A DNA stretch of 64,000 nucleotides from Acidimicrobiales bacterium (lineage in GTDB: Bacteria; Actinomycetota; Acidimicrobiia; Acidimicrobiales; VFJN01). Both the position numbers and the translations under genes were made by a program. Under the pieces are notes generated by a model. It did not search any database and had not been told where the DNA came from. It saw only the letters and a program-made list of their open reading frames with translations. This document shows, in pieces, positions 1 through 64,000 of this stretch (its first letter is position 1; each line of letters begins with the position of its first letter). Where the stretch lies: contig JBOGHK010000015.1 of assembly GCA_050744325.1 (NCBI GenBank), positions 11,998 to 75,997 on the forward strand, in the 5' to 3' direction.

Positions 1-1
1 C

Positions 2-1114
2 CGCCAGCTCGTCCCAGCCGAGGTCGGCGACGACGCCCTGCGGGCGCGGCTGGTCGAGGCGGGAGAGGTCGCCGCCGAGGCGTTCGGCGCGTTCGGAGGG
101 TTCCTCGCGGAGCTGGCCGAGCAGGCGACCGGCGACTGGGCGATCGGCGAGCCGCGCTACACGGCACTTCTGCAGCGCGCCGAGCTGCTCTCGTTCGACA
201 CCGCTGGACTGCACGCGCGGGGAGTCGAGGCCTGGGACGAGCTCGACACCGAGATGAGCGCGCTGGCCGAGCGGATCGATCCGGTGGCGTCGGGGTGGCC
301 CGAGGTGGTCGCCGCCTTGGGCCAGAACCGGCCGGCCACGCCCGACGAGATGCGCGACGGCTACGCGCGCGAGACCGAGCGGTGTCGGGCCTTCCTGGTC
401 GAGCGCGAGCTGGTGAGCTTCGTCGACGGCGAGGAGTGCCACGTCGTGCCGTCGCCACCGTTCCAGCGACCGGTGCTGGCCGTGGCGTCGTACTTCCAAC
501 CGCCGGCGTTCAAGCCCTCACGGGTCGGGCGGTTCAACGTGCCCTACCCGCCCGACGGCATCCCTGAGGACGAAGTCGTCAAGCGCCTCTCGGACAACAG
601 CTTCCACGCGATGCCCTCGATCACCGCGCATGAGGCCTACCCCGGGCACCACTGGCATCTCACGACCATGTCGACGGCCTCGCCGCTGCGCAGGGTGCAC
701 CGGTCTGCCTACTTCACCGAGGGTTGGGGCCTGTACGCCGAGCGGGTCATGCGCGAGCAGGGCTACTTCGCCGATCCGTCCGACGAGCTGGCACACCTCA
801 ACATGCGCATCTTCCGGGCTGCGCGCATCGTGGTCGACACCGCGCTGCACTCCGGGGACATGACCGTCGACCAGGCCGTCGGCCACATGCAACAGCACGC
901 GGGTCTCACCGAGCCGGTCGCCCGGGCCGAGGTCTACCGGTACTGCGCGTGGCCCACCCAGGCCGCCAGCTACCTGACCGGCTGCTTCGAGATCGAGCGG
1001 ATGCGCGACCGCTGGCTCGCCGAGCGCCGCGGCGGGCTACGCGAGTTCCACGACACGATCTGCGCGACGGGTGGCCTCCCGATCGCGCTCGCGGAGCAGG
1101 CGACGTTCGGATGA
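2..1114 (+). CDS. DUF885 family protein (metallopeptidase-like), 5' partial; the frame is open from the window start
   Basis: Frame 2 has no stop from position 2. The conserved C-terminal region shows the HEXXH-like motif HEAYPGHHWH and GWGLYAERVMREQGY typical of DUF885. Stop TGA at 1112-1114. Confidence 0.75.
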   Translation, partial: RQLVPAEVGDDALRARLVEAGEVAAEAFGAFGGFLAELAEQATGDWAIGEPRYTALLQRAELLSFDTAGLHARGVEAWDELDTEMSALAERIDPVASGWPEVVAALGQNRPATPDEMRDGYARETERCRAFLVERELVSFVDGEECHVVPSPPFQRPVLAVASYFQPPAFKPSRVGRFNVPYPPDGIPEDEVVKRLSDNSFHAMPSITAHEAYPGHHWHLTTMSTASPLRRVHRSAYFTEGWGLYAERVMREQGYFADPSDELAHLNMRIFRAARIVVDTALHSGDMTVDQAVGHMQQHAGLTEPVARAEVYRYCAWPTQAASYLTGCFEIERMRDRWLAERRGGLREFHDTICATGGLPIALAEQATFG

Positions 1115-1776
1115 ACCGCGCGGCCTTGCCGAACCTGCCCCCGGAGATGGGTGCAGGGATCCATCTCCGGGGGCAGGTTGGATGGGTCCTCGGGCTGGCG
1201 CTGGTGGCGGGTTTGGTGGCGTGCGGTGCGGACGACCGCGAGCTGCGTCCGCCCTCCGACGCGCAGACCACGACAACGGCGCCCGCGGCGCCCACCACTC
1301 CCAGCGACGGAGTCGGCACCGAGACCGAGCTGGTCCTCCAATTGACGTCAGCGGCCTTCGCCCGCGATGAGGCGATCCCCGAGCAGTTCACCTGCAACGG
1401 CCGCGACGTCTCGCCGCCACTGGGGTGGGTCAACCTGCCGGCCGGAGTCACCGAGCTCGCCCTGGTGGTGGTCGACGTGGACGCCGACGGGTTCGTCCAC
1501 TGGCTGGTCACCGGCATCCCGCCGACCACCGGTGGCCTGGCCGAGGGCCAGGTGCCCGACGGGGCCGCGGAGTGGACCAACAGCTTCGGCGAGCCGGCTT
1601 GGGGCGGCCCATGCCCTCCCGCAGGGTCCGGCACCCACCGCTACGAGTTTCGGCTGCTCGCCCTGTCCGAACCCGCCGGGCTGGCGTCGGGCATGACGGC
1701 CGAGGCGGCGTTCGACCGGCTGGTCAGCCTCCCAGCCCTCGCGATCGCGACGTACACCGGCACGGTCGTCGGCTGA
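1111..1776 (+). CDS. YbhB/YbcL (PEBP/Raf-kinase-inhibitor-like) family lipoprotein
   Basis: ATG at 1111 overlaps the upstream stop (ATGA). Signal peptide with lipobox LVAC-G. PEBP motifs VHWLVTGIP and THRYEFRLLAL. Confidence 0.8.
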   Translation: MNRAALPNLPPEMGAGIHLRGQVGWVLGLALVAGLVACGADDRELRPPSDAQTTTTAPAAPTTPSDGVGTETELVLQLTSAAFARDEAIPEQFTCNGRDVSPPLGWVNLPAGVTELALVVVDVDADGFVHWLVTGIPPTTGGLAEGQVPDGAAEWTNSFGEPAWGGPCPPAGSGTHRYEFRLLALSEPAGLASGMTAEAAFDRLVSLPALAIATYTGTVVG

Positions 1777-1857
1777 TCAGCCGTTCCCGGGCAGGCCCCG
1801 CCGAGGCGGAGGGGTCGGAGCCCGGGGGCGGGAGAGTGGGGTCGGGCGCGGGCCTAC

Positions 1858-2880
1858 TCACCGGCGGCGACGGCCGGATCGGGGGCGCGTCTCGTCTCCG
1901 GGAGCCTCGTCGTCGGCGACCGTCTCCTCGTCGGCAACGCCGTCCTCGTCGTCGTACGCGTCCTGGACGTTGTCGTCTTCGGGCTGGTCCTCGTCGTCGG
2001 CGTCCGCCAACTCCTCGTCGTACTCCTCCTCGTACGCGTCCTGGACGTCGTCGTCTTCGAGCTCGTCCTCGTCGCCGTCCATCAACTCCTCGTCGTACTC
2101 CTCGTCGTCCACCAACTCCTCGTCGTACTCCTCGTCGAGGTCGTCGTAGTCGTCGGCGGGCTCGTCCTCGTTGGCGGGCTCGTCCTTGGCTCGCGCCTTC
2201 GACTCGGCCTGCTCGGCCACCCGCCCAGCCATCTCGACCCTGCGCACCTGGAAGCTGGCGATCGCAACGAAGATCATCGACGGCAAGAAGAAGGTCATCT
2301 GCAGCAGCAGGACCATGAACGCGAGCGCGATCATCCCGACGGTCAGCGGGGTGCTGCGCCCGGATCGGCGGAAGGCGACGATCACGCCGACCAGCACCAC
2401 CAGGGGCAGGACGAACTGGAGCAGGACCACGGGACCACTGGCATCGATCGCCGAGGTGTTGTGCGAGTCCACCGTCTCGCCGGACATGAGCGAACGGGCT
2501 TCGAGATAGAGGCCCGTGAACCTGAGCGGCACCGGCTCACCACGGTCGTCCACCGGTTGGATGGGAAGGAAGGGCACGACCAGCACGGCCGCGATGCCCA
2601 ACACGATGGCGTAGGACGCCATCCGCACGCCCGGAGCGGGACGTGTGCCCGTCCCCAGGCCCAGCCATTCCTTCCAGCCGGCCCAGCCGCCCTCGAGCCC
2701 GGGTGCGGGGGCCGCTGCCACCGCCGCAGCCCCCCGCGTCGTGCCAACCGAGCTCGACGAAGCCCGAGCCCTCACGGGCCGCGGCTGCGCGGCGTGCTCG
2801 GACCGTGCGGCCATGGCGGCTCGCTTCGCCCGGTTCTCGGCGGCTCGACGTTGCTTGGCGGGTTGACGCTTGGACGGCAC
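1858..2880 (-). CDS. Hypothetical integral membrane protein with a highly acidic, repetitive C-terminal tail
   Basis: Three or four predicted TM helices (IVLGIAAVLVVPFL, VVLLQFVLPLVVLVGVIVAF, GMIALAFMVLLLQMTFFLPSMIFVAIASF). About 100-aa DE-rich tail with repeated DDVQDAYEEEYDEEL units. Start uncertain (M1 at 2880, M23 or M87). Confidence 0.6.
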   Translation of the reverse strand: MPSKRQPAKQRRAAENRAKRAAMAARSEHAAQPRPVRARASSSSVGTTRGAAAVAAAPAPGLEGGWAGWKEWLGLGTGTRPAPGVRMASYAIVLGIAAVLVVPFLPIQPVDDRGEPVPLRFTGLYLEARSLMSGETVDSHNTSAIDASGPVVLLQFVLPLVVLVGVIVAFRRSGRSTPLTVGMIALAFMVLLLQMTFFLPSMIFVAIASFQVRRVEMAGRVAEQAESKARAKDEPANEDEPADDYDDLDEEYDEELVDDEEYDEELMDGDEDELEDDDVQDAYEEEYDEELADADDEDQPEDDNVQDAYDDEDGVADEETVADDEAPGDETRPRSGRRRR

Positions 2881-2979
2881 GGTCGCTCAAAGTACCGCGT
2901 GCTGACCTGCACGGTGGCCTCCGCCCTACAGGCACGCCGGAACGAGTGCGGCCGTCCGGCCGTGTGGCTGGTCAACCGG

Positions 2980-4158
2980 TCAACCGGTCAGCTCGCGCTC
3001 CACCGGAGTGCGGAACCGTGGGGTGACGCGGACGTCGCCGATCCACGCGGCCAGGCGCTCGGCCTCGGTCTCGATCGCGGTGGCCGCCTCGGCGCCGACG
3101 TCCTCGAACAACCGGAACACGACGTCGCCTGTCGACTTGCGCTGCGCCCAGCCACCGACGATCCGGCCGTCGGCCCAGACTGTCGGCCCGATGTTGCCCG
3201 ACCGGTCGAACAACCGCGACCGGTGGTCGCCCAGGTACCAATCGCGCCCACTCCACCCCATCGCCGTGGGGTCGAGCGCCGGGAGCAGGGCGATCCACGG
3301 ACCGGGCGGTTCGACGGGCTCGAGGTCGTCAGCCAGGAGCAGCCCGCTCGCCCCGTCGAGGTCGACCTCGACCACGGCCAGCCGGACCAGCGCCGTGCGC
3401 ACCTCGCCGAGGTTCAGACCGGTCCACCACTTGAGGTCACCGATCGTGCCCGGCCCGAACGCGCGCAGCCATCCCTCGACCAGCGCGGCGTGGGCGTCGA
3501 CCCGGTCCAGGGCGGCCATGCCCTCCGGAAGCCACCTCTCGATCGGCGCCCAGCGGTACTGGCTGTTGTTCCAGGCACCCCGCGGCCGTCCACGCACGAT
3601 CGCGCCGTCCATCGACATGAGGTTGAGTATCTGGGTCGTGGCGTTCTGTTGTCCGCCGTACGACTTGCCTTCGGCATAGACGTAGCGGGTGCGCAGCCCG
3701 GGCACGGCCGTGGACAGCTCGGTGCCGAACGCACCGCCCCGGTCCTTCAACGCCTGGAGCGTTGCCTGCTCGACCGCGGCCAGCCATGCCGCGGTGTCGT
3801 CGGTGATGCCCACGTCCTGGAGCAGCTTCAGCAGTCTCCGTCGCTCGCGCGCCGCGATGGCCACCGTGCATCCGGCGTGGACCACGGGCACGAGCTCGGT
3901 GGGCGCCACCCACATCGTGCGCCGCATCCCGAGCATCCGGACCAGCGAGCGGTGCTCGTAGAGGGCGTCTTCGATGGCGACGACCTTGGGATCGGCCATG
4001 CGGGCCGCCGCCGCAAGGAACACCGTGGCCGGGTCGGTCGAGTGCAGCGCCACCAGTGACCGCGCGACCTCGGTGACGTCGTCGCAGCGCTGCCCGGCCG
4101 ACAGGCGGTGGCGCCGACCCAGCCGGGCTCGCCGCTCGGTGACCGTGACCCGCCGCAT
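2980..4158 (-). CDS. Winged-helix DNA-binding protein, AlkZ/YcaQ-like (DUF1006) putative interstrand-crosslink DNA glycosylase
   Basis: Motifs ALHSTDPATVFLAAAARM, HRSLVRMLGMRRTMW and YRWAPIERWLPEG are characteristic of the YcaQ/AlkZ family. Start placed at M37 (MRRVTV) of the 428-aa ORF. Confidence 0.7.
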   Translation of the reverse strand: MRRVTVTERRARLGRRHRLSAGQRCDDVTEVARSLVALHSTDPATVFLAAAARMADPKVVAIEDALYEHRSLVRMLGMRRTMWVAPTELVPVVHAGCTVAIAARERRRLLKLLQDVGITDDTAAWLAAVEQATLQALKDRGGAFGTELSTAVPGLRTRYVYAEGKSYGGQQNATTQILNLMSMDGAIVRGRPRGAWNNSQYRWAPIERWLPEGMAALDRVDAHAALVEGWLRAFGPGTIGDLKWWTGLNLGEVRTALVRLAVVEVDLDGASGLLLADDLEPVEPPGPWIALLPALDPTAMGWSGRDWYLGDHRSRLFDRSGNIGPTVWADGRIVGGWAQRKSTGDVVFRLFEDVGAEAATAIETEAERLAAWIGDVRVTPRFRTPVERELTG

Positions 4159-4292
4159 CGGCCGGGAGGTTACCCAGCCGGGACCGGGGGCTCGGGGGCC
4201 GGACGGGATTCCCTGACGAAGGCGACGGGCAGTACGTGCAGCGGCCGCGGCAGACGATCTCGACACGACGTGGGCCGCATCGACAGGGATGG

Positions 4293-5387
4293 TCAGAGCT
4301 CGCGGGGGACGATGCGGAGCTCGCGGAGGTCCCCGCCGCGGACCACGGTCGCCATCGTCGAGCGGCCGACCTGGTCGCCGGTGAGCAACCGCTGGAGGTC
4401 GCCGATCGACTCGACCGGCGTGCCGTCCAGGGCGACGAGGATGTCCTCGGGACGGATCCCCGCCGCCGCGGCGGGGCCACCGCTGACCACGCCGGTGACC
4501 TCGACGCCGCGACGACGATCCAGCCGGTCGGCCACGCGGGGCGGCAGGGGTCGGCTGCCCCCCGCCAGCCCGATCTCCGCCCGGCGCACCCGGCCGTCGG
4601 CGATCAGCGCACCGACGATGCGCACCGTGGTCGGGTCGAGCGGCACGGCCAGCCCCAACCCCTGGCCGATGCCTGGACCGACGACGGCCGTGTTGATCCC
4701 CACCACCGAGGCGTCGCTGGTGGCCAGGGCGCCGCCGCTGTTGCCCGGATGCAGTGCCGCGTCGGTCTGGATCACACCCTCGACCACCCGCGCCCGGCGC
4801 CCGTCGATGGTGGTGATCGAACGCCCGAGCGCCGAGACCACCCCGGCCGACACCGAGCCGGCAAAGCCGAGCGGGCTGCCGACCGCGACGACCAGCTGGC
4901 CGACCTTGAGCGTTGCGGCGTTGCCGAGCGTGGCGGCGTCGAGGCCGCCGACCGGCACCCGGACGACTGCCAGGTCGGACAGCTGGTCGCGGCCCACGAC
5001 CTCGTAGGGCAGTTCGGAGCCGTCGTGGAACACGGCGCTGCCGGCGGTGTTCCCGGCAACCACGTGGGCCGAGGTGACCAGCAGGCCATCGGACGACAGG
5101 ATGACCGCCGAGCCGTTGCCACGGCCGTGGCGCAGGCTGACCACCGACGGCAGCAGCCGCTCGGCGACCCGCACGACGGTGCGGGAGTAGGCGTCGAGAG
5201 CGACACCGTCGTCTTCCTCCGCCTGCGGGATGGGGGTCTCGCCGAGAGGGTGGGTGGCCGAGCCGGTGGCGGCGAGATGCCAGCCAGCTCGAGATGCGTC
5301 GGTGCCGACGGCGGTAGGGCGGGCATCTCGGCGACGAGACCTGCCCAGGCGCCGGAGCCCACGCTCCCCGTGACCCTCGGGGCCCAC
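4293..5387 (-). CDS. S1C (HtrA/DegP-like) trypsin-fold serine protease with C-terminal PDZ domain
   Basis: Protease core LLVTSAHVV, GNSGGAL and DAALHPGNSGGAL; C-terminal PDZ-like region. Start proposed at GTG 5387, directly after the stop of the upstream paralog. The listed M at 5465 would overlap the upstream gene by 77 nt. Confidence 0.75.
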   Translation of the reverse strand: MGPEGHGERGLRRLGRSRRRDARPTAVGTDASRAGWHLAATGSATHPLGETPIPQAEEDDGVALDAYSRTVVRVAERLLPSVVSLRHGRGNGSAVILSSDGLLVTSAHVVAGNTAGSAVFHDGSELPYEVVGRDQLSDLAVVRVPVGGLDAATLGNAATLKVGQLVVAVGSPLGFAGSVSAGVVSALGRSITTIDGRRARVVEGVIQTDAALHPGNSGGALATSDASVVGINTAVVGPGIGQGLGLAVPLDPTTVRIVGALIADGRVRRAEIGLAGGSRPLPPRVADRLDRRRGVEVTGVVSGGPAAAAGIRPEDILVALDGTPVESIGDLQRLLTGDQVGRSTMATVVRGGDLRELRIVPREL

Positions 5388-5388
5388 G

Positions 5389-6336
5389 CTACGCCTCGCC
5401 GTGCTCGGTGGGCTCGGAGTCGGCTTCGCGGAACGAGACGACCACGTCCAACTCGTCGGTGCCACGCACGATGTGCAGCGTCAGCGATCCCTCGGGAGGA
5501 AGCTGGTCGAGCGCGTTCGCGACGTCGTCAGGCGAGGTGACCGCCGTGTCGCCGACCGCCGTGACCAGGTCACCGCGCTGGATGCCCGCCCGCTCGGCGG
5601 CGCTGCCACGCTCGACCATGCGCACCAGCACGCCGTCGCGGTCGGGCAGCCCCACCGCCCGGCGGAGGCGGCGGGTGAGATGGCTCGGTGCCAGGCCGAC
5701 ACCGAGGCGGCGGCGCTCTGGCGCCTGGCCGGAGCGCAGCTCGTCGATGCGAGCGCGCAGCTCGGCGTTGGCCGGCAGGGCGATGGAGAACCCGTCACCG
5801 AGACGCAGCGTCGAGATGCCGAGCACGCGACCGTGCTCGTCGACGATCGGGCTGCCCGAGCTGCCCCGGGCCAGTGGCGCGGTGTGCTCGACGCCGTCGG
5901 CGATGCGCCTGCCGCGGGGGCCGCGGAACGCCCGGTCGACGCCGGACACCGTGCCGACGGTGACCCGGATCGTGCCGTCGGCCACCCGCACCGGGGCGAA
6001 CACCGGCTCGCCGAGGCGGACCTCGGCCCGCGGGGTGGCGGCCGGGTCGGCCGGGTCGGCCCATGCCACGGGCTGCGCCTCGCCGGTGTCCACCTCGATG
6101 ACTGCCAGGTCGCCGTCGAGGTCGACGCCGAGCGCCTGGCCCTGCACCGCCCGTCCGTCGCCGAAGGTGACCTCGGTCGTCCGGTCACGGAGGTTGTGGG
6201 CGTTGGTGACCACGATCCCGACGTCGACGACGAAGCCTGCGCCCCGGCCGCCGTGCCGTCCGATCCGGACCAGCGACGAAGCGGTGGCGTCGACCACCTG
6301 CTGGGTCTGCTCCCGGAGTTGCTCTGCAACACTCAT
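5389..6336 (-). CDS. S1C trypsin-like serine protease with PDZ domain (second tandem HtrA-like paralog)
   Basis: VVTNAHNL, GSSGSPIV and a C-terminal PDZ-like region (GDLVTAVGDTAVTS). Start at M20 (6336) or M1 (6393). Confidence 0.75.
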   Translation of the reverse strand: MSVAEQLREQTQQVVDATASSLVRIGRHGGRGAGFVVDVGIVVTNAHNLRDRTTEVTFGDGRAVQGQALGVDLDGDLAVIEVDTGEAQPVAWADPADPAATPRAEVRLGEPVFAPVRVADGTIRVTVGTVSGVDRAFRGPRGRRIADGVEHTAPLARGSSGSPIVDEHGRVLGISTLRLGDGFSIALPANAELRARIDELRSGQAPERRRLGVGLAPSHLTRRLRRAVGLPDRDGVLVRMVERGSAAERAGIQRGDLVTAVGDTAVTSPDDVANALDQLPPEGSLTLHIVRGTDELDVVVSFREADSEPTEHGEA

Positions 6337-6417
6337 GTCGTCTCGTCCCTCCACGTAGACTGACCTCACTGGCTTGTCAGTAGCAATCTGCAAGTGACTC
6401 TACAGAGGACGTAGCTG

Positions 6418-6885
6418 ATGCCAACATCCCCGCCGACCACGCATGATCCGTTGACCGAGGCCGTCACCCAGATCGGCGACCGCTGGTCCCTGCTGGTGGT
6501 GGACGCGCTGCTCTACGGGCCGCGGCGGTTCGGCGAACTGCTCGACCAGGTCAACGGCCTGGCGCCGAACATCCTGTCGAGGCGACTCAAACAGCTGGAG
6601 GCCGACCGGCTGGTGGTCGCCGAGCCGTACTCCCGGCGTCCCCTCCGCCACACCTACCGCCTCACCGCTGCGGGCGAGGAGCTGGCCGGCGTCCTCCGGC
6701 TGCTCGCGCAGTGGGCGGCAGCGCGTCGGGGCGCCACCCCCGGCGCGTCGGGCGAGGCGGCCGAGGCGGGATGGCCCGCCTTGGCCCATCAGGCTTGCGG
6801 CACGACCCTCGAAGCCCAGTGGTACTGCCCCACCTGCGGCGAGGCGGTCGACGCCGACCAGGCCAGCGACCTCCAGTGGGTGTGA
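6418..6885 (+). CDS. HxlR-family winged-helix transcriptional regulator with C-terminal Cys-containing extension
   Basis: HxlR core IGDRWSLLVVDALLYGPRRFGELLDQVNGLAPNILSRRLKQLE. Extra C-terminal CGTT...CPTCG segment. Divergent from the protease pair. Confidence 0.8.
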   Translation: MPTSPPTTHDPLTEAVTQIGDRWSLLVVDALLYGPRRFGELLDQVNGLAPNILSRRLKQLEADRLVVAEPYSRRPLRHTYRLTAAGEELAGVLRLLAQWAAARRGATPGASGEAAEAGWPALAHQACGTTLEAQWYCPTCGEAVDADQASDLQWV

Positions 6886-6999
6886 CCGGGTCGATGCGGT
6901 CATGGGGGCTGGATGGGGCACGGCCGAGATGAACGCCGCACCGAGCAGCGCCAGGCCCGGACCATCTACCGCGACCGACACGGTCTCCGTGGTGGTGTC

Positions 7000-9900
7000 T
7001 CAGCGGAAGTCGCGGCTGCGGGTGGGGGCCTTCACCGGTAGTGGCTCGACCTGCTGGGCGATCACGTTGGTCACGCCGTCGGCCCGTTCGAGACGACCGC
7101 GCACCACCAGCGCGGGTGCTCCCTGGAGCACCCGGCGGTTGTCGGCCCAGCATCGCTTCGATACCACCACGTTGATCAGGCCGCCTTCGTCCTCGAGGTT
7201 GACGAACATGGTGCCCCCCGCCGTCGCAGGCCGCTGGCGGTGGGTGACCACCCCGCCCACCACCACTCGGGCGCCGGCGGCCACCTCGCCCAGCCGTTCG
7301 GACGGGACCACCCCCTTGGCATCGAGCGCCTCACGCACGAAACGGGTCGGATGCCCGTCGGGACTGACGCCGGTGGCCCACAGATCGGCCCGGGCCTCTT
7401 CGGCGGGCCCCATGCCCGGAAGGGCTGGTGCTTCGGCACCGACCACGATGCCGTCGAGCTGGTCGCTTCCCGTGCCTGCTACTGCGCCCGCGATCCAGAG
7501 CGCCTCACGGCGGGACATCCGCTGCCCGTCCGGCATGACGAAGCAGCCCATGGCACCAGCGGTGGCCAGGGCTTCGAGCTGACGCAGGGTCATCCCCGGC
7601 ACCCTGCGCACCAGATCCTGCGGGTCGTGGTAGAGGCCACCGCGTTCGCGTTCGGCCACCAGCCGCTCGGCCAGCGTGTCGCTCACCTCGCGCACCGAGC
7701 CCAGCCCCATCCGCACCACCGGCCCGCCTCGCCCCCACTCCTCGGGCGGCACACCCTTCGGCGCGGGCGGCGCCGGCACCTCCGAAATTTTGGCAGAAAC
7801 GGCCGGATTCCGGCTGTTTCTGCCAAAATTTCGAGAGGAGGGGCTCTCGAGGGTGGCGGTGGCGCCCGAGGCGTTCAGGTCGGGGGTGCGGACCTCGACT
7901 CCATGACGACGAGCGTCCTGCACCAGGGTGTGCGGCGAGTAGAATCCCATGGGCTGAGCCTTCAGCAACGCAGCGCAGAAGGCCGCCGGGAAGTACCGCT
8001 TCAGCCACGACGAGGCGAACACCAGGTAGGCGAAGCTCATGGCGTGGCTTTCGGGGAAGCCGAACGCGGCGAACGCCACCAGCTTGTCCCAGATCAGCTC
8101 GGCGACGTCTTCGGTCACCTTGTTCGCCTTCATGCCGTCGAACAGCCGCTGTCGCAACGCCTCCATGCGCTCGCGACTGCGCTTGGAGGCCATGGCCTGA
8201 CGCAGCTGATCGGCTTCCAGCGGGGTGAACCCCGCCACCTCGATGGCGATCTGCATCAACTGCTCTTGGAACAGCGGCACGCCCAACGTCTTGCGCAGTG
8301 GCTCCTCCAGCTTCGGATGCAGGTAGGTGATCTCCTCGTCGCCTTTGCGCCGCCGCAGGTAGGGATGCACCGAACCGCCCTGGATCGGGCCGGGACGGAT
8401 CAGCGCCACCTCGACCACCAGGTCGTAGAAGTCCTTGGGACGGAGACGAGGCAGCGTGGCCATCTGGGCCCGGGACTCGACCTGGAACACCCCCACCGAG
8501 TCGGCCCGGCCCAACATCTCGTAGACCTCGGCGTCGGTGTGGTCCATGGTCGCCAGGTCGACCTCGACCCCGTGGGCCTGGCGGACCATGTCGACGCAGT
8601 GGTGCAGGGCCGAGAGCATCCCCAGGCCCAGCAGGTCGAACTTGACCAGCCCGACCTCGGCGCAATCGTCCTTGTCCCACTGCAGGACCGTCCGGCCCTC
8701 CATGCGGCCCCACTCCACCGGGCACACCTGCACGATCGGCCGGTCGCAGATGACCATCCCGCCCGAGTGGATACCCAGGTGCCGGGGTAGGTGCTGGAGG
8801 TCGCGAGCCAGCTCGACCACCGGTGCGGGCAGTTCGTGGTCGCTCCGCTCGGCCAGCTTGTCGGCCGAGGACCAGGGGTCGACCTGGCGCGACCAGGCGT
8901 CCTGCTGGCCCTGGCTGTAGCCGAACGCCTTGGCTGCGTCACGCACCGCCGACCGGGACCGGTAGGTGATCACGTTGGCGACCTGGGCCGCGTGCCACCG
9001 GCCATGCTTGTGGTAGACGTGCTGGATCACCTCCTCGCGCCGGCCGCTCTCGATGTCGACGTCGATGTCGGGGGGCTGCTGCTGGCGGTCGGCCGACAGG
9101 AACCGCTCGAACAGCAGGCCCATCTTCACGGCGTCGGCCTTGGTGATGCCCAGGACGTAGCAGACCGCAGAGTTCGCGGCACTCCCCCGCCCCTGGCAGT
9201 AGATGTCCTTCTCGCTGCAGAACTTGACGATGTCCCACACCACGAGGAAGTAGCCGGCGAACCCCAGGGACTCGATGACGTCGAGCTCGTGGTCGATCTG
9301 CGCCCACGCCCCCGGCACCGTCTCGTGGCCGCGCCGCCCGTAGCGGAAGTCCGCGCCCTCGTGGGCCAACTGGCGCAGGTACGCCATCTCGTCCAGGCCT
9401 TCGGGGCACGGGAACGGCGGAAGCTTCGGCGCCACCAGCGACAGGTCGAAGGCGCAGGCCAGGCCCAGCTCAGCCGCACGCTCGACCGCCCCCGGCCACC
9501 GGGCGAAGCGCCGGGCCTGCTCGTCGCCCGACCGGATGTGGGCGCTCGCGGCCGGAGGCAGCCATCCGACCATGTCGTCGAGGCTGCGCCGCGCCCGCAC
9601 CGCGGCCAGCGCCGAGGCCAGTCGGTGCTGCCTGGGGACCGCGTAGTGGACGTTGTTGGTGGCCACCACCTCGACCCTGGCCTGGGCCCCGAGCAAGGCC
9701 AGGGCGTCGTTGCGGGCGACGTCGAGCGGATCGCCGTGGTCCCACAGTTCGACCGCCACGTTGTCGCGGCCGAACCACTCGACCAGTTGAGCCAGCTCGC
9801 GGCCCGCAGCCGCCGGGCCCTCACGCAACAACGCCTGGGGCACGGCCCCCTTCCGACACCCCGTGAGCACCAGCCAGTGGCCACCGTGGACCGCCGACCA

Positions 9901-10455
9901 GTCGACGCCGTAGTAGTCGGGCTTGCCCTTCTCTTGACCGGTGAGCTGCCCATGGCTGATGGCGGTGCCCAGGTTGGCGTAGCCGTCGGGATCGCGGGCC
10001 AGCACCAGCAGGTGGGTGCCTTCGGGGTCGGCCATCCCGTTCTGCGGCTTGCTCAACCTCAGGGACAGCTCGGCCCCGAAGACCGTCTTCAGCTTCACCG
10101 CCCGAGCAGCTTCGGCGAACCGCACCACCCCGTAGAGCCCGTCGTGGTCGGTGATGGCCAGGGCTTCGAGGCCGGCCCGGACAGCCTCCTCGGCCAGCTC
10201 CTCGGGTTGGCTGGCGCCGTCGAGGAAGCTGAAGCAGGAGTGGCAGTGCAGCTCGGCGTACGGTGTGGTGTTAGCTCGCCGGGCGATCTCGGTGGGCGGT
10301 TCGTAGGCAGGCCGTCGCGGCGACCACGCGGGGCTGTCGCCACCGTTCGCCCCCTCAGGCAAGGGTTGGGCTGGTCGACCCCCACGAGCGCGCGGCCGGT
10401 CGGACAGCACGCCCTCCATCACCCACCACGGCACATCCGGGTTGTTCCATCCCAC
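7000..10455 (-). CDS. dnaE2: Error-prone DNA polymerase DnaE2 (ImuC), the SOS mutasome catalytic subunit
   Basis: 1150-aa PolIIIalpha-like protein with PHP domain (YAELHCHSCFSFLDGAS), polymerase core and OB fold, and N-terminus VGWNNPDVPW typical of DnaE2. Start is either GTG 10455/10458 (leaderless, 6 nt after TATACT) or ATG 10476. Confidence 0.9.
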   Translation of the reverse strand: MGWNNPDVPWWVMEGVLSDRPRARGGRPAQPLPEGANGGDSPAWSPRRPAYEPPTEIARRANTTPYAELHCHSCFSFLDGASQPEELAEEAVRAGLEALAITDHDGLYGVVRFAEAARAVKLKTVFGAELSLRLSKPQNGMADPEGTHLLVLARDPDGYANLGTAISHGQLTGQEKGKPDYYGVDWSAVHGGHWLVLTGCRKGAVPQALLREGPAAAGRELAQLVEWFGRDNVAVELWDHGDPLDVARNDALALLGAQARVEVVATNNVHYAVPRQHRLASALAAVRARRSLDDMVGWLPPAASAHIRSGDEQARRFARWPGAVERAAELGLACAFDLSLVAPKLPPFPCPEGLDEMAYLRQLAHEGADFRYGRRGHETVPGAWAQIDHELDVIESLGFAGYFLVVWDIVKFCSEKDIYCQGRGSAANSAVCYVLGITKADAVKMGLLFERFLSADRQQQPPDIDVDIESGRREEVIQHVYHKHGRWHAAQVANVITYRSRSAVRDAAKAFGYSQGQQDAWSRQVDPWSSADKLAERSDHELPAPVVELARDLQHLPRHLGIHSGGMVICDRPIVQVCPVEWGRMEGRTVLQWDKDDCAEVGLVKFDLLGLGMLSALHHCVDMVRQAHGVEVDLATMDHTDAEVYEMLGRADSVGVFQVESRAQMATLPRLRPKDFYDLVVEVALIRPGPIQGGSVHPYLRRRKGDEEITYLHPKLEEPLRKTLGVPLFQEQLMQIAIEVAGFTPLEADQLRQAMASKRSRERMEALRQRLFDGMKANKVTEDVAELIWDKLVAFAAFGFPESHAMSFAYLVFASSWLKRYFPAAFCAALLKAQPMGFYSPHTLVQDARRHGVEVRTPDLNASGATATLESPSSRNFGRNSRNPAVSAKISEVPAPPAPKGVPPEEWGRGGPVVRMGLGSVREVSDTLAERLVAERERGGLYHDPQDLVRRVPGMTLRQLEALATAGAMGCFVMPDGQRMSRREALWIAGAVAGTGSDQLDGIVVGAEAPALPGMGPAEEARADLWATGVSPDGHPTRFVREALDAKGVVPSERLGEVAAGARVVVGGVVTHRQRPATAGGTMFVNLEDEGGLINVVVSKRCWADNRRVLQGAPALVVRGRLERADGVTNVIAQQVEPLPVKAPTRSRDFR

Positions 10456-10467
10456 CACGACAGTATA

Positions 10468-10481
10468 CGAACACATGTACG
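10468..10481 (-). promoter_or_regulatory. Putative LexA (SOS/Cheo-type) box CGAACacatGTaCG overlapping the dnaE2 translation start and -10 region
   Basis: CGAAC-N4-GTaCG has one core mismatch to CGAAC-N4-GTTCG. On the minus strand it is followed by TATACT and then GTC GTG GTG. Confidence 0.5.
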
Positions 10482-10567
10482 GGGTTCCTTGACGCCGTCA
10501 TCCGGACGGTGACGTTGCTTCGAACCTCTTGTCGGTTCGCTGAGATCCGACGGGAAGGAAGGGCAAC

Positions 10568-12397
10568 ATGTCATCACGAGCTCACTTCGGAGTGCGTCGC
10601 TGGGGCATGGTGGCGCTGTCGGTGGTGCTCCTCGGCGGCGCGCTGACGCTGGTGGGCTCGGGTCCCGTGCCCGCCGCAGCGTCAACAGCCGACGATGCGG
10701 CATCTTCGTCACCCGTGTCGTGGGGGTTGCTCGGCTCCGATCGCGACCGTGACCGGGACCGGGACCGGGACCGGGATGATGACAACGCCCGGGGTCACGG
10801 GTTCGTGCGTGACGACCGTGGCTACCGGACGGTGGACGCGCGGGGCGCGTCGTACACCGGGGCCCTGGGGCGCAACGACCGGGGCCACGTGGTCGGCGGA
10901 TACGTCGGCGACCGGGACCGGTTCCACGGCTTCGTCCAGCGGGGTCGCCGCTTCGAGACCCTCGACGTTCCCGGGGCACGCGGGACGATCGCGTCGAAGA
11001 TCAACGACGACGGCGAGATCGTCGGGTTCTACACCGACCGGCGCAGTACGCCGGCGGCCCAGATGGAGCACGGCTTCCTGTACGACGGGGACCGGTTCCG
11101 GCGCATCGACGTGCGCGGTGCCACCGAGACCCGGCCGTTCGGGATCAACGACCAGGGCCAGGTCACCGGCGAGTATCTCGATCGGGCCGGGGTCTCGCAC
11201 GGCTTCGTGCGCGATCCCGACGGCGAGGTGACCAGCTTCGACGTGCCGGGCGCCGAGGCGACGCTGCCCAGCGACATCGACGACCAGGGCCGGATCGTGG
11301 GCGCCTACTACGACGGCGAGGCCCAGGTGGTGCACGGCTTCCTGCGGGAGACCGACGGCGCGGTCACCACCATCGACGCCCCGGGGGCCACGTTCCTCAC
11401 CCAAGCCATGGGCATCAACGACCAGGGCCGGGTCGTGGGCTATTCGTTGGACGACGGCGCAGGCGGCGTCGCCAGCGCGTTCGTCCGGCAGGCCGACGGC
11501 TCGTTCGCGACCGTCGACGTTCCCGGCAACCGGGGCAACGTCCTGGTCAACGACATCGACAACCGGGGCCGCCTGGTCGGCCAGTACGGGGTGCTGTTCT
11601 CCGGGTACGTGCAGGACCGGCATGGTCGCATCGAGACCTTCGACGCTCCGGGTGTGGTGACCGAGACCAGGGTGGACGGCATCAACGACGACGGCGACGT
11701 CGTCGGCACCTACGACCGGGAGACCGCTGGCGACCGGCAGGGGTTCCTACGCACCCACCGGGGCAGCTACGAGACCATCGAAGTCCCGAGGGCCGCGGTC
11801 ACTGCCGCCACCGGGATCAACGACGACGACCAGATCGTCGGCGCGTTCAGCGAAACCCCCGACGGCCTCATCACGGGTCTGGGGGCCCAGGGCTATGTCC
11901 TCGACGACGGCCGGTTCACCACCTTTGCGGTCGCGGGGGCCCGGGGGACCCTCCCTTACGGCGTCAACAACCGGGGCCAGATCGTCGGCGCCTTCGCCGA
12001 CGCCGACGGTGCCGTCCACGGGTTCCTGCGCGACCGGCGCGGCCGGGTCACCACCGTCGACGTCGAGGGGGCCGTGGTGACCCTCGCCCTGGACAACAAC
12101 GACCGGGGCCAGGCCGTCGGCGCCTACGTCGACGCCGCCGGGCGGGTGCGCGGCTTCCTGCGCAGCCCGAGCGGCGACGTGACCACCATCGACGTGCCCG
12201 GCATGGCACAGACCCGGGTGCAGGGCATCAACAACGAGGGCCAGATCGTCATCGACGGCGTCGACAACCAGCTGCGCCATCACAGCTGGCTGCTCGACGA
12301 CGGCCGCTTCACCGAGATCAGACCCCGCGGCGTGCCCACCGGGTCGCTCGCGACCGACATCAACGACCACGGTCGCATCGTCGGCTGGACCCTCTGA
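10568..12397 (+). CDS. Secreted repeat protein: N-terminal signal peptide, (DR)n low-complexity tract, then about 12 tandem HAF-like extracellular repeats of about 45 aa
   Basis: Repeat consensus HGFLRDxxGxVTTIDVPGAxxTxAxGINDxGQIVGxYxD recurs about 12 times and resembles the HAF-family extracellular repeat (TIGR02913). Signal peptide MVALSVVLLGGALTLVGSGPVPAAAS. RBS-less high-GC start. Confidence 0.7.
   Translation: MSSRAHFGVRRWGMVALSVVLLGGALTLVGSGPVPAAASTADDAASSSPVSWGLLGSDRDRDRDRDRDRDDDNARGHGFVRDDRGYRTVDARGASYTGALGRNDRGHVVGGYVGDRDRFHGFVQRGRRFETLDVPGARGTIASKINDDGEIVGFYTDRRSTPAAQMEHGFLYDGDRFRRIDVRGATETRPFGINDQGQVTGEYLDRAGVSHGFVRDPDGEVTSFDVPGAEATLPSDIDDQGRIVGAYYDGEAQVVHGFLRETDGAVTTIDAPGATFLTQAMGINDQGRVVGYSLDDGAGGVASAFVRQADGSFATVDVPGNRGNVLVNDIDNRGRLVGQYGVLFSGYVQDRHGRIETFDAPGVVTETRVDGINDDGDVVGTYDRETAGDRQGFLRTHRGSYETIEVPRAAVTAATGINDDDQIVGAFSETPDGLITGLGAQGYVLDDGRFTTFAVAGARGTLPYGVNNRGQIVGAFADADGAVHGFLRDRRGRVTTVDVEGAVVTLALDNNDRGQAVGAYVDAAGRVRGFLRSPSGDVTTIDVPGMAQTRVQGINNEGQIVIDGVDNQLRHHSWLLDDGRFTEIRPRGVPTGSLATDINDHGRIVGWTL
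10745..10774 (+). repeat. Hexanucleotide microsatellite (GACCGN)5 encoding the DRDRDRDRDR tract
   Basis: gaccgt gaccgg gaccgg gaccgg gaccgg read directly. In-frame, so copy-number change would be phase-neutral. Confidence 0.8.
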
Positions 12398-12552
12398 CCG
12401 GGAAGCAAGGCCACATGGCACAGCCATGTCACGCCCCACTGCGCGAAGGTGCTACCTCCTAGCGAGAACGCACCGCGACGTGATCGCTCCGTCACGGGCG
12501 GTCTGCGGTCACTAGGGTCAGGCGCACGGACGACAGCACAAGGGGAGAACCC

Positions 12553-13692
12553 ATGACCCGACCCTCCTACCTCCGTAGATTTGCCTACCTCGCCGCGGCC
12601 CTCGCCCTGTTCGGCGCCGCGGCATGCAGCGACGACGACGACGATGACGCCAGCGGCGACGAGGCCGCCCAGACCGACGAGACCAGTGGCGACGGCGACG
12701 GAGGCGGCGACGGCGTGCTCGCCGAAGTCCTCGACCGCGGCACGCTCAACTGCGGTGTGAACAGTGAAGTGCCCGGCTTCGGCGTCGAGACCGAGGGTGG
12801 CGAGTTCGCCGGCTTCGACATCGACTACTGCAAGGCGCTCGCTGCGGCGGTGCTCGGCGACCCCGAGGCCGTCGAGTACGTGCCGCTCACGCCCGAGCAG
12901 CGGTTCCCGTCGCTGACCTCGGGTGAGGTCGACGTGCTGATCCGCAACACCACCTGGACCTCGACCCGCGACGGCAACGACGGCGCCTCGTTCACCACCA
13001 CCACGTTCTACGACGGCCAGTCGATGATGGTGCCGAGCGACTCGGGGATCACCAGCATCGACGATCTCGCGGGCGCCACGATCTGCCTGACCGCCGGCAC
13101 GACCACCGAGCAGAACCTGGCCGACCGCATGGCGGGCATCGACCACACGCCGCAGACCTTCGAGGAGAACCCCCAGGTGCAGGACGCGTTCCTGGCCGGG
13201 CAGTGCGACGCCTGGACCTCGGACCAGTCCCAGCTGGCCGGCATCCGTTCGGCCTGGCCTGAGGACTCGGGCGGTCCCGAGGCGTTGACCATCCTCGACG
13301 AGATCTTCTCCAAGGAGCCTCTCGGCCCCGCGGTGACCGACGGCGACAGCCAGTGGTACGACGTCGTCAACTGGGTCGTGCTCGCCACCATCGAGGCCGA
13401 GGAGCTGGGCGTCACGCAGGCCAACGTCACCGACATGCTCGAGGACGACGACCCGGCGGTCCGCCGTTTCCTGGGCCAACCGATCGACGTCGAAGGCGAG
13501 GAGGCAGTGGTCGACCACGGCTTCGGCATCGAGCCCGACTTCACCGTGGCGGTGATCGAGGCCGTCGGCAACTACGGCGAGATCTACGACCGCAACGTCG
13601 GCCCCGACTCGCCGCTCCAGCTGAACCGCGAGGGCACGGCCAACGCCCTGTGGACCGACGGCGGGCTGCACTACGCCCCGCCCTTCCGCTAG
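12553..13692 (+). CDS. Amino-acid ABC transporter substrate-binding lipoprotein (AapJ/BztA-like, general L-amino acid type)
   Basis: Lipobox LFGAAAC, acidic linker, then family-3 SBP fold (LNCGVNSEVPGFG...DIDYCKALAAAVLGDPEAVEYVPL). Good RBS aaggggag upstream. First gene of a four-gene operon. Confidence 0.8.
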   Translation: MTRPSYLRRFAYLAAALALFGAAACSDDDDDDASGDEAAQTDETSGDGDGGGDGVLAEVLDRGTLNCGVNSEVPGFGVETEGGEFAGFDIDYCKALAAAVLGDPEAVEYVPLTPEQRFPSLTSGEVDVLIRNTTWTSTRDGNDGASFTTTTFYDGQSMMVPSDSGITSIDDLAGATICLTAGTTTEQNLADRMAGIDHTPQTFEENPQVQDAFLAGQCDAWTSDQSQLAGIRSAWPEDSGGPEALTILDEIFSKEPLGPAVTDGDSQWYDVVNWVVLATIEAEELGVTQANVTDMLEDDDPAVRRFLGQPIDVEGEEAVVDHGFGIEPDFTVAVIEAVGNYGEIYDRNVGPDSPLQLNREGTANALWTDGGLHYAPPFR

Positions 13693-13728
13693 GTCGGTGA
13701 CCGAGCGGGCCTGACCGGGGCTGATCCC

Positions 13729-14943
13729 GTGGACGACGTGACCCGGGGAGCGGAGCAGTCCGCTCCCCGGGGCCGGACGCCAGGGCGGCGACGAGGAGTC
13801 GCCGCCCTGGTCTTCGACCTCCGGGCCTTGCGCTTCGCCGGCCAGGTCGTGGCGATCACGCTGCTCTTGGCGATCGCGGTGTACCTCAGGGACAACTACC
13901 AGGCGAACGTCGAGGACAGGAACGTCCGGTCGGGCTGGGACTTCCTCGACGAGCCGACGGGGTTCGGCATCCCCAACTCCGACTTCCGCCCGGGCCAGCC
14001 GGTGCGCGACGCCCTGTGGTTGGGGGTACGCAACACCGCGACCTCCGCCGTGGCCGGCATCGCGCTCGCCACCGTCCTCGGGGTCCTGATCGGCGTGCTG
14101 CGGCTCTCGGCCAGCTGGGTGGCCCGCAAGGCGGCGACCCTCTACGTCGAGGTCCTCCGCAATGTGCCGGTGCTGCTGATCATCCTGTTCACCAGCGCCT
14201 GGCTCGCCACCCTGCCCCGCATCACCGACGCTCGCACGCTGGGCAGCCTGGCGGTGATCTCCAACCGCGAGGTCGCCTTCCCCTCCCCGGTGGCCGGCGA
14301 CTCCATGACCGCTTACGCGGTCGCGCTGGCGGTTGCGCTGGTCGCCGCCGGGGCGGTGTGGGTGTGGCGCACCCGGGTCTCCGACGCCACCGGCCAGCCA
14401 CACCACCGGGTGCTGTGGGCCGGTGGCCTCGTGGCAGCGGTCGCGGTGGTCGCGTACCTGGTACTCGACGGGCCGGTCACCCTGTCACGGCCCGAGGTGG
14501 CTGGCTCGTCGGTGGCCGGAGGGATCTCGCTGAACATCCCCTTCCTGGCGCTGACCCTCGCGCTCGCCATGTACCACGCCAGCCACATCGCCGAGATCGT
14601 GCGGGGCAGCATCCAGGCAGTGCCCTACGGGCAGACCGAGGCCGCGACCGCGATCGGGCTGAGCAGCTTCGCCCGGCTGCGCTACGTGGTCCTCCCCCAG
14701 GCCTTCCGCATCGCCGTACCGCCGACCATCAACCAGTACCTGAGCCTGACCAAGAACACGTCGCTCGGCATCGCCGTCGCCTATTCCGACGTCTCGGCCC
14801 TCAGCTTCCAGCTGATCGGGGGATCTCGGGCCCCGGCTCTCGGGCTCATCCTCGTCCTGATGGCCATCTACCTGGCGTTCTCGCTGACGACGTCGCTGGC
14901 GATGAACATCGTCAACCGCCGCCTGCAGTTGGTGGAACGATGA
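13729..14943 (+). CDS. Amino-acid ABC transporter permease (AapQ/BztB-like)
   Basis: Multi-TM protein with the EAA-like loop region [29 protein letters not shown]. Confidence 0.8.
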
Positions 14944-16259
14944 CCGACCCGACTCTCACCCCGGTGGTCGACGAGGACCAGGCCCCCCACGTTCCCACCA
15001 CGGTCGAGCCTCTGCCGCTCTCGAGCCCCGAGCCGGCAGGGCCGCCCGAGTCCCGGCTCACACCCCGCCAGTGGGTGCGAAAGAACCTGTTCGCCACCCC
15101 GTTCGGCTCGGTGCTGACCGTTGCCTTCGGGCTGGTGCTGGCCTACGCGGCCTACCGCCTGGCCTGGTTCGCGTTCGTGTCGTCGGATTGGGAGGTCGTC
15201 CGGCGCAACCTGCGACGGTTCATGATCGGCGGCCAGTACCCCGACGACCAGATCTGGCGAGTCTGGGTCGCGCTCTACATGGTCGGCGGGCTGGTCGGGT
15301 TGTTCAGCGGCGCCAGGGTCGCCAACGCCAGGCGGCAGGCCGAGGCCGCCGGTCGCGAAGTGGCCCGGCCGGGCCGATGGGACTGGATCCGCCGGTACTG
15401 GCCCGCCCTGGCAGCGATCGCCCTGGTCCTGTCACAGACGCGCACCTGGACTCCGACCCTGCTCACGGTCCTCGGCGGGGTGGTGCTGGCCCTCGCTCGC
15501 GTGCTCGGCCAGCGTGCCCCCCAATTGGCCCGGTTCACCTGGCTCGCCGCGCTCGTCGGCGTGCTGGCCGTCGTCTACCTCCTGACCGGTCCCGGCGGCG
15601 TCAGCTGGACCGACTGGGGCGGACTGCATATGACCGCGTTCGTGACCGTGGTCGGGATCGCACTGTCGTTCCCACTGGGCGTCCTCGTGGCGCTGGCGCG
15701 GCGGTCGTCGCTGCCGGCCCTGCGCGTGGTGGCAGTCGGCTACATCGAGCTGATCCGGGGCGTCCCGCTGGTGACGCTGCTGTTCCTCGGCCAGTACGTG
15801 ATCCCGCTGTTCTTCCCGAACACCACCGAGCCGCCCTCGAGCCTGACCCGAGCCCTGATCGCCATCACCCTGTTCGAGGCCGCCTATGTCGCCGAGGTCG
15901 TGCGCGGTGGGCTGCAGGCCGTGCCGCGTGGTCAGCGCGAGGCGGCCGAGGCGGTGGGCTTGTCGCGCTGGAAGGTGACCCGGCTGATCGTGCTGCCCCA
16001 GGCGATGCGCGCCGTCATCCCGGCGATGGTGGGCCAGTTCATCAGCCTCTTCAAGGACACCTCGCTGCTGCAGATCATCGCCATCGTCGAGTTCCTCGAC
16101 GTCGCGAAGTCCTCGGTCCAGCAAGACGAGTTCCTCGCCCAGGGCCTGCACACGGTCACCTTCGCCTTCGCCGCCCTCTCCTACTGGGCGGTGTCGTACA
16201 CCATGTCGCGCGAGAGCCGACGCCTGGAACACCGACTCGGAGTGGGAGAACGCCGATGA
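14940..16259 (+). CDS. Amino-acid ABC transporter permease (AapM/BztC-like)
   Basis: ATG 14940 overlaps the upstream stop (ATGA). EAA motif region [31 protein letters not shown]. Confidence 0.8.
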
Positions 16260-17119
16260 GCGACGACACCGACGTCCCCGAACCGCAGGACGCGGCCGCG
16301 CCCGACATGACCGAGACACCATCGGAGCCCGACGCGGCGGAGCTCGACGTCTCGCTGGTCGAGGCCGCAACCATCGCCGGCGGCACCGGCGAGCCGATCA
16401 TCGAGTGCTTCGAGGTCGAGAAGTGGTTCGGCCGGTTCCAGGCGCTGCGCGACATCGACCTGACCGTCGGCCGCCAGGAAGTCGTCGTGGTGATCGGCCC
16501 GTCGGGCTCGGGCAAGTCGACGCTGATCCGCTGCGTCAACCGCCTCGAGGAGCACGACCGCGGGCGCATCGTGGTGGATGGCATCGAGCTGGGCCACGAC
16601 GTCCGCCGCATCGCCGAGGTGCGGCGCGAGGTGGGCATGGTGTTCCAGTCGTTCAACCTGTTCCCCCATCTCACCGTGCTCGACAACATCACCCTCGGCC
16701 CCCGGCGGGTGCGGCGCTGGCCCCAGCAGAAGGCCGAGCAGGTGGCCCGCGAGATGCTCGAGACCGTCCACATCCCCGAGCAGGCCAACAAGTATCCAGG
16801 CCAGCTCTCGGGTGGCCAGCAGCAGCGGGTCGCGATCGCCCGGGCGCTGGCGATGCAACCCAAGATCATGCTGTTCGACGAGCCGACCTCGGCCCTCGAC
16901 CCCGAGATGATCGTCGAGGTCCTCGACGTGATGAAAGAGCTGGCCCGCACCGGCATGACCATGATCGTCGTGACCCACGAGATGGGCTTCGCCCGCGAGG
17001 TCGCCGACCGGGTGGTGTTCATGGCCGACGGTGGCGTGGTCGAGGCCGGCACCCCCGAGCACTTCTTCCAGAACCCCACCGAGGAGCGCACGAAGCTGTT
17101 CCTCAGCCAGATCCTGTAG
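16256..17119 (+). CDS. Amino-acid ABC transporter ATP-binding protein (AapP/GlnQ-like)
   Basis: Walker [10 protein letters not shown], signature [15 protein letters not shown], Walker [16 protein letters not shown] overlaps the upstream stop. Confidence 0.9.
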
Positions 17120-17156
17120 GCGTTCTGCCCGCCCGACCCCCGCTCGGTGTCGCTGG

Positions 17157-17750
17157 CTACCCGGAGTTCGGGATGCCCTCGGGTGGTTCGTCCAACGCGG
17201 CGCGGCCCACGTGCTCGACGGCGGTGCGCTCGCCCCGGTAGTAGTCGAGGCCCCAGTCGGCGACCCGCGCGGCGTTGCGCCACATCGGATCGTCGCCGAG
17301 CTCGTCGCGGACCTCGGCCAGGTCGGCCAGCATCTGGTCGCACCAGTCGCGGTGCACCTGGATCGCCTTGCGCAGGTCGTCGGGGTCGAGCAGGTGCCCG
17401 AGGAACAGCCGCAACGCGACGGGGTGCTTGAGACCCGGCGGTTCCGGGACCTCGGCCAGCCACCCACGAACGACCTGTTCGCCGGCGGGCGTCAGCCGGT
17501 GGACCTTGGTCTCGCGGGTGCCGTCGCGCACGACCGCCCGCTGGCTGACGTGGCCGTTGGCCGCCAGGCGCTCCAGCTCGCGATACACCTGGCTCATGGC
17601 CGGCGCCGACCAGAAGAACCGCAGGCTGCTGTCGGCCCACTGCTTCAGCTCGTAGCCCGACAGCTCCTGGCCGAACGACAGCAACCCCAGCAGCGCATAC
17701 CCGGTCGGCGTCGGCGCCGAAGGCTGTCGAGGCTGCCGGGCACCAGGCAT
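17157..17750 (-). CDS. PadR-family transcriptional regulator
   Basis: N-terminal winged helix YALLGLLSFGQELSGYELKQW...VYRELERLAANGHV. Start placed at M9 and is uncertain. Confidence 0.7.
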   Translation of the reverse strand: MPGARQPRQPSAPTPTGYALLGLLSFGQELSGYELKQWADSSLRFFWSAPAMSQVYRELERLAANGHVSQRAVVRDGTRETKVHRLTPAGEQVVRGWLAEVPEPPGLKHPVALRLFLGHLLDPDDLRKAIQVHRDWCDQMLADLAEVRDELGDDPMWRNAARVADWGLDYYRGERTAVEHVGRAALDEPPEGIPNSG

Positions 17751-17799
17751 GACGCATTGTACGTTCACCCCCACCGGACCTCCGGCGTGTCGCTCACGG

Positions 17800-19476
17800 T
17801 CAGTCGTAGGTGGCTTCGACAGCCCACTGGTTGCCTTCGAGCACCAGTAGGTAGGGGGTGCCGCCGACGGTCACCTGCATCCGCGCTCGGCGACGGTGGA
17901 GGGCCGAGTCCCACCAGCGCTCGTCACACGGCCATGGCCCCGCCCAGGCCGTGACGGGCTGCCCTTCCATCCAGGCGGGGGGTGCCTGCAGATCGCCTCG
18001 ACCGGTCACCTCGACCGGACGCCGGGTTGCGTCGAGGACGTCGACCCGCACCGGCTCGGGATGCACGACCGCCGGCGAAGGCTCGGGGGTGGACCCCGGC
18101 CACGGCTCGGACACCCAACCTGATCGCGTGGCCGGCCGGGGCTCGCTCAGGTCGCTGGCCCCGACCGTCGTCAGCGACATCCGCTCGCCGGGGCCACGGC
18201 CTCCACGCCACTCGGGCACCAGCACGCCTTCCACTCCGACCAGGCCCTGCACCCGGGCCGACGACCGCCCAGCACGGTCCGCCGCCTCGACCTCGTCGAT
18301 CAGGCCGGTCGAGAAGCTGAGCTGACGTCCCCCCGCGGCGACCACCTCGTCAGGCACGAACCACAACCGGCTGATCCCGCCGGTCGGCCGGTGCGCGCCG
18401 GATTGCAGCCAGCCTTCGAGCTGCCACCGCAGCCGGTCGGCGACCGCTGTGGGGGTGAAGGCTCCCTCGGTGCGCCACAGGCGTTCGTGCTGTTCACCGT
18501 GCTCGGTCATGGCACCGACCAGCAACCGGGTGCACGCGCTGCCGCGCTCGGCAAGGCGCCGATGCAGGTCGTCGGCCAGTCCCCGGGCCACGAAGGCCGC
18601 CGCTTCGACCCGTTCGACCGGGGGGTCGAGCTCGGCATCCACCCGCAGGTCAGGAGGAGGGGGCGGGGTCGTCGGCGGGCGCTCGTCGAGCCCACGGGCC
18701 AGGCGATGCGCGGTCAGCCCCTCGGTACCGAACCGCCCCACCACCTTGGCTGTCGGCAGCGCGGCCAGATCGCCGAGGGTCCGCATCCCCAGGCGGCGCA
18801 ACACGTCGGTCAGCTCGGGGCGATCGAGGACCTCCAGCGGCAGCGGCGCCAGGAACGAAGCGCTCTCCCCCGGCGCCACGACCTGAATTGCGCTGCGCCC
18901 TCTCGTTCCGACATCGTCGTGGCCCGGCACTCGGCCCCGGTCGGCGCGTGGGCCAGCCGATTCGAGCGGTTTCGACGTCTCGCAAGCGGTCGCGCCGGGA
19001 CGAGGTTCGTCAGCGCTCCGGGCGGCCTGGGCTGCGGCGAAGAACCCGTCGGCCACCCCGACCCGCACCTGGGCCACAGGATCCATGGAGGTCAGGACCG
19101 CAGCGACCAGCGACGCGGCGAGGTGCCCCAGGGCGACGTCGCCGCCGTGGTAGCGGGACGGCCCCCGGGTGGGTAGGGCACAGCACCCGGGACGGACGAT
19201 CTCCAGCCGGGGGGTGAGGGTCTCGAGCCTCTGAGGCACGGGCTCGAAGGCGCGGGCCGCGCGGTCGAGGTCGTCGTCGACCACCACCAGGTCGGGGCAG
19301 CGGGCCTGCGCGTCGCGACGCCGCTGGTGGACAGCCACCCCTTCGGCACGCGCCGCCGGGCTGCAAGCGACGACCCGGTTGGCCCGCAGCACCGCCGCCG
19401 GTTTCGCGAGGGAGGCTCCTGCGGCCACGACCAACCAGTCGGGGCACCACACCACCAGCGTCCGGGTCGCGTTCAT
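17800..19476 (-). CDS. imuB: ImuB, the Y-family-polymerase-like (catalytically inactive) mutasome subunit
   Basis: N-terminus TLVVWCPDWLVVAA and UmuC-like palm and little-finger regions with an extended C-terminal tail. Lies immediately downstream of imuA'. Confidence 0.85.
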   Translation of the reverse strand: MNATRTLVVWCPDWLVVAAGASLAKPAAVLRANRVVACSPAARAEGVAVHQRRRDAQARCPDLVVVDDDLDRAARAFEPVPQRLETLTPRLEIVRPGCCALPTRGPSRYHGGDVALGHLAASLVAAVLTSMDPVAQVRVGVADGFFAAAQAARSADEPRPGATACETSKPLESAGPRADRGRVPGHDDVGTRGRSAIQVVAPGESASFLAPLPLEVLDRPELTDVLRRLGMRTLGDLAALPTAKVVGRFGTEGLTAHRLARGLDERPPTTPPPPPDLRVDAELDPPVERVEAAAFVARGLADDLHRRLAERGSACTRLLVGAMTEHGEQHERLWRTEGAFTPTAVADRLRWQLEGWLQSGAHRPTGGISRLWFVPDEVVAAGGRQLSFSTGLIDEVEAADRAGRSSARVQGLVGVEGVLVPEWRGGRGPGERMSLTTVGASDLSEPRPATRSGWVSEPWPGSTPEPSPAVVHPEPVRVDVLDATRRPVEVTGRGDLQAPPAWMEGQPVTAWAGPWPCDERWWDSALHRRRARMQVTVGGTPYLLVLEGNQWAVEATYD

Positions 19477-19508
19477 TGCGAGGCCACGAGGTCACGGAGC
19501 CCCGCGGG

Positions 19509-20297
19509 TCACGCCCCCAGCCCGAGGTCATAGCGAACGCCAGACCGAGGCTGAGGCGATAGCGAACGGTTTCCGTTCGCTATCGCCTCAGCCGTTGGAC
19601 AGCGTTCGCTATCGCCTCGGGCTGGGAAACCGTCCCGCAGCACCAGATCCGCCCGACGCGGGCGGGACGCTGCTCCCCGCCCGGTGACCTCGACGGTGGC
19701 CAGGCACTGTTGGAGGTGCCCCGTGTCGAGGCCCTCCCACGTGCTGGCGGTGACCTCGAGCCGGACCTGGGCTGCGCCACCCGGGAGGTCCTCGCCCATC
19801 GTCACCACCACCCCACCCCGCTCGCGCAGCCGGGCCGCCAACCGGCGGGTGTCGCCCCGCCGCAGCCGTCGCCCGACGGACGGGCCGACCATCACCACGT
19901 CGAACCCGTCGACCAGCGCCGCCACCACCGAGGCCAGCTGGACGCGTCGCCGGCCGGCGACGTCGACGTCGACCACCACCAGCCGTTCGAGCGCCACGCC
20001 GATCTCTGCCGCGGCGACCAGGCCCAACCACCGGGCCCCCACCACCGCCACCCATGCACCCTCCTGGGACGGACCCGCGGCCAGAGCCAAGGCCAGCGAC
20101 GTCGCCCCCGCAACTCCGGGTCGAGCCCCGACGGCCACCACCGTCCCCCGAGCGAGGCCGTCGGGCAACAACGTGTCGAGCGGCGGTCCGACGGTCAGCC
20201 GCCGATCGCGGGCCAGCGTGACCGGCTGCACCCGTTGGGCGAGATCACCTGGACCTGCACTCCGATCGTCGAGGTTGGGGACAACCGCAGCGGCCAT
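19509..20297 (-). CDS. imuA: ImuA' (RecA/SulA-fold mutasome accessory protein)
   Basis: RecA-like fold motifs GTVVAVGARPGVAGATSLALALAA and WVAVVGARWLGLVAAAE. Start taken as ATG 20297 (M17 of the listed ORF) so that the LexA box lies upstream. The C-terminal 27 codons run through a 19-bp palindrome. Confidence 0.75.
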   Translation of the reverse strand: MAAAVVPNLDDRSAGPGDLAQRVQPVTLARDRRLTVGPPLDTLLPDGLARGTVVAVGARPGVAGATSLALALAAGPSQEGAWVAVVGARWLGLVAAAEIGVALERLVVVDVDVAGRRRVQLASVVAALVDGFDVVMVGPSVGRRLRRGDTRRLAARLRERGGVVVTMGEDLPGGAAQVRLEVTASTWEGLDTGHLQQCLATVEVTGRGAASRPRRADLVLRDGFPARGDSERCPTAEAIANGNRSLSPQPRSGVRYDLGLGA

Positions 20298-20307
20298 CGC
20301 CCTATCA

Positions 20308-20323
20308 TCGAACACCTGTTCGT
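20308..20323 (-). promoter_or_regulatory. Canonical LexA/SOS (Cheo-type) box TCGAACacctGTTCGt, 10 nt upstream of the imuA' start codon
   Basis: Exact match to CGAAC-N4-GTTCG with flanking T and T. Positioned for LexA control of the imuA'-imuB operon. Confidence 0.75.
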
Positions 20324-20416
20324 GAACTGCAAGGAGCGTGCGCACCGCCGCGCGTAGCGTTCACTTTCCCTTTCCAGCGTTCGCCCGTCGCGAGCTCCGC
20401 GACCTCGAGAACCCGG

Positions 20417-20797
20417 CTACGGATAGCAGCGGAACTCGACCAGCAACCCGTCGGGATCGTGCACGTAGATCGACTGGCCGAGGCCCCGGGCGCCTGACCG
20501 CTCGCCCTGGTCGACCACCTCCAGATCGGGATCGGCGGCCAACGCCGCCAGGTCGTCGGCGCTGACCACGAAGCACACGTGGTCGAGGTGACCTCGCGCC
20601 GCGCCGGCATCGTCACCGGGAACGAAGTCGACGATCGTGGCCTCGTCGATGCGCAGCGAGGGAAAGAACGCCTGCCCCGCGCGCCACTCGTCGACGTTCA
20701 CCGGAGCGAGCCCAGCATGCTTCGAGTACCAGGCCAGCGATCGCTCCACGTCGCCGACGACGAGCACGATGTGATCGAGTGCGAGAACGGTCGCCAT
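20417..20797 (-). CDS. VOC-family (glyoxalase/bleomycin-resistance/dioxygenase fold) protein
   Basis: LDHIVLVVGDVERSLAWY and HLDHVCFVV beta-alpha-beta-beta-beta modules. Confidence 0.7.
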   Translation of the reverse strand: MATVLALDHIVLVVGDVERSLAWYSKHAGLAPVNVDEWRAGQAFFPSLRIDEATIVDFVPGDDAGAARGHLDHVCFVVSADDLAALAADPDLEVVDQGERSGARGLGQSIYVHDPDGLLVEFRCYP

Positions 20798-20820
20798 GGC
20801 CTCACGCTAACCATGCAGTC

Positions 20821-22065
20821 TCAGGGGAACAGGCCGCGGGCCTCCAGGGCGGCGGCGACCCGCTCGATCGCGACGACGAACGCGGCCGCACGCATGTTCA
20901 CGCCCAGGGTCTGCGACCGGGCCCACACCGAGGTGAAGGCGGCGTCGATCCGCTGTCGCAACCGCTCGGCGACCAGGTCGTCCTCCCAGGGGAACCCCTG
21001 CCGGGCCTGTGCCCACTCGAAGTAGCTGGCGGTCACGCCACCGGCGTTCGCCAGGATGTCGGGCACCACCACGACCCCGCGCCGGTCGAGCACTGGTTGG
21101 GCGTCGACGGTGGTCGGGCCGTTGGCGGCCTCGACGATGACCTTGGTGCGCAGGCGCTCGGCGACCGAGGCGTCGATCACCCCGCCCAACGCCGCGGGCA
21201 CGACCAGCTCGCACTCGATGTCCCAGATCGAGTTGAGGTCGACGACCTCGCCGCCCGGGAATCCCGCGACCGAACCGGTCTCGGCCACGTGGTCGGCCAG
21301 GGCGCCGACGTCGAGACCACCCTCGTTGGCCACCGCACCACCCACGTCGCCGATCGCCACCACCCGCATGCCGGCCGACGACAGCAGGAACGCCAGCGGA
21401 CCGCCGACCTTGCCGAAGCCCTGCAGCACCACCCGGCCACCTGCCAACGGCAACCCCAGCTCACGGAACGCGGCCCGGGCGGCAACCAGGCATCCCGACG
21501 ACGTCGCGCCCGAGTGGCCGCGGGTGCCTCCGATCGACAGCGGCTTACCAGTGACCGAGGCCGGCAGCGGGCGGCTCTCGACCATCGACAGCGTGTCCAT
21601 CAGCCAGGCCATCACCCGGCCGTCGGTGTTGACGTCGGGCGCCGGGATGTCGGTGTCCGGCCCCAGCAGCGGGCTGATCTCGTAGGTGAAGCGCCGGGTC
21701 ACCCGCTCGAGCTCGGTCAGCGACAGCTTGGTCGGGTCACAGCGGACGCCGCCCTTGGCGCCACCGAAGGGGAGGTCGACCAGGGCGGTCTTGAAGGTCA
21801 TCATCGCCGCCAGCGCCTTGACCTCGTCGAGGTCGAGCGCCGGGTGGAACCGGATGCCGCCCTTGCCGGGGCCGCGGGTGGTGTCGTGGTGCACCCGCCA
21901 CCCGGTGAACACCTCGACCGATCCGTCGTCGAGACGGACCGGAACGGCAACTTCGAGCACCCGCCGCGGCATGCGCAGGAGCCGGTGGACGTCGGGATCG
22001 AGCTTCGCTAGCGCCGCCGCCTCGTCGAGGCGCTCCAGTATCGCACTCCACGAACTCGAGCCCAT
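20821..22065 (-). CDS. gdh: Glu/Leu/Phe/Val-family NAD(P)-dependent glutamate dehydrogenase
   Basis: GGIRFHP, catalytic-Lys region FGGAKGGVRCDP, and Rossmann motif GFGKVGGP. Start at ATG 22065, preceded by a gaggga RBS. Confidence 0.9.
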   Translation of the reverse strand: MGSSSWSAILERLDEAAALAKLDPDVHRLLRMPRRVLEVAVPVRLDDGSVEVFTGWRVHHDTTRGPGKGGIRFHPALDLDEVKALAAMMTFKTALVDLPFGGAKGGVRCDPTKLSLTELERVTRRFTYEISPLLGPDTDIPAPDVNTDGRVMAWLMDTLSMVESRPLPASVTGKPLSIGGTRGHSGATSSGCLVAARAAFRELGLPLAGGRVVLQGFGKVGGPLAFLLSSAGMRVVAIGDVGGAVANEGGLDVGALADHVAETGSVAGFPGGEVVDLNSIWDIECELVVPAALGGVIDASVAERLRTKVIVEAANGPTTVDAQPVLDRRGVVVVPDILANAGGVTASYFEWAQARQGFPWEDDLVAERLRQRIDAAFTSVWARSQTLGVNMRAAAFVVAIERVAAALEARGLFP

Positions 22066-22227
22066 GTTGGTCCCTCGCTGGTCACGTGCCGTTCGAACGA
22101 CGGGCGCGCGCCAGGTCACGTACAGTGGCTAATCGACCGTCGGCGTCGACATCCATCGTTAGAAAACTACCCCTCGCGCGCAGTGTCCGGGCTTCATGTC
22201 ACAGCCCAATTCGGGCGTGAGCGTGAC

Positions 22228-22569
22228 TCACGAGGCGTCGCTTGTGGGCGACTCGCCGGCGTCGTCGCTCGGAGCGGTGTCGGCCGACGGGTAGTAGATG
22301 TAGAGACCGCGGATCACGTCGACCAACCCGTCGCCGCTCCAGCCCTCGGTGAGCTGCACCGTGATCACGCTGTTGTTGACGTGCACCGCCTGCACGCCTC
22401 CGGTGGCGAACAACCGGCGGGCCAGCTCGTCGACCGGCCGATCGGCCAGGATGTCGTCGGTCGATCCGTAGCGTTCGTGACCCATGCCGGTGAACGACCG
22501 GTTGGTCTCGTACCGGGCGACGCCCGGCGTTCGCGTCGGCTTCTGGACGACGTTGATCGGCTGACCCAT
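22228..22569 (-). CDS. Nfu/NifU N-terminal-domain (Nfu_N) scaffold-like protein
   Basis: VHVNNSVITVQL and RGLYIYYP resemble PF08712 (scaffold protein Nfu/NifU N-terminal). Confidence 0.55.
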   Translation of the reverse strand: MGQPINVVQKPTRTPGVARYETNRSFTGMGHERYGSTDDILADRPVDELARRLFATGGVQAVHVNNSVITVQLTEGWSGDGLVDVIRGLYIYYPSADTAPSDDAGESPTSDAS

Positions 22570-22643
22570 GGCGGCGGCATGATAACCGTGCCAACCGTGT
22601 AGCCAGGAACCGAGACCGAGATACAGCAGCGTAAGGAGGCCGG

Positions 22644-23909
22644 ATGGGCAGCACGCAGGTCAGCAACGAGCCGGAAGGGGTCGTGGCGACCGAGACCGTC
22701 GAGGTGAGCGGGCACATCGTCGACTCGCTGATCCTTGCCAAGGTGCTCGACGCGATCCTCGACGCCGGTTGCGACTACGAGATCAGCGACTTCGACCTCG
22801 GCAAGACCAGCCTCGATCCCAGCCGGGCCCGGCTCGAGGTCACCGGACCACCTGAGGTCGTCGCCCAGCTCCTCGACGACCTGCAGGTCCACGGCGCCAA
22901 CCGGGTGCAGGACAACGACGCCCGCCTGGTGGCGACCGACCGCGACGGCGTGCTCCCGGCAGGCTTCTACTCGACCACCAACCTGGCCACCGACATCCGG
23001 GTCGACGGCGACTGGCTGGCGGTCGAGAACCCCGAGATGGACTGCGCGCTGGTGCTGCGCGACGGGCATGCCCGCACTGCGCCGATGCACCGGATCGTCG
23101 CGGGCGACCTGGTGGCCGTGGGAAGCGACGGCATCCGGGTCCATGCGCCGTCGCGTCCACGCGACACGCAGGTCTTCGAGTTCATGGCCTCCGAGGTGTC
23201 CTCCGAGAAGCCCAAGGCACTGCTGGTCGAGCAGGTGGCCGGCCGCGTGCGTGCCGCGAAGCAGCGGGGCGACAAGGTGCTGGCCGTGTGCGGCCCGGCC
23301 GTGGTCCACACCGGTGCCGCGCCCGACCTGGCCCGGCTGGTCCTCGACGGCTGGATCGACGTGCTGTTCGCCGGCAACGGCTTCGCGACCCACGACATCG
23401 AGGCCAACATGCTCGGCACGTCGCTGGGGGTGTCGGTCGCCGAGGGCACGCTCACCGAAGGGGGCCACGCCAACCACATCCGGGTGATCAACGAGGTGCG
23501 ACGGGCCGGGTCGATCGAGGCGGCCGTGAAGACCGGGATGGTCACCAGTGGGGTGATGCACGCCTGCATCACCACGGGCACCCCGTTCGTCCTGGGCGGA
23601 TCGATCCGCGACGACGGGCCGCTGCCAGACGTCATCTCCGACACCGTCGCCGCGGCCGACGCGATGCGCGAGCTGATCCCCGGTGTCGGCGTGGCGTTGA
23701 TGCTCTCGTCGACCCTGCACGCCATCGCGACCGGGAACTGCCTGCCCGCAGGGGTCGAGACGTTCTGCGTCGACATCATCCAGGCCGTGGTCACCAAGCT
23801 CGCCGACCGCGGTAGTCACCAGGCGCTGGGCATCGTCACCGACGTCGGCCTGTTCGTCCGCCAGCTGACCGACTCCCTGGTCGGCACCCGGGGGAACGCA
23901 GGACCATGA
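22644..23909 (+). CDS. TIGR00300 / LOR-SDH-like protein (archaeal-type ornithine cyclodeaminase-like)
   Basis: About 420-aa protein matching the LOR/SDH conserved domain (HIVDSLILAKVLDAILD...). Glycine-rich region GNGFATHDIEANMLGTS. Stop overlaps the start of the next gene. Confidence 0.6.
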   Translation: MGSTQVSNEPEGVVATETVEVSGHIVDSLILAKVLDAILDAGCDYEISDFDLGKTSLDPSRARLEVTGPPEVVAQLLDDLQVHGANRVQDNDARLVATDRDGVLPAGFYSTTNLATDIRVDGDWLAVENPEMDCALVLRDGHARTAPMHRIVAGDLVAVGSDGIRVHAPSRPRDTQVFEFMASEVSSEKPKALLVEQVAGRVRAAKQRGDKVLAVCGPAVVHTGAAPDLARLVLDGWIDVLFAGNGFATHDIEANMLGTSLGVSVAEGTLTEGGHANHIRVINEVRRAGSIEAAVKTGMVTSGVMHACITTGTPFVLGGSIRDDGPLPDVISDTVAAADAMRELIPGVGVALMLSSTLHAIATGNCLPAGVETFCVDIIQAVVTKLADRGSHQALGIVTDVGLFVRQLTDSLVGTRGNAGP

Positions 23910-24763
23910 CCGAGCTCGGTTGGGGGCGGCGCTATCTGATGTGCCCGCCCCAGCACTTCGGCGTGCTCTACGAGATCAACCCGTGGATGCATCGAGAGGT
24001 CACGGTGCGGCCCGACGTCGCGCTCACCGAGTGGCAGCGGCTGGTCGACACACTCCGGGACGCCGGGGCCACCGTCGAGATCATGGAACCGCGACCCGAG
24101 GTGCCCGACCTGGTGTTCACCGCCAACGCCGGCATCGTCAACGGCAAGCAGTTCGTGCCGAGCCACTTCCGGCACACCGAGCGGCAACCCGAGACCCAGA
24201 TCAATCGCGAGTGGTTCGGCACGCACGGCTGGCAGGTCGACGAGCTGCGTGCCGACCTCCGGCACGAGGGAGCCGGCGACGCCTTGCCGTTCACCGAGCC
24301 GAACGGGCGCAGCGTGCTGCTGTCGGGCTACTCGTTCCGGTCCGACGCCACCGCGGCGACCGAGCTGTCGGCCCTGGTCGGCAGCCCGGTCCGCCCGATC
24401 GAGTTGGTCGATCCCCGGCTCTACCACCTCGACCTCACGTTCTGCCCGCTCGACGACCGCCGCGCGATCGTCGCGCCCTGCGGCTGGGACGCGTACGGAC
24501 GCAAGGTGGTGGAGTCACTGGTGCCCGAGCCGCTGGTGCTCGACGACGACGAGGCGCTGTCGTTCTGCGCGAACTCGGTGGTGGTGGGCTCGACGGTGGT
24601 GATGCCGCGGGTGCCGCCGCGGGTCGGGCGCCAGCTCGAGGCCTGGGGCTTCACGATCGCCGAGTCGCCGGTCGACGAGTTCCTCAAGGCCGGTGGCGGC
24701 TGCCGCTGCCTGACACTGGCCCTCGACGTCGTCCTCGTCCGGTCACCTGCCCACCCGCTGTAG
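23906..24763 (+). CDS. Guanidino-group-modifying-enzyme superfamily protein (amidinotransferase/DDAH/ADI fold), arginine dihydrolase-like
   Basis: Pentein-fold features include the C-terminal catalytic Cys motif KAGGGCRCLTLAL. ATG 23906 overlaps the upstream stop. Confidence 0.65.
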   Translation: MTELGWGRRYLMCPPQHFGVLYEINPWMHREVTVRPDVALTEWQRLVDTLRDAGATVEIMEPRPEVPDLVFTANAGIVNGKQFVPSHFRHTERQPETQINREWFGTHGWQVDELRADLRHEGAGDALPFTEPNGRSVLLSGYSFRSDATAATELSALVGSPVRPIELVDPRLYHLDLTFCPLDDRRAIVAPCGWDAYGRKVVESLVPEPLVLDDDEALSFCANSVVVGSTVVMPRVPPRVGRQLEAWGFTIAESPVDEFLKAGGGCRCLTLALDVVLVRSPAHPL

Positions 24764-24837
24764 CGCGTCGTGCCGGCCCTCACGCGGCGAACGATCGGAG
24801 GGCATCGTCGAGGTGAGCGAGTGGGGTGAGCGAGTGG

Positions 24838-25620
24838 TCAACTCACCTCGAAGGTGTAGGGGTCTTCCTCGTCTTCGGCCACGCTGCCGTCCTCGTTGAG
24901 GATCTCGGCGCCTTCGACCTGGGCGGTCACCGTGTAGTCGCCACCGCCACAGCCGTCGACGGTGTAGCCCACGATCTCGACCTGGTACTCGCCGAGCGGC
25001 ATGTCGCCCTCGGCCCAGAACACGTTCTCGACCGAGCCGTCGTTCTCGCAGCCGATGTTCGAGTCGACGTCGAGCTGTCCCCCGGTCGCCGTCGGGCCGG
25101 TGTCGCCGAACCAGATCTCCGTGCCGTCCGGCTCGGTGACGTGGAGGTCGAGGTCGGCGTCGGACTCCCAGCGCAAGGTGATCTGCACGTCGCCGGTGCC
25201 GAGCTCGGGCTCCGGCTGCGGCTGCGGCTCGTCGCAGTCCTCGTCGGGCTCGTCGCTGTCCTCGGACGGATCGTCCACATCGTCGGACGGGTCGTCGGAG
25301 CCGTCGTCCACATCGTCGGACCGGTCGTCGGAGCCGTCGTCCACATCGTCGGACGGGTCCTCCGTGTCGTCGGACGGCTCGTCGGTGACAGCGGGTGGAT
25401 CGTCCATCCGCTTGAAGGCCCAGATCGGCGGGTCGCTGCACGCGTCGCTGTCCTCGCCCGTCGACGGCTCCGTGAGCTCGTCGTCGTCGGTCGTCGTCGT
25501 GGACGGGTCGTCGGGGGTCGTCGTCGTCGCACTGCTCAGCACGCTGCCGTTACCGTCCGAGCACGCCCCCGCGACCAACACCCCCACCGTGACCACAACC
25601 GCAATAGCGCGCGTCCGCAT
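24838..25620 (-). CDS. Lipoprotein with acidic tandem-repeat linker and conserved C-terminal beta-rich domain of unknown function
   Basis: Lipobox LVAGAC. Three repeats of DDVDDGSDD(R/P)S. C-terminal domain QITLRWESDADLDLHVTEPDGTEIWFGD...CGGGDYTVTAQVEG. Start at M22 (MRTRAIAVVV). Confidence 0.65.
   Translation of the reverse strand: MRTRAIAVVVTVGVLVAGACSDGNGSVLSSATTTTPDDPSTTTTDDDELTEPSTGEDSDACSDPPIWAFKRMDDPPAVTDEPSDDTEDPSDDVDDGSDDRSDDVDDGSDDPSDDVDDPSEDSDEPDEDCDEPQPQPEPELGTGDVQITLRWESDADLDLHVTEPDGTEIWFGDTGPTATGGQLDVDSNIGCENDGSVENVFWAEGDMPLGEYQVEIVGYTVDGCGGGDYTVTAQVEGAEILNEDGSVAEDEEDPYTFEVS
25273..25385 (-). repeat. 33-nt in-frame tandem repeat (about 3.4 copies) inside the lipoprotein gene
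   Basis: gtccacatcgtcggac(g/c)ggtcgtcggagccgtc is repeated head to tail. Confidence 0.75.
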
Positions 25621-25760
25621 ACCGGCCATCGTGGGACTGCGGATGCAACGGAGCATCGGGGCAATCCCCCAATCACCCCACACCGCCCCGCTGGTGGTGG
25701 AGATCGGCGGGACTCAGTGGTCGCCGGCGAGTGCGACGACCGCCCGGCTGTGGAGGAGGG

Positions 25761-28700
25761 TCATCGCTGGTCACCGCCAGAGCGAGCGTCGTCGTCCGTC
25801 GACAGAGCGTCGCGCAGGTCGCCCAGGCGGTCGCCGATCAGACCGAGCTGGCCTGCCACCCTGGTCATCGGATCGTCGTCGCGCCCGAGGGCCTGCACCC
25901 GTGTGAACGAGCGCTTGACCTGCTCCCATCGCTCGGCATCCTGGCCGGACTGCCGACCCCGCAGCTCGGCCAGCTTGAGCAGGTTGTGCTCGGCGCCGGT
26001 GGTCAGCGTCTGGGCCTCGGACCGGTAGTGGTCGTCGACCAGCGCCTCGACCTCGGCCGTGGTCATCCCGGGCACGACCCGTTCGACCAGCTTGTTCATG
26101 TTGCGGTAGCTGCCCTGCAGCAGGAACGGCGGCTCGGAGCGGTAGGCGTCGTCCTGGCTTGCCGAGGCGATGTAGGCGTCGTTGACGGTCGTCACCACCT
26201 GCTGGATCGACCGGAGCGTGCCCAGCACGGACAGGACGTCGCCCAGCTCGACCGACGAGTAGTGGTGGCCGAGCCGATCGGCGGGGATGTCGTCGCCGCC
26301 CACCATCCGCAACAGCAACGGCACGTCGTCGAGGTCCCGCCCGGCCAGCGGCGCCAGCACCGGGTTGGCGGTGAGGGCGTTCTCGACGTAGCTCAGGGCG
26401 AACAGGTCCTCGCGACCGGTGAGCACGTCACCGAGGTTGTAGACATCGGCCCGGTTGGCGAGCATGTCAGGCACCCGGAACCGCTTGCCGGACTCGGTGT
26501 AGGGGTTGCCGGCCATGCACACGGCGAACCGCTTGCCCCGCAGGTCGTAGGTGCGGGTGCGACCTCGCCACACGGCCTCCATGCGGCGTTGGGCATCGCA
26601 CAGCGAGATGAACTTCTGCAGCAGCTCCGGGCTGGTGTGCTGGATGTCGTCCAGGTACAACAGCACGTTGTTGCCCATCTCCAGCGCGAAGCTGACCTTC
26701 TCGACCTCCTGGCGGGCGGTGGCGTTCGGGGCTTCGGCCGGGTCGACCGAGGTCACCCCGTTGCCCAGCGCTGGGCCGTTCACCTTCACGAACACCAGGC
26801 CAAGCCGACTGGCGAGGTACTCCATGAGCGTGGTCTTGCCGTAGCCGGGCGGCGAGATCAGCAGCAGCAGCCCCATCTGGTCGCTGCGTCGGCCGGCGCC
26901 GACCGTGCCGAGCTGGCGGGCCAGGTTGGCCCCGACCAGCGGAAGGTAGACCTGGTCGACGAGGTGGTTCCGCACGAACGCGCTCATCACCTTGGGACGG
27001 AGCTCGCCGATCCGCAGGCGCCGGCGCGCGTCGTCCAGCACCCGCTCGCGGGCCTGCACCCAGCGCCGGAAGCCAGGGACCCGGCCGTGACGGAACCGGC
27101 TGGTCCGGTCGAGGATCTCGTCCAGCCGCAGCGCCAGGTTGCCTCCCTCGATGCGGGGATGCTGGGCGACCAGCCCGGAGACCGTGACCGTCCGCAGCGC
27201 CGACGATGTGGTCCGTGGAAGCGTCGAGCCCTCGGTGAGGATCAGGACCGTCGCCTCGTCGACGTCGGGCGCCAGAGCGGTGACCTCGGGGTCGTCGCTG
27301 GCGTCGACCAGGCCGCGCAGCCACGCCTCGACCAGCTGCCAGCGGGCATCGAGCGAGCCGAGCGCCGCCAGGTCGGCGGTGAACGCCCGGCGCTGGCGGG
27401 TGGCGCGGAGATGGGACCACAGCGCATCACGCAACCGGACCGCCTGGCCGCTCGTGGCGAAGCTCAGCGTCGGCTGCCCCAGCTCCTCGAAGAGGTAGGC
27501 CGCGGCGGCCCGGGCGTCGTCCGGGTGGACCTCGATCCCGCCAGCGACGACCGACCCAGGCCGCTCGAAACTTGGTGAAGACCGACCGGAATCCGGCGGT
27601 CCTTCACCAGATTTCGCAGCAGGATCGGTCAGGAACCGGGTCAGGCCCGTGGCCATCTCGGCCTGGAACTGTTCGATCGCCGCGGTCGAGCCGAAGGATG
27701 CCCGGAGCCGGGCCAGGCTGCGCGCCCGGTGCTGCCACTCGACGCGCAGCGGCTCGTCGGCGCACAACCCCCAGAACACGCAGGCCAGGGCCCGGGGCCG
27801 AGGTGGCCAGCGCAGCAGTTCGGCGCCCTGGTAGGCGAGCACCAGCTGATGCAGGATCAGCGCAGCGTCGTGGTCGTGGACCCCGCGCTCGTAGCCCTCG
27901 TCGTAGCGGTCGGCGGCATAGCGCTGGACCAGCTCGAGCTGGCCCCCGGCACCAGCAGCGGCCGCTGGCGCAGCGGCCGCTGCCAAGGCGTCGATCGTCA
28001 GACCGGCCTCACCTCGCTCGGCATCCGTCAGCATCGCGGTCGCCAGGAACTCGGCCCGGTACACCTCCCCGGTCTCCGACACCAGCGCCTGGCCCCAGTA
28101 CGGCTCGGTGCCCGCGAGCGCCTCGCGCGACGCTGGGTCGTCGTCGAGCCGCTGGCGGAAGTCGGTGCCGGTGACCGCCAGGTCGAGTCGCCCCTCCCGG
28201 GGCACCAGGGTCAGGTCCACGGGCTGGGTGTTGACCGTGAAGCGGTGGTCGCCCAGGCGGATGACCTCGGCGCCGTCCTCGAACAGGTCGTGGCGGTCGC
28301 GCAGGGTCCGCCCCGCCTCTTGGCGGGCGGCGACCAGCCGACCCTCCAGCTCGTCGGCCCGGACGCCGTCGGCCACGGTGCGCAGCCGGTCGACGATGTC
28401 GCGCAGCCGGTCGACCATCGGGTCGGCGACGAAGTACGCATTGACCTCGTCGAGGCTGCCGAGCTGCGCGACCCGCCGCGCGATGGTCTCCAGCACCCGC
28501 TCGCCGTTGGCCATCAGCCGGTCGGCCTGACGCTGGCGCTCGTCCAGCAGGGTCTGCTTGCGGGAGCTGAACGCCTCGTAGACGTCGTCGCGCCGGGTGG
28601 CCAAGGCGTCGAGGTGCGCTTCGACGTTCCCGAACCGTGACTCGAGCCCTTCGAGGCGCGCCAGCAGCTGCGACAGCTGGGAGTCGCAGTCGTCCGGGGA

Positions 28701-30968
28701 TCCCGCCAGCGCCAACCCCGTCGACACCGCCTCGGTCAACAGTGCCATCTGGGCCGCGAACTCGGCGGCGCTCTCGCTGGTGGCCAGCTGCCGACGCCAC
28801 CCCTCGGCAACGGCCCGCGCCCGGTTGACCGCCGCGAGCACCTCGGACACGGCCTGCAGGACCCGGGTCCGCTCGGTCGGGTCGTCGATGCGCAGGCCCT
28901 CGACGACCTCGGTCAGCAGGGCCATCTGCTCAGCGACGACGGTCAGATCGGCCACAGCCGCCATCACCAGCGACGCGGTGCCTGCTGCCTCGGCCGCGGC
29001 CTGCAGGTCGGCGACCCGGGTCAGGTACGGGGCGAACGCGCCGTCGGCCAGCACGAACTCGACCATCTCGCCGGCCAGGGCATCGAAGGCTTCGGCGACA
29101 CGGGTCTCGACCGCCGTGATCCGCTCCAGGTCGGCGTAACGCATGTCGCGCAGCGACACCAGGCGTCCGCGCTGGCTGCGGAGCCGCCCGAGCCCCTCGA
29201 CGAAGCTCTGGACGTCGGAGCGCTCGGCACCGCCGAGCTGGCGTCGCAGACTCGCGAAGTCGGTCTCCGCCGCCTCGGTGGCCTCGACGGCCTCGCGACG
29301 CAGCGCGTCGACCTTCTCGAACTCGTCGATGACCAGCTCGGCCGTGGCGTGCAGCTCGCGCAGCGGGCTTCCCAGCTCGCCGACCTGCGGATCGTCGAGC
29401 CAGTGGTGGGCGTCGCCGAACCGCTCGGCCCGCGCCACCAGCTCCTCGTAGGACGCCATCGACGGCGCCTGGTCGGCGACCAGCCGCTCGATCGAATAGG
29501 CGTCGCTGATCGCCCGCACCAGCTCGGCGTTGCCCACCACGTGGAGGAACGACGACCCTGCCTCCTGGCCCGCCTCGACGGCGTGCTCGTCGGAGGTGAA
29601 CGGGGTCCGCCAGATCTGCATCGGGTGGATGCGACTTGCCTCGCCGTTCTCGGCCCGGAACAGCACCAGCGTGCCGTCGTCGTAGAGGGCGTAGCCGTTG
29701 CACACGACCTGTTGGGCGACCTGCTTGGTGATCAGGTTGTAGGGCAGCAGGTTGGTACGGCCCTCGACCCGCTCGTGGAACACGTAGAGCACGTCCTCGC
29801 CGTTGGGCGACCGGCGGGCCTCGACGAAGATCATCGACTCGGATGCGACGCCCTCGAAGGTCTTCTGCGCCCCCGTTGCCAGGTAGTAGCCCCCGGGGAA
29901 GATCAGCCCGTGGTCCTCGGGGAGCTGCTGGCAGGCCCAGCCGATCGCGTCGACCCGGTCGACCTGTCGGGTGCGCCGGTTGAAGACCAGGTGCCGCCAG
30001 GCCCGCTCCTTGTAGGGGCGGACCCGCAGGAGCAGCACTCCACCGACGTCGGCGAAGGCGATGTCGGCGTCGGCCAACGACTGGGTCGGCTGCTCGACCG
30101 GCTCGGAGTAGATCCCCTCGCCCGTCTCGGTGTTGTCCTCGACCTTGATGGTCAGGTCGCCACGGGTGGTCTCGACGAAGACCTCGTCGCCCACGTTCAC
30201 GTGCGGGAAGCGACCGCCGACGTGCTGGTCGCGGGTGGTCTCGGTCCACTCGAAGTCGTGGGCCGGCGGGAACACGTGCTCACGCTCACCCCGGTCGTCG
30301 ATGTAGCGCACCGCACCGTCCGGCCCGACGGCCCAGCGGAACACCTTGAGGTCGCCCACGGCTCGACCGGTCTGGAACACAGCCAGCAGGCGACCCTCGA
30401 CCCGCCGTAGCTGCACCAGCTTGGTGTTCTTGTAGTAGCGGAACAGCTCGCCGAAGTCGGCGGCGAAACGGGCGTCGCTCAGGAAGTTCGCGGGATCGTC
30501 CGCGGCTACCGGATGCAGCTCGAAGTCCTCGCCCCTGCCGTTGCCGCCGGCCGGCCGCCTCAGGCGGTACAACCCGAGGACGTCTGCCACCTTGGTCTCC
30601 GTGCGGAGGCCGATGAACACGTTGTATCCGAACAGCAGCAGGTCGCCGACGGTGACAGCGTCGCGGGGCACGCAGTTGTTCTCGGTGCGGATCCGCGCGC
30701 GGCCCACCAGTGCCATCTCGGACGTGCCGAACGCAGCCAGGCGCGCCTCGTTGAGCCGGTTGGCGCGGGCAGCGAGGTCGCGGGCCTGCTCGGCCAGTCG
30801 GGAACGCAGCAGCTCGTAGGTCCCGGTCCCCCGCGGGACGCTGGCGGCCGAGACGACCACGCCAGCCCCGTCGCCCTCGTCGCTCGCCTCGGCGACCGGT
30901 TCCGGTGCCGACGCGCCTGCTTCTCCACCAGGGGTCACCGGATCGGCCGGATCATCGCTCTGCGGCAT
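25761..30968 (-). CDS. Giant (1735-aa) multidomain protein with an N-terminal domain of unknown function, a long alpha-helical middle region and a C-terminal AAA_5 (MoxR/midasin-type) ATPase module
   Basis: Walker A SPPGYGKTTLMEY (about nt 26829-26846), Walker B LLYLDDIQH, AAA_5 sensor/Arg region VCMAGNPYTESGKRFRVPDMLANRA. Start 11 nt downstream of the flotillin stop. Confidence 0.8.
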   Translation of the reverse strand: MPQSDDPADPVTPGGEAGASAPEPVAEASDEGDGAGVVVSAASVPRGTGTYELLRSRLAEQARDLAARANRLNEARLAAFGTSEMALVGRARIRTENNCVPRDAVTVGDLLLFGYNVFIGLRTETKVADVLGLYRLRRPAGGNGRGEDFELHPVAADDPANFLSDARFAADFGELFRYYKNTKLVQLRRVEGRLLAVFQTGRAVGDLKVFRWAVGPDGAVRYIDDRGEREHVFPPAHDFEWTETTRDQHVGGRFPHVNVGDEVFVETTRGDLTIKVEDNTETGEGIYSEPVEQPTQSLADADIAFADVGGVLLLRVRPYKERAWRHLVFNRRTRQVDRVDAIGWACQQLPEDHGLIFPGGYYLATGAQKTFEGVASESMIFVEARRSPNGEDVLYVFHERVEGRTNLLPYNLITKQVAQQVVCNGYALYDDGTLVLFRAENGEASRIHPMQIWRTPFTSDEHAVEAGQEAGSSFLHVVGNAELVRAISDAYSIERLVADQAPSMASYEELVARAERFGDAHHWLDDPQVGELGSPLRELHATAELVIDEFEKVDALRREAVEATEAAETDFASLRRQLGGAERSDVQSFVEGLGRLRSQRGRLVSLRDMRYADLERITAVETRVAEAFDALAGEMVEFVLADGAFAPYLTRVADLQAAAEAAGTASLVMAAVADLTVVAEQMALLTEVVEGLRIDDPTERTRVLQAVSEVLAAVNRARAVAEGWRRQLATSESAAEFAAQMALLTEAVSTGLALAGSPDDCDSQLSQLLARLEGLESRFGNVEAHLDALATRRDDVYEAFSSRKQTLLDERQRQADRLMANGERVLETIARRVAQLGSLDEVNAYFVADPMVDRLRDIVDRLRTVADGVRADELEGRLVAARQEAGRTLRDRHDLFEDGAEVIRLGDHRFTVNTQPVDLTLVPREGRLDLAVTGTDFRQRLDDDPASREALAGTEPYWGQALVSETGEVYRAEFLATAMLTDAERGEAGLTIDALAAAAAPAAAAGAGGQLELVQRYAADRYDEGYERGVHDHDAALILHQLVLAYQGAELLRWPPRPRALACVFWGLCADEPLRVEWQHRARSLARLRASFGSTAAIEQFQAEMATGLTRFLTDPAAKSGEGPPDSGRSSPSFERPGSVVAGGIEVHPDDARAAAAYLFEELGQPTLSFATSGQAVRLRDALWSHLRATRQRRAFTADLAALGSLDARWQLVEAWLRGLVDASDDPEVTALAPDVDEATVLILTEGSTLPRTTSSALRTVTVSGLVAQHPRIEGGNLALRLDEILDRTSRFRHGRVPGFRRWVQARERVLDDARRRLRIGELRPKVMSAFVRNHLVDQVYLPLVGANLARQLGTVGAGRRSDQMGLLLLISPPGYGKTTLMEYLASRLGLVFVKVNGPALGNGVTSVDPAEAPNATARQEVEKVSFALEMGNNVLLYLDDIQHTSPELLQKFISLCDAQRRMEAVWRGRTRTYDLRGKRFAVCMAGNPYTESGKRFRVPDMLANRADVYNLGDVLTGREDLFALSYVENALTANPVLAPLAGRDLDDVPLLLRMVGGDDIPADRLGHHYSSVELGDVLSVLGTLRSIQQVVTTVNDAYIASASQDDAYRSEPPFLLQGSYRNMNKLVERVVPGMTTAEVEALVDDHYRSEAQTLTTGAEHNLLKLAELRGRQSGQDAERWEQVKRSFTRVQALGRDDDPMTRVAGQLGLIGDRLGDLRDALSTDDDARSGGDQR

Positions 30969-30979
30969 GGCTCAGGCCC

Positions 30980-33022
30980 TCAGGAGCGAGAGATGTCGCC
31001 GATGCGGACGTCGCCGATGCCCAGCTCCTTGGCGCGGACGAGGAGCTGGTTGAGGCGCTCGCGGCCCTCGGCCTCGCCATTGCCGCCACCATCGGTGTCG
31101 GTCTCACCGCCGCGGGCCAGCATCCGGGTCAACAGGGCGGTCAGGGTCAGGTCGCGGAGCCCCTCCGTCGGCAGGTCGGCCAGCACCTGGCGGATGTCGG
31201 CGGGCAGGTCGCGTGAGCCGTCGAGGTAGCCGCCGAGCAGGGCCTGCGCGGTGGACGAGTGCTCGATGGCGCCGTCGACCGCCTTGCCCATCGTGATCGC
31301 ACCAGCCAGGCGGTCGAAGAAGACCGCGTCGCCGCCGATGATGTCGATGTCGGCCCGCTCCAGGCCCTTGGCGATGACCTCGGCCTGGCTCTCGGCGACC
31401 TGGCGCCGGGCCTCGATCTCGGACAGCTGCACCTCCTTGAGCGCGTCGATGCGCATGCGGTACTCCTCGTGGCCGCGGCTCGACTCGTCGAGAGCCTGCA
31501 TGGCGGTGGCCTTCTCGCTCAGGCCGTTGGCCTCGCCGAGCAGCCGCGCCTCCAGGGCCGCGCCCTCGGCGGCACCGATCTCGCGGGCCACCTTCGCCTG
31601 GACCAGCCCCTGGGCCTCGGTGGCCTCGGCGTCGGCCTGCTTGACCTGGACGTCGGCCAGGCCCGCCGCTGCGGACTCGGCCTGGATGCCCTCCGCCAGC
31701 CGGATCTTGGCCCGGGCAGTCAGGTCGGACGACTGCAACTCGGCCTCAGCCAGCTTGATCTGCTCCGCGGCTCGGTGGATCGCCGACTGCTCGGCGGCCT
31801 CAGCCGCTTTGATGTCCTTGACCAGCGCTTCCTGGGCCTGCGCCTCGGCGGCGATGATCACCGCTTCCTTGTCGCGGTTGGCCTCCTCGACGGTCTGGAG
31901 GCGCTTGATCGCCTCCTCCTGCTCGACCACGGTCTTGTCGACCGCCACCCGTTCGCGCACGACGTCGGCGATGTTGCGCTTCTCGACCTCGACCTCTTTG
32001 TCCTTCGCGATCGTCTGCAGTTCGACCTCGCGATCGCGGGCGATGACCTCGAGCTGGCGGTCCTTCTCGATGCGCTCCTTCTCGACGGCTACGACCCGGT
32101 CACGGTTGAGCGATGCGACCGCGACCTCGCGCTCGAGGTTCTGCTGCTGGACGCCGACCTGCTGGTCGGTGGTTAGACGGGCGGATTCATGCTTGAGCCG
32201 TTCCTCGGCCTGGATGCGCAGGATCTCCGCGCTCTCCCGCGCCCTGACCGTCTCGATCTCGCGATTGGCGCGTGCTTCGGCATCGGCCTGCTGGCGCTGC
32301 AGTTCGAGGATCGCCTCGGTCGCCTCGACGTCCTGCTTGGTGATCTGCTTGCGCTCGGTGTTGCGGTATTCGTTGGTCCGTACGGCCTCGACCGCGGTGA
32401 GCTCGGTGATCTTGCGGATGCCCTGCGCGTCGAGGATGTTCTTCGGGTCGAGCGCCGAGACCGGGGTCTGCTCCAGATAGTCGATGGCCGCGTCTTCAAG
32501 CACGTAGCCGTTCAGGTCGGTGCCGATGACGTTGATGATGTGGTCGCGAAACTCGTTGCGTTTGGTGTAGAGGTCGACGAAGTCGAGTTGCTTGCCGACG
32601 GTCTTGAGCGCCTCGGCGAACTTCGCGTTGAACAGCTCGTCGAGCGTGAGCCGGTCCGAGGCGCGGGCGCAGCCGATCGACTGCGCGACCTTGATGACGT
32701 CCTCGGCGGTCTTGTTGACCTTCACGAAGAAGGTGACCTTGATGTCCGCGCGGATGTTGTCGCGGCAGATCAGCCCTTCGGCGCCACGTCGGTCGATGTC
32801 GATGGTCTTGACCGAGATGTCCATGATCTCGGCCTTGTGGACGATGGGCAGCACCACCTGGCCCGTGAAGGTCACCTTCACGCTGCGCATGGTGCTGATG
32901 ATCAGGGCCTTGCCCTGCTCCACCTTGCGGTAGAGGCGCGTCACCATCCACAACGCCCCCACGAGGACCAAAGCCATCACGATCGCCACGACGATCACGC
33001 CACCCGCCAGCACGTCAGACAT
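30980..33022 (-). CDS. Flotillin-like SPFH/Band-7 protein (FloT/YuaG-type, long form)
   Basis: N-terminal TM helix VIVVAIVMALVLVGALWMV, SPFH domain, long EA-rich coiled-coil and a C-terminal flotillin region. Start at M95 of the listed ORF (ATG 33022, ggagag RBS). Confidence 0.85.
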   Translation of the reverse strand: MSDVLAGGVIVVAIVMALVLVGALWMVTRLYRKVEQGKALIISTMRSVKVTFTGQVVLPIVHKAEIMDISVKTIDIDRRGAEGLICRDNIRADIKVTFFVKVNKTAEDVIKVAQSIGCARASDRLTLDELFNAKFAEALKTVGKQLDFVDLYTKRNEFRDHIINVIGTDLNGYVLEDAAIDYLEQTPVSALDPKNILDAQGIRKITELTAVEAVRTNEYRNTERKQITKQDVEATEAILELQRQQADAEARANREIETVRARESAEILRIQAEERLKHESARLTTDQQVGVQQQNLEREVAVASLNRDRVVAVEKERIEKDRQLEVIARDREVELQTIAKDKEVEVEKRNIADVVRERVAVDKTVVEQEEAIKRLQTVEEANRDKEAVIIAAEAQAQEALVKDIKAAEAAEQSAIHRAAEQIKLAEAELQSSDLTARAKIRLAEGIQAESAAAGLADVQVKQADAEATEAQGLVQAKVAREIGAAEGAALEARLLGEANGLSEKATAMQALDESSRGHEEYRMRIDALKEVQLSEIEARRQVAESQAEVIAKGLERADIDIIGGDAVFFDRLAGAITMGKAVDGAIEHSSTAQALLGGYLDGSRDLPADIRQVLADLPTEGLRDLTLTALLTRMLARGGETDTDGGGNGEAEGRERLNQLLVRAKELGIGDVRIGDISRS

Positions 33023-33078
33023 GTCTTGCTCTCCAGCTCTCGAACCACCCGGGACGCCACCCCCCGTGGTGAAGGGGT

Positions 33079-33762
33079 CTAGGGACCCGGTTCCGCCGTC
33101 CCAAGAACGTCGTCGACCGGGCAGACCACGAACACCTCCGCCGCGGGGTCGTAGTCGACGATAAGCGCAGACGACCCTCTGCGCAGGTCGGCCTCCTGGT
33201 CGGTGGGGCTCATCCGGACCTGGAGCAGCACCGTTGCACCGGAGCCGTCGGACGCCTCGGCCTGGCCGAAGCTGTCGGTGACCGTCGTCGTCCGGACGAT
33301 GCACGTGCGGCCGACGAACGCCTGCCGGCCTTCGGCCTCGGTGGAGGCGAAGAGCCGGGCCAGCGGCCGCGTGACCACCGACGCCACCAGCACCCCGGCG
33401 GCGAGGGCAAGGGCCAGCACCACCAGCCCGAGCAGGATCGCGGCGACGACCGGGACGTCGGCGGCGTTGGCCAGCCCGGTGCCGAGCAGGGCCACGAACC
33501 AGCCGCCGAGCACGACGACGCTCAGCGAGACCGTCAGCGGAACCCCGGCGAGGCCGAGCGAGTGCAGCACCCCGTCGCCGCCGACCCCGTCGCCGCCGGC
33601 ACCGCCGTCGGCAGCAACCTCGAGGTCGACCCCGTCGGCCCCGTCCAGGTCGACGTCGACCACCCCCACCAGAACCGTGACCCAGTAGAGCACCACCAGT
33701 CCCAACAGAACGGTGAAGAGAACGGCCGGAAAGCCGAGAGCAGCATCAAGAAACGCGTCCAT
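33079..33762 (-). CDS. NfeD-like membrane protein (YuaF-like flotillin partner with C-terminal OB fold)
   Basis: Multi-TM N-terminal half and a soluble C-terminal beta domain (IVRTTTVTDSFGQAEASDGSGATVLLQVR). Lies directly upstream of the flotillin gene, as in yuaF-floT operons. Confidence 0.7.
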   Translation of the reverse strand: MDAFLDAALGFPAVLFTVLLGLVVLYWVTVLVGVVDVDLDGADGVDLEVAADGGAGGDGVGGDGVLHSLGLAGVPLTVSLSVVVLGGWFVALLGTGLANAADVPVVAAILLGLVVLALALAAGVLVASVVTRPLARLFASTEAEGRQAFVGRTCIVRTTTVTDSFGQAEASDGSGATVLLQVRMSPTDQEADLRRGSSALIVDYDPAAEVFVVCPVDDVLGTAEPGP

Positions 33763-33852
33763 GGCCCGCAGCCCGGACGTTAGTCCTGCCCGCCCCCGAG
33801 CAGCCCGCGGCGTAGCGCCGCACACCCGCGAGATCTTCGACAGCCACCTAGC

Positions 33853-33876
33853 GGGAGGGGGACAAGTCCCCCTCCC
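33853..33876. other. Perfect GC-rich hairpin GGGAGGGGGAC-aa-GTCCCCCTCCC in the divergent intergenic region
   Basis: 11-bp perfect inverted repeat with a 2-nt loop and no T tract. It lies between the nfeD start and the HNH gene start. Confidence 0.6.
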
Positions 33877-34105
33877 GGCCTCCCCCGGCGCGAGTCCTCA
33901 CGGAGCAGCCGTGGGATTTCGGCCGCGCGCCCGGCCAGGGACGGGCCGCCAGGGTGGGTCTGGGTGTCGCCGCCACCGGCTGAGGGTCGTGTGGCGGGGG
34001 TTGTCAGGCTGGCTCGCCAGGGTCTTTCTTCCCGACGTGCGTGACCAGGACGTATGTTCGTGTGGTTGGCCGGGGTGGCGCGTTATGGTCCTCTAGTATG
34101 TTCAC

Positions 34106-35353
34106 ATGCCTGCAACGGTCTCTCAGGGCAAGACCAGTCATCCCGCCTCCCCGGTGTGGGCCGACGACGACACCCTCATCGCACGGCTCGCCCGCGTGGG
34201 CGCGGAGCTAGACGGTCTGGTCGACTACGACCTGGACGGGGTGGACCGCGGCGAGCTGGGTGACGCCCTGGTGGTGTCCCAGCAGCTCCGTGCCAAGCTG
34301 ACCGCGGTCGAAGCCGGGTTGGTGGGGTGTTTCGACGCGGCGCGGTCGTATCGGGCCGAAGGGTCCCGATCCACCGCCACCTGGCTGGCGCAGCGGTCCA
34401 ACACGCCCCGCCAGACGATCCAGGCGGTCGTTCGCCTAGCCCGCCGGCTCCGGAGCATGCCTGCGACGCGGGCGGCGTTAGGGGAGGGCCGGTTGGCACC
34501 GGAGCGGGCCGAGGTCCTGGCCCGCCAAGCCGGGTCGCCCCGCAAGCCCGTCGCGGACGCGTTCGTTGTGGACGAGGACGAACTCGTCGATTCGGCGGTG
34601 CAAGAGGGGTTCGGGGAGTTCTGCCGCCAGGTCGGTTATTGGCGTGACCGGGTCGATCCCGACGGCGGCGAACCTCACGCCGACAAGCTCCACGACCAGC
34701 GCCGCGTCCACCTCTCGCAGTCCTTCGAGGGCCAATGGTTCCTCGACGGGCTTCTCGAGCCCATCGCTGGCGAGGAGGTCCACGAATCGCTACGGCGCAT
34801 CTACGACGAGCTGCACCGCAGCGACCGCCGTGCTGCGGAGGCAATCCACGGCGAGGGCTGTGCGGAGGACCTACTAGCCCGGACGGCGCCGCAGCGCCGC
34901 GCCGACGCCCTGGTCGAGATGGCCCGCCGCGCCATGGCCGCCCCAGCCGGTTCACGCCAGCCGCGGCCCCTCGTTAGCGTGCTGGTGGGCTACGAGACCT
35001 TCCATGGCCCGGTCCGCGAGATGTTCAACCGCACCGTGCTCACCTCAGGCCAGATCGCCCGGCTGTTGACCGACGCCGACATCGAACGCATCGTGTTCGC
35101 CCCCGCCAGCCGCAACATCAGCGACCTCGGCCGCAAGACCAGATTGTTCACCGCGGCGCAACGCCGCGTCGTGGAGATCCGTGACCGCACCTGCTGGCAC
35201 CCCGACTGCGACGAACCCGCCGAGAGATGCGACATGGACCATCGGCCCCACGGATGGGCCGAAGGCGGCCGTACCGACATCTGCAACTGCCGCCCCGGCT
35301 GCCCATTGCACAACCGAGTCACCCCCAACACGGGCACTGACCCACCCACCTAG
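34106..35353 (+). CDS. DUF222 / 13E12-repeat-family protein with C-terminal HNH endonuclease motif
   Basis: Typical DUF222 N-terminal region (LVDYDLDGVDRGELGDALVVSQQLRAKLTAVEAGLV), a SDLGRKTRLFTAAQRRVV stretch, and HNH Cys/His residues (CWHPDCDEP...CDMDHRP...CRPGC). Possible leaderless start 6 nt after TAGTAT. Confidence 0.8.
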   Translation: MPATVSQGKTSHPASPVWADDDTLIARLARVGAELDGLVDYDLDGVDRGELGDALVVSQQLRAKLTAVEAGLVGCFDAARSYRAEGSRSTATWLAQRSNTPRQTIQAVVRLARRLRSMPATRAALGEGRLAPERAEVLARQAGSPRKPVADAFVVDEDELVDSAVQEGFGEFCRQVGYWRDRVDPDGGEPHADKLHDQRRVHLSQSFEGQWFLDGLLEPIAGEEVHESLRRIYDELHRSDRRAAEAIHGEGCAEDLLARTAPQRRADALVEMARRAMAAPAGSRQPRPLVSVLVGYETFHGPVREMFNRTVLTSGQIARLLTDADIERIVFAPASRNISDLGRKTRLFTAAQRRVVEIRDRTCWHPDCDEPAERCDMDHRPHGWAEGGRTDICNCRPGCPLHNRVTPNTGTDPPT

Positions 35354-35382
35354 ATCACACCCACCTTCACGGAGTCGCTCGG

Positions 35383-36063
35383 CTAGAACAAGCAGCCCTG
35401 GGGATCGGGGCGGAGGTAGCGAGGGATGCCGGTCCAGGGGAGGCCGTCCATGAAGATCCAGCTGCGACGGTGGATCGCGGAGGGGCCGACTCCCCGCAGC
35501 GCCGCCTTGTGCCGGGGGCACGGGTAGCCCTTGTTGGCGTCGAACCACCAGCAGGGATAGTGCTCGGCTTCGGCCTGCATGATCCGGTCGCGGGTCACCT
35601 TCGCCAGGATCGACGCCGCGGCGATCGACAGGCAGTGGGCATCACCCCGGACGATCCTCTCGGTGATGCCGCCACCGACGAAGTCCCACTTGCCGTCGAG
35701 CAGCACCCGGTCGGGCCGGAGCCCCAGCCCTTCGAGCGCCCGGAGCGCCGCCAGCCGCTGGGCCTCGCTCATGCCCAGCTCGTCGCATTCGGCGGCGGTG
35801 GCATGGCCAACCGACCAGGCGACGCACCAGCCGGCGATCCGGTCGAACAGCGCCTCGCGCTCGGTGGGGGTCAGCTGCTTCGAGTCGCGGATCTTGTAGA
35901 CCCGACGGTCCCGCGGCAGCACGGCGGCGCCAAGTGTGAGCGGTCCTGCCCACGCGCCCCGTCCGACCTCGTCCATGCCCACGACGACCTGGTGACCGGC
36001 ATCCCACAACGCCCGTTCGCGAGTCAGCGACGGGGAGGCCCGCCTGAGCGACGGCCGCAGCAT
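35383..36063 (-). CDS. rnhB: Ribonuclease HII
   Basis: VVVGMDEVGRGAWAGPL and DSKQLTPTEREALFDRI motifs. Start at M221 of the listed ORF (ATG 36063). Confidence 0.85.
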   Translation of the reverse strand: MLRPSLRRASPSLTRERALWDAGHQVVVGMDEVGRGAWAGPLTLGAAVLPRDRRVYKIRDSKQLTPTEREALFDRIAGWCVAWSVGHATAAECDELGMSEAQRLAALRALEGLGLRPDRVLLDGKWDFVGGGITERIVRGDAHCLSIAAASILAKVTRDRIMQAEAEHYPCWWFDANKGYPCPRHKAALRGVGPSAIHRRSWIFMDGLPWTGIPRYLRPDPQGCLF

Positions 36064-36205
36064 CGGCGAGTTGGGCGGAGTCGACTCGATGCCCGGGAGG
36101 ACGGCCACCGCCCGACAGTACCCCCTGCGGCTCGACCCGTGATCTGTCCCGTCGCCGGCAACGCGAGCCGTCGACAGTCGGATCCGACGGCGGCGTGACG
36201 GTCCT

Positions 36206-36307
36206 CTCCAGCGTGTTCGACCGCGACGAGGTCCGTCGACGGCGCACCCGCACCATCTCCAGCGTGTTCGACCGCGACGAGGTCCGCCGACGGCGCACCC
36301 GCACCAT
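36206..36307. repeat. Intergenic 51-nt direct tandem duplication (2 copies, 1 mismatch)
   Basis: ctccagcgtgttcgaccgcgacgaggtccg(t/c)cgacggcgcacccgcaccat x2, between the rnhB start and the ppk2 start. Confidence 0.85.
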
Positions 36308-36393
36308 CTGGCCGACGTGAGCTGCGCCATCGGTCGCTCCGCGGCACCAGCGCGCGGTGACATCGCCGTCGCGTTGGGGTATATCCCCTCGCC

Positions 36394-37197
36394 GTGGACC
36401 GCTATCGCGTCACCAACGGGAGGGACTTCCGTCTCGCCGACTGGGATCCGGGCGTCACCGGCAGCTTCGACGGAGGCAAGGCCGAGGCGCGGGACGAGCT
36501 CGACGGCCTGACCTCGCACCTCGACGACTTGCAGGAGCAGCTCTATGCGAACGGCCAGCGCCGGGTGCTGGTCGTGTTGCAGGGCATGGACACCTCGGGC
36601 AAGGGCGGCACGATCCGCAAGGTGTTCGACGGTGTCGACCCGTCCGGCGTGCGGGTCGCAGCGTTCAAGGCACCGACGGAGGCCGAGCTGGCACGCGACT
36701 TCCTCTGGCGTGTCCACCCCCACGTCCCACGGAACGGCGAGCTAGTGATCTTCGACCGGAGCCACTACGAGGACGTGCTGATCGTGCGGGTTCGCGGCCT
36801 GGTCCCGGCGAAGCAGTGGAAGGCGCGGTATCGCCACATTCGCGACTTCGAGCGGATGTTGGCCGCCGAGGGAACGGTGATCCTCAAGTTCTTCCTACAC
36901 ATCTCCGAGGACGAGCAGCAGGAGCGCTTGCAGGCCCGGCTCGACAATCCCGACAAGCACTGGAAGTTCCGGGTCGCCGACCTGGAGGAGCGCAAGCGGT
37001 GGGACGACTATCAGCTGGCGTACGAGGCCGCGATCCGCGAGACGGCCGCGCCGCATGCTCCGTGGTTCGTGGTCCCCGCCAACCGCAAGTGGTACCGGAA
37101 CCTGGTCGTGTGCCGGACGCTGGTGACGACCCTGGAGGGGCTCGGCCTCGACTACCCGCCGTCGCCCGACGACCTCAGCAACGTGGTGGTCGACTGA
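36394..37197 (+). CDS. ppk2: Polyphosphate kinase 2 (PPK2, polyphosphate:nucleotide phosphotransferase)
   Basis: Walker A-like GMDTSGKGGTIRKV and the PPK2 lid region FDRSHYEDVLIVRV. Confidence 0.85.
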   Translation: MDRYRVTNGRDFRLADWDPGVTGSFDGGKAEARDELDGLTSHLDDLQEQLYANGQRRVLVVLQGMDTSGKGGTIRKVFDGVDPSGVRVAAFKAPTEAELARDFLWRVHPHVPRNGELVIFDRSHYEDVLIVRVRGLVPAKQWKARYRHIRDFERMLAAEGTVILKFFLHISEDEQQERLQARLDNPDKHWKFRVADLEERKRWDDYQLAYEAAIRETAAPHAPWFVVPANRKWYRNLVVCRTLVTTLEGLGLDYPPSPDDLSNVVVD

Positions 37198-37255
37198 CGG
37201 CCGGCGGGCGTCTGTTCCCTTGGGCAGTCACCGTCCGGACCACCCGCACGAACGG

Positions 37256-37963
37256 ATGCTGGTTGGTGCGGAGCGGAGGTGCGCGTACGGCACACTGACG
37301 AACGTGACTGGTCAGACCCTCGGACGCATCGTGTCGGTCAACGTCGGCGTGCCGCGCTCCGTCGAGTGGCACGGGCGCGAGGTGACCAGTGCCATCTGGA
37401 AGTCGCCGGTCGACGGCCCGGTCGCGGTCCGGGGCCACAACCTGGCCGGTGACCGCCAGGCCGACCTCCGGGTCCATGGCGGAGCCGACAAGGCGGTGTA
37501 CGCGTACGCCGTGGAGGACTACGACTGGTGGGCCGAGATGCTGCCGCTCACCGACTTCAGCCCGGCGACCTTCGGCGAGAACCTCACCACCAGAGGGTTC
37601 GACCCGGCACAGGCGGTGATCGGCGAGCGCTGGCGGGTCGGCTCGGCGATCCTCGAGGTCTGTCAGCCGAGGTTCCCGTGCGCCAAGCTCGGCATGCGCA
37701 TGGGTGACACGGCGTTCGTCGACCGGTTCGCCCAGGCCCGCCGCCCCGGCGCCTACCTGCGCATCGTGGACGAGGGCGTGGTCCAGGCGGACGATCGTGT
37801 CACGATGCTCTCCCGGCCCGACCATGGGCTGCGGATCCTCGACCTGGTGGTCGGCCAGCGCGACCGTGACGCGCCCACCGATCTGTTGAAGCGGATCGCT
37901 GCCAACGATCTGGTGCCCGAGGGCTATCGGGCCATCGCCACCCGCGCCCTCGCCCGCCGCTGA
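37256..37963 (+). CDS. MOSC-domain protein (YiiM-like)
   Basis: MOSC core with conserved Cys CQPRFPCAKLG and GAYLRIVDEG. Start uncertain. Confidence 0.7.
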   Translation: MLVGAERRCAYGTLTNVTGQTLGRIVSVNVGVPRSVEWHGREVTSAIWKSPVDGPVAVRGHNLAGDRQADLRVHGGADKAVYAYAVEDYDWWAEMLPLTDFSPATFGENLTTRGFDPAQAVIGERWRVGSAILEVCQPRFPCAKLGMRMGDTAFVDRFAQARRPGAYLRIVDEGVVQADDRVTMLSRPDHGLRILDLVVGQRDRDAPTDLLKRIAANDLVPEGYRAIATRALARR

Positions 37964-37980
37964 ACCCCGCCACCCCGCGG

Positions 37981-38586
37981 TCAGGCATCCAGGAGCGCGT
38001 GCACCTGCAGTTGCAACCACCCGCGCCGGGCATCCTCGGTATCGAACCCATCCAGGGTGCGGTTCACCTCATCAACCGTGCCCTGCAGAGCCGCGGGATC
38101 GAATCCTGACAGCGTGCGCGGCAAGTGAGCGAGTGCCCCCGGGACGACGGCGTGGGCCCCAGCTGCGAGGCTCCGTTCGATGTCCCGTCCAGTCCCATGC
38201 CACAGCACGAAATCCTCACCCACCACCCGCCGCAGCTCGGCAACCTCGGTCGGACTGGCCTTGAGACCTTCGCTCCGCTCAGGTCGACACCGCAGTCCTG
38301 CAGATCAAGGCATTTGAATGAGCGTTCTGCCTTCGAGGCGGCCGTGCGCTGTCTGGAGCACTACCGATTCGAGAGCCTGGGCGTCAGTCAGCATCGTCAG
38401 AAATGTCGGGCTGGCATCGACCGCCGTGTCGACCGACCGAACTACCTCCACGCCGGCCGGTCTCAGAGCTTCGGCTCTCTCCGCCGTCCGGTTGTACGCC
38501 GTAACGACAAAGCCGGCACCCGCCAGTGTCGTGGCGATCGGGCCGCCCATCAGGCCTGTGCCCAGGACAGTGATGCGCCGAGTCAT
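37981..38586 (-). pseudogene. 3-hydroxyisobutyrate/6-phosphogluconate dehydrogenase-like NAD(P)-binding ORF interrupted by an in-frame TGA (38305-38307) and apparently shortened
   Basis: N-terminal Rossmann motif MTRRITVLGTGLMGGPIATTLAGAGFVVTAYNRT, then a stop. The same frame continues 26 codons later into a C-terminal-like fragment. The total of about 200 aa compares with about 290 aa for intact family members. Confidence 0.4.
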
Positions 38587-38698
38587 GATCTCGCTTCCGC
38601 CTCCGCTAGGTCCGTCCACCGATGCAGCACCATACGTGCTGTCCGACTCACGATAGGTCACGGCCGTGGCCTGGGCACGCCAGTCGTACAGTGCCTCT

Positions 38699-41575
38699 AT
38701 GACTCGCCGTGTCCATGTGGTGCCGCACACGCATTGGGACCGGGAGTGGTACCTGCCGTTCCAATCGTTCCGGCTCCGGCTGGTCGACGTGCTCGACGAC
38801 CTGTTGCCGCGGATGCAGCGCGACCCCTCCTACGCTCGCTTCCTTCTCGACGGGCAGCTGGCGGTGGTCGACGACTACCTGGCGGTGCGGCCCGAAGCGG
38901 CCGAGACGCTGCGCGACCTGGTCGGCTGTGGCCGGATCGCGGTCGGGCCGTGGTACACGCTGCCGGACGAGTTCCTGGTCTCGGGTGAGACGCTGATCCG
39001 CGACCTGCAGCATGGCCTGCGGACTGCCGCTCGCTATGGCGGTGCGATGACCGTCGGCTACCTGCCCGACATGTTCGGCCATGTCGCCCAGATGCCCCAG
39101 ATCCTCCGCCAGTTCGGCCTCGACCAGGCGGTCGTCTGGCGTGGAGTGCCCAACGCCGTCGACCGCACCGGCTTCTGGTGGGAGGCGCCCGACGGCTCGA
39201 CGGTACGGGCCGAGTACCTGCCCCAGGGCTACGGCAACGGCGCCGACCTTCCCGACGACGCCAAGGCGCTGGTCCGCCAGGTCGCCGAGTTCGACCAGCT
39301 GTGGTCCGGGGCTCTGGCCGACGGCCCGATCCTGTGGATGAACGGCACCGACCACCAAGCGCCGCAGTCGTGGTTGGGACGGGTGGTCGCCGAAGCCGAC
39401 ACCATCCAGGACGACTACGAGATCGTCGTCGCGTCGTTGCCCGAGCACCTGGCGCTCGCCTCGGTCGAGGGCCTGCCGACCTGGCAGGGCGAGCTGCGGT
39501 CCGGCGCACGCGCCAACCTGCTGATGGGCGTCACCTCCAACCGGGTGGACGTACGGCAGGCCGCGGCCCGAGCGGAACGGGCGCTCGAACAGCTCGCCGA
39601 GCCGCTGGCGGCGCTGTACCTCCCGGACACCGGCTGGCCGGCCGCACTGCTGGACGAGGCATGGCTGGGTGTCGTACGCAACGCAGCCCACGACTCGGTG
39701 TGCGCCTGCTCGGTCGACGAGGTGGTCGACGCCGTCCTGCACCGCTACGCCGAGGCCACCCAGATCGCCGACGGCCTGACCGAGCGGGCACTACGCCAGC
39801 TAGGCGCACAGATCGCCCACGACGGGCCCGTGGTGGTGAACCCGTCGGCCCGTCACCGCGACGGGCTGGTCGAGCTGACCCTTCCCGGCGAGGCTGCGCC
39901 ACCAGGCACCCAGCTGCTGCGGTCACGTCGGGCCGAGCGGATCCTTCTGGAGGGCCCGGTGGACCTGGTGGTCCCCGCCGCCGAGGAGGTCGGCTGGGAC
40001 CGCTCGATCGACTCCTTCGCCCTCGAGGCCGACGACGGCACGGTGCTCGTGACCGGCGATCGAGATCGCGACCGCGGCGCGCTGATCACCCCTGGCGTGC
40101 GCGCCGCGCTGGCGGCCGTCGACCATCCTGGGCCGGTCCGCCTCCGGGTGCGGCGGCAGCCCATGGTGACCGTCCTCGCCCACGTCGCCGAGGTGCCCGG
40201 GTTCGGCTGGTCCGGTTGGACGCCCGACGCTGCGGCCGTAGACGCGGCCCGGCCGCCGACGACGACAGGCCCACCGGACGTCTCGGTCGGCACAGGCCCA
40301 CCGGACGCCTCGGTCGGCACAGCGACCGCCCCACCAGCGTCGGTCGAGGCGGGCACGACCGTGCTGGACAACGGCCTGGTTTGCATCGAGGTCGATCCGG
40401 GCGACGGCACGTTCAGCCTGAATGGCCAGGCCGGGCTGGGACGGCTGGTGGACGGCGGTGACTGCGGCGACACCTACAACTGGTGTCCACCCGCCGACGA
40501 CCGACTGGTCGACACGCCCGAGAGCGTCGAGGTCGTGGCCACCGAGACCGGGCCGCTGCGGGGACGGCTGCAGGTATCGGCCCGCTACCGCTGGCCCGAG
40601 CGCTGCGATCGGGCGGGATTCGGTCCACGAGCGGGCGCTGCGCCTGGATCGGCCTCGGCTGGGCAGTGGGCCCGGGTGGGCGAGGTCGTCCACACCGTGG
40701 TCACCACGCTCGAACTGCGGGCCGGCGAGGGGTTCGTCCGGGTCGAGGTGCGAGTCGACAACCGCAGCCGCGACCATCGGCTGAGGGCCCACTTCCGGCT
40801 CCCTCATCCGGCAACGGCCTCGCGGGCGGAGTGCGCGTTCGCCGTCGTCGAGCGGGGGCTCGACGCCGAGGGCGGCCCGACCGAGGCGCCCCTGGCGACA
40901 TACCCGGCCCGGCGCTTCGTCCAGGCCGGTGACCTGACCGTGGTTCACGAGGGTGTGGCCGAATACGAGCTCCTCGCCGAGCCGGGTCCAGACGAGCCGG
41001 CCTCAACCGAGGTCACCGTCGCCGGACCGGCGCCAGCCGACCCGGGTCCGAGCCGACCGGCTCCGGCTGAGCTGGGACGTGAGGATCGGGCGGGGCCTCC
41101 GACTGCGGGGGCCGGCGCAGCGAGTGAGCTGGCACTGACCGTGTTGCGGGCGTCCGGGATGTTGTCGCAGGGGCCGATGTTCACCCGACCGCTCCCGGCA
41201 GGGCCGCTGATCCCGCTGGAAGGATCCCAGCTCCAGAAGCCGATCACGTTCCGCTACGCGCTGGCCACCGGTGAGGTCGATCCGTTCGCGATGGCCGACA
41301 CCGTGTTGGTGCCCCTCCTCGTGGCCGACGGCACGACCACCGGTCGGCTGCCGGCGTCGGGGACCCAGCTCACCATCGCGGGTGCGGAGGTCTCGGCCGT
41401 CCGGCGCGAGGGCGGCGGCCTGCGCGTGCGGGTGTTCAACCCCGGGCCCGCGCCCACAATCGTGACGGTTGCTGGGCGCCAAGGGTGGCTGGTCGACCTC
41501 CGCGGCCGACCCCTCGAGCCCTTCGACGAACGCTTCGAGCTACGCGCCTGGGGCATCGCCACCCTCGCCATCTGA
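38699..41575 (+). CDS. Glycoside hydrolase family 38 (alpha-mannosidase / mannosylglycerate hydrolase-like)
   Basis: GH38 N-terminal signature VHVVPHTHWDREWY, DGGDCGDTYNW, and a C-terminal beta-sandwich. Confidence 0.8.
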   Translation: MTRRVHVVPHTHWDREWYLPFQSFRLRLVDVLDDLLPRMQRDPSYARFLLDGQLAVVDDYLAVRPEAAETLRDLVGCGRIAVGPWYTLPDEFLVSGETLIRDLQHGLRTAARYGGAMTVGYLPDMFGHVAQMPQILRQFGLDQAVVWRGVPNAVDRTGFWWEAPDGSTVRAEYLPQGYGNGADLPDDAKALVRQVAEFDQLWSGALADGPILWMNGTDHQAPQSWLGRVVAEADTIQDDYEIVVASLPEHLALASVEGLPTWQGELRSGARANLLMGVTSNRVDVRQAAARAERALEQLAEPLAALYLPDTGWPAALLDEAWLGVVRNAAHDSVCACSVDEVVDAVLHRYAEATQIADGLTERALRQLGAQIAHDGPVVVNPSARHRDGLVELTLPGEAAPPGTQLLRSRRAERILLEGPVDLVVPAAEEVGWDRSIDSFALEADDGTVLVTGDRDRDRGALITPGVRAALAAVDHPGPVRLRVRRQPMVTVLAHVAEVPGFGWSGWTPDAAAVDAARPPTTTGPPDVSVGTGPPDASVGTATAPPASVEAGTTVLDNGLVCIEVDPGDGTFSLNGQAGLGRLVDGGDCGDTYNWCPPADDRLVDTPESVEVVATETGPLRGRLQVSARYRWPERCDRAGFGPRAGAAPGSASAGQWARVGEVVHTVVTTLELRAGEGFVRVEVRVDNRSRDHRLRAHFRLPHPATASRAECAFAVVERGLDAEGGPTEAPLATYPARRFVQAGDLTVVHEGVAEYELLAEPGPDEPASTEVTVAGPAPADPGPSRPAPAELGREDRAGPPTAGAGAASELALTVLRASGMLSQGPMFTRPLPAGPLIPLEGSQLQKPITFRYALATGEVDPFAMADTVLVPLLVADGTTTGRLPASGTQLTIAGAEVSAVRREGGGLRVRVFNPGPAPTIVTVAGRQGWLVDLRGRPLEPFDERFELRAWGIATLAI

Positions 41576-41612
41576 CCAGCCAGGGATCCGGAGGCGACCG
41601 TGGTCACGAAGG

Positions 41613-43982
41613 TCAGCGGAGATCCCGGGGTGCCGGCGCCGACAGCAAGGCCTCGCCCGACCGATCAGCCGTCGACCACCCCGCGTCGAGCCCCGGCGCC
41701 GTCAAGCGAACGGGCTGGTGGTCACCCAGGTCGGGGTGTGGCCGCAGCTCCCAGAGCAACGCCGGTCGTTCGCCGTGCCAGCGCACCGCATACGACAGCA
41801 GCCCCGAGGCCGTCGGCGCGTCGTGCACCTCCCAGTTCCGACCGAGCCACGCATCCGGGAGCGCGGACGCCAGCGCCAGCCCGTCGCGGGTATCACGCAC
41901 CACCAGGTCACGGACGAGCGACAGGAAGTCCGCCGCTGCCCAACCATGGTGCCCGTCGCCCATGCAGCCCCCCGGCAGACGGGGATGGACCGCCTCGGGC
42001 CAGGTCCAGGTCGGGGTGGCCACCTCGGTCATCCACGCGAGCCGGTCGAGGCAGCGCCGGTCGCCGGCGGCCAGCTCCACCGCGGCCAGTTGCATGGTCA
42101 GGTAAGTGCCTAGGCCCGTATGGCTGATGCCCTGGTAGAAGGCCCGCCCGTCGGCCTGGCTGAAGCGGTCGCGGATCAGCTCGGTGGTCGCCTGGATGCG
42201 GGGGTCGTCCGCGGGGAGCAGGTCGAGGGGCCAGCACGCGACCAGTGACCCGATCACCCCCGGGTCGATCCGGCGTCGCGGCCCGGCCGGCACGACCGCG
42301 GTGCCGAGCCGCTTCGCGGTGTGGTCCAGGGACCGCTCGACGTCGGCCCACATCGCGGTCGCGAACCGCTCGGCGTCAGCAGCGGCGTCCAGCTGGTCGA
42401 CGGCGGCCAGCAGCTCGGCACCGGCGCGTAGGCCGGCCACTGCCCAGAAGTCGTCCCAGTAGAAGTAGTCGAACGGGCCGAGGTGCTCGGCCGAGACCCC
42501 GGGAGGCAGCAGACCGACGAGCCGCTCGTCGCGCCGCCGCTTGGTGTGGCGCTTGCGCTCGATCCAGTGCACGCCCTTCGCGATCGGCCCCACCATTGCT
42601 TCGACCTGGGCCCGGTCGCGGGTCAGGCGCCAATGGTTGGCCATCGTCCACAGCGCGGCGCCGTTGGCGTCCCACTCCTGGCGCTGGCTGAAGAAGAAGC
42701 CGTCCGAGCGCTGCCGACCCGGGTAGCTCGCCAGCACCCCCGCCACCTCGTCGTGGAAGCCGTAGCGGTCGAGGGCAGCAAGCATGTAGGCCGCGTCCCG
42801 GAACCAGAAGCGGTGGTAGGTCGACGGGCCGGGTGTGATCTCGTCGCCGTCGAGCAGCAGCAGCATGAATCGCCGGTTGGCGTCGATCGCCTCGGTGAGC
42901 TGCGGGTCCGGTAAGTCGAGCTGCATGCCCTGCCGGCTCTGGGCCTGCCAGCCGCTGGCGACGTTGGCGGCGCTGGGAACCGCCTTGGGGAAGGCGGGCG
43001 CCTTGGCCACCCGACGGCGAGCGAGACCCCGGCGACGCGTGCGGCTCTCGGGGACCAGCGGCAGTGCGACGCGCAGCGTCGCCCCGTGGGCGAGCGGGTA
43101 GACGAACGCGGCCTGGGCCAGCCCGGCGACGCAGCGGACCGAGCCTGGCCAGGCCTCGGTGGCCTTTCCGTCCATCACCACCGCCGCCGAGTCGCCGTCG
43201 TGGAACGTCGACGCCGCGAAGCGCGACGGCGGCTTCGGCAACAGCAGCGCGACCCGCCCGTCTACGGTGGCCGTCGTGTCGTCGTGGAGGCTGACCCGCT
43301 CGATGACTGACAAGCCCTCGGGGTTGTAGGGACGGATCGCCAACGCGAGCGCGAACGGCAGCTTGGACCGGTTCTCGAGCTCGACCATGACGACCTCGTC
43401 GGTGCCTGCGGCGTCGCTGGTGGTCTCCTGGGACGAACGCCGGATCGCGTACACCCGCTGGATCGCGTCGCCGCCCGGGATGCGCAGCGCGGTCTCGACC
43501 ACCGGCGTCGCGTCCACCAGGCGCTGCCGCACGGCGACTTCGCGGGCCGGGACGTGCCAGCGGTCCTCGGCCCCGATCCACCAGTCCAGCGACCAGCCGT
43601 CGAACCACGGGGTGACCAGGCCGCGCGGGTCGACGATCGCCTCCCACGCCGAATCGAGGTTGCCGACCGCGGTCCAGTTGCGGTGGGTCATGTTGGTGAG
43701 GAACGGCAGGTGGCCCCGCGGGACGAACGCCGAGGACGCCGGGTCGAGCTGGCGCTCGAGCCAGTAGGGCCACACCCAGTCGCTCCCGATCTGGGCGGCG
43801 GCCCGGGTGCGCAACGCCCGGAACACCGTGCGGGCGCCGACCGGGAGCAGCTCGTTGGGCAGCTCCACCTCGAACTGCTCGCCGAGGCGCTGGAACGTCG
43901 AGAGATGGCGAACGATGTCGTCGGTGATGCGTAGTCGAGACGCCGCGAAACGGAGCAGTGCGGCCTTGGGGCGACGGAGCAT
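41613..43982 (-). CDS. Amylo-alpha-1,6-glucosidase / GH63-related (alpha/alpha)6-barrel glycosidase (glycogen-debranching-enzyme-like)
   Basis: YHRFWFRDAAYMLAALDRYGFHDE and FDYFYWDDFWAVAGL are typical of GDE_C/GH63-clan catalytic barrels. Start at M212 of the listed ORF (ATG 43982). Confidence 0.65.
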   Translation of the reverse strand: MLRRPKAALLRFAASRLRITDDIVRHLSTFQRLGEQFEVELPNELLPVGARTVFRALRTRAAAQIGSDWVWPYWLERQLDPASSAFVPRGHLPFLTNMTHRNWTAVGNLDSAWEAIVDPRGLVTPWFDGWSLDWWIGAEDRWHVPAREVAVRQRLVDATPVVETALRIPGGDAIQRVYAIRRSSQETTSDAAGTDEVVMVELENRSKLPFALALAIRPYNPEGLSVIERVSLHDDTTATVDGRVALLLPKPPSRFAASTFHDGDSAAVVMDGKATEAWPGSVRCVAGLAQAAFVYPLAHGATLRVALPLVPESRTRRRGLARRRVAKAPAFPKAVPSAANVASGWQAQSRQGMQLDLPDPQLTEAIDANRRFMLLLLDGDEITPGPSTYHRFWFRDAAYMLAALDRYGFHDEVAGVLASYPGRQRSDGFFFSQRQEWDANGAALWTMANHWRLTRDRAQVEAMVGPIAKGVHWIERKRHTKRRRDERLVGLLPPGVSAEHLGPFDYFYWDDFWAVAGLRAGAELLAAVDQLDAAADAERFATAMWADVERSLDHTAKRLGTAVVPAGPRRRIDPGVIGSLVACWPLDLLPADDPRIQATTELIRDRFSQADGRAFYQGISHTGLGTYLTMQLAAVELAAGDRRCLDRLAWMTEVATPTWTWPEAVHPRLPGGCMGDGHHGWAAADFLSLVRDLVVRDTRDGLALASALPDAWLGRNWEVHDAPTASGLLSYAVRWHGERPALLWELRPHPDLGDHQPVRLTAPGLDAGWSTADRSGEALLSAPAPRDLR

Positions 43983-44135
43983 GAGCAACCCCAACCTAAC
44001 CCTGTGGGCGCCGGGGCCGTTCTCGCTGGTACCACCGCAGCCGTCGTCCCTGCGCGGTCGCGCGCGGAGGGCCCAGGCTCGACGATCGAGTCGCATGGAC
44101 TGCGCCGGACGGGCCGGCAGGTAGCGTGTCCGCCC

Positions 44136-45131
44136 ATGCCGATCCGCGTAGCCGTCGTGGGCGGCGGATCGTGGGGCACGACGGTGGCGGCCCTGGCCAG
44201 CCGCAACGTCCCGACGACGCTGTGGTGCCGGCGCCCCGAGCTGGCAGCGGCGATCACCGCCGACCGCTGCAACCGCGACTACCTCGGTGACTTCGTGCTC
44301 CCCGACGACCTCGTGGCCACCGCGTCCCTGGAGGAGGCGGTCGCGTCGGCCGACGTGCTGGTGATGGGGGTCCCGTCGCACGGGATGCGGGCCACGTTGC
44401 GCGAGCTCGCCCCGTATCTCCGGGCGTGGGTGCCGGTGGTGAGCCTGGCGAAGGGCCTGGAGCAGGGCACCCACCTGCGGATGACCGAGCTGATCACCGA
44501 CGAGCTGCCCGGCCACCCCACCGGCGTGCTGACCGGCCCGAACCTGGCCAGGGAGATCCTGTCCGGCCACGCGGCCGCGTCGGTTGTGGCGTTCAGCGAC
44601 AACCATGTCGCCCACGAGCTGCAGCGGGTCTTCGCCGGCGAGCTGTTCCGCGTCTACACCAACGGCGACGTGGTCGGCTGCGAGATCGCCGGCGCGCTGA
44701 AGAACGTGATCGCCATCGCGTCGGGGATGGCAGACGGGCTGGGCACGGGCGACAACACGCGGGCGGCCGTGATCACCCGCGGGCTGGCCGAGCTCTCCCG
44801 TCTCGGGACCGCGATGGGCGGGCAGCCGGCGACGTTCTTCGGGCTGGCTGGTATGGGCGACCTCGTGGCGACCTGCATCTCACGCCAGAGCCGCAACCGC
44901 TACGTGGGCGAGCAGCTCGGGCTGGGGCGGAGCATCGACGAGGTGATCGCGGAGATGAAGATGGTCGCCGAGGGGGTCAAGACCTCCAAGGTGGTCGTCG
45001 AGCTGGCCGAACGCTACGAGGTCGAGATGCCGATCGCCGCCGAGGTGTTCGGGGTGATCTACCAGGGCCGCACAGCGGTCGACGCCTATCGTGGCCTGTT
45101 GCGCCGAGCGTCCGGCCCTGAGCTCGGCTGA
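44136..45131 (+). CDS. gpsA: NAD(P)H-dependent glycerol-3-phosphate dehydrogenase
   Basis: VAVVGGGSWGTTVA Rossmann motif and a GpsA C-terminal domain. Confidence 0.9.
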   Translation: MPIRVAVVGGGSWGTTVAALASRNVPTTLWCRRPELAAAITADRCNRDYLGDFVLPDDLVATASLEEAVASADVLVMGVPSHGMRATLRELAPYLRAWVPVVSLAKGLEQGTHLRMTELITDELPGHPTGVLTGPNLAREILSGHAAASVVAFSDNHVAHELQRVFAGELFRVYTNGDVVGCEIAGALKNVIAIASGMADGLGTGDNTRAAVITRGLAELSRLGTAMGGQPATFFGLAGMGDLVATCISRQSRNRYVGEQLGLGRSIDEVIAEMKMVAEGVKTSKVVVELAERYEVEMPIAAEVFGVIYQGRTAVDAYRGLLRRASGPELG

Positions 45132-45293
45132 CCCTTGTGCCGAGGCCGGCTGTAGCGCCCGGCAGCGACTGTCGTTGGCGGCGCCCGGTGGCGGCAGCGG
45201 CCGTTCTGTGACCCGATGCGTCGCGCGATCGCGCGACATTCCTGGTCACAGAACGGGATGGGGCGGGCACGAGCACCGTTAACCTGTGCCGCG

Positions 45294-45878
45294 ATGCCGT
45301 CCGCCGCAGTGGTCGTGCCGGTCAAGGCGTTCCGGGCGGCCAAGCTCCGCCTGGCGCCCGCGCTCGAACCCCCCGCCCGAGCGGCTCTGGCCCGCGGGAT
45401 GGCCGACGTCGTCGTCGCCGCCGCGGCGCCCCTGCCCGTGGTCGTGGTGTGCGACGACGAGGATGTCCGGACCTGGGCCGACGCCGCCGGGGCCGATGTG
45501 GTCTGGTGCCCGGGCCGGGGGCTAAACGGCGCCGTGGCCGACGGCGTCGCGTGGCTCCGCCGGCACGAGGTCACGACGGCGATCGTCGCGCACGCCGACC
45601 TGCCGCTGGCGACGAGCCTGGCGTGGGTGGCGCGGTTCCCCGGGGTCACCCTGATCCCCGACCGGCGCCGCGACGGCACCAACGTGGCTGCTGTTCCTAC
45701 CGATGCCGGGTTCCAGTTCGCCTACGGACCCGGGTCGTTCGCCCGCCACCAGGCCGAGGCGGCCCGGCTGCTGCTGCCCGTGCGGGTCGTCCACGACGGT
45801 GCCTTGGGCTGGGATGTCGACGTGCCCGGCGACCTCGCCTGGCCCCGGCCGCAACCGCACCGTCAGGCGACGGCATGA
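45294..45878 (+). CDS. fbiD: 2-phospho-L-lactate / PEP guanylyltransferase (CofC/FbiD), F420 biosynthesis
   Basis: VVPVKAFRAAKLRL N-terminal signature. Sits adjacent to gpsA, as in mycobacteria. Confidence 0.75.
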   Translation: MPSAAVVVPVKAFRAAKLRLAPALEPPARAALARGMADVVVAAAAPLPVVVVCDDEDVRTWADAAGADVVWCPGRGLNGAVADGVAWLRRHEVTTAIVAHADLPLATSLAWVARFPGVTLIPDRRRDGTNVAAVPTDAGFQFAYGPGSFARHQAEAARLLLPVRVVHDGALGWDVDVPGDLAWPRPQPHRQATA

Positions 45879-46618
45879 GGCGACCCTCGGTCGACCTCCC
45901 CATGCCCGGCCAGGCGCTCGCCGTCGGCGCGCATCCCGACGACGTCGACTTCCACTGCAGCGCAACCCTGGCCAAGTGGGCCGAGAGGGGTTGTGTGGTG
46001 CACTACCTGGTCTGCACCGACGGAGCCAAGGGCACCTGGGATCCGGATGCCGACCTCGCCGAGCTGGTCGCCGTCCGTCAGATCGAGCAGCGTGCCGCGG
46101 CCAAGGCGTTGGGGGCCACGGGCGAGGTGGTGTTCCTGGGCTGGCCCGACGGCGAGCTGGAGGACGGCCTTCGTCAGCGGTGGCAGATCAGCTACTGGAT
46201 CCGCCGGCTGAGGCCCGACGTCGTGCTGGGCCATGACCCGTGGAAGCGCTACCGGCTCCATCCCGACCATCGCCACGCCGGGTCCCTGACCGTCGACGGG
46301 ATCGTCGCGGCCCGCGACCCGCACTTCTTCCCCGAGCACGGCCTCGCCCACCACCGGCCCGCCGCGCTCCTGCTGTTCGAGGCCGAGGACGCCGACCACG
46401 TCGAGGTCGTCGACCAGTCCCACCTGGCCCGCAAGCTCGACGCGCTCGAGGCGCACCGCAGCCAGTTGCGGTCGACGATGTTCGTGGAGGAAGGCACGGC
46501 CGACGGCGCCGGGCAGCTCGAGGCGTTCCGCGCCCGGGTGCGCGATCGGGCCGCCGAGCACGGCGCGTCGGTCGGTGCCCCTTGGGGGGAGGCGTTCAAG
46601 CTCCTCGACGACCTCTGA
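45875..46618 (+). CDS. PIG-L/LmbE-family N-acetylglucosaminyl deacetylase
   Basis: LAVGAHPDDVDFHCSATLAKW and HPDHRHAG zinc-binding motifs. ATG overlaps the fbiD stop. Confidence 0.8.
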   Translation: MRRPSVDLPMPGQALAVGAHPDDVDFHCSATLAKWAERGCVVHYLVCTDGAKGTWDPDADLAELVAVRQIEQRAAAKALGATGEVVFLGWPDGELEDGLRQRWQISYWIRRLRPDVVLGHDPWKRYRLHPDHRHAGSLTVDGIVAARDPHFFPEHGLAHHRPAALLLFEAEDADHVEVVDQSHLARKLDALEAHRSQLRSTMFVEEGTADGAGQLEAFRARVRDRAAEHGASVGAPWGEAFKLLDDL

Positions 46619-46647
46619 TTCCGGCCAGTTCCCGGCCAGAAGGACGT

Positions 46648-47625
46648 TCACCCGAGGGTCGTGAGGTCGACGTTGCCGCCGCACACGAGCACCCCGACCC
46701 GCTCACCCGCCTCGGGGATATAGGCCTTGTCCAGCATGGCCGCCCAGGCCGCGGCCCCACCGGGCTCAGCGGCGACGCGGAACCGGGCCCATAGGTCGCG
46801 CTGTGCCCGAGCGATGGCGTCGTCGGGCACCAGCACCGACTGGTCCACGTGGTGCCGCGCCACCGCGAACGGCACTGCGCCGACGCTGCTCGCACCCAGC
46901 GAATCGGCAGCCAGGCCAGATACCTCGACCTCGACCGGCTGATCCGCGGCGAGGGCCGCATGCAACGCGGGGATGCGTTCCGGCTCCACGCCGACCACCC
47001 GCACCCGGCCGGCGAACCAGGCCGCGATCCCACCGATCAGCCCGGCGCCGCCGACCGCCACCAGCACCGTGTCGAGCGCGCCGTCGAGTTGCCGCTCCAG
47101 CTCGCGGCCACAGGTGCCCTGGCCAGCGACCACGTCGGGATCGTCGTACGCATGGCCAAGCAGCGCCCCGGTCTCTGCGGCCAGGTCGTAGCTCGTGGCC
47201 AGCGCGTCGGCGTAGACCCCGGGAACGACGACCACCTCGGCGCCGAGGTCGGCCAGCCGGCTGCGCTTCACGGGCGAGGTCACTGCAGGCACCACGATCG
47301 TGGCCCGAACTCCAAGCTCGCGGGCGACATAGGCGTACGCCGCCCCGGCATTGCCACCGGACGCCGCCACCACACCCGCCGGGGGCAGGTCGCCGTCCTG
47401 GGCGAGCATCCAGTTGAACACCCCGCGCGGCTTGAACGACCCCGTGTGCTGCAACAGCTCGAGCTTGAGGGTTACCGGAGAGGGCAAGCGGCCCTGGTCG
47501 TCGCCCACGTCGAGCACCGGCGTCGCTCGCACGCGCCCGGCGATCCGGTCGGCAGCCCGCTCGACGTCGGCGGGGCCCACCGGTGGATCCGTGGCCCTGC
47601 CCGTGCCTGTCCCTGCGCCAGCCAT
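46648..47625 (-). CDS. PLP-dependent threonine/serine dehydratase (fold-type II)
   Basis: PLP-Lys region LQHTGSFKPRG and glycine loop ASGGNAGAAYAY. Start at M132 of the listed ORF. ATG overlaps the upstream stop (TGATG). Confidence 0.8.
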   Translation of the reverse strand: MAGAGTGTGRATDPPVGPADVERAADRIAGRVRATPVLDVGDDQGRLPSPVTLKLELLQHTGSFKPRGVFNWMLAQDGDLPPAGVVAASGGNAGAAYAYVARELGVRATIVVPAVTSPVKRSRLADLGAEVVVVPGVYADALATSYDLAAETGALLGHAYDDPDVVAGQGTCGRELERQLDGALDTVLVAVGGAGLIGGIAAWFAGRVRVVGVEPERIPALHAALAADQPVEVEVSGLAADSLGASSVGAVPFAVARHHVDQSVLVPDDAIARAQRDLWARFRVAAEPGGAAAWAAMLDKAYIPEAGERVGVLVCGGNVDLTTLG

Positions 47626-48200
47626 CAGTTCATCGAGGGATGCGCAGGGAAGTTGGCCAGCATCGCGAGCTTGCCGCCCTGGCGCCGCAGGACCGAGCGC
47701 CACATGGTCTCGGGGTCGGAGGCGAACACGTCGTCGATCACGGCCTCCACCACCATCCACGCGTCCTGGGCCAGTTCGGCTTCGAGCTGGCCCGGCCCCC
47801 AGCCGGAGTAGCCGGCGAAGAACCGGATGCCGGCCAGCACGTCGGCGACCGTGTCCGGCTCCTGGTGGAGGTCGACGGTGCCCAGGTCGCCGATGACCTG
47901 TGACCAGCCGAAGTCCGGCCCGTCGTGCCGGGCGCGGCGGCCCAGCGCGATGACGCCGTTCTGTTCGACCGGGCCGCCGACATAGAGCACCGGGGGATCG
48001 GCGGCCAGGCCGGCCCACTCGTCGAGCACGGTGCCTACCTCGAGGTCGGTCGGCCGGTTCAGGACGACCCCGAGGGCACCCTCGTCGGTGTGCTCGATCA
48101 GCAGCACGACCGATCGCTCGAAGTTCGGGTCACCGAGCATGGGCTCGGCGATCAACAGCTTGCCCACCAGATACGGAGCGGCATCGTCGCCACGACTCAC
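47625..48200 (-). CDS. YqgE/AlgH-family protein (UPF0301)
   Basis: LLIAEPMLGDPNFERSVVLLIEHTDEGALGVVLNRP. Start proposed at GTG 48200/48206. Confidence 0.7.
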   Translation of the reverse strand: MSRGDDAAPYLVGKLLIAEPMLGDPNFERSVVLLIEHTDEGALGVVLNRPTDLEVGTVLDEWAGLAADPPVLYVGGPVEQNGVIALGRRARHDGPDFGWSQVIGDLGTVDLHQEPDTVADVLAGIRFFAGYSGWGPGQLEAELAQDAWMVVEAVIDDVFASDPETMWRSVLRRQGGKLAMLANFPAHPSMN

Positions 48201-48244
48201 CCCCACAGGATGCCGCGTCGGACGCCCACGGCGCGCGCTGCCGG

Positions 48245-48631
48245 TCAGGCGACGGTCTCGACCGAGACCACGTCGGCTCGGAGCCGGTCGATGGTCAGGT
48301 CCTCCAGGCAGCCCACCAGCTTGACCTCGTTGTACCGGCCCAGGCTGGGCTCGACCGTGAACCGGTAGCGGCCCGGTTCGATCTCGACGACGGCCGGGTC
48401 GCCGACCAGTCGGTTGTAGACGCTCCCCGCGCAGGCCATCACCAGCGCCTGGGCGCCCTGGTCGAGCGGCGGCTTGTAGCGCTGTTCCTCCACCTCGAGA
48501 ACCACCTCGCTCCGCGAGCCCGGCTCGACGCGGTCGCCACGGCTCTGGAACAGGTCGCCCATCTCGTCGACCGCCAAGGCGCCAGCCACGACCAGGCCGA
48601 CCAGGGCGAGCTGCCGACCGCCCCGCATCAT
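48245..48631 (-). CDS. Small hypothetical protein with N-terminal hydrophobic segment
   Basis: MMRGGRQLALVGLVVAGALAV... Start overlaps the upstream stop (ATGATGA). Confidence 0.45.
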   Translation of the reverse strand: MMRGGRQLALVGLVVAGALAVDEMGDLFQSRGDRVEPGSRSEVVLEVEEQRYKPPLDQGAQALVMACAGSVYNRLVGDPAVVEIEPGRYRFTVEPSLGRYNEVKLVGCLEDLTIDRLRADVVSVETVA

Positions 48632-49206
48632 TCCGGCCCCGGCCCCGGCCCGGAGGGCGCGAACGGGTCGCTCGACTCGTCTCCCAGCAGCCCGCCCGGC
48701 GGGAGCGCGAGCGCATCCAGCCGGTGGACCAGGCTGCGTTCGAGGCTCGGCCCCGCCGTGAGCCGCCCGATGCGTTCGACGGCCCACGCGGCTCCCGACA
48801 GGAGGACCCCGGCGCCGAGCAGGACCGGTACGAACACCGAGGTTCGCTGGCTCGTGTCGTCGAGCCATGAGAACGGCTTCCGCGGCGTCGGCGCCGCCTC
48901 GTGCACCCGGACCAACAGGAGGGAGTCGTCCCCGGACCGCGCCGCTGCTGGCCGGCGGGCGTGGGCCTGGGCTCGGGCTCGCCGCTCGTCATCGAAGGCA
49001 TCGAGCCGGTGATGGAGGCGGGACAGCCGGTCGAGCAACAGGACCCCGAGCAGTCCGACCTCGGCGGCCACGAAGATCACGCCGGCGACGATCGCTCGAT
49101 TCCACTCCCATCGACCGAGGTAGGCCACGACGTACCAGCCGGACGCGGCCATCGTCACCGCTGCCGTGCCGACGGCTACCCGCTGCGCGCTCATGCCGCC
49201 CGCCAT
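48628..49206 (-). CDS. Hypothetical membrane protein (2-3 TM helices)
   Basis: MAGGMSAQRVAVGTAAVTMAASGWYVVAYLGRWEWNRAIVAGVIFVAAEVGLLGVLLL. Start at ATG 49206 or 49194, overlapping the stop of the PEP-utilizing enzyme gene. Confidence 0.5.
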   Translation of the reverse strand: MAGGMSAQRVAVGTAAVTMAASGWYVVAYLGRWEWNRAIVAGVIFVAAEVGLLGVLLLDRLSRLHHRLDAFDDERRARAQAHARRPAAARSGDDSLLLVRVHEAAPTPRKPFSWLDDTSQRTSVFVPVLLGAGVLLSGAAWAVERIGRLTAGPSLERSLVHRLDALALPPGGLLGDESSDPFAPSGPGPGPE

Positions 49207-51332
49207 TCTTCGGACTCGACGGCGCTGACCTCGCCGGACGAGCCGTCGACGACCACCCACCCGCCTTCGGCGAACCGTTCTCGGGCCCCGGGCATGTCGA
49301 CCACCGTCGGCACGCCGTACTCCCGGGCCAGGATGGCCAGGTGGGACAGCGTGCTCCCGGTCTCGGCGACCAGACCGGACAGCCCGGGCAGGTGCGAGGC
49401 AAGGCTCGGGTCGAGGGTCGCGACGACCAGGACGGCACCCTGCGGTGGCGGGCCCTCGCCCGTGTAGACGTGGACCCGCCCCATACCCCGACCTCCACCG
49501 GCGCCGCGGCCGTTGCCACCGTCGTCGCCGGTCGTCACCGGGACGATCACCTCGCCGGCCTGGCGGAAGGCCCGGGGCAACGGCCCGATCGGCCCCGAGG
49601 CCGCCAGACTGTCCGGCCGGACGGCGGGCTCGGGGCCCATCGCCGGCGTGTCCGGGACCACCATTTCGCGGAGCCTGCCGGCGAGCGCCTGGTGGACCTC
49701 GTCCAGCCGGAGGTGGCGGATCGCCGCCGCGTCTTCCAGCACCCCGCGCCGCACCAGCTCGTGGCCGACGGCCATTACCAGGCGAGCGGTCAGCTCGTGG
49801 ATCCACCGGATCCGCAGCCGGAGCGCCTCGCGTCGCGTCGCTGCGCTGTCGGCGAGGGTGGCGCCGGCGTCGGGAGCCGACCGTCCCCCGGTCGGGAGCG
49901 GCGGTGCCGGCGGCAGAGTGACCGGCGTGCCGACCACCGGGGGCACCAGACTGAGCAGCACCGGGTGATGGGCGACCAGGGTCTCGTCGCTGGACTCGGG
50001 GTCGCCGGCCCGGAGCTCGGCCAGCAGCGCGAGCGCCCGCGACGCGGCTGTCGGCGCCGTCGTGTCGGCCGCCAGCAGTTGGCCGGTCAGCACCTCGTAG
50101 CCGTGAAGGCTGCGCAGCACACCGGCCGACCGTTCGAGCACGCGCAGCTGTTCGAGCGGAGGCAGCGTGCCCAGCGGAGGCACGGCCCGAAGCTGCGCGT
50201 CGACCTCGTCGAGCAGATCGCCGGCGAGCGCCGGGAGAGCGGCGCGCAGCCGCCCCACCCGCCAGGCCGCTACCAGGCGTCGCGCAGGCGGACGCGGGTC
50301 GAGCAAGGCCAGCCGTGGGCGCGGCAGCGGCGACAGGCCGAGTAGCTCGAGGTCGACGGCGGGCCGTCCACCCACGGTGACCACCAGGGGCGATGCGCGC
50401 AGCTTGCGTGCGGAGACCGCGCCAATCAGCCCCAGGGCCGTCCGGAGGCCGTCACGCAGGGGCGGGATCCACAGGTCCTCCTCGAGCGCCGACAGCGCGC
50501 CGGGAAAGGTCTCGGCCACCGGTCCCGGGCCGAGGACCGGACCGGACGCCTCGGCCTCGTGGCCGACGGCGGTGATCGGCCGGGACTGGAGCAGTACCAG
50601 GCGGCCATCGTGCTCGATCGCCCACTCGATGTCCTGGGGGCCACCGAACACCGCGGCGGCCGACCGGGCCAGCTTGGCGAGTGCACGGCGCACCGACCGG
50701 ACGAGCAGCCGGCCGGGCACCGCCCCGGAGGTGTCGAGCACCCGGCCCCGGATCGACAGCGAGAACTGGCTGCCGCTGACGATGCCGCTCACCAGCCGGT
50801 GGGGGCCACCGGGCACGGCCGCGACGACCAGGCGGTCGTGCCTGCCAGTGACCGGGTCGGCCCCGAACAGGACGCCGCCCCATGCCGGCTGGATGAAGGG
50901 TTGCACGAGCACCGCGACCGGTGCGCCGTCGGCCGAGTCGACGACGTCGCCGACGGCGACGAGCACGTCGTCCCAGGTGGAGACGTCCAACACCGACAGG
51001 AACTGACCGGCCATCGACGAGGTCTCGGTGTCCTCGTGAGGCGACGACGATCGCACGACGACCGGAGACCGGCCGCCGACGCTCAGGCGTGCCCACGCCA
51101 CCCGTAGCTCGTGGACCGCTGCCGCAGGCACCGAGTCCTGCTGCCAATGCCAGGTCGCGCGGGTCGAGATCACGAACCCGTCGAGGACCGGTATCCCGGC
51201 TCGCCGAGCCCTTGCGAGCGCGGCGGCCTTTGCGCCGACGAGGCTCGGATCACTGCTGGCGGGGTCGTCCAGTCCGAGAACGTCGCGCGAGGGCGCGCCT
51301 TCATCCGACAACTTCAGTGAACCCATGGTCAC
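49191..51332 (-). CDS. PEP-utilizing enzyme family protein (PEP synthase / rifampicin-phosphotransferase-like) with N-terminal ATP-grasp PEP/pyruvate-binding domain and C-terminal phosphohistidine swivel domain
   Basis: PPDK_N-like N-terminus (VGAKAAALARARRAGIPVLDGFVIS, SSPHEDTETSSMAGQF). C-terminal mobile-domain His motif GSTLSHLAILAREYGVPTVV. Confidence 0.75.
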   Translation of the reverse strand: MTMGSLKLSDEGAPSRDVLGLDDPASSDPSLVGAKAAALARARRAGIPVLDGFVISTRATWHWQQDSVPAAAVHELRVAWARLSVGGRSPVVVRSSSPHEDTETSSMAGQFLSVLDVSTWDDVLVAVGDVVDSADGAPVAVLVQPFIQPAWGGVLFGADPVTGRHDRLVVAAVPGGPHRLVSGIVSGSQFSLSIRGRVLDTSGAVPGRLLVRSVRRALAKLARSAAAVFGGPQDIEWAIEHDGRLVLLQSRPITAVGHEAEASGPVLGPGPVAETFPGALSALEEDLWIPPLRDGLRTALGLIGAVSARKLRASPLVVTVGGRPAVDLELLGLSPLPRPRLALLDPRPPARRLVAAWRVGRLRAALPALAGDLLDEVDAQLRAVPPLGTLPPLEQLRVLERSAGVLRSLHGYEVLTGQLLAADTTAPTAASRALALLAELRAGDPESSDETLVAHHPVLLSLVPPVVGTPVTLPPAPPLPTGGRSAPDAGATLADSAATRREALRLRIRWIHELTARLVMAVGHELVRRGVLEDAAAIRHLRLDEVHQALAGRLREMVVPDTPAMGPEPAVRPDSLAASGPIGPLPRAFRQAGEVIVPVTTGDDGGNGRGAGGGRGMGRVHVYTGEGPPPQGAVLVVATLDPSLASHLPGLSGLVAETGSTLSHLAILAREYGVPTVVDMPGARERFAEGGWVVVDGSSGEVSAVESEEWRAA

Positions 51333-51473
51333 CTCCGCTACGCGCCATGAATTCGTTGGTTTTCAGGGGGTAGCCCCCTCAACCGCAGAGCACGTCGATC
51401 TGTTCCCAGATGGTCGCTCGATGTTCTCGTGCGGCGTGCAATAGGTCACACCTCCGCCTAAGGTTGCTACGCC

Positions 51474-52184
51474 GTGCATGTCCACTCCGATCCGCCGATC
51501 ACGCCGGCCTCGTTCCTTCTGGCCCGGCGCCCTCTCCTGATCGCCTTGGCCGTGTTGCTGGGGGCACTCGCAGTCGCCGCAGCCGTTGCGAACGGCCAAC
51601 TGCTGCTGACCTGGGACGAACCCATCCAGCGCGGGGTCGAGGCGAACCGCACGTCCGACATGGACACGTTCTTCACCTGGATCAGCCGCTTCGGCAGCAC
51701 GATCCCGGTGCTCGTGTTGGGCACGCTGGCGGCGATCCTCACCTGGCGACGCTGTCCTGCTGTGGGTGTGGCGATCGCCGCGGCCACCGTGAGCCGGCCG
51801 CTCATCGAGTTCACCCTGAAGGCGACGGTTGACCGGTCCCGACCGGACCTCGAGCGGATGGTCCCAGGAAACGGGCCGTCGTTCCCGAGCGGGCACGTGA
51901 TGGCCGCGGTGGCGCTGTGGGGGCTGTTACCTGCCGTCGTGGCGCTCTACACCCAGCGTCGGGCCTTGTGGTGGGCGTCGGTGGGTGTGGCCGGAAGCCT
52001 GATCGTCGGGATCGCCGCAAGCCGTGTGTACCTTGGCGTGCACTGGTTCACCGACGTGACCGCTGGCCTGGTGGTCGGCGCCTTCTTCCTGCTGGGTGTG
52101 GAGATCGTGTTTCACCGGGCGCACACGCGCATCCCGTGTCGTCTGGCCGTCGCACCGGCCTTGGTTCGCCGGCGTCGGCGTTAG
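51474..52184 (+). CDS. PAP2-family (phosphatidic acid phosphatase type 2) membrane phosphatase
   Basis: PAP2 motifs KATVDRSRP, PSGH, SRVYLGVHWFTDV. Confidence 0.8.
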   Translation: MHVHSDPPITPASFLLARRPLLIALAVLLGALAVAAAVANGQLLLTWDEPIQRGVEANRTSDMDTFFTWISRFGSTIPVLVLGTLAAILTWRRCPAVGVAIAAATVSRPLIEFTLKATVDRSRPDLERMVPGNGPSFPSGHVMAAVALWGLLPAVVALYTQRRALWWASVGVAGSLIVGIAASRVYLGVHWFTDVTAGLVVGAFFLLGVEIVFHRAHTRIPCRLAVAPALVRRRRR

Positions 52185-52194
52185 CCGGGACCCG

Positions 52195-52662
52195 CTAGCG
52201 CGGCACGTCCGTCGACGAGACCAGCGCGTCGCGGATCCGCTCGGCCATCGCCGCGGCTGTGGCCTCGTCCGGATAGCGGGTGCGCGGCCAGAAGAAGCCC
52301 CGTAACCCGTCCTTGCGGTTCCGCGGCACGACGTGGACGTGGAGGTGTGGCACGCTCTGGCTGACCCGGTTGTTCTCGGCCACGAACGAGCCAGCGGCAC
52401 CTAGCCCGGCCTCCATCACCCGCGCCAGCCGCTGGACCCGCTCGAAGTAGGGGCCGATGGCCTCGACCGGGAGGTCGGCGAGGGTCTCGTGATGGTTCCG
52501 CGGGATCACCAGGGTGTGGCCAGGGAACAGCGGGCGGCTGTCGAGGAAGGCCAGCACCACGTCGTCGTCGAGCACTACGTGGGCGGGCGTCCGCCCACTG
52601 ACGATGGCGCAGAAGGCGCAGGTGGCCGACGAGGGCGGTGACGGGGACACCGGTCCGGGCAT
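52195..52662 (-). CDS. HIT-family (histidine triad) nucleotide hydrolase
   Basis: CAFCAIVSG and the histidine triad HLHVHVVPR. Start at M72 of the listed ORF. Confidence 0.8.
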   Translation of the reverse strand: MPGPVSPSPPSSATCAFCAIVSGRTPAHVVLDDDVVLAFLDSRPLFPGHTLVIPRNHHETLADLPVEAIGPYFERVQRLARVMEAGLGAAGSFVAENNRVSQSVPHLHVHVVPRNRKDGLRGFFWPRTRYPDEATAAAMAERIRDALVSSTDVPR

Positions 52663-52836
52663 GGCCGCGCAGCGTAGAGGTTCGCGAACTTCTCGCTCGT
52701 TCGACAGACATCTGCTGCGCTCAGCGTGCATGATGACGGCTGCGGTCGCACTGAGTGGCGGGAACAACGTCGACCGTGACCAAGCACCGCGGGCAGCAAC
52801 GGCGGACGAACGAAAGCGAAAGCTGTGGCGGACAGC

Positions 52837-53661
52837 ATGGAGAGACCCGGGACCCACGAGGTCCCGCAACTGCACGCGGCCTTGATGATCACCTGCGTGG
52901 TCGACATCGTCGCGCCCGACGTCGGCGAGGCAGCCGTCCGGCTACTGCGCGCCGCCGGCTGCCGGGTGACCTGCGATCTGACGCAGACCTGCTGCGGACA
53001 GCCGGGCTGGAACGCCGGCTTCGTGAACGAGGCCGCGGCGGTCGCCCGACCCACGCTCGACGCTCTGGAGGCCGAGCTCGAGCGGGGCGCCGACGTCGTG
53101 GTGGTCCCGGCGGGGTCGTGCGCCACGATGGTGCGGCAGTTCTGGCCCGACCTGTTCGATCGCGCGGGCGATCCGGTAGCTGCCGAGCGGGCCCGGCTGG
53201 TGGGCGGTCGCACCCGCGAGCTGTCCGAGCTGCTCGCCGAGCGCGCCGATGCCCTGCCCGAGCTTCGGCTGGCCGGAGCGACTCAGGTCGCCCTGCAGCG
53301 GAGCTGTCACCTGCGCCGCGAACTGCGGGTCACCGAGCAGCCGGCCGAGCTGCTGAGCCGGGTGGAGGGCTGCGAGCCCGTCGCCTGGGCTGGCGCCGAC
53401 TGCTGCTGCGGGTTCGGCGGCCCGTTCAGCGTCGGGCCGCCCGAGACCTCGGTCGCGCTGGCCGACGACGCGCTGGCCGACGACGCGCTGAGCGATCTGG
53501 CCACCACCGACGACGTCGACGCGGTGGTGGGCTGCGACGCGTCGTGCCTGCTCCATCTCCGCACCCGGGCCGAGGCCCTGGGGACCCCGGTCGAGGTGCG
53601 ACACCTCGCCGAGCTGTTGGCGGAGGCCCTGCCGGCAGCGGCCGGCTGGAGCACGCCATGA
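52837..53661 (+). CDS. lutA: LutA-like (Fe-S)-binding protein with two CCG cysteine-rich domains
   Basis: CDLTQTCCGQPGWNAG and AGADCCCGFGGPF CCG motifs. First gene of a lutABC-like operon. Confidence 0.75.
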   Translation: MERPGTHEVPQLHAALMITCVVDIVAPDVGEAAVRLLRAAGCRVTCDLTQTCCGQPGWNAGFVNEAAAVARPTLDALEAELERGADVVVVPAGSCATMVRQFWPDLFDRAGDPVAAERARLVGGRTRELSELLAERADALPELRLAGATQVALQRSCHLRRELRVTEQPAELLSRVEGCEPVAWAGADCCCGFGGPFSVGPPETSVALADDALADDALSDLATTDDVDAVVGCDASCLLHLRTRAEALGTPVEVRHLAELLAEALPAAAGWSTP

Positions 53662-54764
53662 GCACTGACCCGTTCGCTCCACGCCATGCGCCGGCGAGCA
53701 CGGCGCTGCGCGAGAGGGTGGTCGACGCACTGGCCGAGGGTCGGCTCCGCGCCGACGTCGCCACGGCCGCAGACCGTTTCGCGGCCCGTCGCAGCAGCGT
53801 GCTCGCCGAGCTCGACGATCCCGACGGACTTCGCCACGCCGCCCGCCACGTCCGCCAGCAGGTGTTGGCCCGCCTGCCCGAGTTGCTCGAACGCTTCGCC
53901 GACGCGGCGACCAGGCGCGGCGCGCAGATCTACTGGGCGTCGACAGCGGTGGAGGCCCGCGACTACGTCGCCCGGATCGTGCAGGCGCACGATGCCCAGC
54001 AGGTGGTCAAGTCGACGTCGGCGGTGACCGCGGAGATCGAGCTCGATGCCGCGCTCCGGGCCCGCGGCATCGACGTGGTCGAGGCCGACGAGCCCGTCGG
54101 CTTCGCCCGTGACCGCCTCCGGGAGGCGTACCTCACCGCGGACGTGGGCATCACCGGCGCCGACATGGCCGTGGCGGAGACCGGCTCGATCGTTCTGGTG
54201 ACCGACCAGGGCAACGGACGGCTGGTCACCTCGCTGCCCCGGGCCCACGTCGTCGTCCTGGGCATGGAGCGACTGGTCGCCAACTGGCACCAGGCCGACC
54301 TGCTGCTCGGCCTGCTGGCACGTTCGGCCTCCGGGCAACGGCCGTCGTCCTACACGACCGTCGTGAGCGGCCCCCGCGGCCGTGACGAGCTGAACGGCCC
54401 GGACGAGCTGCACATCGTGGTGGTCGATGACGGGGCGGGCGTCCTGGGGCATGCGTCGACGTTCTGCGCTGCGTGCCTGGATGCCTGTCCGGTCGAGATC
54501 CCGTTGCAGGCCATGGTGTCGTCGCTGCACCGCGACGCCGCCGATGCGACCAGGCGGGACGAGCGGACCGCCTGGCGCCTGTGGGCCGGGGCATGGTCCG
54601 ACGCACGGCGCTACGACGCAACCATGCGGACTGCCTCCTGGAGTCGGCTGGCCACCGGGCTGGCAGGCCGCCTGCCGGTGGCATCGTCGTGGGCCGGCGA
54701 TCGTACGCTGCCGAAGCCGGCGACCGAGCGGTTCCGCGACCGCTGGCGGAAGGGGCTGGTGTGA
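53658..54764 (+). CDS. lutB: LutB-like iron-sulfur cluster-binding protein (LUD domain)
   Basis: DVGITGADMAVAETGSIVLV and a Cys cluster TFCAACLDACPVEIPL. ATG overlaps the lutA stop. Confidence 0.7.
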   Translation: MSTDPFAPRHAPASTALRERVVDALAEGRLRADVATAADRFAARRSSVLAELDDPDGLRHAARHVRQQVLARLPELLERFADAATRRGAQIYWASTAVEARDYVARIVQAHDAQQVVKSTSAVTAEIELDAALRARGIDVVEADEPVGFARDRLREAYLTADVGITGADMAVAETGSIVLVTDQGNGRLVTSLPRAHVVVLGMERLVANWHQADLLLGLLARSASGQRPSSYTTVVSGPRGRDELNGPDELHIVVVDDGAGVLGHASTFCAACLDACPVEIPLQAMVSSLHRDAADATRRDERTAWRLWAGAWSDARRYDATMRTASWSRLATGLAGRLPVASSWAGDRTLPKPATERFRDRWRKGLV

Positions 54765-56203
54765 TGCCCCGGCGCCACGATCAACGAGGTGGGCCGGGTC
54801 GACACGACCCGCAGTTCTGGCGAGCCCCAGCGACCCGGGACCGCAGTTCGTGGCGGGTGGCCGCGGTCAGCGACCGCTCGTGGTGGGTGCCCGCGGCCGG
54901 GGCCACTGGTGCCGGTCACGCCGGCCGGCCCGATCCGACCGCATCCACGGCCGAGGGCAGCGGGCCCGGCGCAGCCAATCACCTGACCCACGCCGGTTCG
55001 GCCGACGGGACCGCTCGGGCCGATGCGCCGACGTCCTGGTACGTCCGCTCGCTTGGCCGGGGTGATCCGTCGCCGCCGGGGACGGCCACTCGGGCGGCCG
55101 GTCGCCGCCGTCCCCCGAAGCCGGCCCATCCTCTGGTGCTCGGCTACGTGCCGACCTCGATCCATGCTCATCACCCGAGCCCGCAGATCCCCGCCCGCGG
55201 TGGGCCACTCCCCCGTCGTGTGCCGCCGGCCGAGCGGGCGCTCGACCCGGTGCCGACGCTCCTACCGGCAGGTGGGTCGATGCCCGTCGACGGTGACCCG
55301 GTCGACGGGTTCCTCGCCGCGCTCCGCCGCCACCTGCGCGAGCAGCCACCGGACGATCCGCCGCTCGACATCACCGCCCAAGACGAGGTGCCGGCGACGG
55401 CCACCGGTCCGGAACCGCCAAGAGCCACCGGGCAGTCCGAACCCGGCCCCGCGCCCACCGGGCCGGAACCGCCAAGAGCCGCCGGCCAGTCCGAACCCGA
55501 CCCCGCGCCCACCGGGTCGGAGCACGGGGACCGGGGTCGGTTCCTGGCCGCGGCCCGGGCGCGGCTGGCCGGCGGGGATCCGGCGAGGCCGGTGCCTCCA
55601 CCGCCGCCGTCCCGTCCGCCAGTCACCGATGGCGATGCCGCCGGGCTCCCCGAACCGACGTACCCCAACCTCGACCCCGACGACGTCGTCGGCACCTTCG
55701 CGCGGGCCGTCGAGGAGGCCGGCGGCGTTTGCCATCGGGTCAGCGGCGGGGTGCCCGATGCGCTGCTCGACCATCTGGTGGCCGAGCTCAACGCGTGGGA
55801 CGTCGTCGTCTCGGCCGAGCCCGAGGCCGTCGCGTTGGGCGAACGCCTGGCCGGACGGGGTGTCGAAGTGGCGCCGGCGACGACCGGGGCTGCGGCCCGG
55901 GCGACCGTGGGCGTCACCTCGGCCGTGGCGGGGATCGCCGCCACCGGGTCGGTCGTGCTCGACAGCCGCCGCGCCGGGGGCCGGCTCGCCTCGCTGCTGC
56001 CGGCGGTACACCTGTGCGTGCTGCCGGTCGAGCGTCTGGTTGCGACCCCCGGTGACCTGCTGCGGTCGCTCGGCACCGACCCCGCGGCGCTGCCGTCGGC
56101 GCTGGTCATCGAGACCGGGCCCTCGCGCTCAGGCGACATCGAGCAGATACTCACGATCGGTGCGCACGGCCCGACCCGCCTACACGTCGTGCTCGTGGAC
56201 TGA
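54764..56203 (+). CDS. lutC: LutC-like LUD-domain protein with an unusual Pro-rich, repeat-containing N-terminal extension of about 290 aa
   Basis: C-terminal LUD domain ([20 protein letters not shown]...). The N-terminal half is low-complexity with 16-aa tandem repeats TGPEPPRA(T/A)GQSEP(G/D)PAP. Confidence 0.6.
   Translation: MPRRHDQRGGPGRHDPQFWRAPATRDRSSWRVAAVSDRSWWVPAAGATGAGHAGRPDPTASTAEGSGPGAANHLTHAGSADGTARADAPTSWYVRSLGRGDPSPPGTATRAAGRRRPPKPAHPLVLGYVPTSIHAHHPSPQIPARGGPLPRRVPPAERALDPVPTLLPAGGSMPVDGDPVDGFLAALRRHLREQPPDDPPLDITAQDEVPATATGPEPPRATGQSEPGPAPTGPEPPRAAGQSEPDPAPTGSEHGDRGRFLAAARARLAGGDPARPVPPPPPSRPPVTDGDAAGLPEPTYPNLDPDDVVGTFARAVEEAGGVCHRVSGGVPDALLDHLVAELNAWDVVVSAEPEAVALGERLAGRGVEVAPATTGAAARATVGVTSAVAGIAATGSVVLDSRRAGGRLASLLPAVHLCVLPVERLVATPGDLLRSLGTDPAALPSALVIETGPSRSGDIEQILTIGAHGPTRLHVVLVD
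55402..55517 (+). repeat. 48-nt in-frame tandem repeat (2 copies plus a partial) in the lutC-like N-terminal extension
   Basis: ccaccgg(t/g)ccggaaccgccaagagcc(a/g)ccgg(g/c)cagtccgaacccg(g/a)ccccgcgc is repeated. Confidence 0.75.
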
Positions 56204-56332
56204 CCCGGCCACCGACCCGAGGTGATGGTGGCCAGGGCGACGAGCGTGAGGTCATAGGCCCCACGGGCGGGTCGCATGACCTCGCCCCACGGGCGGGCCG
56301 TGGGCACCATCGCCTCGGGGTTGGGGCCGCAG

Positions 56333-56920
56333 TCAGCGCTGGTCGCGGTCCAACCACTTGGCCGTGCTCACCGGCCGCCACGCGGCCAGTTGGGCGAGGA
56401 GATCAGGGACGGTCCGCGCCACGAGCACCAGCCGCCGGTGCTCGGGCCGCACGAATCGCTGCTCGGCCGCCCGGTCGAACACCGTCAGCAGCGGGTCGAA
56501 GTAGCCGCTCGGGTCGAGTAGAGCACACGGCTTGTGGTGCACGCCGAGCTGCGTCCAGGTCAGAGCCTCGCAGAACTCGTCCAACGTGCCGTAGCCACCG
56601 GGGAGCATGACGAACCCGTCGGCGAGGTCGGCCATCATCGCCTTGCGCTCGTGCATGGTCGCCACGACGACCAGTTCGGTCAACCCGCTGTGGGCGATCT
56701 CGTGGGCCACGAGAGCCTCGGTCATCACACCGACGACGTCGCCCGCCCTGGACAGCGCCGCATCGGCGAGGGCGCCCATCATGCCGATGTGGGCTCCCCC
56801 GTAGACCAGGCCGATCCCTCGGTCGGCCAGGCCATGGCCCAGTTCAGCGGCGGTAGCGACATGGATGGGATCGACACCCGGGCTGGAGCCGCAGAACACC
56901 GTCAGGTTGCGTATCGGCAC
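56333..56920 (-). CDS. LOG-family cytokinin riboside 5'-monophosphate phosphoribohydrolase-like (TIGR00730) protein
   Basis: [16 protein letters not shown] and the PGGxGTxxE motif region. Confidence 0.85.
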
Positions 56921-57116
56921 CGGCGCATGTCAGCGCGTCCGGCACCGTCGAGCCAATCGCATTCGTGGCGAACCTGCGCCCGAGGCGATGGCGAACACCG
57001 AGCTGAGCCGGCCCACCCATCCGCGCGCCGTGCAACCCGCCGATGTTCACTGGGATGGTGCTGCATGCGGTCGTCCTGCCCGATACCGTGACGCCGCCCG
57101 ACCCCTGGGGAGCTCA

Positions 57117-58415
57117 GTGACCCGACTCCGTACCTACGTGCTCGACACCTCGGTGCCGCTGGCCGACCCGTGGGCCTTCAGCCGCTTCGCCGAGCACGAG
57201 GTGGTCGTGCCGCTCGTGGTGCTCATCGAGCTCGAGGCCAAGCGCCACCATCCCGAGCTGGGATGGGCGGCCCGCGAGGCCCTCCGCCATCTCGAGGAGT
57301 TGCGCCTCCGTCACGGGTCGTTGCTCCAGGCCATGCCGGCCAACGAGGACGGGGGCACGCTGCGGGTCGAGGTGAATCATCAGGAGACCGCGGGCCTGCC
57401 GACGGCACTCCACACCGAGTCGAACGACCATCGCATCCTGGCGGTGGCCCGCAGCCTGGTCCACGAGGGCCGCGACGTGGTGGTCGTCACCAAGGACCTT
57501 CCGCTCCGGCTGAAGGCGTCGATCGTGGGCCTGGCCGCCGACGAATATCGCAGCGAGATGGCCGTCGACGAGGCGTGGGCGGGCGTCGTCGAGCTCGATG
57601 TCTCGGGTGCTGTGGTCGACGAGCTCTTCGAGGCCCATGCCGTGGACCTGGTCGAGGCCGAGGAGCTACCGGTCAACACCGGCCTGGTCCTTCACGCGGG
57701 ACAGCAGTCCGGCCTGGCGCGCTTGCACGACGACAAGCGGGTGCACCTGGTGCGGGCAGATCGCTCGCTCTTCGACGTGCGGGGACGGTCGGCCGAGCAG
57801 CGGATCGCGCTCGACCTGCTGGCCGACCCCGAGGTCGGCATCGTGAGCCTCGGTGGGCCCGCGGGCACCGGAAAGAGCGTGCTCGCACTCGCCTCCGGCC
57901 TCGACGCCGTGCTCGAGGCGCACAGCCACCACCGAGTGGTCGTGTTCCGGCCGATCTACGCGGTCGGCGGCCAGGACCTCGGGTTCCTGCCTGGCACCGA
58001 GGCCGAGAAGATGGCGCCCTGGGGCGCGGCGGTGACCGATGCCCTCGAAGCCATCGCCGGCCAGGAGGTGATCGACGAGGTGTTCGCCCGCGGGCTGCTC
58101 GAGGTTCTGCCACTCACCCACATCCGCGGCCGCAGCCTCACCGACAGCTTCGTGATCATCGACGAGGCACAGAACCTCGAGCGCGGCGTGTTGCTGACCG
58201 CGCTGAGCCGGATCGGCCAGGGCAGCCGGGTCGTGCTCACGCACGACGTCGCCCAGCGCGACAACCTGCGGGTCGGGCGACACGACGGCATCGCCTCGGT
58301 GATCCAGAGCCTCAAGGGCCACCCGCTGTTCGGCCACGTGACCCTCACCCGGCCCGAACGCAGCCCGGTCGCGGCGCTCGTCACCCAGGTGCTCGACGAG
58401 ATCTCGCCGCTCTGA
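57117..58415 (+). CDS. PhoH2 (N-terminal PIN domain fused to PhoH-like ATPase / RNA helicase)
   Basis: PIN motif YVLDTSVPL...HRILAVA and PhoH Walker [16 protein letters not shown]. Start at GTG 57117. The in-frame ORF extends upstream to 56865. Confidence 0.8.
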
Positions 58416-58593
58416 GCGGTCTGGCTGCCTGTCGCGTGACGACCGACGACGCCAGCACTGCGCCATCGGCCGAGACTGTCACACCGCTCACGTAAGGTAC
58501 TGCCAGGGTTTGTGATCCCCCTCCGGCGCACCTAGGTCCGAGCTGGGAAGCGGTCGCCTCTTCACCCGCTCGACCTGCTCGAGGAGGCGCGCC

Positions 58594-59598
58594 ATGCCGC
58601 GTACCCGTCCGCTCCCTACGTCCCGTTCGTCTTCCCCTGTCTCCGGTCCGCTCCCGCTCGCCCAGCTCGTCGCCGACGTCAGCTCGGCGCTGGACGGTCA
58701 CGAGCCCGGCACCTTGCTCCGGGTCACCGGCAACCCCGTCGAGCTCGGATTCCGGCACCTCGGTGCCGAGCATCCGCTCGACGTCCTGATCGGGTTCACC
58801 GCACCGCGCGACTGGCTCGCACTCGGGGTCCACTGCTCCGGGCGGGCGTTCTCGCTCGACCACGCTCCGCCCGAACCACAGGCCGTGATCATCACCACGC
58901 TCGTCGACCGCTCGGGCCGGGGGGCCGGCCTGCTGCGCTACCTCCCGTCTGGTGGTCGATCGGCGACCAGGGGTCCCGACGACAGCGACCGGGCGACCGC
59001 CCGCGCCGGCAACGGCGACGACGACGGCGACGGCGAGGTGGTCACCCGCTACGACGATGCTCCCGAGGGGCTGATCGGCGATGCCTGCCGACGAGCCCTG
59101 GGTGTGCCGACGGCCCCTCCGCCGGCCAGCACCGCCGAGCTCTGGCTACGTCTGTGGCTCGACCGGGTGGTCGAGGCCGCGGTGTTCTCGGGCCGGGACG
59201 ATTGCAAGCTCGGATGGAACGACGTGGTGGCGCTGCATCCGGCGGCGACGCTTGGCTCGGGCGGTCGCGGCGGCGCCATGGCCGGCCCGGCGGCCCTCGA
59301 CGATCCCTACGCGGTAGCGGAGATGACGTTGGCGCTCGCCGAGCGGTGGGATTGGGCGCGGCTCCGGCGCGATCCCGAGGTCCTGGCATTCGCCGGTCCA
59401 CCGGTGACACCCGACCTGGCGGCCTGGATGGACGACGGCATGTTCGCCCGTGTGGTCCTCGCCGACCTCGCCGCGCTGCCGGTCGTCGCACGCACGACCC
59501 GGTTGTTGCTCCCGCAGTCGTTGCTCGACGACATCGACGACGTGATCATGGCCACCGGGCTGCAGTCGTGCCCGTCATCCGAGGCGGTCGCTCAATGA
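58594..59598 (+). CDS. Hypothetical protein (no recognizable domain)
   Basis: Strong RBS gaggagg 7 nt upstream of ATG 58594. 334-aa Ala/Arg/Asp-rich protein. Confidence 0.5.
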   Translation: MPRTRPLPTSRSSSPVSGPLPLAQLVADVSSALDGHEPGTLLRVTGNPVELGFRHLGAEHPLDVLIGFTAPRDWLALGVHCSGRAFSLDHAPPEPQAVIITTLVDRSGRGAGLLRYLPSGGRSATRGPDDSDRATARAGNGDDDGDGEVVTRYDDAPEGLIGDACRRALGVPTAPPPASTAELWLRLWLDRVVEAAVFSGRDDCKLGWNDVVALHPAATLGSGGRGGAMAGPAALDDPYAVAEMTLALAERWDWARLRRDPEVLAFAGPPVTPDLAAWMDDGMFARVVLADLAALPVVARTTRLLLPQSLLDDIDDVIMATGLQSCPSSEAVAQ

Positions 59599-60662
59599 GG
59601 GCCGGATGCCGGGTTGATGGCCTCGGCAAGGGGGGCGTGCAGCCGACGATCCAGGGTGCGCCAGTCGTAGATCGAGCCGCCGATCGCCTCGGCCTCGTCG
59701 ACGGCATCGGCGAAGCCGGCCGCGTGCGCGTCGGTCACCTCGTCGCCGATACCTCCGACCGCGTGGATCACCGCCTCGGGGTCGTCCAGGTCGTCGCGCA
59801 GGCGCTCGAGGTTCTCGGCGGTGTACACGGCACCGTCGCGGTAGCCCGAGTCGGCCCGCCGCTCGGTCCAGTAGCCCATCGGCAGCCAAACGTCGTACAG
59901 GTTCGACAGCTCCTGCCACGGGAAGTCGGGCCACTTGTCCGGATTCACCACCTCGATCTGCACCGGCGGCAGCACGATCGCCCCCAACGCGTCCGAGCCG
60001 ACGCCGGAACGCAACCGCTCGGACAGCTCGACGAGCTTGCGCGACCGTTGGTCGTGGTCGGCGATGCTCTCGGTCCACTCGATGTCGACCGCGACACCGT
60101 CGAAGCGGTGGCCGACCACCTCGAAGTCGGCGATGGCCTGCAGGTGGTCGAGGTCACGGTCGATGTCGCCGAACTTCGGCAGGTACCAGCCGACGACCCT
60201 GATGCCTGCCCGTTGCGCCCGCACCAGGATCTGCGCGACCCGGGCCGGGTCGGCCAGCAGGCCCGACGACGGGCCGTCGGCCTTCGCCGCCTGCAGGTAC
60301 AGCGTCCGCACGCCCTGTCGGGCCATCTCGTCGACCGCGGCGACGTCGAACGCCGGGGTGCCCGACGCCTCGGCCGGGACGAAGTCGTAGACGTCGACCC
60401 ACGTGCCATAGCCGGCATAGGCGTCGACGGTGCGGTCGCCGACCGCGGGTGCCGTCTCGGTGAGCGTCGCCGGCAGCCCGGCGAGGCCGTGGTTCTCCGT
60501 GGCTGGCTCCGCTGGCACGACCGTGACGTGGTGCAGCAATGCCGCGAGCTGTGCGACGGCGAGCACGGTGACAGCGCAGCCCCCGATCGTCGCCGCGGCG
60601 ACGATCCGCTGCCGGTGCTTGCGCTTCATGCCACGCAACGTAGCGAGCAGGCCACTCTTCAT
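59592..60662 (-). CDS. Secreted TIM-barrel glycoside-hydrolase-like protein (GHL/DUF4015-type), function uncertain
   Basis: Signal/anchor segment RIVAAATIGGCAVTVLAVAQLAALL. Motifs YLQAAKADG, GWYLPKFG and the 3' end overlaps the convergent upstream gene by 7 nt. Confidence 0.45.
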   Translation of the reverse strand: MKSGLLATLRGMKRKHRQRIVAAATIGGCAVTVLAVAQLAALLHHVTVVPAEPATENHGLAGLPATLTETAPAVGDRTVDAYAGYGTWVDVYDFVPAEASGTPAFDVAAVDEMARQGVRTLYLQAAKADGPSSGLLADPARVAQILVRAQRAGIRVVGWYLPKFGDIDRDLDHLQAIADFEVVGHRFDGVAVDIEWTESIADHDQRSRKLVELSERLRSGVGSDALGAIVLPPVQIEVVNPDKWPDFPWQELSNLYDVWLPMGYWTERRADSGYRDGAVYTAENLERLRDDLDDPEAVIHAVGGIGDEVTDAHAAGFADAVDEAEAIGGSIYDWRTLDRRLHAPLAEAINPASGPH

Positions 60663-60791
60663 GGCGGACCACCACCCCCGGGGAACGGCCATGGACGAGC
60701 TGTCCGTAACGCTACGACGCCGGGACGCTGCCCGCCCGCCCCGGATCCTGTCGGTAGGTCGGCCGACGTCGCGGCCGAGCCCCGGGGAGGG

Positions 60792-62063
60792 TCAGCCGAA
60801 CGCGCCGCCCTTGCGCAGCGCCGCGATCTCGTCGTCGGTGTAGCCGACGGTCTCGCGGAGCACCTCGTCGGTGTGCTCCCCCACCGTCGGCGCCTTGCTC
60901 GGCGGCGCGAGAGCCTCGTCGAACAGCTTGACCGGGAGCGCAAGCTGCTCGGTGCCGAGGACGTCCCGGGGCAGGAACCCCATGCGGTCCTGGAACTGCG
61001 GGTCGTCGGCCAGCGTCCTGGGTGTGTTCACCGGGGCGATCGGCGTGTTCTCGGCCTTGCCGAACGCGATCCACTCCTCGCTGGTGCGGGTCGCGAAGAT
61101 CGTGCGCAGCTCGGCCTGCAGCTCACGGTTGCCCGGTGCGTGGTCAGCGACCCGCGATCCGGGGAAACGCTCGAACAGGTCCCCTCGGCCGACGCCGGCG
61201 CAGAAGTTCCGCCAGAACTCCTGCTCCGACGCTTGGAACAGAACGTGGCCGCCGTCTTTAGCCGCGTAGATCTGGTAGCGGACGCCATGGCGCATGCCCG
61301 CGGTGCCGGGCGCTCGGCGCTCGTAGTCGTCGGACTTGTTGCCGGTCACCTCGGCCTCCGGCCGCTCGTAGGCCTTCCAGGTCTCGCTGCGCAACCAGTC
61401 CATCGCCGCCGCGGCGTCAGACTGGGCGATCTCCATGCGGCAGCCCTCGCCGGTCGCCCGGGCCCGGATGATCCCGGCGAGGATGCCCAGCGCCCCGAAC
61501 AGGGGCCCCGCGTGCATGCCGATCGACGGATGCTCGGGGATCGCGCAGAACCCTTCGTCGTCGATCTCCGGGCGCACCAGCCCGGCCCAGGTGTCGTAGG
61601 CCACGCCGTGGCTGGGCATGTCCTTGTAAGGCCCGGTCATGCCGAAGCCCGAGATCGTGATGAACACCAGCTTCGGGTTGATCGCGCGCAGCGCCTCGAA
61701 CCCGAGGCCCCGGCGTTCCAGGCCCCCCGGCCGCATGGCCTCGACCACGGCGTCGGCCCGGCGCGCGAGGTCGCGGAAGGCCTGCTGGCCGCCCTCTGTC
61801 CGCAGGTCAAGGGTCACCGAGCGTTTGCCCCGGTTGATGTGGAGGTGCATCAGCGACACCCCGTCCACGATCGGCCAGGTCATCTCGCGGATGTAGTCCC
61901 CGGATGGTGGCTCGACCTTGACGACCTCGGCACCGAGGTCAGCGAGGTGGGTGGTGATCGCAGCGGGGCCGAGCAGCGAGCACTCGACGATCCGGACTCC
62001 GGCCAACGGCCCTCGACTCACCTGATGCCCCCTTCCTGGTCGGGCCGGCTCGCCCGACGACAT
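60792..62063 (-). CDS. Family III CoA-transferase (CaiB/BaiF)
   Basis: GVRIVECSLLGPAAITTHLADLGAEVVKVEPP N-terminal signature. Start at ATG 62063; the listed ORF's N-terminal extension is rejected. Confidence 0.85.
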   Translation of the reverse strand: MSSGEPARPGRGHQVSRGPLAGVRIVECSLLGPAAITTHLADLGAEVVKVEPPSGDYIREMTWPIVDGVSLMHLHINRGKRSVTLDLRTEGGQQAFRDLARRADAVVEAMRPGGLERRGLGFEALRAINPKLVFITISGFGMTGPYKDMPSHGVAYDTWAGLVRPEIDDEGFCAIPEHPSIGMHAGPLFGALGILAGIIRARATGEGCRMEIAQSDAAAAMDWLRSETWKAYERPEAEVTGNKSDDYERRAPGTAGMRHGVRYQIYAAKDGGHVLFQASEQEFWRNFCAGVGRGDLFERFPGSRVADHAPGNRELQAELRTIFATRTSEEWIAFGKAENTPIAPVNTPRTLADDPQFQDRMGFLPRDVLGTEQLALPVKLFDEALAPPSKAPTVGEHTDEVLRETVGYTDDEIAALRKGGAFG

Positions 62064-62144
62064 GCCGCCGCCGCGGCGAGGATGCCAGACTATCTGACAC
62101 ACCGTCAGATTCTGAAGATCGGACAGCAGGACGGGGCCCCAGGC

Positions 62145-64000
62145 ATGGATCTCTCGCTCTCCACCGACCAGACCATCCTCCGCGATGCGGTCGCGCGCCT
62201 CTACGGCAAGGAGTCGGGCCCCGAGCGCGTGCGCGGCGCCGAGAGCACCGGTTTCGACGACGGGCTCTGGCGGGCCCTGGCGCAGATGGGGTTGCCCACG
62301 ATGGGAGTGCCCGAGTCCCACGAGGGCGGCGGCGCCAACCTCACCGACCTCGCGGTGGTCGCCGAGCAGCACGGCGCCTTCCTCGGCAGTGCCCCGCTGA
62401 TCGAAACCATGGTCGTCGCCCGCCTCCTCGCCCGCTGTGCCGGCCCGGCTGCGGCCGCCACCGAGCGCGACGGGCGCGAGCGGAGGAAGGCCAGCGACCC
62501 ACCGGTCGCAAGCCCTGCCACCGGTGGTCGTGGTGACGGCGGAGCCAACGCCACGAGCTTGTTGCACCAGCTGATGGAAGGGTCGCCGGCGGGGTTCGCG
62601 GTCCGCCCGGCTGTCGGGCACACGGCGACACTGGTGCCGGGCGGGTCGGTCGCCGCCGTGGTCGTCGCCATCGACGGCAACGAGCTGGTCGCCGTCACCC
62701 CGGACCCGCCACCGCCCCGCCGACCCACGACCCACCACGGCGCAGTTGCCGACATCGCCCTCCTCGCCCCAGCGATGTCGACCACCAAGGCCGAGGCCGC
62801 CGGGTATCGCCGGACGGTGCTGGCCTCCGGCGCCGAGGCCCCCGTGCTGTACGCCACTGCGCTCGACGAGTGGCGGGTGCTGACCGCCGCTGCGCTGGCC
62901 GGGCTGGCTCGAACAGCCCTCGACCTGGGCGTGCGGTACGTGAAGGAGCGGCACCAGTTCGGGGTCCCGATCGGCTCGTTCCAGTCCATCCAGCACCGCC
63001 TGGCCGACCTGCACACGGCCACCGACGGCGCCCGCCTGCTGGCGTACGAGGCGGCCTGGGCGGCTGACGTCGGCCAACCTACGGCCGGCGCCCTCGCGGC
63101 ACAGGCCTTCTGGTTCTGCGGCGAGACCGCCGAGGACGCCGCCGGGGCCAGCCTGCACTTCCATGGCGGCTACGGGTTCATGCTCGAGTACGACGTCCAG
63201 CTGTATGTGCGCCGGGCCAAGGGCTGGCGGCTGCTGGCCGGCGACCCCCGCCACCAGCTACGCACCATCGCCAGGCGCCGCTGGCGCGAGCCTGCAGCCC
63301 CCACCGCCGACGCGCCGGTCCGACGCGAGGGCATGGACTTCCAGCTCGATGCCTCCACCCTCGCCTTCCGCTCCGAGGTCCGAGCCTTCCTCGACGAGCA
63401 CCTGAACCCCGACATCGTCGAACGCGCCCTGGCCACCGGCACCATGCACGACTGGGGCCTGCACCGCAAGCTGTGCGAGCGCGGCTATCTCGCCGCGGGG
63501 TGGCCCACAGAGGTGGGCGGTCTCGGCCAGTCGGCGGTAGCCACGACGACGCTCATGCAAGAGCTCTACCGGGCCGGCGCGCCCGTCGACGGAATGGCCA
63601 TCGCCGCACTCGTCGGGGCCACCCTGCTGCTGCGGGGCAACGAGGTCCACAAGCGCGAGGTGCTGCCGCGGATCCTGGCCGGCGAGGCGATCTGCTGCCT
63701 CGGCTACAGCGAGCCCGATGCCGGGTCGGACGTCGCGGCGGTCCAGACCCGCGCGGTGCCCGACGGCACCGAGTGGGTGATCAACGGCCAGAAGATGTTC
63801 ACCACCATGGCGCACGAGGCCGAGTACGTCTTCTTGCTCACCCGCACCGATCCCGACGTTCCCAAGCACCAGGGGCTGACCATGTTCCTGGTGTCGACGG
63901 CCACGCCGGGCATCGAGATCACCCCGGTCGAAACCCTCGGCGGCGAGCGCACCAACATCACCTTCTACACCGACGTCCGGGTGCCGGACACGTGTCGGGT
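62145..64000 (+). CDS. Acyl-CoA dehydrogenase family protein with tandem ACAD domains (FadE34-like di-domain arrangement), 3' partial
   Basis: Frame 0 is open from ATG 62145 to the window end. First module: ACAD-like N-terminal helical domain plus C-terminal domain (FGVPIGSFQSIQHRLADLHT, FHGGYGFMLEYDVQLYVRRAK). Second module starts near 63330 (MDFQLDASTLAFRSEVRAFL...CCLGYSEPDAGSDVAA). Confidence 0.6.
   Translation, partial: MDLSLSTDQTILRDAVARLYGKESGPERVRGAESTGFDDGLWRALAQMGLPTMGVPESHEGGGANLTDLAVVAEQHGAFLGSAPLIETMVVARLLARCAGPAAAATERDGRERRKASDPPVASPATGGRGDGGANATSLLHQLMEGSPAGFAVRPAVGHTATLVPGGSVAAVVVAIDGNELVAVTPDPPPPRRPTTHHGAVADIALLAPAMSTTKAEAAGYRRTVLASGAEAPVLYATALDEWRVLTAAALAGLARTALDLGVRYVKERHQFGVPIGSFQSIQHRLADLHTATDGARLLAYEAAWAADVGQPTAGALAAQAFWFCGETAEDAAGASLHFHGGYGFMLEYDVQLYVRRAKGWRLLAGDPRHQLRTIARRRWREPAAPTADAPVRREGMDFQLDASTLAFRSEVRAFLDEHLNPDIVERALATGTMHDWGLHRKLCERGYLAAGWPTEVGGLGQSAVATTTLMQELYRAGAPVDGMAIAALVGATLLLRGNEVHKREVLPRILAGEAICCLGYSEPDAGSDVAAVQTRAVPDGTEWVINGQKMFTTMAHEAEYVFLLTRTDPDVPKHQGLTMFLVSTATPGIEITPVETLGGERTNITFYTDVRVPDTCR

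What the first reader, a model, noticed from the sequence alone, without database searches (positions are those of the whole stretch)
25761..33762. NfeD - flotillin - giant AAA_5 ATPase three-gene operon (candidate novel membrane-associated system)
Three co-directional genes are packed with 11-nt and 56-nt gaps. They encode an NfeD-like OB-fold membrane protein, a 680-aa flotillin with a long coiled-coil, and a 1735-aa protein. The large protein has an N-terminal domain of about 500 aa that I cannot place, about 750 aa of helical region, and a C-terminal dynein/midasin/MoxR-type AAA_5 module. yuaF(nfeD)-floT pairs are classical, but an in-operon fusion partner of this size and type is not part of any described flotillin system or catalogued defence/membrane-repair system that I can name. 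SPFH scaffolds and MoxR-class ATPases are both remodelling/chaperone machines. The association suggests an energy-driven membrane microdomain assembly or a stress or phage-response module.
Basis: partly seen in the sequence, partly recalled or inferred. Interest (0 to 1): 0.8.

Follow-up and report, generated by a model that had tools for sequence, protein, structure and literature searches.

The report
Flotillin operon with giant AAA+ ATPase
This is a real, strongly conserved three-gene membrane module (small membrane protein, flotillin scaffold, giant ATPase). It is the core of the already described Pseudomonas "bac" / PspA-associated flotillin operon, and nobody yet knows what the ATPase does.

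Summary
Three minus-strand genes lie 56 and 11 nt apart: a 227-aa protein with three predicted membrane segments (YqiJ/NfeD-like), a 680-aa YqiK-type flotillin, and a 1735-aa AAA+ ATPase.

The "unplaceable" N-terminus of the ATPase is Pfam DUF3686, predicted to be a beta-propeller. Three-helix bundles (including DUF7902) follow it, then one AAA+ domain with invariant catalytic residues.

The linkage is close to obligate. In 76 of 77 genome loci from Actinomycetota, Myxococcota, Acidobacteriota and Gammaproteobacteria the flotillin gene directly precedes the ATPase gene. In the reverse test, 58 of 66 flotillin-selected metagenome loci carry the ATPase.

The claim that no described system contains this trio is wrong. 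Ravi et al. 2024 described this operon and its "abbreviated" form without PspA. The window genes are orthologues of P. aeruginosa bacC-bacD-bacE (PA3730-PA3728; 31%, 48% and 48% identity). That operon is shown to be co-transcribed, and its genes and proteins rise under several stresses, phage infection among them.

The window is therefore a new member of a known but mechanistically unsolved module. My best guess is that the ATPase remodels the flotillin scaffold during envelope stress. The NCBI name "DNA repair ATPase" has no support.

The parts
33763..34105 (-). Upstream intergenic region between the divergent DUF222 gene (34106-35353, +) and the first gene of the cassette. It presumably holds the promoter. 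It contains a near-perfect palindrome, GGGAGGGGGAC-TTG-TCCCCCTCCC, at about 33845-33880.
   Evidence: Sequence read; gene calls. No sigma-70 consensus was found, as expected for a 70% GC actinobacterium. Function not tested.
33079..33762 (-). Gene 1: a 227-aa YqiJ/NfeD-like membrane protein (BacC type). It has three predicted TM segments (about aa 14-32, 76-94 and 108-126), an acidic loop after TM1, and a beta-rich C-terminal region (aa ~150-220).
   Evidence: 31% identical to P. aeruginosa PA3730/BacC, E 3e-22. hhalign to E. coli YqiJ gives 70% probability, E 3.9e-5. No Pfam hit for it or for 22 homologues. Directly upstream of the flotillin gene in 57 of 64 metagenome loci.
33023..33078 (-). 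56-nt spacer with a GGAGAG ribosome-binding-like motif 6 nt before the flotillin ATG.
30980..33022 (-). Gene 2: a 680-aa YqiK-type flotillin (BacD/PaFlo3 type). It has an N-terminal hydrophobic anchor (aa 9-27), an SPFH/Band_7 domain (aa 33-207), an Ala/Glu-rich coiled-coil region (aa ~220-520), and a conserved C-terminal region.
   Evidence: 48% identical to PA3729 over 636 aa.
32402..32926 (-). SPFH / Band_7 domain of the flotillin (aa 33-207).
   Evidence: Pfam PF01145, E 5.1e-10, 40.1 bits against a cut-off of 23.6, when the N-terminal 249 aa are scanned alone.
30969..30979 (-). 11-nt spacer between the flotillin stop (TGA) and the ATPase ATG. This suggests translational coupling.
25761..30968 (-). 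Gene 3: a 1735-aa soluble AAA+ ATPase (BacE/PA3728 type; NCBI name 'DNA repair ATPase').
   Evidence: 48% identical to PA3728 over 1666 aa. No convincing TM segment.
29403..30779 (-). DUF3686 domain (aa 64-522): an N-terminal helix followed by about 29 beta-strands, predicted to be a beta-propeller.
   Evidence: Pfam PF12458, E 1.7e-194. AlphaFold2 pLDDT about 85-95. Foldseek PDB hits are to propeller proteins (prolyl oligopeptidase, WD40, clathrin N-terminal domain, thiocyanate dehydrogenase) at E 1e-6 to 1e-3.
28331..29402 (-). Helical arm (aa ~523-880) made of three-helix bundles. It includes DUF7902 (aa 644-726, nt 28791-29039).
26892..28330 (-). Pre-AAA region (aa ~880-1359): a small beta subdomain (aa ~902-940) followed by conserved helical domains.
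   Evidence: AlphaFold2 model 2, pLDDT mostly above 90. Many invariant residues. No family assignment.
26424..26891 (-). AAA+ alpha/beta core (aa ~1360-1515). Walker A GYGKT is at nt 26832-26846 and Walker B LLYLDD at about nt 26646-26663. N1488 is the candidate sensor-1 residue. A beta-hairpin (aa ~1462-1475) lies between Walker B and sensor 1. R1506 is the candidate arginine finger.
   Evidence: These residues are invariant in 12 to 59 homologues. The roles assigned to N1488 and R1506 are inferred from their position in the model.
25764..26423 (-). Lid and C-terminal helical extension (aa ~1516-1735). It includes the invariant QGSYRNMNK motif, where R1622 is a candidate sensor-2 residue.
   Evidence: The role of R1622 is inferred.

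Best explanation
Identity. The three genes are the conserved core (BacC-BacD-BacE type) of the flotillin/AAA+ envelope-stress module. Ravi et al. 2024 found this module by comparative genomics. In P. aeruginosa it is embedded in the bacABCDEF operon (PA3732-PA3727).

Proposed working:
1. The 3-TM YqiJ/NfeD-like protein sits in the cytoplasmic membrane and pairs with the flotillin.
2. The flotillin is anchored by its N-terminal hydrophobic segment. Like other SPFH proteins, it oligomerises through its long coiled coil into a ring or cage that fences off a membrane patch.
3. The soluble giant ATPase is made in step with the flotillin (11-nt gap). It docks on the scaffold through its N-terminal beta-propeller and spectrin-like helical arm.
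4. It oligomerises through its single AAA+ domain and uses ATP hydrolysis to remodel the flotillin assembly or the clients held in it: loading, disassembly or recycling.
5. This happens during membrane stress.

What is shown: gene content, orthology, near-obligate linkage, domain architecture and intact catalytic motifs. In Pseudomonas, co-transcription and co-regulation are also shown.

What is inferred: every physical interaction, the oligomeric state, the substrate, and the direction of remodelling.
For: Identity:
- Orthology to PA3730, PA3729 and PA3728 (31%, 48% and 48% identity).
- In the P. aeruginosa locus the order DUF2170-PspA-213aa-688aa-DUF3686/AAA-PLD sits next to YaeQ, recJ and lasB.
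- The published description of this architecture matches (PMC11237479).

Linkage:
- 76 of 77 genome loci across at least four phyla have the flotillin gene directly upstream on the same strand.
- 58 of 66 flotillin-selected metagenome loci carry the ATPase directly downstream.
- No other gene is conserved across phyla.

ATPase competence: Walker A, Walker B, N1488, R1506 and R1622 are invariant.

Architecture:
- Propeller plus helical bundles plus AAA+.
- The flotillin is a bona fide SPFH protein related to YqiK.

Stress link:
- RT-PCR shows bacA-F are one transcript, and all Bac proteins rise together in a bacA mutant (PMC10948618).
- PA3728-PA3732 were up in all phage-infected samples in one study (PMC12041424) and up in a proteome study of an argA mutant (PMC13637947).
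- PA3731 accumulates after osmotic shock (PMC2587700).
- Gammaproteobacterial versions add PspA, a rhomboid protease and a phospholipase D, all of which act on membranes.

Precedent from established knowledge: SPFH cages work with an AAA+ machine in HflK/C-FtsH.
Against: - There is no experimental evidence on the ATPase anywhere.
- Deleting the P. aeruginosa flotillin (paFlo3) cut biofilm by only about 20% and changed nothing else that was tested (PMC13086221).
- The loop where threading AAA+ unfoldases carry an aromatic pore residue has none here (GPALGNGVTSVDPAEAPNAT). A Vps4/ClpX-style unfolding of flotillin is therefore not favoured, and the mode of remodelling stays open.
- About 11% of close flotillin relatives lack the ATPase, so the scaffold can work without it.
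- The OB fold of gene 1 and the C-terminal 'Flot' domain were not detected.
- No complex was modelled.
Confidence: 0.55

Rival explanations
1. The ATPase is a bacterial counterpart of Vps4. Its real substrate is a PspA/ESCRT-III polymer, encoded next door in Gammaproteobacteria and elsewhere in other phyla. The flotillin and the YqiJ-like protein only recruit it to the membrane.
For: DUF2170-PspA lies directly upstream in 10-11 gammaproteobacterial loci and in P. aeruginosa. Ravi et al. suggest that the abbreviated operons work with PspA encoded elsewhere. A review notes that bacteria lack a known Vps4-like regulator of PspA (PMC7619361).
Against: PspA is absent from the window (64 kb) and from all non-gammaproteobacterial loci examined. 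The flotillin, by contrast, is present in 76 of 77, so the invariant partner is the flotillin. The AAA+ domain is not of the Vps4 type: Pfam finds no MIT domain, a beta-hairpin precedes sensor 1, the best structural matches are RuvB, MoxR and MCM, and there is no aromatic pore loop.
Confidence: 0.15
2. The cassette is an anti-phage or anti-toxin defence system. The membrane pair senses envelope perturbation and the giant ATPase acts as the effector or switch.
For: PA3728-PA3732 were among 17 genes up in all phage-infected samples (PMC12041424). The distribution across distant phyla is patchy and consistent with horizontal transfer. Large coiled-coil ATPases are common in defence systems (general knowledge). 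Some versions carry a phospholipase D, a possible effector.
Against: No PADLOC model matches beyond P-loop noise (E >= 0.003). The core has no nuclease, protease or toxin domain. Neighbours in the window are housekeeping genes such as RNase HII, PPK2, MOSC and mannosidase. No defence genes recur in the flanks. Psp-type operons are induced by many stresses, not only phage.
Confidence: 0.1
3. The giant protein is a DNA repair ATPase, as its NCBI and Pfam name says, and its position next to the flotillin is incidental.
For: The name is carried by Pfam DUF3686 and by NCBI. There are weak P-loop matches to RuvB, and RuvB is the best Foldseek E-value (1.3e-5). recJ lies three genes downstream in P. 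aeruginosa.
Against: The linkage to two membrane proteins is near-obligate across phyla, so it is not incidental. No DNA-binding, nuclease or helicase domain was found. The RuvB matches are 17% identical and confined to the AAA+ core, and MoxR, MCM, spastin and Lon score similarly. No paper in the library mentions DUF3686 or links 'DNA repair ATPase' with flotillin. recJ adjacency is not conserved.
Confidence: 0.03
4. The ATPase is a MoxR-like chaperone that matures or inserts a specific membrane client inside the flotillin microdomain, rather than acting on the scaffold itself.
For: Pfam AAA_5 is above its cut-off. The highest target-normalised TM-scores are to the MoxR-class CbbQ and NorQ (0.55-0.60). 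There is no aromatic pore loop. JGI annotates some members as 'MoxR-like ATPase'.
Against: No VWA-domain partner, the usual MoxR companion, is found in the window or conserved in any flank. No conserved client gene accompanies the trio. The similarity to MoxR is no better than to RuvB.
Confidence: 0.15

Closest known systems
P. aeruginosa bac operon, bacABCDEF (PA3732-PA3727): Mace 2008 PMC2587700, Wallart 2024 PMC10948618. BacD is the same protein as PaFlo3 (PMC13086221).
   Same: Window genes 1-3 are orthologues of bacC, bacD and bacE, in the same order and orientation and with matching sizes (227/213, 680/688 and 1735/1746 aa). Identities are 31%, 48% and 48%.
   Different: The window lacks bacA (DUF2170/CesT-like), bacB (PspA) and bacF (phospholipase D). 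It is from an Acidimicrobiales MAG. The sigma-54 promoter proposed for bac cannot be assumed here.
PspA-associated band-7/flotillin + YqiJ/YuaF + AAA+ operons, and their 'abbreviated' forms (Ravi et al. 2024, mSystems, PMC11237479).
   Same: The window matches the abbreviated form: a flotillin-domain protein, a YqiJ/YuaF-type TM protein, and the AAA+ ATPase with a beta-propeller and coiled-coil N-terminus (checked).
   Different: None in kind. That paper gives no mechanism, no Pfam names and no quantified linkage. Here the linkage is measured at 76/77 and 58/66.
E. coli yqiJ-yqiK and B. subtilis yuaF-floT (NfeD-flotillin pairs).
   Same: Same two-gene logic and order. The window flotillin is 29% identical to YqiK. 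Gene 1 resembles YqiJ weakly.
   Different: The E. coli pair has no ATPase downstream; the sibD/ibsD locus follows. The window flotillin lacks a detectable Pfam 'Flot' C-terminal domain, which YqiK has.
HflK/C-FtsH (an SPFH cage around an AAA+ protease).
   Same: An SPFH scaffold is functionally coupled to an AAA+ machine at the inner membrane. This is an analogy from established knowledge.
   Different: The window ATPase has no TM segment and no protease domain. It belongs to a different AAA+ lineage and carries a propeller and a helical arm.
MoxR-class AAA+ (CbbQ, NorQ, RavA) and RuvB.
   Same: These are the nearest solved AAA+ cores. All have a beta-hairpin before sensor 1 and no aromatic pore loop.
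   Different: Identity is only 13-19%. There is no VWA partner and no RuvA/RuvC context. The large N-terminal extension is unique to this family. The DUF3686 domain search recovered 754 clusters at 50% identity.

Membership tests
BacCDE-type flotillin/AAA+ module (Ravi 2024 abbreviated operon; P. aeruginosa bac core) | A membrane-anchored protein with band-7/SPFH plus a long coiled coil | tested here: met
   Band_7 E 5e-10. YqiK 29% over 426 aa. 48% identical to PA3729. One N-terminal hydrophobic segment.
BacCDE-type flotillin/AAA+ module (Ravi 2024 abbreviated operon; P. aeruginosa bac core) | [quoted passage not shown] | tested here: met
   Pfam. AlphaFold2 models. Propeller-type Foldseek hits. 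48% identical to PA3728 over 1666 aa.
BacCDE-type flotillin/AAA+ module (Ravi 2024 abbreviated operon; P. aeruginosa bac core) | A 3-TM YqiJ/YuaF-like protein encoded directly upstream | tested here: met
   Three predicted hydrophobic segments. 31% identical to PA3730, E 3e-22. Weak match to YqiJ.
BacCDE-type flotillin/AAA+ module (Ravi 2024 abbreviated operon; P. aeruginosa bac core) | Same order and strand, with tight spacing, conserved across taxa | tested here: met
   Gaps of 56 and 11 nt. 76/77 genome loci. 58/66 and 57/64 metagenome loci.
Full bacABCDEF / CesT-PspA-flotillin-AAA+-PLD operon | A DUF2170 (CesT/Tir-like) plus PspA dyad upstream | tested here: not met
   The upstream gene is a divergent DUF222 gene. 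A PspA HMM search finds nothing in the 64-kb window. The dyad is seen only in gammaproteobacterial loci.
Full bacABCDEF / CesT-PspA-flotillin-AAA+-PLD operon | A phospholipase D (HKD) and/or rhomboid gene downstream | tested here: not met
   The downstream 272-aa ORF has no Pfam hit and is not conserved. tblastn with PLD and rhomboid queries finds nothing in the window.
Full bacABCDEF / CesT-PspA-flotillin-AAA+-PLD operon | Co-transcription as one mRNA | not testable with these tools
   Shown by RT-PCR only for P. aeruginosa PA14 (PMC10948618). In the window it is inferred from the spacing and from the lack of terminator-like sites at the gene junctions.
SPFH / flotillin family | Pfam Band_7 (PF01145) domain | tested here: met
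   40.1 bits against a cut-off of 23.6 on aa 1-249. Missed in the whole-protein scan.
SPFH / flotillin family | C-terminal Flot domain (PF15975), as in YqiK | tested here: not met
   No hit in aa 475-680 at E <= 10, while YqiK scores 6e-41. The region is conserved within the subfamily, so it may be a divergent version.
NfeD / YqiJ family | A match to the Pfam NfeD, YqiJ_N or YqiJ_OB models | tested here: not met
   No hit for the window protein or for 22 homologues at E <= 0.01. E. coli YqiJ hits both YqiJ models.
NfeD / YqiJ family | Remote homology and a C-terminal OB fold | tested here: inconclusive
   hhalign to YqiJ gives 70% probability, E 3.9e-5, across TM2-TM3 and the C-terminal domain. 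A profile search against the PDB gave nothing.
MoxR / AAA_5 (dynein-midasin related) ATPases | A specific match to AAA_5 that is better than to other AAA+ families | tested here: inconclusive
   AAA_5 26.9 bits, AAA 27.3, AAA_22 26.7. Foldseek: RuvB E 1.3e-5; CbbQ/NorQ TM 0.55-0.60; MCM, spastin and Lon are similar.
MoxR / AAA_5 (dynein-midasin related) ATPases | An associated VWA-domain partner gene | tested here: not met
   No VWA domain among the genes called within about 9-10 kb either side. No conserved extra gene in the flanks.
Vps4-type ESCRT-III disassemblase | An MIT domain, a classical-clade AAA domain and an aromatic pore loop | tested here: not met
   No MIT hit. A hairpin precedes sensor 1 and the nearest folds are RuvB/MoxR/MCM. 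The loop between strand 2 and helix 2 has no aromatic residue.
Catalogued anti-phage defence systems (PADLOC) | A match of any of the three proteins to a defence-system model | tested here: not met
   Only P-loop-level hits at E >= 0.003 for the ATPase, and none for the other two proteins.
'DNA repair ATPase' (NCBI / Pfam DUF3686 label) | Any DNA-binding or DNA-repair domain, or a DNA-repair gene context | tested here: not met
   No such domain. The context is membrane proteins in 76/77 loci. No literature.

The most novel reading that the evidence does not exclude
The BacE-type protein is the first dedicated ATP-driven remodeller of a flotillin/SPFH scaffold. Its propeller and spectrin-like arm grip the flotillin ring, and the AAA+ ring powers assembly, opening or recycling of the microdomain. 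This would give bacterial flotillins an energy-dependent cycle comparable to ESCRT-III/Vps4, through a machine unrelated to Vps4.
Probability: 0.3. Interest if true: 0.75.

Novelty: new member of a known kind. Interest (0 to 1): 0.4.

Why it matters
Flotillin and other SPFH scaffolds are found across life. No nucleotide-driven machine is known to control their assembly, and reviews note that bacteria lack a known Vps4-like regulator for the related PspA/ESCRT-III polymers.

This trio is strictly linked and spans several phyla. It offers a defined and tractable candidate for such control, and orthologues sit in genetically workable hosts (P. aeruginosa PA3730-PA3728, Streptomyces, Myxococcus).

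The work also corrects annotation. 'DNA repair ATPase' is unsupported. The flotillin and its partner go unlabelled in the precomputed Pfam annotation of the two loci looked up, because coiled-coil bias hides the Band_7 domain.

For this particular window, though, the finding adds one more instance rather than a new kind of system.

Tried and rejected
- Whole-protein Pfam, NCBIfam and PADLOC scans of the flotillin and of gene 1 gave nothing. Only the isolated N-terminus of the flotillin recovered Band_7.
- phmmer and profile searches of the flotillin and gene 1 against PDB sequences found nothing useful.
- hhalign of the flotillin profile against YqiK failed internally. BLASTP replaced it.
- Literature searches for 'DUF3686' and for 'DNA repair ATPase' with 'flotillin' returned no papers.
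- The eLife Arc paper turned out to be irrelevant: PA3729 appears there only as a background protein in a pull-down.
- I looked for a conserved fourth gene. The 272-aa downstream ORF, the DUF222 gene and all other flanking ORFs are not conserved beyond genus level.
- I considered and rejected a Vps4-like, an FtsH-like and a catalogued-defence identity (see the membership tests).
- I considered but did not run length co-variation or mirror-tree analyses of the flotillin and the ATPase. Shared phylogeny would confound them.

Full report
**1. The observation**

The window is 70% GC. Its giant protein is identical to one from an Acidimicrobiales MAG, GCA_973786215.1. Three ORFs lie head to tail on the minus strand:
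- 33079-33762, 227 aa
- 30980-33022, 680 aa from the ATG at 33022
- 25761-30968, 1735 aa

The spacers are 56 nt, with a GGAGAG motif before the ATG, and 11 nt. The only terminator-like hit on that strand is a weak one inside the first gene, at neither junction.

**2. What the three proteins are**

The giant protein matches Pfam DUF3686 (aa 64-522, E 1.7e-194) and DUF7902 (aa 644-726). It has one P-loop AAA+ domain, with AAA, AAA_5 and AAA_22 all near 27 bits. The N-terminal 500 aa are therefore placeable, although the family has no known function.

Two AlphaFold2 models were built from 59-sequence alignments, with mean pLDDT 85.5 and 87.4. They show:
- a disordered tail (aa 1-48) and a helix (aa 50-80)
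- about 29 beta-strands (aa 86-454)
- an all-helical region to about aa 880
- a small beta subdomain, further helical domains, the AAA+ core (aa ~1360-1515), and a lid with a helical C-terminal extension

The AAA+ core is nearest RuvB by E-value (1.3e-5). It is nearest the MoxR-class CbbQ and NorQ by TM-score (0.55-0.60). MCM, spastin and Lon score close behind, and all matches are at 13-19% identity. The core is therefore a separate AAA+ lineage. A beta-hairpin lies between Walker B and sensor 1. The loop where threading unfoldases carry an aromatic residue has none.

Walker A (GYGKT), Walker B (LLYLDD), N1488, R1506 and R1622 are invariant in homologues. The ATPase is therefore under selection to stay active. 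The roles I assign to N1488, R1506 and R1622 are inferred from their positions in the model.

The 680-aa protein gave no hit when scanned whole. Its first 249 aa alone hit Band_7 at 40 bits. It aligns with E. coli YqiK at 29% identity over 426 aa, E 1e-32. It has one N-terminal hydrophobic segment and an Ala/Glu-rich stretch of about 300 aa. The Pfam Flot C-terminal domain was not detected.

The 227-aa protein has three predicted hydrophobic segments and a beta-rich C-terminus. Neither it nor 22 homologues hit any Pfam model. hhalign to YqiJ gives only 70% probability. I therefore call it YqiJ/NfeD-like. The OB fold is not demonstrated.

**3. Is the association conserved?**

I examined the best 80 loci. 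They come from Actinomycetota, Myxococcota, Acidobacteriota, Gammaproteobacteria and one Clostridia-labelled MAG.
- In 76 of the 77 loci with enough upstream DNA, the flotillin gene directly precedes the ATPase gene on the same strand. The exception, L063, has it 6.4 kb upstream.
- tblastn found no YqiJ-like gene in seven of the 80 genome loci, and only a 32-aa match in an eighth. Four of the seven are cut by contig ends; two more carry a divergent Streptomyces version of the protein.
- Only these three genes are conserved across phyla.

I then ran the reverse test on 80 metagenome loci chosen by flotillin similarity.
- 58 of 66 with at least 600 nt downstream carry the ATPase directly downstream.
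- One has a 2.2-kb insertion before the ATPase gene.
- Seven lack it and have unrelated genes downstream.
- 57 of 64 have the YqiJ-like gene upstream.

The DUF3686 domain search recovered 754 clusters at 50% identity. In the full-length hits among the best 150 (about 1600-1900 aa) the domain sits at the N-terminus.

The ATPase is thus effectively never found without this flotillin. The flotillin is occasionally found without the ATPase.

**4. What is already known**

Ravi et al. 2024 (PMC11237479) describe operons that combine CesT/Tir-PspA with three further genes:
[quoted passage not shown] - a 3TM protein typified by YqiJ/YuaF

Some of these operons also carry a phospholipase D. The authors note that abbreviated operons without PspA are more widely distributed. 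The window is such an abbreviated operon.

I checked the link to P. aeruginosa directly. The P. aeruginosa homologue (P0279, 1746 aa) lies in the gene order DUF2170, PspA, 213 aa, 688 aa, DUF3686/AAA, PLD, YaeQ, RecJ, M4 peptidase. RecJ and the M4 peptidase are, from my own knowledge of the PAO1 map, PA3725 and lasB/PA3724. The ATPase is therefore PA3728 and the operon is bacABCDEF (PA3732-PA3727). The published sizes agree: PA3729 is 76 kDa and PA3730 is 23 kDa.

Window proteins are 31%, 48% and 48% identical to BacC, BacD and BacE.

Published data on that operon:
- RT-PCR across every junction shows a single transcript, and all Bac proteins rise 6- to 13-fold in a bacA mutant (PMC10948618).
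- PA3731 accumulates after osmotic shock, and its loss reduces biofilm, swarming and virulence (PMC2587700).
- PA3728-PA3732 were up in all phage-infected samples in one study (PMC12041424) and up in another proteome study (PMC13637947).
- Deleting paFlo3 (bacD) cut biofilm by about 20% and had no other effect among those tested (PMC13086221).
- PA3728 is listed among genes recurrently mutated in cystic fibrosis isolates (PMC8190622).

Nothing has been published on what the ATPase does. 'DUF3686' appears in no paper in the library.

Other gammaproteobacterial loci show the same extended form. Some also have a rhomboid protease gene between the ATPase and the PLD gene. The window and all non-gammaproteobacterial loci lack PspA, DUF2170, PLD and rhomboid.

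**5. How it most likely works**

These points are shown:
- a membrane pair (YqiJ-like protein plus SPFH scaffold) is encoded with a soluble, catalytically intact AAA+ protein carrying a propeller and a helical arm
- the linkage is near-obligate and the spacing is tight
- in Pseudomonas, the genes are co-transcribed and their products co-regulated

The rest is inferred, by analogy with SPFH cages that partner with an AAA+ machine (HflK/C-FtsH) and with NfeD-SPFH pairs. I propose that the flotillin forms an oligomeric scaffold with the YqiJ-like protein, that the ATPase docks through its propeller and arm, and that it oligomerises and uses ATP to remodel the scaffold or its contents during envelope stress.

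The missing aromatic pore loop and the RuvB/MoxR-like core argue for remodelling of a folded complex rather than threading.

I put about 0.9 on the identity (a BacCDE-type module). I put about 0.35-0.4 on flotillin-directed remodelling as the mechanism.

The rivals are:
- a PspA-directed Vps4 analogue. This is weakened because PspA is absent from most loci while the flotillin is always present.
- a MoxR-like chaperone for an unknown client. No VWA partner and no conserved client gene were found.
- a defence system. There is no PADLOC match, no effector domain in the core, and the neighbours are housekeeping genes.
- a DNA repair ATPase. This rests on the name alone.

**6. Verdict**

The feature is real and its conservation is striking.

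It is not new, however. The architecture is in the literature, and the orthologous P. aeruginosa operon has been studied, though not its ATPase.

For this window the finding is a new member of a known, mechanistically unsolved kind. Interest is moderate (0.4). The open and testable question is whether this family is an ATP-driven remodeller of flotillin scaffolds.

Noticed in passing
window 30980-33022; also L001 and L164: Whole-protein Pfam scans, including the precomputed annotations, show no domain for this flotillin subfamily. The isolated N-terminal 249 aa scores well above the Band_7 cut-off. Coiled-coil composition bias hides the domain, so these flotillins have no domain label in the precomputed Pfam annotation of the two loci looked up.
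   Followed up: yes
window 33079-33762 and 22 homologues (alignment A2): The YqiJ/NfeD-like partner family hits no Pfam model at all, although E. coli YqiJ hits YqiJ_N and YqiJ_OB. This is an unmodelled family, or a strongly divergent branch of one.
   Followed up: partly
L070 15181-16422; L164 11260-11952; L050, L059, L061, L064, L065, L067, L072: Gammaproteobacterial versions of the operon add a rhomboid intramembrane protease and/or a phospholipase D (PLDc_2) directly after the ATPase gene, and DUF2170 plus PspA before the YqiJ-like gene.
   Followed up: yes
window 33845-33880 (minus strand): [quoted passage not shown] It could be an operator or a transcript hairpin.
   Followed up: no
window 34106-35353 (+): A DUF222 gene is transcribed divergently from the cassette. 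From my own knowledge this family is often associated with HNH endonucleases in actinobacteria. It is not conserved next to the cassette elsewhere.
   Followed up: partly
L063 1521-3446 vs 10001; L143 8061-10307: Two loci have the flotillin and ATPase genes separated by insertions of 6.4 kb and 2.2 kb. The L143 insert ORFs have no Pfam hit.
   Followed up: partly
L102, L118, L133, L134, L136, L142, L150: Seven close relatives of the flotillin (47-55% identity) lack the ATPase. The downstream genes scanned in four of these loci are unrelated (TsaD, a tyrosine recombinase, a sigma-54 activator on the other strand, a Ser/Thr kinase). These are two-gene YqiJ-flotillin versions.
   Followed up: partly
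L004 7442-9508: The flotillin match in a MAG labelled Clostridia contains an in-frame stop codon. It may be a pseudogene, a sequencing error or a mis-binned contig.
   Followed up: no
window 28329-30968 (model m07b14b44767f): Several of the best Foldseek matches to the propeller-plus-helical N-terminal half are membrane-coat or transport-type proteins with the same two-part layout (clathrin heavy chain, IFT-A subunits). E-values are 1e-6 to 1e-4 and TM-scores are low. This could be convergence of layout only.
   Followed up: no
window 24838-25656 (-): A 272-aa ORF lies 104 nt downstream of the ATPase on the same strand. It has no Pfam hit and no conservation in other loci, so it is probably not part of the module.
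   Followed up: yes
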